In this document: one piece after another, positions 1-39,464 of the stretch
Layout: each line of letters begins with the position of its first letter
Numbering within the stretch: the first letter of the stretch is position 1
Origin: Candidatus Heimdallarchaeota archaeon
Lineage (GTDB): Archaea; Asgardarchaeota; Heimdallarchaeia; Hodarchaeales; Hodarchaeaceae
DNA: 39,464 nt
Assembly: GCA_048881705.1 (NCBI GenBank)
Contig: JBHLSH010000030.1
Location: 1-39,464 of the forward strand
Reading direction: 5' to 3'
The notes under the pieces: model-generated
What the model was told of the DNA's origin: nothing
Database searches by the model: none
The model's input: the letters and a program-made list of their open reading frames with translations, nothing else
Translations under genes and position numbers: made by a program

Positions 1-187
1 TCAAAAAATAGTTCTCTATTTTCGTGCGTTACATAAAAAGTCTAACCAGGAAGAGAAAAACCCCTAACTTCTTCCTCAGAGTTTAATTAGATGGCCTTTC
101 TTCATTGTCATGAGGAAAGAAGTTAGGAATGTCCTCAAATACCCCAAGAATACGAAAAAGAACCTGGAAATCTAATGTCATAGGTAT

Positions 188-382
188 TTAGATTTCCAAT
201 GGATCCGGATTTTTGGTTAGAAATTCAGGTGAAAAATCAACATTTCTTATCGCGTGTGCGACTGTCATGCCTGCGTCCATACCGGATTTATTGGCGTAAT
301 AAATTCCCTCTGCAGAAAGTTGAGAGCCCCTATTTGCAGCATCCTCGGAAGTTACCTGATTGGGGAGGCAGCTCGATAGCAA
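188..382 (-). pseudogene. Fragment resembling the C-terminal FAD-binding segment of a geranylgeranyl reductase-family flavoprotein
   Basis: SEDAANRGSQLSAEGIYYANKSGMDAG matches the GGR consensus GDAAGxxxPxxGEGIxxAxxSGxxAA. In-frame stops flank it (389-391 and 188-190) and no N-terminal GxGxxG region is visible. Confidence 0.5.
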
Positions 383-435
383 GGTTTTTTAAACCAAAAA
401 GCTCCAGATAAATGGAGTACCCAAATTATAGGACT

Positions 436-441
436 GAGGTG
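436..441 (+). promoter_or_regulatory. Shine-Dalgarno-like ribosome binding site
   Basis: GAGGTG ends 5 nt before the ATG at 447. Confidence 0.6.
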
Positions 442-446
442 AGACT

Positions 447-815
447 ATGGTTGACCTAAATTTATCCAGAGACTTAATGATTCTTGCGCCTATTTTGGCT
501 GTTGTAATAGCCTTCCTAACGGGATATTTACCTAATACTGAGAACTATGTATCTACCATCTTTCTTATTTGTAGTGGTTTTGTCGGCCTTTATGGAGCAA
601 CAAGAGGGACGGGATCTATAGTAACTTCCGAAAATACTCTTGGTTTACCTCCTGGAGTTGTAAGATTTATTTTGGGAGCTGTTTGTGTTGGGATAGGCCT
701 TTTATGGGCATCCGCTCAAAAAGATGAAAGCTATGTAATGCTCATGCTTGGTCTATGCGGAGAATTCATTGGGGTATCTATCCCCGGGATAGCAAATTAC
801 CTTAAATCTCGCTGA
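447..815 (+). CDS. Small integral membrane protein (about 4 TM helices), function unknown
   Basis: 122 aa with four hydrophobic, Gly-rich segments and a good SD site. Confidence 0.8.
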   Translation: MVDLNLSRDLMILAPILAVVIAFLTGYLPNTENYVSTIFLICSGFVGLYGATRGTGSIVTSENTLGLPPGVVRFILGAVCVGIGLLWASAQKDESYVMLMLGLCGEFIGVSIPGIANYLKSR

Positions 816-927
816 ATTCTTCTGTACTTTCTTTATTCTGAAGTAAGAGAATGGGGAAATTCCCAAAAATAGGAGTCCTGGTTGTTCATCACCCCACACT
901 GCATGTTCAGTCTCCGATAAAGACAGC

Positions 928-949
928 ATGGATCTACAGATCCATTTTT
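928..949 (+). terminator. Perfect 8-bp hairpin plus T-run between convergent genes
   Basis: ATGGATCT-AC-AGATCCAT followed by TTTT, lying between 815(+) and 1045(-). Confidence 0.3.
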
Positions 950-1044
950 CAGAACTATCAGATCATTTTAAAGCCTAGAACGAATTTGGGTAATCCACAT
1001 ATGTCTGTACGAGCTGGGATGACAGATTGACGGTAGTATGAGGC

Positions 1045-2082
1045 TTAACGTCCCTTTTCTGACTCCTTACAGTTGTGAAATTCGGATCCTAATAGATTGT
1101 TAAGAACATCGCTATGCTCCGGATTAGCAACATGATGAATTAATCCTTTTGTTTCCTTGATGATTTCGCTCTGTATCGATAGGGCCGCAGCGATCGAATC
1201 ATACTTGGATACGACGTCAATTAGGATATCAATGTTCTCTGTCGTGGTTTCAGATTCGTTTTCTATAGATTTCAGTGAACCAAGGTTTTCTATGCTCTGT
1301 TCTATTCTTTCTTTCTCTGAGATGGTTCCAGCTTCATATGCGAGGGAAACCGGAAGTGGCGATGGTTTGTTTCTCAGTTTTTCCTCAAGGGGCCCCCGTA
1401 ACCCGTACATTTCACTGATCTCTTTGGTGATTCTCCTTGTAAGTGAAATATTGGAGCCGATTTTGACCATCTCTTGTACTTTTTCCTTATCAGAGTCCCC
1501 TAAGATCCCCCCAATTTCAATGCAAGCTCTATTGGGCGTTAACCGATGCCACATCCGAGAAAATGCCTTTGAGGGAAGAATCTTTCTCACATAATTCCGT
1601 CGTTTTATTTCTGACTCCATAATATCTCGAACCATTCTTTCCGCAGAATCCATGAACCCACGGGTTTTATTATCGTCTTTATATGAAGTAGTCTCGAGTA
1701 AAGAGAGGAGACCTTCACAATACAGGATGTTTCCCATGATTAAGCATGTAGGAATTCCTAACGTATCTACAAGATTTCTTGACTTTTCCGTCCTCAGAGA
1801 ATCCAGAAGATCATCCTGGTAGACCGTTCCCAAAAAGAAACATTGAATGGGGAAAAATGCATTAGCAAGTTCAGCTTCGCTAGGGATGTTCCCAGAGATT
1901 TGCCAGGCAATATCCATCAACACCATTCCGATTGGAATGATATCTGATTCGGAATGAGGTACATAGACTAGATCAAAGGCTCGAAGTACATCATTGGAAT
2001 AGTTCAGGGTTCTCAATCTTTCTCTCATTTTTTTGTCGGCAATTTGCTTTACGTTCTTGACTTTTTTGAGGTAATCCATCAT
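1045..2082 (-). CDS. Polyprenyl synthetase (trans-prenyltransferase) fold protein with degenerate active site
   Basis: First Asp-rich motif YQDDLLD is present and helix spacing is typical (GNILY..., CIEIGGILG). The second DDxxD is replaced by TKEISE; the RRG loop and KT motif are absent. Confidence 0.7.
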   Translation of the reverse strand: MMDYLKKVKNVKQIADKKMRERLRTLNYSNDVLRAFDLVYVPHSESDIIPIGMVLMDIAWQISGNIPSEAELANAFFPIQCFFLGTVYQDDLLDSLRTEKSRNLVDTLGIPTCLIMGNILYCEGLLSLLETTSYKDDNKTRGFMDSAERMVRDIMESEIKRRNYVRKILPSKAFSRMWHRLTPNRACIEIGGILGDSDKEKVQEMVKIGSNISLTRRITKEISEMYGLRGPLEEKLRNKPSPLPVSLAYEAGTISEKERIEQSIENLGSLKSIENESETTTENIDILIDVVSKYDSIAAALSIQSEIIKETKGLIHHVANPEHSDVLNNLLGSEFHNCKESEKGR

Positions 2083-2181
2083 TGACGTCTCCCTAGGTAT
2101 TCGAATCTCGAATTATAAAGGTATACTTCGGAACACTTAAAAGAATAAACTTAGTTCAGTTAACGGTATTCAATCGGAATA

Positions 2182-2493
2182 TTGAAAGGAGGAAACAAGG
2201 ATATGGGAAAGGAAATCCTGCAATTTTCTTTAGCGAAAGAATCTGAAAAAAGAAGCAGATTGGCAGCTTTGATTGATATAGGTCGCCTCGGAAAAACTGG
2301 TAAAGGAGACGATAGGGTGGAGTTACTAAACGAAGTCTTATCGAAAGATCCTGGACCTGAAGCTCGTGGTGCATTGCTGGAATCATTTTTTAATAGATTT
2401 ATCCCAGGAGGCTGGACAGGCGACCCTGAAGCCAAAGATGAACGATTTCTTCTATATGCTCCCACAACAAATCCATTCTGGTATGATTGGTAG
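2182..2493 (+). CDS. Small HEAT/PBS-lyase-like repeat protein (start may be ATG 2203)
   Basis: RLAALIDIGRLG...VELLNEVLSKDPGPEARGALLE resembles one HEAT-like helical hairpin. Confidence 0.55.
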   Translation: MKGGNKDMGKEILQFSLAKESEKRSRLAALIDIGRLGKTGKGDDRVELLNEVLSKDPGPEARGALLESFFNRFIPGGWTGDPEAKDERFLLYAPTTNPFWYDW

Positions 2494-2573
2494 CGTAAAA
2501 CGTTAAAATAGTCTCGAAATTGGCAATTATTGGTCATTGAACCGAGTATAGAGCTAGAGGGGTACGACTCACT

Positions 2574-3965
2574 TTGGTAAGAATCCAATTCTCCGAGATT
2601 CTCACTTTGTTGGCAATCTCCGTCGGGTTGACAGGATTTGATCTACTAGTAACAACAATAGCAAAAGATCTAGTACTGCTTCCTGATCTATCTGTACCAA
2701 TCTTAACTATTCTTTTTTTACTTACTCTGCTGGTCCTTGTGTTAGCTTTAACGATATGGCGAATTATCCTAAAAGAAGAAACTAAAGTTGAGACTCGTTA
2801 TAGGAATGTCATTTACGCTGCGGCCGCATTTACGGTGGGTTCCGGTGTGTTTGGTTTGGTCACTTATATCATTGAAATCATACTTGCTTCTGGAATTTTG
2901 GGAACTGCTTACTATGAGCTAGATCTAGTTACAAGTCAAGATTCGCTTTGGATGAGCTTAACATTCTTCACGAAATTGGGTCATAACGTTTTTGCCTTGG
3001 CAGGCTGCTTAGTAACGGGCTTTGCCTGGACTCGACAGTTTAGGAAATGGGCTCGGTTTACAAATGCACCAATCGTAAAATCTTTCTTTTTTGCAGGAAT
3101 TACGATGATTTTACTATTTTTTGTTCAGCTTGCTACGATCTCCTTGCAATATTTGCTGTTCTGGACAAACCCAGGAGAACCTCTTAGAGATCATCCTCCA
3201 GAAATACAAGCCATATTCATAGTTCTTCTCATTACTGCAATGTTCGTAGTCCCTGTTTATATTTACTTTTTAGCTCGGGCGGGACAAGATTTACGCATGC
3301 CCTTTGAGGAAAGGATACCTAAATCGCGAATAGCAATCATTCTACCTCTAATCTTCTTCCTATTGTGGTTCATAGTGAATATGATGAACGTGGGAGGAGA
3401 TAATGAACCTTCTAGCGTAATAACAACCCTTTTGGGTAACGGATTCCTTGTTGCGGCGTTTATCCCGATCTCTATAGGCTTCATTCGATATGCCAGAGGA
3501 ATAAATTCCTTATATCTAAGGAAAAATTTGTATATAGCCTCGGTTGGTACTCTAGCTCTTTCCACTTTTTCAATCGTAGGCCCAAATCGTTGGACTGGAA
3601 TGGCGGTTTTAACAGGTTATTTATTGGCGTTCTCAGTATTGATTTGGTCTTTGGTTAACATTTCACAGTTTTTAGGTTCGCGTGAAGCTCTTTCAGATCG
3701 ATTAAGAGATTCTGGAGCTAAATTTCTTTCAGATTTAGGAGAAGCAGAGTTGATTGGTCAATCGGTTCAACAGCTTACCAAGGTGTTAGCTGCGGTATCA
3801 AAGGATCTGATGAATGACCTTGTTAATGTAGATGTTAAAACTCCTCCAACAAACGAGGAAATAAAACGTTACATACTATCGACGATGAGAGAACAAACAA
3901 CTCCCTCTGAAGAGGAAGTTATGCAATACCTCGAAGACGCCTTGAGGGTAGTAAAGACGATCTAG
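2574..3965 (+). CDS. Polytopic membrane protein (about 10 TM) with a soluble helical C-terminus, function unknown
   Basis: 463-aa ORF with repeated hydrophobic segments and a charged final ~90 aa. Confidence 0.8.
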   Translation: MVRIQFSEILTLLAISVGLTGFDLLVTTIAKDLVLLPDLSVPILTILFLLTLLVLVLALTIWRIILKEETKVETRYRNVIYAAAAFTVGSGVFGLVTYIIEIILASGILGTAYYELDLVTSQDSLWMSLTFFTKLGHNVFALAGCLVTGFAWTRQFRKWARFTNAPIVKSFFFAGITMILLFFVQLATISLQYLLFWTNPGEPLRDHPPEIQAIFIVLLITAMFVVPVYIYFLARAGQDLRMPFEERIPKSRIAIILPLIFFLLWFIVNMMNVGGDNEPSSVITTLLGNGFLVAAFIPISIGFIRYARGINSLYLRKNLYIASVGTLALSTFSIVGPNRWTGMAVLTGYLLAFSVLIWSLVNISQFLGSREALSDRLRDSGAKFLSDLGEAELIGQSVQQLTKVLAAVSKDLMNDLVNVDVKTPPTNEEIKRYILSTMREQTTPSEEEVMQYLEDALRVVKTI

Positions 3966-4020
3966 AGAATCAAGGCCAGTTGGGATACTTCCCCCAATCA
4001 TGAGTTTCAATTGGTCTACC

Positions 4021-4689
4021 CTACAAATATGTGACCCCTGTTTCAACAAATCCGAAATTTCTAATGAAATTGTATGAAATCTTGTTTTCATGGTAAATTT
4101 CACAGACAAGTTCTGAAACATCATGTTTATCGAAGTAATCCGCGGCTTTGGCTGCCAGTAGAAACGCGATATGTTTCCGACGGTATCGAGGATCAACCCC
4201 AATTCCGGCAATAACACCTTGTTTGCCCACTTCTTTTCCCTTCTTGATTAATGGATCAATGATTAAAACGATAAAACCAATGATCTTCCCATACAGCGTG
4301 GCAACAAAAGTCGAAGAAGGATCAAATTTCTTAACATCTTCTTCTAGAATCGAGCGATAGGGATCCGGAGCAGTAATAAATGCCCTATTGAAAGTTTGCA
4401 TGAAATTTACAGTATCCTTCTCTGGGTCGAGGTGGCGGATAGTCACCTTGGCGAGGATAGGATTCTCCTCAATAATTTTGGGCAACTTTTGTTCACGGAA
4501 TCTCAATGCTTGATCCCAAGTTGACTTAAAAACGATGAATTTATACTTGGTCTTGTCAGAATCCGCTAACGATTCCTCCGATTCAGCTTCTATCTCTTGT
4601 GATGTTTTATTTCGGAATAAAGGCTGCCTAAATCGGACGGATGGTCGGTTATCTTCAGGTAATGAGTTTTTATTCAAGCTAAACACCAT
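4021..4689 (-). CDS. GNAT family N-acetyltransferase
   Basis: Motif A IAGIGVDPRYRRKHIAFLL and motif B EIYHENKISYNFIRNFGF. Confidence 0.88.
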   Translation of the reverse strand: MVFSLNKNSLPEDNRPSVRFRQPLFRNKTSQEIEAESEESLADSDKTKYKFIVFKSTWDQALRFREQKLPKIIEENPILAKVTIRHLDPEKDTVNFMQTFNRAFITAPDPYRSILEEDVKKFDPSSTFVATLYGKIIGFIVLIIDPLIKKGKEVGKQGVIAGIGVDPRYRRKHIAFLLAAKAADYFDKHDVSELVCEIYHENKISYNFIRNFGFVETGVTYL

Positions 4690-4770
4690 TAAAGGGAGCT
4701 CATAGGGGTTGTGTTTTTGCTTTATGGGTAGGATTTAGGCTTAAAAATCCAGAGGTTATCGCGGGGTCGT

Positions 4771-5724
4771 ATGGCCAATTCAATTTCTATATCACCAGAT
4801 TATAAGTACACTGTAATAGATACTCATGTCCATCCCATTCGCTCTTTAATGACGGAAACAAGTCTTATTAATGAAATAAGGAAAGCAGGCATTAATAAAG
4901 CCGTTTTATTGGCATTAGATCTAGACGTTGAAGCAATCACTAAGGATGAGAAACTCAAATATGAGATCATAAACAACCTCCTAGAATACTCAATGTTTAT
5001 TGATGCTTTTAAGCTCATAAAGGCGATGGAACAGATTCTAAGAATGGGCATGACATCTAATTCATTGGTTGCGGATATAGTGAGGGCGAATCCACAGTTC
5101 TTTATTGGATTCGGTTCGGTGAACCCCTCTAAAGATCCCGACTATGTCAAAGAAAAACTGCTGGAGATAGAGAAATTGGGATTAAAAGGGATCAAGTTAA
5201 TTCCTACGCTCCAGTTTTTTAATCCAGAAAAAAACAAAAATATAAAGTTTATATTTAAGTACGCACGAGAACGAGATTGGCCAATCTTGATTCATGCAGG
5301 GGGGGATCCAGGGCCGTTCGAAATCCCAACCCTAAAATGTGTAAAAGATTCCCACCCAAAAAATTGGCGAAAACATGTAAGGAAAACGAAAAACAAAATC
5401 ATCTTTGCGCACTTGGGATGTTACGGTAGGATAAATAACGGCTCATGGTTTTCTGAAACAACCGATCTGGCAAAAAGAAATCCCAACATTTACCTGGATA
5501 CTTCAGCCGTAACTTACCACCTGGAAGATCCAGATATCGTTGACCAAATCCGTCAAACTTGCGGATTTGGGAGGATACTTTTTGGTACAGATACACCTGT
5601 CGTTCAAGGAACCTCTATGAAGCATAGTTTGGAAGTCATCAAAAACAGCCCAGTTCTAAGCGTAAAAGAAAAGCGGTTGATTTTAGGGGAAAATGCGAAG
5701 GCCTTACTGAAGATAGAGGATTGA
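4771..5724 (+). CDS. Amidohydrolase family metallo-hydrolase (Amidohydro_2-like TIM barrel)
   Basis: DTHVH, GLKGIKL, ILIHAG, FAHLG, YLDTS and ILFGTD motifs. Confidence 0.88.
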   Translation: MANSISISPDYKYTVIDTHVHPIRSLMTETSLINEIRKAGINKAVLLALDLDVEAITKDEKLKYEIINNLLEYSMFIDAFKLIKAMEQILRMGMTSNSLVADIVRANPQFFIGFGSVNPSKDPDYVKEKLLEIEKLGLKGIKLIPTLQFFNPEKNKNIKFIFKYARERDWPILIHAGGDPGPFEIPTLKCVKDSHPKNWRKHVRKTKNKIIFAHLGCYGRINNGSWFSETTDLAKRNPNIYLDTSAVTYHLEDPDIVDQIRQTCGFGRILFGTDTPVVQGTSMKHSLEVIKNSPVLSVKEKRLILGENAKALLKIED

Positions 5725-6509
5725 CGGGGGATTGTTATGTGTTTAAGCTTTGCGTTTTGGCGTCAACAAGCAAGGGGAACGCGACCTACGTTCGGATAGG
5801 TTCCACATCCTTTCTGATAGATGCTGGTATTAGTGCACGAAAAATAACCAAGCGATTGGAGGAAATCGGTGAGAATGTCAGAGCTTTGGATGGTATCGTT
5901 GTATCGCATGAACATGATGATCACATCAAAGGAATAAAGACATTAACGAAAAACTACGGGTTAAAATGCTATCTAAACTATGAAACCTATGCAAAGATTA
6001 GCAAGAAGACAGGGCCAATAGATGCTGAATTTATAGATGTAGGCGAGGAATTTGTCATTCAAGGGGTGGAGATTTTGCCTTATGAAATTCCCCACGACGG
6101 GGTGAATCCCCTTGGTTTTCGAATCAGTTATCAGGGCGAGCATCTTCTGGGGTATATTTGCGATTGTGGTTTTCCCTCTCCATATGTTTTGGATGGTTTA
6201 CGTAATGTCAAAATTCTTATAATTGAAGCAAACCATTCATTTGACATGCTCTTAGGAAGTGATTACCCTGAACACCTGAAATATCGTTTATTGGGTTCCA
6301 AGGGACACCTCAGCAATTGGCAGGCTGCAGAGTTCATAAGAGTAACACAACCATCCATCGCGGTCTTGGCACACATTTCAGAAAAGAATAATACTCCTGA
6401 AACGGCTCTCCAAGAAATTCAGTTCATTTTAGATCACGAAAATCGATCTTTTGGTTCATTTTTGGTTGTTTATCCTCCTGAAGAAAGGAGTGCCTTGATT
6501 CAATGGTAA
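5721..6509 (+). CDS. Metallo-beta-lactamase fold hydrolase (YycJ/WalJ-like)
   Basis: SHEHDDH (HxHxDH), LIDAG, PHD, IEANH, GHLSN and LAHISEKNN motifs. Overlaps the upstream stop (TTGA). Confidence 0.9.
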   Translation: MTGDCYVFKLCVLASTSKGNATYVRIGSTSFLIDAGISARKITKRLEEIGENVRALDGIVVSHEHDDHIKGIKTLTKNYGLKCYLNYETYAKISKKTGPIDAEFIDVGEEFVIQGVEILPYEIPHDGVNPLGFRISYQGEHLLGYICDCGFPSPYVLDGLRNVKILIIEANHSFDMLLGSDYPEHLKYRLLGSKGHLSNWQAAEFIRVTQPSIAVLAHISEKNNTPETALQEIQFILDHENRSFGSFLVVYPPEERSALIQW

Positions 6510-6668
6510 TATGTTGTTAGTTATAATTGATTTAGTAAAAAACGTACTAAACTTAGATTTCTGATAGTTCCCAGTGCATCTAAGTAGGTTAAATCTTGAA
6601 AGAGCGAGCCAAAAGGGTATTCAAGGCTGGTTCCGGAGATCTTGGCCTATTCGTTGGCATGTTCGATT

Positions 6669-7067
6669 TTAAGGATCAAATGCTGAAGGAGAAAAGTGAA
6701 TTTTACGTATTGAAACTAACTCTCCGTTCGTTAAAGTGACAATCCCGATTCTTTTTGCCAGTTCTCGAGCTGTTGCTGAGAATCGGTTCGCAACAACCAT
6801 CACCTTGGCTAATCCTGTTAATTCTTGAACCCTTTCTGCTTCCAAGATAACATTGTAACCACAAGATCGTGCCCAATCCTTTACTAGAACACCAATTTTT
6901 CCAACCTCTCCCGAAGTGGACGGATTATTAGTTCCATTGATTAAAAAAGACAGGCGGATCGGTTTTTCGTTTTTCCCCGTTATGTGTTGGTTCTCAGCAA
7001 AATCAAATTCTCGAAATTTGAGAAAATCCCGTGTAAGTTTAGTTAAATCCAGCGAGTAACACCTCAA
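6669..7067 (-). CDS. Mrr-like restriction endonuclease-fold protein, catalytic acidic residues apparently lost
   Basis: GVLVKDWARSCG...VMVVANRFSATARELAKRIGIVTL fits the Mrr_cat pattern (VxxKxW..VG; iv..xFT..A...A....I.L). The expected PD and (D/E)xK acids read S/F and L. TTG start. Confidence 0.6.
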   Translation of the reverse strand: MRCYSLDLTKLTRDFLKFREFDFAENQHITGKNEKPIRLSFLINGTNNPSTSGEVGKIGVLVKDWARSCGYNVILEAERVQELTGLAKVMVVANRFSATARELAKRIGIVTLTNGELVSIRKIHFSPSAFDP

Positions 7068-7092
7068 CTGATATAATATGCGAATGTCAAGG

Positions 7093-7099
7093 TATATAA
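7093..7099 (-). promoter_or_regulatory. Candidate archaeal TATA box for the 6669-7067 gene
   Basis: TTATATA on the minus strand, preceded by purine-rich AAAGAAGA (BRE-like), about 26 nt upstream of the TTG start. Confidence 0.45.
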
Positions 7100-7165
7100 T
7101 CTTCTTTAAGATATTTAAATAGGTTTACACTGATGTTCCCTCTGTAACACGCTCTATAATTCTGA

Positions 7166-7184
7166 TTTGCCTTATTAAGGCAAA
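7166..7184. promoter_or_regulatory. Perfect 9-bp inverted repeat, candidate operator
   Basis: TTTGCCTTA-T-TAAGGCAAA in the 690-bp divergent intergenic region. Confidence 0.4.
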
Positions 7185-7757
7185 AAAAGGTTATTGTTTA
7201 AAGAAAGTATGAATGAACAATGGAATAAATGATTTTGATAATTTGGAAATAGGATTTTAGAAATATGGGGCATATAGCCTGGCTGGATAATCAACGGAAT
7301 ATTACATCATGACTAACAAAAACACAACAAGAATACACCTCTGTATCTCTACGAGCGACAAAAAAAGATAACTACGATATCGTATCAGTCTCCAACGCTG
7401 GCTTAAACCCAACACTCGACATGGGATGAATTCTTTGGGATAATCTCGAGATAGAATCATTAAACTAATCTTTTTTCTACTTTAATGTACATATGTGCCT
7501 CAGAAGGCTAATCTAACAAATTATATGCGTTCATTCTTAAGCCCGATTTTCGAGATAGATATTATCAAAAGCTAAATGTAGGAGAAGCTGCCATATCTGC
7601 TAGAGAAAGATAATGTCGTTAAGATGACAGAACCTATTGATGTAAAATTAAGACTAAGGTTTAAAAGAGATGGAGAAATGTTGAAATTTGATCAGTGCAG
7701 AAAAAGCTTTGAAACACCATAAATAGCGAAATCCTGTAATTTTGTGAGCATGTAAAA

Positions 7758-8834
7758 ATGTTACAGTCTTCAAAAGTTCGTGAATTACTAAAAAGGCAGG
7801 GAAATCCAAGGGTTTCTAAGGAAAGCGTGCATGCTCTCAATAATCTTTTAACGCGCCGAGCCAAAGAAATTTCGACAAAAGCTGTCACTCTGGCGCAAGA
7901 TCAAGGCCGAGAGGAAATCAGAGAGGAGGATATCACACAAGCTGTTAGAATGGGTTCCTCATTCGTTACCTTCGAGGTTGATGAAAAAGCGTCTGTTGTC
8001 CATTACGTCTGGTTTATTAGTTCAGGTGGAACCTGTCTTCTTTCCAGGGGATACTCTGGCTTAAAATTTCCTGACACAATCTTCGCAGGGCTTTTAACAG
8101 GAATTTTGGATCTTTTCGGGGAAGTAACAGGAAGGCGCATTGATAAATTTTCTACAGACGATCTTACAATTCACTGTAGAAGAATAGGTGAAATCACAGT
8201 TGCTGTGATCTGTGATTCAGACCATGGAGGACCGGTTGACGAATTGACTGAACTACTTGCGAAGCGGTTCGATCAGGTTTTTTCTGATGAGATTTCAATG
8301 GATGTGATTGATACGTCTGTTTTCGAGGAATTCACTCCTGTACTTGATGCCCTCGTGACCTCTGCAGGTATGCGAATTCCAACCCAATCATTAAAAGTTC
8401 TGCCAAGCAGTGCATCCCTGACAGATCGTCAATTGGAGGAAACAGTCGACGCGGCGGCGCTAAGACAAGAGTTGAAACGAGCACAGACAATGATCCAAGA
8501 TCTAATGCTTTTCAAGAGAGAAGACGAACCATCTCCTGTGCCCCGAGTCGATAACATGCTTAACGTTCCTCAAGATGTGGCAGAAATACAAGCGGTAATC
8601 CGTCAGGCCTCAAAACATATTCGAAGCGAAATAGATGGCGCAAACGGCGAGAAAAGCCACGAACTGAATCAGGAATTAAAGGTGGTAAGAAAAAAAAAGG
8701 AGGGTGTTGTCTTGGATGAGGATAGAGCGGCAGTAGCCAAGCCATCTGCTAAAAAACCCAAGAAAATCACCTATCAGAAATCAAAGAAAAAGACTCAGGG
8801 AAAAAGAAAGCGGGTAAGAAAGCGGCGCTCTTAA
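7758..8834 (+). CDS. Histone-fold / longin-like domain fusion protein with a Lys/Arg-rich C-terminal tail
   Basis: aa 1-66 align to archaeal HMf-type histones (RVS...A..LA...GR..I..EDI..A). aa 80-200 show the Asgard longin pattern (VWFISSGGTCL..., FAGLLTGI..LF.EV..., FDQVF..., FEEF). The last 31 aa contain 17 K/R. Confidence 0.8.
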   Translation: MLQSSKVRELLKRQGNPRVSKESVHALNNLLTRRAKEISTKAVTLAQDQGREEIREEDITQAVRMGSSFVTFEVDEKASVVHYVWFISSGGTCLLSRGYSGLKFPDTIFAGLLTGILDLFGEVTGRRIDKFSTDDLTIHCRRIGEITVAVICDSDHGGPVDELTELLAKRFDQVFSDEISMDVIDTSVFEEFTPVLDALVTSAGMRIPTQSLKVLPSSASLTDRQLEETVDAAALRQELKRAQTMIQDLMLFKREDEPSPVPRVDNMLNVPQDVAEIQAVIRQASKHIRSEIDGANGEKSHELNQELKVVRKKKEGVVLDEDRAAVAKPSAKKPKKITYQKSKKKTQGKRKRVRKRRS

Positions 8835-8842
8835 ACCATCGA

Positions 8843-11587
8843 TCAATGAACGGTGATAGGCAAATTTAAGGAAGTTTGTAAATCAGGGAATTGCATAGAG
8901 TACAACTGGAGGACATAAGAGTCAAGTTTCGTTTGGAATCTTTTTAATGTCGTTAAATTTTTGGATATCTTACGATAGTCTTGGGTAATCTTTTGGGGTA
9001 TCGGAGGGGGGAAGAGGCTAAGAAGATTATTCGATGTACAGGCTTGGATAAAGCGTCTTTGATTTGGGAAGGATTCTTTAGCTTGTAAGTGGCCAATCTG
9101 GATTTGATTCCAAAGCTTCCTTAACAAAGTTCCCGTTTCTTTGCCCATATAATTTAGCGAGGTGACAGTTTCTTCGATACTATTTATAAGCTTGTTTTGC
9201 TTTTCATTCTGTTTATCGAGTACGATTATTGGAAATCTTTTCAAAGCACTAACTCTAATTTGAGGGTATCGTCTGAATCCCCTCTTTCTTATTATATTAA
9301 GCTCTTCTCCAATCCATTTACCTATTCTAGAGTTCAAAATTCCTAGTATTATTTCAAAAGAGTAAGGAGGTATTACATTGTAAATAACATGAAGATTTCT
9401 GAGGGCAAAATAACCCTGATTATCATAAACCGAAATGAATTCGGGGGCCGTTTGTCGAAGAACAATCTTTGGTTCAGTAAACCTTTTGATATTTCCCGAA
9501 ATTAAAAGGACTCGCTTTCCCGTAATGGAAATATCTTGATTAGTATTACGGAGATGTTCCTCGAAGTCCTTATTGACACGGACATAAGAGTTGGGACAAT
9601 GGGGAACCCAAAAGAGAATAAATGGATGAGGAACACCACTTGCACCATCCAGGACAGGAAAAAAATCTTTGGAAGGTTCTGACGAAAGAAACCGAGATTT
9701 TAATAAACTACCATATTCCAAACCACAGGCAATTTTTGCTATATCGCCAAGGAATGTCGTTTCCGAGAATAACGTGTCCAATTGATACTTAAACTGGTTA
9801 TAGGTTAAAGAAATATGAGGTTGAGAAAGGAAGTAACTACAATTCACCTTCAACTTACCATGGTCAATTGTTTCCCTCCATGTAACGGATTTGTCCTTGA
9901 GTTCAAGCTTCTCTTTGCTAATTACAATAGTACCAAGGTCAACAACAGCATCTATGTACTTGAAGTGCCCTAGAACTGATAAAATCGTGTAATGTTGAAT
10001 AAGATGACTCCTTATGCCGTTATATGATGGTAAATCAAAAAAAACTGAGTCGACTACAAAACCAACCAATCCCGATGAAGCTTGTGTTACATACTGCAAG
10101 GCCAACCCTAAAAATATACAGTAAGAGTTAATCCTTCTTTGAGTAAATTTGGGAATCAGTGATTGAAGCTCTGTAATTTCCTCGCGGGAATAAATCGATT
10201 GAGTAAATCGACTGTGAAGAGCTCCAAATGGCGGATTAGAAAGTATAATACCATATTTTTCATTTTTCATTTTATTTTGGGTTGCTTTTAAGAATTGGCG
10301 TACAAAATCGCGATTTCTAAACTTTTTCAGTTCGATGAAGTCTGAATTCCTGGATTGGTACTCTCCACAGAACGCGTTAAGAAAAGATCGACCATTTTCG
10401 ACAGCGTTAATGTCTATGTCGTTTCCAAATAGACAGTCATCATAGATCTGTTTACGTAACTCTATGAATGAACATGATCCAGTTAAATAGTCACAATTTA
10501 GTAGTAATAAGGGTACTAGGCCTTCCAAGAAAACAATCAGTAAGATTCCAGTTCCCATAGCTGGATCAAAAACACGAAGATCTTTTATCGGAGGGAAAAA
10601 TCCCCGGTTCTCGTATATTAGAAGAACTTCAACCACTAATGACTCTGCAAGAGGTAATGGAGTATATCGTCCCTTTGCTAGCGTTTTCTGCGAAACGGGC
10701 GATATATATTCAAGAAAATTTACTGGTTGTATCTCTAAGAGGTCCATCAAAGAATGATCAAGCTCAAGTTCTGTAGGGATGATATTAAACGATGTTTCCT
10801 CCGAAGAAGGGATCTTTTTACTCAGAAGGTATGTTCTAATCTCCGAAAAATAGGATTGAATCCCCTCTTTTCCCCTTAATGTAGCCTTTCCATCTTTGTC
10901 TCTTAAGAGGTGTTCAAAATGCGTCAGTATGCTTCGTTGAACGCTGATTAATTCAAAGAGAAGTTTTATAATTCCGTCGTTCGTTCTGTTGGTATCTGTC
11001 TCTGAATACAAATCACTTTTTTTAGAAATTTCACGAATTAGATTGGTTATAACTGATTTTCCACGTTTGACAGTTTTCCAACGTTTCTTTGGAGTGTAGA
11101 GATTAAATTGCGAAGGATCTGACAACAAAATCCCTAATAGGACCAAACGTAGGGCTGGTATCAAAGGGACCCAGGTTAATAATCCAGATTTTTCCGAGGT
11201 AGTAGCAAACACATATGTTGACTTGCTTGAATGCAAGATTAAGTATGAGTTGCCAGTTCTGTACAGCTCATCCAGAATGACAGATAAGTATTTTGAAGAT
11301 TTAACCGCAAAAACGCTCCAAATTTCATCCTGACAATTCAATACGGAAATTTTCTCTTTTCTCCAAATCTCAAAGGAGTGCACCCTGTTTGGTTTCCATC
11401 CTCCTTCTTGGAGAAGAATCTTTAATGAAATGCTTTTAGATAGGAGAGAAATAAAGCGAAGAGATTTATTGTCACTGAATGTGTTACTCTCGATAATACA
11501 TAACTGGTCCTTGAAAGATAATGCCGAGATTAGCGAGAATGGAACTGGTTCAAACCCAAATAGAGAATATGATAACTCTGGCTTCAT
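8843..11587 (-). CDS. Gamma-class N6-adenine DNA methyltransferase (Eco57I/TaqI-like, type IIG architecture)
   Basis: YTP, motif I FDPAMGTG, motif IV NPPF, and a TaqI-like target-recognition region (KIVLRQT...ILNS). The N-terminus lacks a recognisable PD-(D/E)xK motif. Confidence 0.85.
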   Translation of the reverse strand: MKPELSYSLFGFEPVPFSLISALSFKDQLCIIESNTFSDNKSLRFISLLSKSISLKILLQEGGWKPNRVHSFEIWRKEKISVLNCQDEIWSVFAVKSSKYLSVILDELYRTGNSYLILHSSKSTYVFATTSEKSGLLTWVPLIPALRLVLLGILLSDPSQFNLYTPKKRWKTVKRGKSVITNLIREISKKSDLYSETDTNRTNDGIIKLLFELISVQRSILTHFEHLLRDKDGKATLRGKEGIQSYFSEIRTYLLSKKIPSSEETSFNIIPTELELDHSLMDLLEIQPVNFLEYISPVSQKTLAKGRYTPLPLAESLVVEVLLIYENRGFFPPIKDLRVFDPAMGTGILLIVFLEGLVPLLLLNCDYLTGSCSFIELRKQIYDDCLFGNDIDINAVENGRSFLNAFCGEYQSRNSDFIELKKFRNRDFVRQFLKATQNKMKNEKYGIILSNPPFGALHSRFTQSIYSREEITELQSLIPKFTQRRINSYCIFLGLALQYVTQASSGLVGFVVDSVFFDLPSYNGIRSHLIQHYTILSVLGHFKYIDAVVDLGTIVISKEKLELKDKSVTWRETIDHGKLKVNCSYFLSQPHISLTYNQFKYQLDTLFSETTFLGDIAKIACGLEYGSLLKSRFLSSEPSKDFFPVLDGASGVPHPFILFWVPHCPNSYVRVNKDFEEHLRNTNQDISITGKRVLLISGNIKRFTEPKIVLRQTAPEFISVYDNQGYFALRNLHVIYNVIPPYSFEIILGILNSRIGKWIGEELNIIRKRGFRRYPQIRVSALKRFPIIVLDKQNEKQNKLINSIEETVTSLNYMGKETGTLLRKLWNQIQIGHLQAKESFPNQRRFIQACTSNNLLSLFPPPIPQKITQDYRKISKNLTTLKRFQTKLDSYVLQLYSMQFPDLQTSLNLPITVH

Positions 11588-13387
11588 TTATCGGCCCTTG
11601 TTTTTCCGAGCCAGCTGACGAGTGTATAATTCTCCAGCTAGATTTCTAAGTGTTCTATCCTTATCAAAGAGGATTACTTTCTCTAGGGCCTCAAGAACAA
11701 GAGTGATTTCGTTTCCTTGATATTCACCCAGTTTGTGGATGCTATTTAGCCGCTCTAACATATTTTCGGCTCCAGTAGCCTGCCGGACAAGTTGTTCCAA
11801 TCCGTTTACCTCATCTAGACGGTCAGCCGGCGGAATGAGAAGGGGTAGTTTAATCGTAACCTTGGTACCTTTCTGATATCCGCTTGACGAGACTGTTAGT
11901 TCTCCACCATGATCTTCAATGATCTGCTTTGTCAGATAGAGGCCAAGGCCGAGACCAGAGTGACTGGGATGAAATGTCATAAATGGTTTTCCAACATCCT
12001 GTAATTGATCAGGTTGGAATCCGATTCCATCATCTTCAACAACTAGAATCAGGTTCTCTTGCAGGTTATCTCTCGTAACTCTGATGGATATATTTCCATG
12101 ACCAGTATAATGTATGGCATTTTCAAGAATATTACGAATGGCTTGAGACATTTTGTTATGATCTAGATTCACTAAGTGAGGAATTGCGGGTATCTCGACT
12201 GAAACATGTACCCTATATTCTCGCAAAAGATGTTGGATTTCGTCGATACTCCTTTGTAACAGTGGCATGAAGTTTTCTCCCCTGAGATGGCACCGTATTT
12301 TTCCCTTATATCTTAATGCGATACTTGAATTCAAATCTTCAATTAGATCCATCATTCTATTAAGATTTCGCTTAAAAATTTCTAACATCCGGTTTTCCAA
12401 TGATTCTTTCTCTGAACCTTGGAGCCCATGTTCAATTTTCTTGACATAAAAGTCAAAATTTGCCTTCAATGTGGCCAAAGGAGCGCGAAATTCGTGTTGG
12501 GTTATTGTTAGAAAATCAAACTTCATATCATTAAGCAAACGGATATTAGAAACGTCGATCAGCACTCCAAGGATAATTGAGTCCGATTCTGTATGACTCC
12601 TCTTAAAAGTGGCATAAACGGGAAGTCTAGTACCATCTTTTTTCATTAAATCAAATTCTGTGGGATTTTCTATGATCTGTTCGGAATTTGGGACATTCGG
12701 AGTTTCTGGTAACGTAATCTGTTTCCTTTTGCTTTCTAGAATCAATCTTGCAATCTTTTGACGATGTTCAGGGGCTATGAAGAAGGTTGGCATGCTAAGA
12801 TACTTGTCGAATTCGTTTCGCTGATAATCTAATTTGTCCAGGAAAGCTTGATTGTAATAATCGATTACCCCGTTCTTCACAATGAAAAGGAAGTCGGGGG
12901 CATTATCTATTAAAAACTTAAACTGTTCTTTCTCGCTTTCTAAAACCGTTAAATGACGTTTTGTCTTGCCAATGTCCCTAATAATCACGATTTCCCAAGT
13001 TCCATTATTATCTAGGCTTGCTGTCCTCAGCTGTACCCAAGTTGGAGTTCCATCAGTATATTGGGCCTTCCACTCGGATAATTTCGGTAATGATTCAGAA
13101 GAATCTATTAATTCTAGAAACCTCGGTATTTCAGAAGGATCTAGAAGCTCTAAGAAGATTTCTATGGACGGAGGAATAGCAGATGACCCGAAATCCGTTC
13201 GCGCTTTGCTATTGAGAAAAACTGGCCTGCGTTTGTGCAAAACAACAATCCCAGCTGGAATTTTATCTAGAAACACTGAATCAAAGGGTAAACTGCCTAT
13301 TTCTTCAGGGTTCTTTGTATCTTCCATTAGATTTCCCAATTTTCTTATAACGAAACTTCTTCCAGGTCCTATCAAACGATTTCGCAT
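11588..13387 (-). CDS. Cytoplasmic PAS-PAS sensor histidine kinase with a C-terminal HEAT-like repeat (true start may be the downstream MEDTKN)
   Basis: H-box QHEFRAPL, N-box NILENAIHY, G1 EDDGIGF, G2 GLGLGL. Two PAS domains and no TM segment. Confidence 0.92.
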   Translation of the reverse strand: MRNRLIGPGRSFVIRKLGNLMEDTKNPEEIGSLPFDSVFLDKIPAGIVVLHKRRPVFLNSKARTDFGSSAIPPSIEIFLELLDPSEIPRFLELIDSSESLPKLSEWKAQYTDGTPTWVQLRTASLDNNGTWEIVIIRDIGKTKRHLTVLESEKEQFKFLIDNAPDFLFIVKNGVIDYYNQAFLDKLDYQRNEFDKYLSMPTFFIAPEHRQKIARLILESKRKQITLPETPNVPNSEQIIENPTEFDLMKKDGTRLPVYATFKRSHTESDSIILGVLIDVSNIRLLNDMKFDFLTITQHEFRAPLATLKANFDFYVKKIEHGLQGSEKESLENRMLEIFKRNLNRMMDLIEDLNSSIALRYKGKIRCHLRGENFMPLLQRSIDEIQHLLREYRVHVSVEIPAIPHLVNLDHNKMSQAIRNILENAIHYTGHGNISIRVTRDNLQENLILVVEDDGIGFQPDQLQDVGKPFMTFHPSHSGLGLGLYLTKQIIEDHGGELTVSSSGYQKGTKVTIKLPLLIPPADRLDEVNGLEQLVRQATGAENMLERLNSIHKLGEYQGNEITLVLEALEKVILFDKDRTLRNLAGELYTRQLARKNKGR

Positions 13388-13551
13388 TAATATGAATTGG
13401 AAGTGAAATTTTTCATTGGAATTCCGAGGTTACGTAGTCAGATCAATTAATCGGTATATTTTTTTAATAGCTTCCCGAATTCTCGAATTGTTATTATAAC
13501 TTTGGAGCATGGATCTAGAAAGATGGATTGTAACGGTAGATCTCTCCTTTA

Positions 13552-14220
13552 ATGATTTATTTCGATTTATGGAGGTATCCGATATTGCTAGAACGATTAA
13601 AAGAGCTTGAAGTGGCTCAAGACTTCGCTAGTATGATAGAAGAACTCAAGAAGCACGAAACTGAGGCAACTCAGGCGTATACGCGGCTTCAGTCAGTTAT
13701 ACAAGATGAAAATATCCTTGGAATCTTAAAGGCTCTGGAGGAAATATCTGTATCCATAACTTCATTATTAAGGCACTGTTCCACGTTATTGGGAGAAGCA
13801 GAATTTGTTGAAGCTCCAACACTTTCTGAAACCTCGATAGATGCTGGTAGCAGTATACCAACGGGTATTGAGCCCGTTCGGGACAGGGATGACGTTTTTT
13901 CTTTAACCAGTTTGAGGATCCTATCAGAAGAATTCCCGAAAATCGAAGTAACCTCTGATGATACTAGAGTAACAGCAAGATTTTGGTTTATTTCAGAATC
14001 TGGGGAGCAGCTAGCTGTAGAACGGACAAAGAGCGAAAAAGAAACCTTTGGTAACGTTTTACTGAGCGTTCTTAATGAAGTGAAGGCAAAACCTGAAGAA
14101 AAGTTCTCTGTAGCTCCATTGGGATTCGAAAATTTGCTACAGTATCAGTTTCATAATTCAATTGGCAGTTTGACCAAATCCTATAGCGAGGACTTCACTT
14201 TAATCAAGTTATTTAACTAG
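13552..14220 (+). CDS. Hypothetical protein (helical N-terminus, linker, alpha/beta C-terminus)
   Basis: 222-aa ORF on the same strand as the downstream cluster, with protein-like composition. Confidence 0.7.
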   Translation: MIYFDLWRYPILLERLKELEVAQDFASMIEELKKHETEATQAYTRLQSVIQDENILGILKALEEISVSITSLLRHCSTLLGEAEFVEAPTLSETSIDAGSSIPTGIEPVRDRDDVFSLTSLRILSEEFPKIEVTSDDTRVTARFWFISESGEQLAVERTKSEKETFGNVLLSVLNEVKAKPEEKFSVAPLGFENLLQYQFHNSIGSLTKSYSEDFTLIKLFN

Positions 14221-14254
14221 CGATATTGGATTGTACAGTTACTGAAAGGACAAG

Positions 14255-14506
14255 ATGGTGATTGGAATGACAGAAGAATATGAAGAAAACCCTATTACAT
14301 CAACTATTGAGGTAGAGGTTCCTAAGTCTTTTATTCTTGTAATGGATAGATTGACTAATGCGGGATACTACTCCTCGCAATCAGATATTGTTAGACAGGC
14401 CCTTATCGATCTCTTCTTTGACAAATTAGACATGGATTTCTTTGAAATTGATCCAGATACCTTTGCCTTTGATACATCAAGTTTTGAGGACGATGAAGAC
14501 ATATAG
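14255..14506 (+). CDS. Ribbon-helix-helix (CopG/Arc/MetJ) DNA-binding protein with an acidic tail
   Basis: TIEVEVPKSFILVMDRLTNAGYYSSQSDIVRQALIDL matches the archaeal RHH pattern (V.lp......lD.Lv..G.Y.sRSe.vR.Al). Confidence 0.8.
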   Translation: MVIGMTEEYEENPITSTIEVEVPKSFILVMDRLTNAGYYSSQSDIVRQALIDLFFDKLDMDFFEIDPDTFAFDTSSFEDDEDI

Positions 14507-14515
14507 GATCTCGTT

Positions 14516-14794
14516 ATGTCTATGACAAGGGTAAAAACAATACTTTTCGCCAGTCTTCGAGACTTTGGACCCAATAATCTTCGTGAAGGCGAAATAATAG
14601 ATTTGGATCTTGAGAATAGTTCTGCCACAGTTGAAGATCTTCTGAAAGCCCTCAAGATTCCCAGAAATTTGGCAAGGGTCGTTATGATAAACGGTGAACG
14701 CATAAATAGATTGGATCGGAAGCTTCATTCTGATGATACCGTCATGGTGTTCCCCCCTATTGGCGGGGGATTCTGCTTCAATAACATTGGTTAG
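14516..14794 (+). CDS. MoaD/ThiS/SAMP family ubiquitin-like (beta-grasp) protein with a C-terminal extension
   Basis: VKTILFASLR, TVEDLLKAL, VMING, LHSDDTVMVFPPIGGG, followed by an extra FCFNNIG. Confidence 0.88.
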   Translation: MSMTRVKTILFASLRDFGPNNLREGEIIDLDLENSSATVEDLLKALKIPRNLARVVMINGERINRLDRKLHSDDTVMVFPPIGGGFCFNNIG

Positions 14795-14906
14795 ACGAAG
14801 AGAAATTAAAGGTAGCATAGACGAATGGCAAATTGTCTAAAAATAGACGAGTTTCAATCTCGGTAACCTATTTGAATAGGGAGACTGAAGTGAAGGTTGG
14901 AAGGAA

Positions 14907-15413
14907 ATGGTCAAAGACATCAATATTATTCTAAAAGAGATACTTAGAGAAGGTAAAAAGACTCCTGGTGAATGGAAAGCTCTCGCTGCTCCCACTCCCG
15001 ATCGATCTGGATCAGATCTCTTGATTTTTCATCCCACACTTGGTCCAACTTATCAAATAAGAGCCTACGAAAAAAACCCGTTAAATATTCAAGGATTGGG
15101 GACAAAATTATCCCGAGACGTTGACGAGAGATTTCTCCAGTTGCTAGAGGATAGAAAGACAGGAGGGAATCTTGGTATCATAAACTTAAATTTCCGAGAG
15201 CTACAAAATACCATGATGGAGGGGATTCCATTTGAGCGGATCTTTCTAAAGGCTCTACAGGGGGAAAAAAATCGAGGAATGGATTTTCTTAATTTGGGCG
15301 GCCACACTTTAGCCCAGTCGCCGATTCCCATTTTAACAAAGGCACAGGAAAGATTAGATTCCAAATACAAGCGTCTTGTTAAAGAAGATGGAAAAACAAA
15401 TATGTATGGGTAA
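14907..15413 (+). CDS. Conserved archaeal hypothetical protein
   Basis: WKALA...DLLIFHP...YQIRAYEKNP...G.GTK.SR.VD resembles, from memory, an uncharacterised family seen in haloarchaea (unverified). Confidence 0.7.
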   Translation: MVKDINIILKEILREGKKTPGEWKALAAPTPDRSGSDLLIFHPTLGPTYQIRAYEKNPLNIQGLGTKLSRDVDERFLQLLEDRKTGGNLGIINLNFRELQNTMMEGIPFERIFLKALQGEKNRGMDFLNLGGHTLAQSPIPILTKAQERLDSKYKRLVKEDGKTNMYG

Positions 15414-15494
15414 TTCTCTCTTCTACTCTACAGCAAGGACTCTTATAAGAGGGAAAAAATTCCGAAAAACTTTCAAAACAAAACTCATCTTCTT

Positions 15495-16310
15495 TTGGTG
15501 TTCAATAAGGTGACCATAATGTGGCAAGAAGAGTACCAGAACCTTCTCCAAGAGTTTGTGAGCGCCGTTGAAGATGAACTTCTCCAATACGTTAGACAAT
15601 TGTCCGTTTTTGGTTCATATCAGAAAGAACAGACTAGTGGCCCAGGTTGGATTATACCAGGCACAAGTGACCTCGATCTGGTACTTGTGGTAGATCTTGA
15701 GGACATTAATCCCGAAAAACACACACGTCGTCTTGCAAAGATAGGTGAGGCGTTATCTGTGTTTTTTGTACATCCTGTATACGCTCCAATCCTTGATCTT
15801 ACCCTATTAGAATTTCAAGACCTCCCAGTTTCCCAGGGTATGGTTTTTTCGCCCATACATGCGGTTTCTTGCTCCTCCCAAGGTGAGGTACTCCTCGGGA
15901 AAAATGTTCTTGCGGATACATCGTATTCAGAGAAGATGCTCAACAGATGCGCCAAAACCTCAATAGCTCAGGGATTAGAGAGTATTAAATCAGGTTTTTT
16001 ACACAGAACGGTCTTCGGAGATCATCAACTGACGTATGAATTTGCTGAAATAATACTTGACATGACCCATTCAGCTCTTGCGGCACAGGGAGTCTTCAAT
16101 TTGGTACGTTCCGAAGTTCCTGAGAAGTTTGAAATGATTATTGGAGACAAAATGGAGTTCGATGGTGGCATAGATATCGTTTATGAAGCTAAAAAGTGGA
16201 GGATGGGAAGTCAAAAAATGAAGAATGCAGATTTCTTGGTGGGATGTCTCAATTTCTCCCAGGCCTTGAACAAGTTTATACGTAACCCGTTTGTGATCGC
16301 ACAGCAATAA
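15495..16310 (+). CDS. Nucleotidyltransferase (Pol-beta superfamily) with a C-terminal helical domain (start may be ATG 15519)
   Basis: VFGSY...SDLDLVLVV (GS plus DxD), a third Asp in LDLT, then a helical-bundle C-terminus. Confidence 0.8.
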   Translation: MVFNKVTIMWQEEYQNLLQEFVSAVEDELLQYVRQLSVFGSYQKEQTSGPGWIIPGTSDLDLVLVVDLEDINPEKHTRRLAKIGEALSVFFVHPVYAPILDLTLLEFQDLPVSQGMVFSPIHAVSCSSQGEVLLGKNVLADTSYSEKMLNRCAKTSIAQGLESIKSGFLHRTVFGDHQLTYEFAEIILDMTHSALAAQGVFNLVRSEVPEKFEMIIGDKMEFDGGIDIVYEAKKWRMGSQKMKNADFLVGCLNFSQALNKFIRNPFVIAQQ

Positions 16311-16392
16311 AGCCAATATTCCCTAATTCAATGGAAAGGTCTAGCATTTTTTATAAATTCAATAGCAAAGTCGTGTTTGAGTTTGTAGGTCC

Positions 16393-17109
16393 ATGAAATC
16401 GAGTTTCTCACATAAACGACCTCTCGTGAAACAACGGATAGTCTTGTTACGGCTTGATAAACTCCTCCCGCATGAGCAAATAGTCAACAGCCATGTCGAC
16501 TTTCTGAAGGATAGTCTAAGCAAAACAAAGCTATTCATAAGGCCAATTGTCGTTGCAAAGGGTTATAACGTTATCTTAGATGGACATCATAGGGTTGCCG
16601 CGCTACAAGAACTGGGTTACCGAAAAATCCCATGCGTTCAAATACCTAATTATCTAAAAACTGATAAAATTGTTTTGGGTACTTGGTACCCCGTGTATAA
16701 AGGAAATTCGATAACGAATAATACCCTCTTAGAAGGTTTTGTAACAGAAAACATTGAATGGAAAGAGGTTACCGATTTTGATCCTTCTCTACTATTGGAA
16801 CCCGAAGTTGCGTTTATACTGGTGACTCGAACGAATTTCTTTCAGTTATTTGGTGATCAAAAAGCACTTTACAATAATTTTTTGGATCAATGCGATCCAA
16901 AAACCATAGATTATGTCAAAACTATCGATTATGCGGTTGAGGCGGTCAAAAAGGGAAAAGGAAGATTCGCTCTTCTACGTAAAGCGCTTACAAGAGAGGA
17001 TGTTATTGAAATAACGAAAAACCATAATGTATATGCTCCTAAGACAACTCGGCACATTCTATCCTTTAGATATCAAGATATCCGCGTTCCACTCGAAAAG
17101 TTAAAATAA
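16393..17109 (+). CDS. serK: ADP-dependent free L-serine kinase, SerK family (ParB/sulfiredoxin fold)
   Basis: PHEQ, DGHHR, TWYP and RKALTREDV...PKTTRHIL.F...I.V.LE.L are shared end to end with Thermococcales SerK as I recall it; similar length (~240 aa). Confidence 0.8.
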   Translation: MKSSFSHKRPLVKQRIVLLRLDKLLPHEQIVNSHVDFLKDSLSKTKLFIRPIVVAKGYNVILDGHHRVAALQELGYRKIPCVQIPNYLKTDKIVLGTWYPVYKGNSITNNTLLEGFVTENIEWKEVTDFDPSLLLEPEVAFILVTRTNFFQLFGDQKALYNNFLDQCDPKTIDYVKTIDYAVEAVKKGKGRFALLRKALTREDVIEITKNHNVYAPKTTRHILSFRYQDIRVPLEKLK

Positions 17110-17162
17110 AATCCTTTAGCTGATCTAAAATTATATCAGGAACTTTTAATTGGAGACACTAT

Positions 17163-17753
17163 ATGCAAATCGAACTAATCCAATATACCTCAACAAAAGG
17201 AATCGAGGAGGCAATGAAAACGTCCCGTCGTCGTGACCACATCGATGATATTCCACAAAAGCTATTCACCTGGGGCCATTGGAGTGTCCTAGAACATAGC
17301 TCAATGACTGTCAAGATCCGTGGAATCAGTAGGGCCTGTTCTCATCAATTAGTAAGACAAAGGATAGGAGTAACCTTTACTCAGGAATCTCAAAGATATT
17401 TTGATCCATTGGCTGACCCCGATTGGTATGTAATCCCGCCAAAAATTTCCCAAGATCCTGAGTTAAAACAGATATTTACTAAGGCACGGGAGGAAGAGGC
17501 GGCTGAATATCGTGCTTATCGTGAGAAGGGAATTGAAAAAGAAGATGCACGTTTTTGCCTATCAAACGCATGTAAAACGATACTTACATGGACATTTAAT
17601 ATGTCATCTTTGATATGGTTTTTGGAACAAAGACTTCAAAGAGGCGCTCAATGGGAGATCAGGGCCGTAGCGCAGAAACTTTATGACCTTGCTATGTCTC
17701 TCCCTGAATGGGCTGAGTATCTAGAGCACTGGAAGCCCAAGAGCCGTCGTTAA
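17163..17753 (+). CDS. thyX: FAD-dependent thymidylate synthase
   Basis: GHWSVLEH, ISRACSHQLVRQR...QESQRY, EDARFCL and AQWEIR motifs. Confidence 0.88.
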   Translation: MQIELIQYTSTKGIEEAMKTSRRRDHIDDIPQKLFTWGHWSVLEHSSMTVKIRGISRACSHQLVRQRIGVTFTQESQRYFDPLADPDWYVIPPKISQDPELKQIFTKAREEEAAEYRAYREKGIEKEDARFCLSNACKTILTWTFNMSSLIWFLEQRLQRGAQWEIRAVAQKLYDLAMSLPEWAEYLEHWKPKSRR

Positions 17754-17857
17754 ATCCTGTAGATGGGTCGTTATACACTTTCGGGATAAAGCGCTGGTCA
17801 TATCGAAGCTTGATCAAATTAATGAGTCCTCTATAATCCATTTGTCCTGGGATATTG

Positions 17858-18961
17858 CTATATGTGAAAGCTTGAAATGAAATTTCCTTCCAAAGTCTGG
17901 AATTTAGTAAATAGATTGGCAGTCAGACATGAATGAACGGGTAGGATAACAAGGACATCTCCGTATTTTATTCCTTTGATAAATTCTTTAGGTGCTTTAA
18001 TTACGCCGTGTTCTTGAGAAATATTTGAAACATATACGTCCTCCAGTGAAGCTCCCCATGTAGACTCTGAGAAGACGGCGACTTTTCCGAATGCGAGGTC
18101 CCCACTGGCAAGTCGAAGGGTTTCTTTAGAGAGGTGAACAGCTCCTCCATGAACAACGATCTCTCCACGATCCAGGTTTTTTGCGATAACGGGACAGGCT
18201 ACTCCTATTGCAATATCTTCCTCCCGTGCTGCACCCAACGCGACTTGTGTCAAGTCATAAAAAACGAAACTTCCTGGCCGAATTTCATCAACCTTCCCAA
18301 AATCATCAACCAAGCTCATCGAGGGAGTGTCCCCGACTGAAATTTCAATATTGTATGCTCCTATTGCTTCTAAATGCGTTTTTACCTCATTCATTCGTTC
18401 AACGGAACTCTTATATACCTCCCAAATTTGTTGAGGGGAAGATGCCTTGTATGTTTGACCAGCATGAGTTAGAATGCCCTTAAATTCAAATTGTTCTCTT
18501 TTAATAATCGATTCATGAAGCATGGAGAGGTTAGTGTGATCCTCCCATGAAACGCCAGTCCTCAGATCACCCACATCAATTTCAATCCATACTCCAATTT
18601 CGTTCTCAATAAAAAGGGCTAAATCATCAATAACTGAGGGAGACTCGACAAGAATATTAAGGTGGCAATGTCCAGCCAACTGGTCAATCTCTTTGGACAG
18701 TAACGGATTACAGGGGATTGCTATTGTAATATCTCTCCAATCAGCCTTCTGAAAGTACCACGCCATATCCATAGAAGAGACGGTAATGGCTGAAACACCA
18801 ACATCTTTGAACCATTCTCCAACTTCTCGGCTTTGATGGGTCTTGAAATGCGGTCGAAACCTGACTCCTTTTGCTTTTGCCTTTTGCGTCATTTCAATGA
18901 TATTTTTCTTTGCTTTCCTTACATTTAATAATAGTGTGGGTTTGTTTACGACAGGGATCAA
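17858..18961 (-). CDS. Fold-type III PLP enzyme, DSD1 / D-threonine aldolase / D-serine dehydratase-like
   Basis: FRPHFKTH (PLP Lys), IEIDVG..RTG, LTHAG, SVGDTP, EIRPGSFVFYD, SQEHG and PVHSC motifs. Confidence 0.88.
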   Translation of the reverse strand: MIPVVNKPTLLLNVRKAKKNIIEMTQKAKAKGVRFRPHFKTHQSREVGEWFKDVGVSAITVSSMDMAWYFQKADWRDITIAIPCNPLLSKEIDQLAGHCHLNILVESPSVIDDLALFIENEIGVWIEIDVGDLRTGVSWEDHTNLSMLHESIIKREQFEFKGILTHAGQTYKASSPQQIWEVYKSSVERMNEVKTHLEAIGAYNIEISVGDTPSMSLVDDFGKVDEIRPGSFVFYDLTQVALGAAREEDIAIGVACPVIAKNLDRGEIVVHGGAVHLSKETLRLASGDLAFGKVAVFSESTWGASLEDVYVSNISQEHGVIKAPKEFIKGIKYGDVLVILPVHSCLTANLFTKFQTLEGNFISSFHI

Positions 18962-19072
18962 CAGATTTCACCACTGTGTCTCTACGTTTACCGATTTAAT
19001 AATTTTTATTTTGGAACCTATGGAGAATCGGTAGCATTACGGTAAACAATAAGCATGGAGTAGGTCCCTAAC

Positions 19073-20599
19073 ATGTCTGTCCAAAGTGCGTACAAGGAAT
19101 TACTGGCCCTTTACAGGGAATATGAGATTCTAAACCAAGCAGTTTCCATTCTAGAATGGGATTTTGAAACATATATGCCAGAAAAAGGTGTAGATCAGCG
19201 ATCTGAACAACTTGCATTACTTGCTGCTCTGGTACACGATAGAATTACCAATCCGCACATCGGGGAGCTTCTAAATGAAGTTAAAGCCTCTTCCGAGTAT
19301 GAATTCATGAATTCTTATGAGAAAAGGAATATCTATTTGCTCGAACGTGATCACACAAAGGCCATTCGCCTCCCCAGGGAATTTATTGAAGAATATGCTC
19401 GACAAACTACTATTGGTGTTCATATATGGAAACGTGCCAAAAAAGAGAAGAATTTCGAGATATTTAAACCAGAATTAAAAAAAATCATTGAACTAGTGAA
19501 AAAACGGGCATCTTTACTTGACCCAGAAAAGGCTCCATATAATGTCTTGCTTGATGAATATGAACCAGGAATGACCCAAGAAGTATATACACAGATCTTT
19601 CAGGATCTTAAGATAGGGCTGCTACCCATCATTGAGAAATGCGTTACAGCCCCCAATAAACCAGACCCTACTGTACTGCGTCGAAACTGTCCCATTTCTA
19701 TTCAACGGAAGCTTTCAGAGGATTTATCGTCAGTAGTGGACTACGATCTAACAAGGGGGCGAATCGATGAAACTGAACATCCATTTACAACTGGATACAT
19801 GGATGATGTACGCATAACGACGCATTACTACGAGGATGACTTTACCAATTCTTTTTTTTCCGTCCTCCACGAGGCGGGTCACGGGATTTACGAACAAAAC
19901 CTAGATTCGGAATTGAAGTACCAACCAGTTGGCGCCTCGGCTTCTTATGGACTCCATGAATCGCAATCACGCCTTATTGAGAATGTAATCGGCAGATCCC
20001 CTGAATTTTGGGATTTCTATTATCCCCGATTGATACAGCATACCGGGAATCTCTTCAAAGATCTAGAGCCGCAAATCCTATATCGGGCTATCAACAATGT
20101 ACAGAGATCGAAGATCCGCGTAGAAGCAGACGAAATGACCTATTGCCTTCATATTATTATTCGGTTTGAAATTGAAAGGGATTTAATGGCTGGGAAGATT
20201 AAAGTGGATCAACTCCCTGAAATATGGAACAAGAAATACAAGGATTACCTAGGGGTAGAAATTCAAAATGATTCAGAGGGGGTCATGCAAGATACTCATT
20301 GGGCTGGAGGTTTGCTTGGATATTTTCCAACCTATGCCTTAGGATCCCTTTATAATGCACAAATGTTACATTCCATCAAAAAAGATTTGACTGACTACTC
20401 AGATTTGCTGAGGAAAGGAAATCTCTCCCCAATTATTTTGTGGTTGAAAGAGAAGATCCATTCACAAGGGAAGCTTTACGATCCCTCAGAATTTATTGAA
20501 AGGATCACAGGAGAAAGTATGAACGCAAAATACTTTTTAGAATACCTGGAGGAGAAATACTCCTCGATCTATGGTTGGGAATTCCAAGGTGGGCATTAG
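19073..20599 (+). CDS. Carboxypeptidase, M32 family
   Basis: HEAGH, HESQS, HPF, IRVEADE, QDTHW and GYFPTYALG motifs. Confidence 0.95.
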   Translation: MSVQSAYKELLALYREYEILNQAVSILEWDFETYMPEKGVDQRSEQLALLAALVHDRITNPHIGELLNEVKASSEYEFMNSYEKRNIYLLERDHTKAIRLPREFIEEYARQTTIGVHIWKRAKKEKNFEIFKPELKKIIELVKKRASLLDPEKAPYNVLLDEYEPGMTQEVYTQIFQDLKIGLLPIIEKCVTAPNKPDPTVLRRNCPISIQRKLSEDLSSVVDYDLTRGRIDETEHPFTTGYMDDVRITTHYYEDDFTNSFFSVLHEAGHGIYEQNLDSELKYQPVGASASYGLHESQSRLIENVIGRSPEFWDFYYPRLIQHTGNLFKDLEPQILYRAINNVQRSKIRVEADEMTYCLHIIIRFEIERDLMAGKIKVDQLPEIWNKKYKDYLGVEIQNDSEGVMQDTHWAGGLLGYFPTYALGSLYNAQMLHSIKKDLTDYSDLLRKGNLSPIILWLKEKIHSQGKLYDPSEFIERITGESMNAKYFLEYLEEKYSSIYGWEFQGGH

Positions 20600-20911
20600 C
20601 TCATCAGAAACCAAGTTCTTATTGATTATCGTGAGTTGCAGGATAGTTAAAATATTCGTTGGTGGCAATGTTTAACCTAATAGATTCTTGATCATATGCG
20701 CTCCCAAAAAAAAGATGCCATACCTACAAAGGTTTTAAAAAATCTCATAAAAATAAGGCTTTTATTAATTACAGGTTTCTTCAATAATGAAGTACCCGGA
20801 TGCTTGGATCGAAAAGGAGTCTCATATAACATGAGAATTTAGCTTCCAAGCCATTTTGGCTTTCGGTTATTTTTATTGTTTGGTTTTTTCGATAGACCTA
20901 TGTGATTTCAG

Positions 20912-22570
20912 ATGAGTGGTGAAAAAAAATACGTTGTTGTTACAGGCGGAGTATTATCAGGGCTGGGCAAAGGATTATTGGCTGCTTCGGTGTGTAAGCT
21001 CCTAAATGAGTCTGGATACGTAGTCCACCCTATCAAGTTTGATGGTTACCTTAATGTGGATGCTGGAACGATTAATCCCTTCAAGCATGGCGAAGTATTT
21101 GTCCTGGAGGATGGAACCGAGTGTGACATGGATCTCGGAACTTATGAACGGTTTCTCAATATTTCTTTGGACTCTTGGAGTAGTTTAACCGGTGGACGGA
21201 TTTTCAAAGAGATTATTGAGAAAGAAAGAAGGGGGGAATTTTTGGGACAAGATATTCAGTTTATCCCACATGTCATTAACGAAATCATCCTCTGGATTCA
21301 ACAAAAAGACGCTGAATCTGATATCACATTAATTGAAGTTGGGGGAACGGTTGGGGATATCGAAAACGCATATTTCATAGAAGCACTACGTCAACATCGT
21401 CTTCGACTAGGGCCATCCAATTTTTGCTGGATACATGTTACTCTGGTTCCAGTACTAAAGGTGGTTGGTGAACAGAAGACGAAACCAACTCAAACTAGTG
21501 TTCGAACACTACAGGGAATGGGGGTACAACCAGATATTTTGGTATGTCGTTCTGAGGAGCCAATTTCGCCCGAAGTGCGAAAGAAGGTTGCATTATTTTG
21601 TAATGTGCCCGTAAGTAATGTCATTTCCGGTCATGACATTTCCCTCATCTATGAATACCCCTTTCGTCTGATGGAGGAAGAGATCCTCACCGTCATATTT
21701 AATACATTGCGTATGGGCCCACGTCGGATGCCAGATCTGGTACCGTGGAGAAATCTCGTTGAGAATATAAAAAATCCAATTCATGAAGTTGTGGTTGGAA
21801 TAGGAGGAAAATATACAGCTCTCGAAGACGCGTATGTTTCCATAATCAAGGCATTAACACATGCAGGAGCTAAATTGGGTATTAAGGTAAATCCGATCTA
21901 TATAGAAACCACTGGCATTGATCGGAGAGCTATTCAGAAATCTCTTGGTATATGCGATGCTGTCATAATCCCAGGAGGATTTGGTGTACGGGGGACCGAG
22001 GGAAAAATCGATCTGATTCAAGAAGTAAGGGAAAAAAGTATTCCTTTCTTAGGAATATGCTTGGGTCTCCAGTGTGCAGTCATTGAGTTCAGTAGAAACG
22101 TGGTTGGATTAGAAAAGGCCAATTCAACTGAGTTTGATGCTGATACACCCCATCCTGTGGTCGCAATGCTACCCTCACAACGAACTGTCTATAAGAAAGG
22201 TGGAACTATGCGGTTGGGTACATATCCGATCTTAATCAAACCCAATTCGCTGGCGAGAAAGATTTACAATAATGAAGTTGTGAATGAACGTTTTCGACAC
22301 CGATATGAAATTAACCCCGATTACGTTTCACAGATAGAATCCAGAGGCTTTGAATTCTCTGGATTATCAAGTGATAGAAGTGTAATACACATTGGGGAAA
22401 TTCCTACTCATCCGTTCTTTATTGGGGTTCAATACCATCCTGAATTTTTATCTAGATTTGAAAACCCGCATCCCCTGTTTGTAAGTTTAGTAGAAGCAGC
22501 TAATATCTGCAAACAACAACGAATTACGGGAAAAACAAAAGACGAAGAGCCTGTAGTTTTGATAGAATAG
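20912..22570 (+). CDS. pyrG: CTP synthase
   Basis: [38 protein letters not shown] (catalytic Cys), RHRYE and HPEF motifs. Confidence 0.98.
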
Positions 22571-22672
22571 TTTTTGTCCTTTTGATGGTATATAGAACTG
22601 AACAATACTTGCGAATAAAGTCTCCATTGGATTAAAATTATTAAGGGAACCTGGGGATTTCAATTAGTAGTT

Positions 22673-23239
22673 TTGCTCTCCCTTAGGATTTGGATTGAAA
22701 TGAAAAAGCATCCTGAAGGTAATCTCTTTGGACGCCTCTCAGCGGAAGAGGAAACCATTGAAATAAGACAGCTCGCTTCAAAAGTACGTCAATTGCAAAA
22801 TCAGCTCAAAATAAGTGATAGAATAGCCCAAGATGTCAAGGAACGAATTGAGGACTCTTTTGAAAAAGCTCAAAGCAGTATCCAACTAATAGGAGGCTCG
22901 GAAGACGATTTAGCGAAAATTTGGGGTTATAATTTTGGAGCAGTTCTCTATGAATACCTCTCCCAGCGCGATTCTGATGAGAGTCGACAAGCGTTATCAT
23001 TCATAAAAATGCAACTAGGCTTTGAACTAAACACCAAAATTGGATCTGAATTACAATTTTCGAGCTTTGTGCTGGGAATGGGCCTTCGATTCATGAAAGG
23101 ATTTGAGAAATTAAAAGAAAACCTGATAGCTTTAGAGGATGCGCTTAATCGGTTTGAGAACCGTGAATATATGCATGATGAAAGCAATGAAAGTACAGGA
23201 AAAGATCTTTTTGGACGGGAACAATCTCATTCGGATTAA
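22673..23239 (+). CDS. Hypothetical helical/coiled-coil protein (start probably ATG 22700)
   Basis: 188-aa ORF with heptad-like segments at both ends. Confidence 0.65.
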   Translation: MLSLRIWIEMKKHPEGNLFGRLSAEEETIEIRQLASKVRQLQNQLKISDRIAQDVKERIEDSFEKAQSSIQLIGGSEDDLAKIWGYNFGAVLYEYLSQRDSDESRQALSFIKMQLGFELNTKIGSELQFSSFVLGMGLRFMKGFEKLKENLIALEDALNRFENREYMHDESNESTGKDLFGREQSHSD

Positions 23240-23316
23240 CTACCGGAGAAAACTTATCTATTGTGCGATGACATTCATTCTTTTTGTATTGACTTAGATT
23301 TGTTTGGAAGAGTTCA

Positions 23317-23742
23317 ATGGTAGGCCATCAGAGCATAACGCCAGGAAACGTCTGTCTTTTACATAAATGTCATCACTGCTGTAAAGAAACAGAAATGATT
23401 CTTTCGAAAGCGGATATTGACCGAATTTCCAAATCAACCAGTTTAAGGCCTTTGGATTTTTCATTTATCAACAGCGAAGGCCACAAGGTTCTACAAAATG
23501 AAGTGAAACGCGTTAAGGGCGATGAAGGGGAATACTGCGTCTTTCTAAATACAGAAGGCAAATGTACCATTTACTCAAATCGACCTAATGGGTGTAGATT
23601 TTATCCTGTGATCTGGGATCATTCTGGTCACCTTGCGATCCTAGATGATTATTGCCCATATGCTTCTCATTTCGATCCACCAGGAAAGAAAATAGAGAAC
23701 GCCTTGGAAACATTTATTCTGAAGATTTACGGATTGATTTAA
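23317..23742 (+). CDS. YkgJ-family Cys-cluster (putative Fe-S/Zn) protein
   Basis: C...CHHCC, CVFL, CTIYSNRPNGCRFYP and a terminal CP. Confidence 0.88.
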   Translation: MVGHQSITPGNVCLLHKCHHCCKETEMILSKADIDRISKSTSLRPLDFSFINSEGHKVLQNEVKRVKGDEGEYCVFLNTEGKCTIYSNRPNGCRFYPVIWDHSGHLAILDDYCPYASHFDPPGKKIENALETFILKIYGLI

Positions 23743-26189
23743 AGAAAAGGTTTACTGCGGAAACCAAATTCAAGATTGGCGATTTTACCCGAAAAAACTT
23801 CATATATGGATTATCAAGCCAAAATTGTTCAAGTCCATATCTATTGGTGAATCAACGAGTGGTCTATTTCGATACAAAACGCATATCTAGCCTGGAATCA
23901 TTTTATGAATCAACAATTCCCGAATTAGCAAGATATTTTGAAAATGGGTTGAGAGAGGAAATCTCTCATATTATAGACGGAGCTAACGAATCTAGGTTAA
24001 TAAATCTGGAGTTATGGTTACACTCCAAAGGTTTTGATCAGGAAGATCTTGCGACTTGGTTACCGATATTATCTAAGGAAATTGCTTTTTCTTTAACTAA
24101 TCGGATTCTCTTGATCAAGCTGGCAGAAATCCGAGGAATCCAGATCGAACCAATCCAATCTTTCCTTAGATGGATAGATTTGGAAGATGAACAGGTTGTG
24201 GCTAAAGTCCATAAAATGGTTTCATCTTTTTATATGACCAATTTTAAAGGAGCAAGATTATACAAGTGCTATGAGAAGTTCCTCACAGACGTTGAGCGGA
24301 AGGAACTCGGTCTTTATACGACGCCCGATTACGTTATTAGGTTTATCCTTAACTTCTGTCTAAATTTTGTTAGCTGGAAGGAATTAATAATCAATTCCTC
24401 CTTTAGAATCTTGGATCCAGCCTGCGGCAGCGGTGGATTTCTAATAGAAGCATATGACATCTTATTTTCAGGATTGGCTGAAAATGGTGATTTAAGTGAT
24501 GATAAGAAAGACTTTAGTTTGGTAGAATGTCTTTTCGGACTCGACATAGAATCTTTCCCACTTCAGTTCGCGATTCTGAATCTATTATTGAAAAAGCAAG
24601 ACCTTTCTTTATCTAAAGTGAATATTGCATATGGAAATGCTCTCAACGATATTTTAACTCCAGGAGGGAACTCGTGTCCTAGAACTTCTGATTCAGATTT
24701 ATTTTGTAGAGACTATGATTTGGTTGTTGGTAATCCTCCTTATTTTCTTCTCTCAGGTCAAAAAACTCGTGGTTCAAAGGGAAGGGCATATCATACATCC
24801 CATGTTCCCAAATCTAGTCTGGAGTATTATAGAGCAAGATTTCAATCCTGGCCGCATGATAATCGAAACGCAAACATTTTTTACTTATTTATAGAGCAGG
24901 GGATCCGAGTATTGAAGGAAGGGGGGATACTCGGATTTATTGTTCCAGATATCATATTGGCGGGACTTAGCGCTTGGAACAGCCGAAGGAACATATTGAA
25001 AACATGTAAAATCAGGAGCTTAGTCATTCTGGATGGGAAAGTATTCTCGGAAGGGGGGATCAGCAATATTATTATATTCTTGGAAAAATGTAGGAGCCGT
25101 GATGCCCGATCCTTCAATTTCGTTAAAATAATCCACACCTCTCCTAGTGAGATCAAGTCTAATGACGAAAGGGGGAGTTATTCTACTTTTATTGATCCAT
25201 CAACTGAAGTTTCTCAACAAATCTTCGAAAATAATCCGTATAATGTCTTTTCGGTCAATCTAAAACTTGAAACAACCCCAATCTTTCAGAAAATGATCGA
25301 AAGGGTTGCACGAGGAGAATTAATTCGATTAAAAGACGTCTGTACGATCCGACGTGGAATAGAAAATCTCAGTAAGAGAAAAACACTCCCCTACCCTCCA
25401 AACAAAGGATTTGAATCCCATAAGGTGATTGCTGGGGATAATATTGATAGATTTAGAATTGTATGGAAAAGAGGGTCTTTCTCAGGTCAATATATTGACT
25501 TGAGTAAGCTTAAAAATTCAAAGGTTAAAGTCAAACCACTTGGCTGGTACCTACAAAAAAAAATAGTTATCAAAAGAGTAAGCTCCAGTATTATCGCCGC
25601 AATCGACGATAGAGAAAATTTCCTTACTCTAGATTCTGTTCAAATGCTTTGGTTAAAGCCTGAATTTAGAAATGAGTATCAGATGGAGACAATTCTTGCC
25701 ATTCTGAATTCAAATCTTATTAATTTTTATTATAAATCTCTATTTTCCTACAAACGTCTTTTTGCAAGGGTACAGAAAGTCTTTTTGGAAGAACTCCCCA
25801 TACCTAATAACATTGCCCTAGATAGGCAGATCAGAATATCTAATCTCGTAAAAAAAATCCGATTTGGTTCCAATGAGGATTTAAATAAAGCAACTAGAGA
25901 ACTTAATCAATTAATTAACAAACTATATTTCTCTGATCCTGTACTATTAAAGATTTGTTCAGGTATTTCTCAGTATCCATTGACATTACGGGAACTCCCT
26001 GGTCTAGGTCCCAGAGCGTATTATCAGTTGGCATTGCAGGGAATTAGGAACATAAAGGATTTGGTTGGAAAAGATCCTTTAAATCTAGCAAATAAACTGA
26101 ACGGGATCAATCAACGGACAATCGTAAGATGGCAGGAAAAGGGAAAAGAAATCTTGAAACTAATATCATCCCCCTTTGAGGAACCTTGA
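23652..26189 (+). CDS. Gamma-class N6-adenine DNA methyltransferase with TaqI-like TRD and C-terminal helix-hairpin-helix domain (true start likely TTG/GTG at 23844-23859)
   Basis: GLYTTP, ILDPACGSGGFL, GNPPY, KIVIKR...ILNS, and C-terminal LRELPGLGP...LALQGIRNIKDL (HhH). Confidence 0.9.
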   Translation: MPICFSFRSTRKENRERLGNIYSEDLRIDLKKRFTAETKFKIGDFTRKNFIYGLSSQNCSSPYLLVNQRVVYFDTKRISSLESFYESTIPELARYFENGLREEISHIIDGANESRLINLELWLHSKGFDQEDLATWLPILSKEIAFSLTNRILLIKLAEIRGIQIEPIQSFLRWIDLEDEQVVAKVHKMVSSFYMTNFKGARLYKCYEKFLTDVERKELGLYTTPDYVIRFILNFCLNFVSWKELIINSSFRILDPACGSGGFLIEAYDILFSGLAENGDLSDDKKDFSLVECLFGLDIESFPLQFAILNLLLKKQDLSLSKVNIAYGNALNDILTPGGNSCPRTSDSDLFCRDYDLVVGNPPYFLLSGQKTRGSKGRAYHTSHVPKSSLEYYRARFQSWPHDNRNANIFYLFIEQGIRVLKEGGILGFIVPDIILAGLSAWNSRRNILKTCKIRSLVILDGKVFSEGGISNIIIFLEKCRSRDARSFNFVKIIHTSPSEIKSNDERGSYSTFIDPSTEVSQQIFENNPYNVFSVNLKLETTPIFQKMIERVARGELIRLKDVCTIRRGIENLSKRKTLPYPPNKGFESHKVIAGDNIDRFRIVWKRGSFSGQYIDLSKLKNSKVKVKPLGWYLQKKIVIKRVSSSIIAAIDDRENFLTLDSVQMLWLKPEFRNEYQMETILAILNSNLINFYYKSLFSYKRLFARVQKVFLEELPIPNNIALDRQIRISNLVKKIRFGSNEDLNKATRELNQLINKLYFSDPVLLKICSGISQYPLTLRELPGLGPRAYYQLALQGIRNIKDLVGKDPLNLANKLNGINQRTIVRWQEKGKEILKLISSPFEEP

Positions 26190-26444
26190 GGGATTCTTTC
26201 CCGCTATTATTCGGTTTTGATAGCATCGTCGAAATTGTTTCCAATTTAAGGACATAAAAGTAGCTTTTCTCTTATCTTAACACATTTCCATTTGATTTCA
26301 TTCTAGAAAAAGGAATTTGAACCAAGATTGGATAGAAGGAAATCTATTAAGGAAACCAGACCTAGAATAATACAAACTCTTTATTACCCGAGCCCTACTG
26401 GGCAAGAATAGAAAAATTATCGGTATTATATCCAAACTCATCAT

Positions 26445-27017
26445 TTGGAGAAAAAGACGGTGACAACGCGAGATCAATTATCTCAGTTATCCGAAGCTAA
26501 GCTTCATGAAGTTTTGGAGGAGAAGAAGCAAATTCTGGAACGAAATCAAGCAAAAAACCGGCGCGTTCAATCATTACTTAAACGTAAAATTGCCCAAAGA
26601 CAAGAGATCGTAAGTGATCTGCAAACCAAAATCAATGAAAAACTTTCTGGGAACCCAGACTTGAAATATTTGCTAAACAGCCACGATTTCGATAAAAAGG
26701 CCGAAGAATTGAGAAGAAATATAGTTTCTTTTAGAAACATGATTATAGAGCTTGAAAACCATAAAAAGAATTTAGCTAGACAAGCCACTATATTAAGAGA
26801 AACTGTAGACATTCTTAATTCTAGACAGAAAACCCTACAAGCAGATATCGAAGCTCAAAAAGGAGAAGTGGAATCTCTTTCAACGGCGGATTCAAATCAC
26901 GATGAAGGCTATGATTTGACTCAGATTTCGCGAGAATATGATGAAATTAACGAGAAAATGAAAATACTGGATGAGAATATTGGCGAGTTAAAAAAACAGA
27001 TACACGGGGGTTCCTAG
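26445..27017 (+). CDS. Long coiled-coil protein
   Basis: Near-continuous heptad pattern rich in E/K/Q/L; TTG start. Confidence 0.7.
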   Translation: MEKKTVTTRDQLSQLSEAKLHEVLEEKKQILERNQAKNRRVQSLLKRKIAQRQEIVSDLQTKINEKLSGNPDLKYLLNSHDFDKKAEELRRNIVSFRNMIIELENHKKNLARQATILRETVDILNSRQKTLQADIEAQKGEVESLSTADSNHDEGYDLTQISREYDEINEKMKILDENIGELKKQIHGGS

Positions 27018-27043
27018 TCCTGAATGATAAGGCTACAGAGATA

Positions 27044-28006
27044 ATGACCCTTGAAACGAGAATCCAAGAAGATTTATTGGATCATCTCCAAAGAAAAGCC
27101 TTATTAACTCAAGAGCTAACTGATCTTGGTGATAGGGAAAAAAAGATGAGAGAGATATTGTTGAAATTTCAACAACACGCCGTTCTGGGAGAAATAGAGC
27201 AGGATATTGATTTTTCTATCTCAGAATTGACTGAAGAGAAAAATGAATTATCTAAGAGATTAAATAAGTTACAAGATGATATTTTATACATAAAGGAGGT
27301 CATTTCGAAACTAGAGGTTGCGAAAAAGGATTTAGAGGAATCTATTATAATCCTGCAGCAGCAAAAGAACGATTTTACCGAAGAACTTGGCAAACTGCGG
27401 GGACATCAACATTCTTCAAAAAAAGTTGGCATGAAGGTTAAAAGCCAAAAACAGCGACTTCATAAGCTCAAGAAGAGGTTTGAAGATCAAAATCAGATCA
27501 AAAAGAATTTAGAATCGATTATCGGCAGCCTTGAGATTATCGAGAGAGTGATTGCCTATTATTGGCCGTTAACAGAAGGGAAAAAGACTGAAATTGATGA
27601 TATACCAAATAAAATCGATCCTAATATCATAGAAAAGATAATTGAAGCTAATAAAACGTTTCACGAGGCCAAACTCAAATTCGACTCGAATTCTCCTATC
27701 CCTTTTCTCGTTGATGCCGATAAAGCATACCGCCAGTCCATAGAGGCTTTAATTAGATTATCAGAAAGGCTTCCTGACAATTTAATTAAAAAAGAATTCA
27801 GCACGCAGGTCTTAACGATTGTAAGCTCGGGTTTCAGTTTGAATACACGGCATTTAAACTCTGTACGGTCAATGATTGAGAAACTGGAATCTGGCCTAGA
27901 AATTTCTCCACTAGCTTCATTCGCCAATGAAATTAAGGAATATTTCGAATCTAATCTGACTCTCCTACGAATACCTGGTTCACCGATATCCTTGAATAAT
28001 AGATGA
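27044..28006 (+). CDS. Coiled-coil protein with a globular helical C-terminal domain
   Basis: About 175 aa of heptads, then a ~130-aa helical domain (EANKTFHEAK...ADKAYRQSIEALI). Confidence 0.75.
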   Translation: MTLETRIQEDLLDHLQRKALLTQELTDLGDREKKMREILLKFQQHAVLGEIEQDIDFSISELTEEKNELSKRLNKLQDDILYIKEVISKLEVAKKDLEESIIILQQQKNDFTEELGKLRGHQHSSKKVGMKVKSQKQRLHKLKKRFEDQNQIKKNLESIIGSLEIIERVIAYYWPLTEGKKTEIDDIPNKIDPNIIEKIIEANKTFHEAKLKFDSNSPIPFLVDADKAYRQSIEALIRLSERLPDNLIKKEFSTQVLTIVSSGFSLNTRHLNSVRSMIEKLESGLEISPLASFANEIKEYFESNLTLLRIPGSPISLNNR

Positions 28007-28035
28007 CATGAATTGAATGGATTTCCATTTAGACC

Positions 28036-29664
28036 TCAAAGAAAATCTGGAGGTATTCTCGCATTGTGGGTAGTTGCATCCTGAAACGCTTTTGCTACAC
28101 TGAGAACGCCAGCTTCATCGTACAGGTTTCCAATAAAAGTTATGGAGGTGGGCATCCCTTTCCTAGTGAATCCATTTGGAACTACCACGGCGGGATGTCC
28201 AGTCAGATTTGTCAGCAATAGACTTCTGCTAAAGGAAGGAGCGATATATACATCAATCTCTTTGAAAAGATTGTGCATCTCTTGGATCAAGAGAGTTCGG
28301 ATTCGATTGGCCTGTATATACTCAACCGCTGGAATTAGGCGCGCTACTCTAAAAACATTTGGCCACGCATCTTCTTCCTGCCTTACCAAAAGACTATCAC
28401 GCTTAGTTCGGGTTAACGAATCGAAAGCCGCCGCTGCTTCGGCGGAGAGAATTATTGATAAGGCTTCGATGGGTAATTCCGGAAGATCGATGGGTTTCAA
28501 CTTGATCCCAAGCTTCTGCATTTCATATAGCACCGCAGCATCATTCATTTGCGCGTCGGGATTTTCTAAATAATATTCAGTATTATCAAAGGCTTTTTGA
28601 TCAAAACCGATACGGAAACCATCAATGGGGAGATTTCCATCCCAATTAAATGGAAATTCCACAATGGAACTATCCTGGCCGTCTGGACCGTAAATCGCGT
28701 CGAATACAACAGCGCAATCTTCAGTAGCTCTACAAATGGGGCCTATTTTATCCATACTCCAGCTGAGATTCATTGCACCGTATCTACTAACACGACCAAA
28801 CGTGGGTCTTAACCCAGTGGTTCCGCATTTATTGGAAGGAGACACAATTGAACCCCATGTTTCTGTACCGATTGAAAAAGCGACCAAACCTGCCGCGGTT
28901 GCGGATGCGGGGCCAGCTGAAGATCCACTTGATCCCTCGTGCCCATCCCAGGGAGTTTTAGTCTGATCTTTGAACCAAACGTCGCCCCAAGCTAACGCTC
29001 CCATGGATAATTTTCCGATCATTACGGCTCCCGCACCCTCCAGTTTTTTGATAACGGTGGCTTTTTCGTTTAACATCTGGTCTTTATATGGAGCTGCTCC
29101 CCATGTTGTAGGATATCCAGGGTAAGCAAAAAGATCTTTTACACCATAGGGTATCCCGTGTAATGGACCACGATAGTATCCGCTTTGGATTTCTTTATCG
29201 GCCCTTTCAGCCTGTTTAAGCGCAAGATCTTCAGTAACCGTGATGACACATTTGAGAATTGGATTATACGCCTTTATCCTCTTAAGATACATTTTCGTAA
29301 GATCCAAAGAGCTAATCTTTCGTGTTGATAACAACGAAGCCAAGATGGTTACGGTGGAAAATGCAAGACTCTCGATTTCCTCTGGAAGATCCACCCCAGT
29401 CGATTTACTAGTCTCTATTGGTTTTTTTTGTAGATTAAACGTCATTTGAGGAAGTTGAGGGGAAAAATATAACGCGGGTACAATTTTGTTCGAGATAGTG
29501 ACCTTTCTTATATCCTTATATTTGGAGTAATTCTCAGATACTCTCTTCATCATTAGTTCTTTTTGCTGAAGACTAAATTCTAATCCTGTTAATGCAATAG
29601 CAGACTCTATTTTCTCAACTGTTACATTTTCTATTTCGGTTTTTTTTTCAGTATTCATAAACAA
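28036..29664 (-). CDS. Amidase signature family hydrolase
   Basis: GPLHGIPYGVKD (Lys), GSSGSSAGP (cis-Ser), GTETWGSI (Ser), GLRPTFGRVS. Confidence 0.93.
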   Translation of the reverse strand: MFMNTEKKTEIENVTVEKIESAIALTGLEFSLQQKELMMKRVSENYSKYKDIRKVTISNKIVPALYFSPQLPQMTFNLQKKPIETSKSTGVDLPEEIESLAFSTVTILASLLSTRKISSLDLTKMYLKRIKAYNPILKCVITVTEDLALKQAERADKEIQSGYYRGPLHGIPYGVKDLFAYPGYPTTWGAAPYKDQMLNEKATVIKKLEGAGAVMIGKLSMGALAWGDVWFKDQTKTPWDGHEGSSGSSAGPASATAAGLVAFSIGTETWGSIVSPSNKCGTTGLRPTFGRVSRYGAMNLSWSMDKIGPICRATEDCAVVFDAIYGPDGQDSSIVEFPFNWDGNLPIDGFRIGFDQKAFDNTEYYLENPDAQMNDAAVLYEMQKLGIKLKPIDLPELPIEALSIILSAEAAAAFDSLTRTKRDSLLVRQEEDAWPNVFRVARLIPAVEYIQANRIRTLLIQEMHNLFKEIDVYIAPSFSRSLLLTNLTGHPAVVVPNGFTRKGMPTSITFIGNLYDEAGVLSVAKAFQDATTHNARIPPDFL

Positions 29665-29830
29665 TAAGGAATCAGTAGCAATTTAATACGATTTCCCTTT
29701 TCGAGACAATACCCTGCAGATATTCCCTTGTTTGTAGTCAGTAGGTATAGTATTTGTTTCAAAACAGATCATGCCTAATCTAGATCTGCCTTTCCGAGAG
29801 CTTTAATGGAATATAAAATCTATGGCTTTG

Positions 29831-30943
29831 TTATTTCATGAATGGATCTAAGCCTTTCCTTATTTCTTTATCCAATGTCGCTTTTCTCCCCGTTGTTTTG
29901 TCTGAATACTCAGCGATAAACGTTGAATTATCGGTTTGTTTTATTGATTTCACATGGGGGATCCAAATGCTTTTTTCCTGTCTTGTATGGACAGGAATAT
30001 CGTAAAATTTGCTCATATACTTTAAGGGGGAATTTTCTTCGATTTTACTCTGCAAGAAGTTTAAATGGCCTTCCAATCTAGATCTTACGTGCTTCTCAGA
30101 TAATTTTGGGACTTCCCCCACCTTGGAAACAATGAACTCTTTAAATCCTGAATCAAGCTCAAAACCAACGCTGCATCTTCCCCCAATCATTGCTGCAATC
30201 GTTGTTGTCCCAGTTCCAAGAAAAGGGTCTAACACGATATCTTCCTGTATGGAAAACATAAGAATAAGTCGCAAAGCTAGATCCAATGGAAAAGCCCCGC
30301 TACGATTCCTCAAGGAATTCGTGTTTCTTGACAATTTCTGGTTAGTTCCCCTTAAATTAGCCCACAAGTCAGAAAACCAACGATTTCGTTCTTCCCAGAA
30401 GAAAGCGCTCTCTCGTCTTCTTTGTTTTTCTTTTTCAGAGATAAAACGTCTTTTACCGCCTTTTCTAAAACAGATGATGTTTTCGTGCTCCAATGTTACA
30501 TATGCGCTTGGTGGAAGCATCCCCGATCCCATGAATTTATTTGGAGCATTTGTAGGTTTCCTCCATAATATTCCCGGAAGAACTTGAAAACCCAATTTGG
30601 TAAAGTATTCCAAAATCCGAGAATGATTTGGAAACAATTGAAAATCTTTTCCGATTTTCCTAGTGGCGTCACCCACGTTAATACATGCAATGGACCCGTT
30701 TTTCAAAACTCGATAGATTTCTTTCCAGACTGAATTCAATTCCTCATGCATTAAATCATATGCCTCTGGTCCATTCCCGTTAGATAGCGCGATTTTGATC
30801 CTAGGATTTTGGCTGGTAAACAGCTCATCCCACATTTCTATCATTGGATATGGAGGGGAAGTCACAACAAGATCTATTGAAGCAGGTGGTATTTTATCCA
30901 TGTTTTTGGAGTTTTCAAAATAGATCTTGTGAGAGGTCTTCAT
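29831..30943 (-). CDS. Beta-class amino DNA methyltransferase (N4-cytosine or N6-adenine)
   Basis: Catalytic motif IV VVTSPPY precedes motif I VLDPFLGTGTT, the beta order. Confidence 0.92.
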   Translation of the reverse strand: MKTSHKIYFENSKNMDKIPPASIDLVVTSPPYPMIEMWDELFTSQNPRIKIALSNGNGPEAYDLMHEELNSVWKEIYRVLKNGSIACINVGDATRKIGKDFQLFPNHSRILEYFTKLGFQVLPGILWRKPTNAPNKFMGSGMLPPSAYVTLEHENIICFRKGGKRRFISEKEKQRRRESAFFWEERNRWFSDLWANLRGTNQKLSRNTNSLRNRSGAFPLDLALRLILMFSIQEDIVLDPFLGTGTTTIAAMIGGRCSVGFELDSGFKEFIVSKVGEVPKLSEKHVRSRLEGHLNFLQSKIEENSPLKYMSKFYDIPVHTRQEKSIWIPHVKSIKQTDNSTFIAEYSDKTTGRKATLDKEIRKGLDPFMK

Positions 30944-30949
30944 TACAGT

Positions 30950-32134
30950 TCATTGATCCTCAATAAATTTCCTAATGTTGCTGAAAGCTGCCCTAATTTC
31001 TTTTTTCGAGCGTGAAAATGCCACACGAAAATAACCTTCAGCTGATTCGCCAAATCCCGTACCCGGGATGACTGCAACATTGGCATTCATCAGGAGATCG
31101 ATTGTAACTTGCTCAGCTGGTTTTTCTGTGAAATTATATCTAATAAATCCATAAAAGGCCCCATCAATGGTAGATAAATCTAACCCTTGAGTGTTTTTGA
31201 CCTCCTCCAGTAATACTTTCCTTCTATTCGGAAATAGCTCCCTAATTAGATTTCGGGCTTCTTGACGGTGTTTCAGTGCCGTTACTCCAGCCCATTGAGC
31301 GAAGCTCGTCGGGCATGTTGTTGTTGCTTGAAGAAATTTCAACATGCCCTCCGCTAAGGTACGATTGGACACCGTATAGCCTAATCGGTATCCCGTCATG
31401 CTGAAGGTCTTCGAAAATCCATTAATAGCGATTATTTTATCCATTAACTCCGGAAAAACCTTCAAAAGAGTTGGTTCTGCTGAATCTATGTAAGAATACT
31501 CACTATAGATTTCATCGCTAACAACAGCTATATCATGGTCTTCGATCAAGTCTTTGAGAAATGCCAGCTCCCGTTGGGTAAGAATATGACCCGTGGGATT
31601 ATTGGGATGGTTTACAATCATAGCCTTAGGCTTATTTGCACTAACCGATTCCAGAATAGCGTTGGTATTCAAACCAAATTCTGACGAATCAGAATGATAC
31701 ATTGGAATTGGCAAGAACTTCCCGCCTACTAGATGGGTCATTGCAGGATATGAAACCCAATATGGCTCTTGAACCAAAATGGGATCACCTCGATCAATAA
31801 CGGCGTATATCGCAGACAGAACGGCAAGTTTGCCGCTGGCTGTACACAGAATTTGGGTTGATGGATCTAGTGCAACTTTCCAATCCTCCTCATACATCTC
31901 GGCGATTGCTTGTCGAAGTTCGGGGATCCCTTTGCTTACAGTGTATGCAGTTTTTCCCTCAGTAATGGCATTTATCGTTGAATCAATAATCTGAGGAAGC
32001 GGCTGGAAATCGGGCTGCCCAATTTCCAGATGAATTACAGGAAAGCCTGCAGCTTCTCTTTCTTTTGCCATAGCGAAGAATTTACCTGTAGGTGATCCTG
32101 GTAGTGTTTTTAGCTGTTTTGGTAACATAATCAT
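30950..32134 (-). CDS. Class I/II PLP aminotransferase (aspartate aminotransferase-like)
   Basis: IGQPDF, NHPNNPTG, SDEIY and NGFSKTFSMTGYRLG (PLP Lys) motifs. Confidence 0.95.
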   Translation of the reverse strand: MIMLPKQLKTLPGSPTGKFFAMAKEREAAGFPVIHLEIGQPDFQPLPQIIDSTINAITEGKTAYTVSKGIPELRQAIAEMYEEDWKVALDPSTQILCTASGKLAVLSAIYAVIDRGDPILVQEPYWVSYPAMTHLVGGKFLPIPMYHSDSSEFGLNTNAILESVSANKPKAMIVNHPNNPTGHILTQRELAFLKDLIEDHDIAVVSDEIYSEYSYIDSAEPTLLKVFPELMDKIIAINGFSKTFSMTGYRLGYTVSNRTLAEGMLKFLQATTTCPTSFAQWAGVTALKHRQEARNLIRELFPNRRKVLLEEVKNTQGLDLSTIDGAFYGFIRYNFTEKPAEQVTIDLLMNANVAVIPGTGFGESAEGYFRVAFSRSKKEIRAAFSNIRKFIEDQ

Positions 32135-32153
32135 CCCATCTGTTATTACTTCG

Positions 32154-33284
32154 ATGGCTTTGATGAGGTTTTATCTTCTAGGAAAAAAAATAAAAAGATT
32201 ATTATTGGAGTCTGACTCCCTATCTAGATTACTGGATCCGCTTTTTATGAAAGTAGATGAATTTTTCTGTTTGTTCGTTATAGAGAAAGAGGTAAAATGG
32301 CATTTTGGGGATCCTGATGAGGAATTTCAAACTTTTGTTGTCAATTTTTTAACAGGTCTTGGTCAAATCGGTCAGGAATTGTTTGGGCAACACGGAGTCG
32401 CATCTATTGAATTTGAGCTCAAGAAGCGTTCCTATCATCAGTCATCAGAAATATTCATTGTTAGTCTTATGAATAGATTCTTTTTAATTCTATCAGATCC
32501 TCAAATTACACTTAAATTAATAGAAGGTAAAGGGGGAATCCCAACAGATATTCAGGACGCCATCTCCGCGGTTTTAGTGGGCCAAGCTGCGATGATATAC
32601 GGCCAGTGTATTACTGAAGCCGATACGGCTGATGCACGAGATTATTTGACCAAATTATGGCAGGATATAATCCTGGACATCGATCCGAACTACCATAAGG
32701 AAATTCCCAAAATCGTTGCTGAGAATTCAAGCAATTTCTCCATGTTGCCGCTTGATCATCTGCTGTATTTGCACTATTATCTGAGAAAGCAGCCGGAACT
32801 TACAAAACCATTGTCCTCGTCGGGGTGGGCCCTTGTTAGTCATCTCTCTGGAGGTGAAATCCATTTAGATTACAATGTGACCGATCGTGATCCAGTAGTA
32901 TTAGCGGGATACCTCGGAATCATAATTGCTTTCATAAAATCGATATTTGAAACGGGTGGTCCTGCGCAGATTACCTTTGGGACCAATAATATTAATCGAT
33001 TGTTTTTTGTGAATGGGAAGGAAGAATATTTCCTTGCTATTGATACACCTATTCATAACCTTATGCAAATCGATGAGTTCCATGATCGCTACTTTAGCAT
33101 GAGCAGACATGTACAAGAAGATCTTCACAGTTCTCTGCATCAACGTCTAATCCATGAAATCATTGGATTTGAATCAGAGATACTTGAGACGCAGGATATT
33201 GATGATCTAATCAAGAAAAGATATCAACCCAGAAAGAAAGGAGAAGTTCGTACGATACTTTCGCGCATTTTCGGAAGACTTTAA
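32154..33284 (+). CDS. Double longin/roadblock-like domain protein, paralogue A (start likely ATG 32247)
   Basis: Two beta-beta-helix-beta-beta-beta units (CLFVIEKEVKW...FVVNFLTGL..IGQELF; WALVSHLSGGEI...LAGYLGIIIAFIKSIF). Aligns along its length with 33292-34338. Confidence 0.7.
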   Translation: MALMRFYLLGKKIKRLLLESDSLSRLLDPLFMKVDEFFCLFVIEKEVKWHFGDPDEEFQTFVVNFLTGLGQIGQELFGQHGVASIEFELKKRSYHQSSEIFIVSLMNRFFLILSDPQITLKLIEGKGGIPTDIQDAISAVLVGQAAMIYGQCITEADTADARDYLTKLWQDIILDIDPNYHKEIPKIVAENSSNFSMLPLDHLLYLHYYLRKQPELTKPLSSSGWALVSHLSGGEIHLDYNVTDRDPVVLAGYLGIIIAFIKSIFETGGPAQITFGTNNINRLFFVNGKEEYFLAIDTPIHNLMQIDEFHDRYFSMSRHVQEDLHSSLHQRLIHEIIGFESEILETQDIDDLIKKRYQPRKKGEVRTILSRIFGRL

Positions 33285-33291
33285 CCTGGAA

Positions 33292-34338
33292 GTGGAGTTT
33301 ATTCACGCTGAAGAGAATTGGGCACTATTCGTTTTCGACAATAAGATCGAATGGTCATTTGGTGGCCCTGACGAGGAATTTAAAACTTTTGTAGTCAATT
33401 TCTTAAGGGGTTTGGGGAATATCGCTCAAGAAATTTTTGGAGAGAATTCAGTAGCTTCAATAGAGTTTGAAGTTAAAAAATATGCGGGGTTAAAGGCATC
33501 TGAAGTCTTTATTGTGTCACTACAGAATAAATTCTTTTTCGTTTGTTCAGATGCGGCGATTACTTTAAAGCTGATCACGGCAAAAGAGGGTCTGCCTGAA
33601 ATAATGGGAGAACAAATCAAGGCGGTCCTTGTAGGTCAAGCCTCCATATTGTTTGCTCATGCAGTCTCAAATGCAAAGCAAGAAAAAGAGGCCGAAGCAA
33701 TTGAATCGATCTTTCAAAACATTATCATTGACCTAAACCCTGCACATCAGGAAACGATTAACCAAATCTGTGGAAGGGGATCTTCGAATTTTTCTATGCT
33801 TTCTTTTGAAGAATTGTTGTTATTACATTGGAATTTACGAAAACAGAGGGGTCTCATTGACCAAATAACTCCGAAGGGATGGGCCCTAATGTCAATGTTC
33901 GGAGGGGGAGAAATGCCCATTTCATGGAATGTCGATCGAGACGTAATATTGGCTGGGTATTTATCTGTGATAATTGATTTTATCCAGACTTTGTTCGGGG
34001 GTGCGAGGCCCAAACGCTTGGTATTTGGTACCCATTTACTGTCCAGTCTTGAATTCGTTTATGGCAAGGTTTACTTCCTCGTTCTTGACACGTCCTTTTC
34101 TCAACTTTGTAATCAATCTGATTTCCTGAACTCGTTTCTGGCTCTTCCTAACCATGTGCTGGAAGATATTAAACCCGAGCTTCGAAAGCTTCTTGTCAAG
34201 GAATATTTGGATTATGTGTCACAACTTGTTGATCCATTGTCCACCGAAGACCTTTTGGATGCGTTCCACGAAATTACTAAATCTTCTGGATCCTCCTTGA
34301 AAGAAAAAATCCGCAGGATGTGGAAAAGACTTCTTTAA
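33292..34338 (+). CDS. Double longin/roadblock-like domain protein, paralogue B
   Basis: Shares PDEEF.TFVVNFL.GLG, VASIEFE.KK, AVLVGQA, SSNFSML, GWAL and LAGYL with the upstream gene; GTG start 7 nt after its stop. Confidence 0.72.
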   Translation: MEFIHAEENWALFVFDNKIEWSFGGPDEEFKTFVVNFLRGLGNIAQEIFGENSVASIEFEVKKYAGLKASEVFIVSLQNKFFFVCSDAAITLKLITAKEGLPEIMGEQIKAVLVGQASILFAHAVSNAKQEKEAEAIESIFQNIIIDLNPAHQETINQICGRGSSNFSMLSFEELLLLHWNLRKQRGLIDQITPKGWALMSMFGGGEMPISWNVDRDVILAGYLSVIIDFIQTLFGGARPKRLVFGTHLLSSLEFVYGKVYFLVLDTSFSQLCNQSDFLNSFLALPNHVLEDIKPELRKLLVKEYLDYVSQLVDPLSTEDLLDAFHEITKSSGSSLKEKIRRMWKRLL

Positions 34339-34550
34339 CCCTCCGTTGCATCACAGGTTCATTTATCAGAGTATTTTAAACAGCGAACATATAAGTGGAA
34401 TTATTGGATGGTTCAAAAGGTTTTTGAATCCTTCCTTCCAGTAATCTTTATACCAGACGAAGGCGGATCGAATCAAATAATCTGCCCCTAAGCAACTTTT
34501 CCCACCACTAGATAATAAGAATGTGTTTATAAAATTCCCCCGAATGCTAG

Positions 34551-34808
34551 GTGATAAGTATGGACGAAGAAATTGGATATATAGATAATTACTATACAAA
34601 GGTTGGTGTAGCTGTCTTGAATGTCACAAATGGATCGGTGCAAATTGGTGATAAACTTTCTATTAAGGGAGCTACTACAGATTTCGAGATGGTTGTTGAT
34701 AGTCTACAAATTGATCGTGCTGACGTAGATTCTGTGTCTGCTGGGACTTTGGTCGGATTAAAGGTTCCACAACGAGTTCGAAAGGGCGATAAGGTCTACA
34801 AGGTATGA
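34551..34808 (+). CDS. Small translation-factor domain II-like beta-barrel protein (EF-Tu domain 2 / U32 C-terminal-like; start likely ATG 34560)
   Basis: IGYIDNYYTKVGVA...GDKLSIKG..TDF...V.S.QI.......AG..VG.KV...VRKGDKVY; a GGTGA SD-like site lies upstream of 34560. Confidence 0.8.
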   Translation: MISMDEEIGYIDNYYTKVGVAVLNVTNGSVQIGDKLSIKGATTDFEMVVDSLQIDRADVDSVSAGTLVGLKVPQRVRKGDKVYKV

Positions 34809-34863
34809 AATTCGAAATCTCATGATCAATCCAAAAGAAAACACCTACATGTAAGGCGCAGGA

Positions 34864-37308
34864 ATGGGTAGGGCCTCGGAGCATTGTGAGATAAGTATGA
34901 TAGGAAATAATAGTTCATCAAGTATATCCGAGAGGAAAATATTAGCCATAGATGACGATGAGTGGTTCCTTGGGCTCCTGGTGAAAAAATTCGGTGATGT
35001 AGACCCTAGTTTCAAAATAACCACAGTATACTCAGCGAAGGCCGCCTTGGAGAAACTTGAGGTAGATTCGTTCGACTGTATTCTATGTGATCACAAATTA
35101 CCTGGCACCTTAATTATTGATGGTAAGGTTTTTCCAGCGGATGGAATTAATTTTCTTAGAAAACTCCAGGAAGAACTGAGAATAGATATACCTGTTATAT
35201 TTGTAACTGGCCAAGGATCGGAGGAAATCGCATCCCAGGCATTATTACAGGGCGCTTCAGGGTATTTCATAAAACGCGTTCAACCAGGGTATTACTCTCT
35301 TATGGCGACTTCTATTCGTCAGACAATTGATAGATATAGATTACAAAACGAACTTAAAAAGTCCGAAGCTAGATATCGGGATCTATTCGAGAATTCAACG
35401 GGCTTAATTTTGATTTTCGATACCGAGGGTACATTAAAGGAAGCGAATAATGAATTCTTTTTGAAATTCGGATATGACAGAGAGGAAATGGGGGCTTTAT
35501 CTTTTAAGGAGTTGGCTTTGGATGAAGATCGCCCCATATGGGCAGATTTAATAAAGAAAATCAAGGACGGATTATCTCTAACCATTGGAACTATTCTCCG
35601 TGGCGTCACCAAAAAGGGCAAAATCGTGCACCTCGATTTGACTGCACGACCAATTTATGGCAAAAAAACCGGGGAAGTTAGAGCAATTCAGGCATTAGCA
35701 ACTGACATTACGCACACAATACAGACGCAACAGGCTCTAATTGATTCAGAAGAGAAGCATCGAAAAATATTTGAGGGACTAATAGATACGGGAATCATTT
35801 TGATGACAAAGGAAGAAGTGATTTTAGATGTTAATTTAGCTTTTACGCAAATCTGCGGCCTATCAAAGGTAGAAACAATAGGAAAACCAATTTCGGAAAT
35901 TATGCATAAACTAAAACCCGTTAAATTTGATCCAAGCCAGGGAGAAATTTATTCAGACGATATGAACTGGCTTCATGAGCGTTTCCTACATATAATCGAT
36001 CCCTCATCCTCAGAGCGCTATTCTGAACTAATGTATTCTATTACAAACCTAGTCGATGACTCTAAGCATATAATTGAATCACGAGGCTTTACAATCGAAC
36101 ATTCTGCAGGATACCAAGTAGCCTTTGTTATGCGAGACATTTCTGCATGGGTTTTTTCGGAAGCAGAGAGAAATACTATCGCCCAAAGATTCCGTGTACT
36201 CATCGAACGGACTCCTATTGGAGTGTGGGTGAGTGATGTTCCCGATGAGAAAACAACTTACATAAACGAAAGTATGGCCAGGATGCTCGGGTATTCGCCA
36301 CATGAAATCATCGGATTCCCAGTTTTTGATTTTTTGACACAAGATAGTACAAAAAGGTTGAAAGAAATTACCCAAGGTAGAGAGGCTGGAAAAGAACTCA
36401 GCGAGTCGTATGAATTAACTTTTTTTCACAGATCTGGCAAACTGGTTCATACATTGGTAACTGGAGCCGCCATTCAGAGTACCAGCGGAGATCTTCAAGA
36501 AACTTATGGGTTTATCAGAAACATCACTGAGGAGAAAGCAAGGGCCTCAGAGCTACAGACAACCAAAGAGTTTTTGGAGGAGATTCTTACAAGTATCCCA
36601 GAGGGTGTTTATGTCTGGGATCGCAGAGAAAGAGTGACAATGGCAAATACACGCATGGCGAAGATCCTGGAATATACATCTAGCAGGGAACTAATAGGTC
36701 GAAGTCTGTACAGCTTTTTCCCCAATCGTGATCACGAACATATCAAAAATTTGGTCAAGGATAGATTGAGGGGGAACAGAAGTGAAACCTTCATGGACAT
36801 AACGTATGTTACGAGGAAGGGGAAGGAGGTAAAATCAAAGGTAACCTCTGTTCCTCTCGTAGCGGATAATGAGGTAGTAGGCGCGGTTGTTACGGTGACC
36901 GACATAACAGCAGTGTCAAAAATCGAAGAATCCTTTCATCAGGTCCAAGAAGAATTAGACATTCTAAGAGAAAATATTAATCAAGGTATCATATATGTGG
37001 ATAATCTAGGTAAGGTTTTATCCCACAATTCACAGGCCCAGGAGTTATTCGCCCATCTCAATGTTGACGTACGAACTCTAAATGTAATACACGACCCAAC
37101 GTTAAAAGAATCTGGACTGGGCGAAAAATTCCGGAACGTATTGTACCAAAAAGCTGAAAATGCAATTAATGAATTTTCCGTTGAAAAACTTATCACGAAG
37201 GGTATTCCATGGTATTTACGGTTTAAAGCCGTTCCTATATATAATATCTCGAAACCAACGATCCAAAAATGGTGCTTTTTTCTGGAAAAAGCCGATAGGA
37301 ATCCCTGA
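34864..37308 (+). CDS. Receiver domain plus five PAS domains, no output domain
   Basis: REC: ILAIDDD, phospho-Asp CDHKLP, VTG, FIK. Five PAS units begin at LFENS, IFEGL, LIERT, ILTSI and LRENI. No H-box. Confidence 0.9.
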   Translation: MGRASEHCEISMIGNNSSSSISERKILAIDDDEWFLGLLVKKFGDVDPSFKITTVYSAKAALEKLEVDSFDCILCDHKLPGTLIIDGKVFPADGINFLRKLQEELRIDIPVIFVTGQGSEEIASQALLQGASGYFIKRVQPGYYSLMATSIRQTIDRYRLQNELKKSEARYRDLFENSTGLILIFDTEGTLKEANNEFFLKFGYDREEMGALSFKELALDEDRPIWADLIKKIKDGLSLTIGTILRGVTKKGKIVHLDLTARPIYGKKTGEVRAIQALATDITHTIQTQQALIDSEEKHRKIFEGLIDTGIILMTKEEVILDVNLAFTQICGLSKVETIGKPISEIMHKLKPVKFDPSQGEIYSDDMNWLHERFLHIIDPSSSERYSELMYSITNLVDDSKHIIESRGFTIEHSAGYQVAFVMRDISAWVFSEAERNTIAQRFRVLIERTPIGVWVSDVPDEKTTYINESMARMLGYSPHEIIGFPVFDFLTQDSTKRLKEITQGREAGKELSESYELTFFHRSGKLVHTLVTGAAIQSTSGDLQETYGFIRNITEEKARASELQTTKEFLEEILTSIPEGVYVWDRRERVTMANTRMAKILEYTSSRELIGRSLYSFFPNRDHEHIKNLVKDRLRGNRSETFMDITYVTRKGKEVKSKVTSVPLVADNEVVGAVVTVTDITAVSKIEESFHQVQEELDILRENINQGIIYVDNLGKVLSHNSQAQELFAHLNVDVRTLNVIHDPTLKESGLGEKFRNVLYQKAENAINEFSVEKLITKGIPWYLRFKAVPIYNISKPTIQKWCFFLEKADRNP

Positions 37309-37341
37309 GACATATATCCACGTGATCAAAGTCTCGAAAAG

Positions 37342-38724
37342 TCAAGCTTTATAGGATGGCTGGGCAAGAACGCTTATCAGATTAAATGAAAGTGTTAAAA
37401 TCAGAAAACTTATAGCGATCAGAATAAAATAACCGACTATATTCCACTCTTTCATAATTTTATCAAAGTAGTCTCCAATTGGTAGTAATAAAACCAACAA
37501 GATCCATGTTGCTCCAAAAAATAAGATGAGAACATGATTTTTTAATGGATCCCCCTGTAAAAAAAGTCCAGCAAATGATCCAGGTATTCCCATAACAAGG
37601 ATGGTTATACCAGCAATAATTATTGTTATTCCAGTTGAAATGATTACTCCCATGACGATACCACGCTTGAATTGTCGGTTTAAAACTATTCGATTGGATG
37701 GATCTTGAAAATCTCCCATTCGTAGGATTATTGGTCCGAACCCTCGAATGATAAAAAGCCAAATGATATTAAAAACGATCGTCATAAGGATCCTACTGGA
37801 ATCGAGTCTAAATTTAAGGCGATAGCCGGAAGATCGATAAACAAGAAACGTTGAAAGCCATGTGGGGAGCATGACCAAAGCTGTCAACAACATTCCCATA
37901 AACACTGTGTATAGAAGTTCGGTAGGAAGGTTGGCAGTGCCTGTACCAATAATTGAATACCTGAAGGAATGCCAATAGACGTACACACCAGCTACCAACA
38001 AGAAAGTACCGAGGTAATTAGTCAAATTTGAGACATCATACCCACCAAAATTCCTAGCAAAGAAATTAACGCGTTTTGCCTTGGATTTAACACCAAAGTA
38101 TGTAGAATGGACAATTGTACTTTTTATGGGGAAGATGCTGCGTGATGAGGCTTGACGGAGAGAAGATAAAGGCAGTGAGGCTGGTTCGAAGAAATAGGGG
38201 ACATCGTATTGAAATCCGTTGAAAGGTTTCGTGATCTTCGTTGCTTTCTCTTTCTCGGGAGATAGACTCCCACCACAATAAATGCAATGTCCAGAAGCAG
38301 GGACATTAGGTTTTAGACAATGGGGACATAATAACCGATTTGTATCCTCAGAAACAAGGCCTGAACCACTTTTCTTAATTGTAGCTCCGCAAAAATGGCA
38401 ATATTTGTGGTTTGCTGGTACTTCTTCACGACATAGTGGACACACAACAAATTCAAGGTCTTCTTCCTTGGGGTAATGCTCTCTTTTCGCCAAACTTCCT
38501 TCAGCATCTCTCTGAAGCGGATTTCCACAAGCAATACAGAAAGCTGTGTGCGGCACGTTTCTGTTGCAAAAGGGGCATGGAATCATAGGATTCTTTTCAT
38601 CCGGTTCTTTAGAGATGCTTTGGGCTAGATTGCTTCCGCAGTTCATGCAAAATTTGGCTTCTGGTACCTCTTTTCCGCAGGCAGAGCACTTTGTTACCTT
38701 GAGTCGAGCGTTTTCTTTGGCCAT
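37342..38724 (-). CDS. Zinc-ribbon repeat (8 CxxC) membrane protein
   Basis: CSAC/CMNC, CPFC/CIAC, CPLC/CHFC and CPHC/CIYC, then about 6-7 hydrophobic segments. Confidence 0.85.
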   Translation of the reverse strand: MAKENARLKVTKCSACGKEVPEAKFCMNCGSNLAQSISKEPDEKNPMIPCPFCNRNVPHTAFCIACGNPLQRDAEGSLAKREHYPKEEDLEFVVCPLCREEVPANHKYCHFCGATIKKSGSGLVSEDTNRLLCPHCLKPNVPASGHCIYCGGSLSPEKEKATKITKPFNGFQYDVPYFFEPASLPLSSLRQASSRSIFPIKSTIVHSTYFGVKSKAKRVNFFARNFGGYDVSNLTNYLGTFLLVAGVYVYWHSFRYSIIGTGTANLPTELLYTVFMGMLLTALVMLPTWLSTFLVYRSSGYRLKFRLDSSRILMTIVFNIIWLFIIRGFGPIILRMGDFQDPSNRIVLNRQFKRGIVMGVIISTGITIIIAGITILVMGIPGSFAGLFLQGDPLKNHVLILFFGATWILLVLLLPIGDYFDKIMKEWNIVGYFILIAISFLILTLSFNLISVLAQPSYKA

Positions 38725-38793
38725 AATATGTCTAAATCCTTTTAATCAAAGGAACGAAACTTTCTAGCTAAGACATGAACATAAATGAACTTA

Positions 38794-39258
38794 TTATCGT
38801 GTTAGAAGCGAAAGAATATAGACGAGAAAAAATATCGCTTCGATGAACAAAATTCTCCTATCAGAATAATATGCTTTTAGAAGATGGAGTAAAGGTTTTG
38901 TTCTATATTCATCCTCAAATTTAATGGATAGAAAAGAAAATGAATGGGAGAACATTGGGCCCAATAATATCACCTCCCAATCGAGTGTGTCTACAATAAG
39001 GTGGAGAAAACCTCCCCAAAAAAGCCAAAAGATAGGAAATCTGAGTATCAATGTCAAAATTGTTAAAATGAACCATAAAAATGGGAAATGAGATGGTAAT
39101 CGACGATGGTTAACATTCAATTTTCGAGCAATTATAAAATCCAGATCAGGAGTTAAATTTCCAATTAAGAAGAGAAATGCATCCAGATCATTTATATCAG
39201 GTAAATATATGACATTCAAGAATGTCATTCCGAAAATAAGATGGATGTGGGGAAGCAT
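38794..39258 (-). CDS. Membrane-bound metal-dependent hydrolase (YdjM-like)
   Basis: N-terminal HIH, PDLD, HRRLPSH and HLIVD motifs within hydrophobic helices. Confidence 0.8.
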   Translation of the reverse strand: MLPHIHLIFGMTFLNVIYLPDINDLDAFLFLIGNLTPDLDFIIARKLNVNHRRLPSHFPFLWFILTILTLILRFPIFWLFWGGFLHLIVDTLDWEVILLGPMFSHSFSFLSIKFEDEYRTKPLLHLLKAYYSDRRILFIEAIFFLVYILSLLTR

Positions 39259-39269
39259 TTGCGATAATT

Positions 39270-39276
39270 ACCTCCT
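39270..39276 (-). promoter_or_regulatory. Shine-Dalgarno-like site for 38794-39258
   Basis: AGGAGGT on the minus strand, about 11 nt upstream of the ATG (coordinates approximate). Confidence 0.45.
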
Positions 39277-39464
39277 TGCCAAGCTTTTCCTACCGAGGAT
39301 GAAAATCTTTTCAAATCCAAGTTAGAATGCGGATCGTACGCCTTATGGAGATGAGATCCATCCCCTACCGCAAGATGTTGCAATCGCTTCTGAATAAACG
39401 CGAAATAATCGGATGCTTCATTCTAAATCCTAATGGGCACATATGGTGGCATACTGGTGTTTTT

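Follow-up and report, generated by a model that had tools for sequence, protein, structure and literature searches.

Among the genes of a Hodarchaeales (Asgard) archaeon, four neighbours encode a sensor kinase, a DNA methyltransferase (methylase), a histone-longin fusion and a small Mrr-like protein, and the question raised by this locus is whether they work together as one signal-controlled epigenetic system or whether a smaller unit lies within them. The DNA read, hereafter the window, comprises 39,464 nucleotides of Candidatus Heimdallarchaeota archaeon (GCA_048881705.1, contig JBHLSH010000030.1, positions 1 to 39,464). The features of interest are as follows.

6669..7067, minus strand: stand-alone Mrr_cat-like protein, 132 aa, TTG start (Pfam Mrr_cat, Atlas structure, alignments)
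7068..7757, no strand: divergent intergenic region, 690 bp, AT-rich (33% GC)
7758..8834, plus strand: histone-longin fusion, 358 aa (Pfam, NCBIfam, AF2 model, Foldseek, alignment)
7758-7955, plus strand: histone fold of the fusion, aa 1-66 (Pfam CBFD_NFYB_HMF at aa 2-63)
7995-8363, plus strand: longin-type domain of the fusion, aa 80-202
same gene, plus strand: helices and coiled coil, aa 223-315, and Lys/Arg-rich tail, aa 328-358
8843..11587, minus strand: predicted type IIG-derived orphan N6-adenine DNA methyltransferase, 914 aa (Pfam Eco57I, N6_Mtase, TaqI_C)
9188-9787, minus strand: TaqI_C specificity domain of the methylase, aa 601-800, followed by C-terminal helices
same gene, minus strand: methylase core, aa 301-600, with invariant DPAxGxG and NPP(Y/F)
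same gene, minus strand: helical linker, aa 166-300
11093-11587, minus strand: decayed PD-(D/E)xK-like domain of the methylase, aa 1-165 (structure match, orthologue alignment)
11588..13387, minus strand: soluble (cytoplasmic) sensor histidine kinase, 599 aa (Pfam PAS_9, HisKA, HATPase_c)
13388-13551: 164-bp spacer between the kinase gene and its divergent neighbour
13552..14220, plus strand: conserved 222-aa protein, divergent from the kinase (synteny)

The four genes that the initial annotation had delineated are real, as the open reading frames were found and their Pfam and NCBIfam domain calls hold. Orthologues in the same order occur in about 18 of the 21 species of the host genus, and since these are full-length and under purifying selection, the four reading frames are not due to chance. 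On balance, we regard the block as a vertically inherited, genus-wide syntenic stretch of chromosome that holds one true functional unit, namely the two-gene operon of kinase and methylase.

Wherever the kinase was found, in 18 genomes of the genus (18/18), the methylase lies next to it in the same orientation, also in two genomes (G016 and G017) whose other links are broken, and the two are the sole pair of the four genes that is never split; the physical coupling of a methylase to a sensor kinase, as originally proposed, is thereby supported. In the window, the TAA stop codon of the kinase runs directly into the ATG of the methylase with a spacing of 0 nt (11587/11588), three other loci display an overlap of 11 nt (-11 nt), and across the genus the spacing between the longest reading frames ranges from -92 to +171 nt. 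Kinase and nuclease-dead orphan adenine methylase thus probably constitute a tight operon conserved throughout the genus, a call made on gene geometry and conservation only, and the adjacency itself could be undisturbed synteny. The methylase is not strictly dependent on the kinase, since in one species (G003) it is intact beside a kinase that has shrunk to a C-terminal remnant. The divergent gene at 13552..14220 stays with the pair at all loci, also in the two genomes with a broken block, and may be part of the module; its 222-aa product belongs to no Pfam, NCBIfam or PADLOC family, and its C-terminal part shows weak ubiquitin-like/UBX similarity.

The kinase is of the classical histidine type, as its H-box histidine and its N, G1 and G2 boxes for ATP binding show no variation among 15 orthologues (H298 of HisKA; N419/N423; D452-x-G-x-G456, with D452-G-x-G also seen; G480-L-G482). 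The chain carries a PAS domain at aa 154-280 (Pfam PAS_9 at aa 164-280), HATPase_c at aa 409-516 and a conserved 80-aa extension at its C-terminus. The initial annotation had described a PAS-PAS kinase abutting the methylase; the abutment and one PAS domain stand, and the second PAS (aa 45-139) is weak, falling under the Pfam cut-off with an E-value of 0.006. No response regulator is encoded adjacent to the kinase, the nearest Response_reg match being 21 kb off and one of seven receiver-domain matches genome-wide.

The methylase retains the gamma-class N6-adenine motifs, as D341-P-A-x-G-x-G347 (motif I) and N451-P-P-(Y/F454) (motif IV) are invariant among its orthologues, and a TaqI_C match lies in the same chain (Pfam E 1.5e-12, aa 700-787). 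Mean pairwise identity is 0.56 in the specificity domain, 0.41 in the core, 0.28 in the N-terminal domain and 0.21 in the linker, so that sequence change in the N-terminal domain runs at about double the pace of that in the specificity domain. No cognate restriction nuclease is encoded beside it, its neighbours being the kinase, the histone-longin gene, a gene of unknown function and metabolic genes. The family is confined to Hodarchaeales (27 matches among 5.8 billion proteins); across the genus its members are only 31-38% identical, and most species retain an unbroken reading frame of 890-940 aa.

Restriction-derived orphan methylases are the main known route to prokaryotic epigenetic regulation, and we are inclined to see the kinase-methylase operon as a variation on this orphan-methylase theme. 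As with Dam and CcrM, the predicted enzyme lacks a cognate nuclease, is conserved within its clade at a fixed locus and has an apparently conserved target. It differs from both in belonging to another, type IIG-derived lineage, in its 914 aa with a dead nuclease domain retained and in its archaeal host. For CcrM, control is exerted by a phosphorelay acting on transcription, and its gene does not lie in the operon of the kinase. To our knowledge, no restriction-derived orphan methylase has been described for Asgard archaea, and we know of no orphan methylase whose translational coupling to a sensor kinase extends through an entire genus; a literature search on archaeal operons of a kinase and an orphan methylase retrieved nothing relevant.

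We propose that kinase and methylase would be co-produced from a promoter inside the 164-bp spacer shared with the divergent gene at 13552-14220. The methylase would no longer restrict; as a resident 'orphan' enzyme it would modify adenine in a single sequence motif common to the whole genus, and the kinase would signal to a receiver protein encoded at an unlinked site. That the kinase signal also feeds back on methylation is a tentative suggestion, which we consider rather doubtful. Hodarchaeales, of which a cultivated strain, Ca. Margulisarchaeum peptidiphilum HC1, is mentioned in bioRxiv 10.64898/2026.07.02.735847, are the nearest archaea to eukaryotes in published phylogenies. Should the methylase mark a conserved motif under modulation by the kinase, the operon would allow DNA methylation that responds to the environment to be put to the test in that lineage.

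Kinase and methylase might instead represent an anti-virus module akin to Ambrosia or Pgl/BREX-2, either still active or decayed not long ago, with the kinase gating the methylase and the nuclease encoded elsewhere or lost. Such cassettes of a kinase and an N6-adenine methylase have precedent in Ambrosia (AbrR-AbrA-AbrB-AbrC-AbrD), a validated gammaproteobacterial anti-phage system that resembles the present locus in its histidine kinase, N6-adenine methylase and nearby type IV restriction-family protein (bioRxiv 10.1101/2025.09.30.679545). In the same direction point weak PglX, MADS and type II methylase matches (PADLOC, NCBIfam), as well as the defence-type contexts of the nearest metagenome outgroup methylases, among them a complete type IIG enzyme that carries HSDR_N, and others encoded downstream of PLD-SNF2 helicase genes. 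However, the receiver-wHTH response regulator, XRE regulator and type IV HNH nuclease of Ambrosia have no counterpart in the block (Pfam; Response_reg at least 21 kb away), the Mrr-fold protein here is catalytically degenerate and parted from the operon by unrelated genes, and the locus is not mobile. Pgl/BREX type 2 systems encode PglW, PglX, PglY and PglZ together, whereas here the PglX matches are partial and weak (24 bits against a cut-off of 900) and no PglY- or PglZ-like gene lies beside the pair (Pfam, block). PADLOC itself returned generic matches only for the methylase and nothing for the kinase, histone-longin or Mrr-like proteins. The methylase, moreover, is inherited vertically at a fixed locus in spite of its low identity across the genus, its specificity domain is the most conserved part, contrary to what diversifying defence methylases would lead one to expect, and GC content is flat along the locus (0.37-0.43) with no island features. 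Altogether, we judge an anti-virus module to be improbable.

Slightly less probable still is the larger reading of the initial annotation, in which a single epigenetic system under signal control comprises all four genes: the kinase would control a writer methylase, the Mrr-fold protein would read the mark and the histone-longin protein would act on chromatin. Cast as history, a domesticated restriction enzyme would have become a genus-wide adenine methylase whose production or activity is set by a PAS sensor kinase, with the histone-longin protein, possibly together with the Mrr-fold protein, responding to its mark; if true, an Asgard archaeon would possess a DNA-methylation/chromatin circuit governed by signals, and we give this very little chance. 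In favour of the four-gene reading, most genus members carry the complete set in collinear order, each gene is vertically inherited, both nuclease folds are inactivated as domestication would predict, and in Ambrosia a kinase and an m6A methylase are likewise combined with a nuclease of a type IV family (bioRxiv 10.1101/2025.09.30.679545). The linkage and the phylogenies, which are not patchy inside the genus, agree with what had been expected of such a system, but the flanks are just as conserved: in a genus-wide control, the GNAT, amidohydrolase and metallo-beta-lactamase genes on one side and the downstream genes on the other are as syntenic as the four, and collinearity runs through the entire block from GNAT (4021) to 16393. 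Distance-matrix correlations are equally indiscriminate, with rho between 0.57 and 0.91 for every pair of block genes and values among the four no better than with the flanks.

Breaks in gene order argue in the same direction. Intervening genes interrupt the four-gene set in six species, with gatD/gatE or rubrerythrin between the Mrr-like and histone-longin genes (G014, G018, G019, G020) or a subtilase gene between the histone-longin and methylase genes (G010, G012). In G016, a chromosome-level MAG with an estimated completeness of 70%, the block is spread over about 100 kb with its parts 45 and 60 kb apart, and kinase and methylase are still together. In the sister family, represented by two fragmentary genomes, the histone-longin gene adjoins SerK/ParB_N-like and nucleotidyltransferase-like genes, and neither a methylase nor a kinase is near it. 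Gain or loss as a unit was also examined: two species (G007, G011) lack all four genes, and as the flanking genes are missing too, this absence says nothing about a four-gene unit. These comparisons span one genus and the two sister genomes, and they illustrate that within-genus gene order in MAG-rich lineages is no proof of a functional system unless flanking genes serve as control. Returning to the two-gene operon as the preferred unit, we take the histone-longin and Mrr-like genes to be, more likely than not, its neighbours through descent and not demonstrably through function.

The histone-longin fusion itself was recognized correctly in the initial annotation. Its N-terminal 66 aa resemble archaeal HMf-type histones above the respective cut-offs (NCBIfam archaea_histone 54.4 bits, cut-off 50; Pfam CBFD_NFYB_HMF 29 bits, cut-off 21.4), and the AlphaFold2 model places three helices at aa 4-65. 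Pfam finds no family, longin included, in the C-terminal 291 aa; the middle domain is recognized from the AlphaFold2 model, which at aa 80-200 (pLDDT 81-91) follows the beta-beta-alpha-beta-beta-beta-alpha-alpha order of longins, with strands 80-88 and 93-98, helix 106-124, strands 130-132, 137-143 and 146-152, and helices 157-179 and 186-202. Foldseek matches in the PDB agree with a likeness to eukaryotic-type longins (SNARE, adaptor sigma, zeta-COP, TRAPP), as they comprise COPI zeta/delta, AP sigma, VAMP7 longin, TRAPP, LAMTOR and MglB, among them related roadblock proteins (E 4e-6 to 3e-4). Unlike HMf histones or longins, the protein unites both in one chain together with a coiled coil and a basic tail. 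Such fusions are rare: 1.84 billion proteins yield 15 representatives at E<=1e-30, roughly 12 of them distant; one of the distant homologues, OLS23810.1 of Heimdallarchaeota LC_3, was not found among 83 genomes of the class, no paper was found that unites 'longin', 'histone fold' and 'Asgard', and nothing relevant on a histone-longin fusion emerged from the literature. The convergent geometry noted at the outset is confirmed, the stop codons of the histone-longin and methylase genes lying 8 bases apart, and the two are convergent neighbours in about 14 genomes, for which there may be a functional reason. The proposed link of the methylase to chromatin through a histone variant is nevertheless unsupported, the histone-longin gene being a neighbour by shared ancestry.

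The Mrr-like protein fares poorly as the methylation reader it had been suggested to be. Recognition of modified DNA by Mrr is ascribed to an N-terminal winged-helix domain, for which the 132-aa chain leaves no room, as its Mrr_cat match spans residues 4-127. The Pfam Mrr_cat score is 22.8 bits (cut-off 21) and covers profile positions 48-109 of 115 only; structural comparison to Mrr_cat clusters in the Atlas (TM 0.76-0.78 over residues 4-127) indicates a PD-(D/E)xK fold, and the family profile has no relative among PDB sequences. The C-terminal Mrr_cat fold of E. coli Mrr recurs in the protein, with its conserved K-x-W strand and C-terminal G-E-L motif, but the DNA-binding domain at the N-terminus is missing, as are the catalytic Asp and Gln: when the orthologues, whose alignment has 72% column identity, are compared with E. 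coli Mrr, the Asp of GID is replaced by an invariant S40 and the Q of QxK by L, I or V, and K63 alone is kept. The protein thus does not display the catalytic D-(Q/E)xK and winged helix of Mrr-type (type IV) endonucleases, and belongs to a family of small, free-standing archaeal proteins with 3-5 scattered paralogues in every genome of the class. The divergent spacer in front of it (7068..7757) recurs at a length of about 650-790 bp in at least six genus members; its sequence is not conserved, with no conserved ORF, no blastn or tblastn match between the spacers of different species and no Rfam family.

The absence of catalytic acids, correctly predicted for both nuclease-derived parts, extends to the N-terminus of the methylase, where only F93, L108, F127 and W139 are invariant within aa 1-300. 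No Asp, Glu, Lys or His, and so no catalytic D...(D/E)xK, is invariant there among 15 orthologues, which are only about 20% identical to the window protein in this region, so that the alignment could hide a shifted motif. That the 914-aa protein is a still-working type IIG restriction-modification enzyme with an unconventional nuclease active site is the least likely reading of all, as the complete domain order (nuclease-like fold, helical linker, methylase, specificity domain) and the intact reading frame stand against invariant positions that are aromatic or aliphatic and an N-terminal domain evolving at twice the rate of the specificity domain. The N-terminus was also considered as the receiver domain of the kinase, which was ruled out by its different fold and the lack of a conserved Asp. 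A dead nuclease domain, intact methylase motifs, a conserved specificity domain and vertical inheritance at a fixed locus give the methylase a domesticated look, and fit an orphan with fixed specificity; of the defence-derived parts that had been thought domesticated, the methylase thus stands and the Mrr-like protein is a weak candidate for a reader.

Judged from its sequence, the methylase is descended from a type IIG restriction-modification enzyme, an origin to which its nearest metagenome outgroups, with their full type IIG enzyme, also point. It has the domain order of type IIG/IIL enzymes such as MmeI, BpuSI and DrdV, with a PD-(D/E)xK fold, a helical spacer, a gamma-class N6-adenine methylase with NPPY/F and a TaqI_C-type domain. 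It departs from them in the loss of conserved nuclease residues, in a specificity domain that is conserved and not variable, and in a chromosomal, vertically inherited, genus-wide gene translationally coupled to a histidine kinase. For the N-terminal 300 aa Pfam detects no family, and the model of the N-terminal domain (pLDDT 80, pTM 0.81) has no Foldseek match in the PDB at E<=0.001. With VIA-align, restriction nuclease domains take the first five places among 48,161 chains, the N-termini of the type IIG enzymes DrdV and BpuSI being two of them, and middling Z scores of 6.0-6.2 to those of HsdR, DrdV and BpuSI are compatible with a PD-(D/E)xK fold. The alignment profile of the methylase, searched against PDB sequences, matches DrdV residues 153-542 with an E-value of 1.7e-10.

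All four genes from which the initial annotation had proposed a signal-controlled chromatin/DNA-methylation system are present as open reading frames exactly where it placed them:

6669-7067, minus strand, Mrr-like protein of 132 aa, Pfam Mrr_cat at 22.8 bits (cut-off 21)
7758-8834, plus strand, histone-longin fusion of 358 aa, first 65 residues pass archaeal histone models
8843-11587, minus strand, methylase of 914 aa, Eco57I/N6_Mtase and TaqI_C
11588-13387, minus strand, kinase of 599 aa, PAS, HisKA, HATPase_c and a weak second PAS

The histone-longin and methylase genes converge with 8 bp between their stops, and the TAA stop of the kinase abuts the methylase ATG directly. The Mrr_cat assignment passes narrowly, only the C-terminal half of the Pfam profile being matched.

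The comparison drew on 24 species of the order, 22 in the genus of the window (its own genome included) and two from the sister family. Most genus members carry orthologues of all four genes in the same order. As a synteny control, every window protein between 447 and 23742 was searched by tblastn against 20 fetched loci. This control settles the matter, as it revealed collinearity of the whole block and not just of the four candidates, in the order GNAT, amidohydrolase, metallo-beta-lactamase, Mrr-like, histone-longin, methylase, kinase, an ORF of no known family (13552-14220), and the genes at 14907, 15495 and 16393. Pairwise-distance matrices of the eight genes tested all correlate (rho 0.57-0.91), the values for the four candidates (0.66-0.79) being indistinguishable from those of their flanks. 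The two genus members that are devoid of all four genes miss the flanking genes as well and so carry no weight either way. Junctions within the block tolerate unrelated genes: gatD and gatE separate the Mrr-like from the histone-longin gene in four species, joined by rubrerythrin in G020 (the sole locus checked for it), and a 1623-aa subtilase separates histone-longin from methylase in two species. On the chromosome-level assembly CP070760 (G016), the Mrr-like gene, the histone-longin gene and the kinase-methylase pair are spaced 45 and 60 kb apart. In both sister-family genomes (L041:1765-5041 in G023; L042:5022-8676 in G022) a SerK/ParB_N-like gene homologous to window 16393-17109 lies 26-104 bp upstream of the histone-longin gene, and a nucleotidyltransferase-like gene homologous to 15495-16310 is nearby, with no methylase and no kinase at either locus. 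The linkage of histone-longin to these two genes is older than that to the methylase. Altogether, a domesticated methylase and its coupling to the kinase stand from the earlier interpretation; the four-gene chromatin/methylation system is unsupported beyond shared ancestry, as the flanks are equally collinear and equally correlated.

The methylase family is restricted to Hodarchaeales. Among 15 orthologues the SAM-binding DPAxGxG and catalytic NPP(Y/F) motifs are invariant, and the TaqI_C specificity domain likewise contains many invariant positions; mean pairwise identity falls from 0.56 in this domain to 0.41 in the core, 0.28 in the N-terminal domain and 0.21 in the linker. The N-terminal 300 aa adopt a confident fold (pLDDT 80, pTM 0.81) for which Foldseek returned no match; an all-against-representatives structural search placed five restriction PD-(D/E)xK domains at the top, among them the N-terminal nuclease domains of two type IIG enzymes, DrdV and BpuSI (Z ~6). 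At the sequence level, the family profile matches DrdV residues 153-542. The only invariant residues within aa 1-300 are four hydrophobic ones. We interpret this pattern as that of a type IIG enzyme in which the nuclease has decayed and methylation and target recognition are under strong constraint. The closest methylases outside the order are of defence type, comprising a complete HSDR_N-containing type IIG enzyme and two that are encoded after PLD-SNF2 helicase genes. Loss of the conserved nuclease residues, conservation of the specificity domain and vertical descent make the Hodarchaeales enzyme look domesticated; it resembles type IIG enzymes in architecture, minus the nuclease, and the solitary methylases Dam and CcrM in evolutionary behaviour.

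Kinase and methylase lie side by side and co-oriented, with operon-typical spacing, in every genome in which a kinase was found, including G016 and G017. In the orthologue alignment His298 of the H-box is invariant, and so are the N, G1 and G2 boxes. The ATPase domain is followed by a conserved 80-aa helical extension (aa 520-599; 11591-11830) without family assignment, whose invariant residues include R546, E569, D575 and R581. In G010 (L025:9163-14034) and at the matching place in G012, the subtilase (Peptidase_S8) gene directly follows the methylase stop and lengthens the predicted kinase-methylase transcription unit. Obligate coupling is weakened by G003 (L023:14941-15424), because its kinase is cut down to a C-terminal remnant (aa 440-596) and the methylase downstream remains an intact 914-aa frame. 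No receiver domain lies near the kinase; the genome holds seven, the closest 21 kb off. The sole Response_reg domain on the contig (34939-35286) sits within an 817-aa ORF, ~21 kb from the kinase. We propose that the methylase would act as an orphan m6A enzyme marking one genus-wide motif in host DNA, co-expressed with a cytoplasmic sensor kinase that would signal via an unlinked receiver. That methylation might itself be under signal control is a tentative and rather doubtful suggestion.

The Ambrosia defence system (bioRxiv 10.1101/2025.09.30.679545) is the nearest described parallel, combining a kinase, an m6A methylase and a type IV-family nuclease. Unlike Ambrosia, the window locus lacks receiver, XRE and HNH components, and behaves as a resident chromosomal gene pair, not as a mobile island.

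The conserved 222-aa ORF at 13552-14220, divergent from the kinase, stays with the kinase-methylase pair in every genome, rearranged ones included. Its C-terminal domain hints at a ubiquitin-like/UBX-type fold in an Atlas model (pTM 0.48, mean pLDDT 0.63). The 222-aa ORF is followed, at 14255-14794, by a small ORF of RHH-like type and a ubiquitin-like gene of the MoaD/ThiS type.

The Mrr-like protein is highly conserved (72% column identity) and groups with Mrr_cat clusters by features and structure in the Atlas. It has no N-terminal DNA-binding domain. In the alignment with E. coli Mrr, an invariant Ser40 replaces the Asp of GID and Leu/Ile/Val stands at the QxK Gln; shared residues are limited to the Lys, the Trp after it and a C-terminal G-E-L. 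Of the 41 Heimdallarchaeia genomes searched, 39 encode one to five small stand-alone Mrr_cat-like proteins that lack the catalytic Asp/Gln (for example G000:C1:69025-69219 and G000:C26:27877-28179). TackOD1, an archaeal two-component output domain, has clusters among their structural neighbours in the Atlas. The Mrr-like and histone-longin genes diverge from an unusually long AT-rich spacer (7068-7757; 690 bp, 33% GC). Spacers of 650-790 bp recur in at least six genus members, yet searches found neither sequence similarity nor a conserved ORF nor an Rfam family.

The histone-longin fusion is noteworthy in itself. An AlphaFold2 model with 16 orthologues as input comprises a three-helix histone fold (aa 4-65), a confident beta-beta-alpha-beta-beta-beta-alpha-alpha domain (aa 80-202), and long helices followed by a disordered Lys/Arg tail. 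In Foldseek the middle domain matches longin and roadblock proteins (E 4e-6 to 3e-4), namely zeta/delta-COP, AP sigma, VAMP7, TRAPP, LAMTOR and MglB. Such fusions are rare, with 15 proteins at E<=1e-30 in an exhaustive profile search over 1.84 billion representatives, one of them from Heimdallarchaeota LC_3; among 83 genomes of the class the fusion turned up only in Hodarchaeales. In the sister family the protein has no basic C-terminal tail. Most other genus orthologues carry a Lys-rich extension of ~13-25 aa ahead of the histone fold, which the window protein (start 7758) and its nearest relative (G001) lack.
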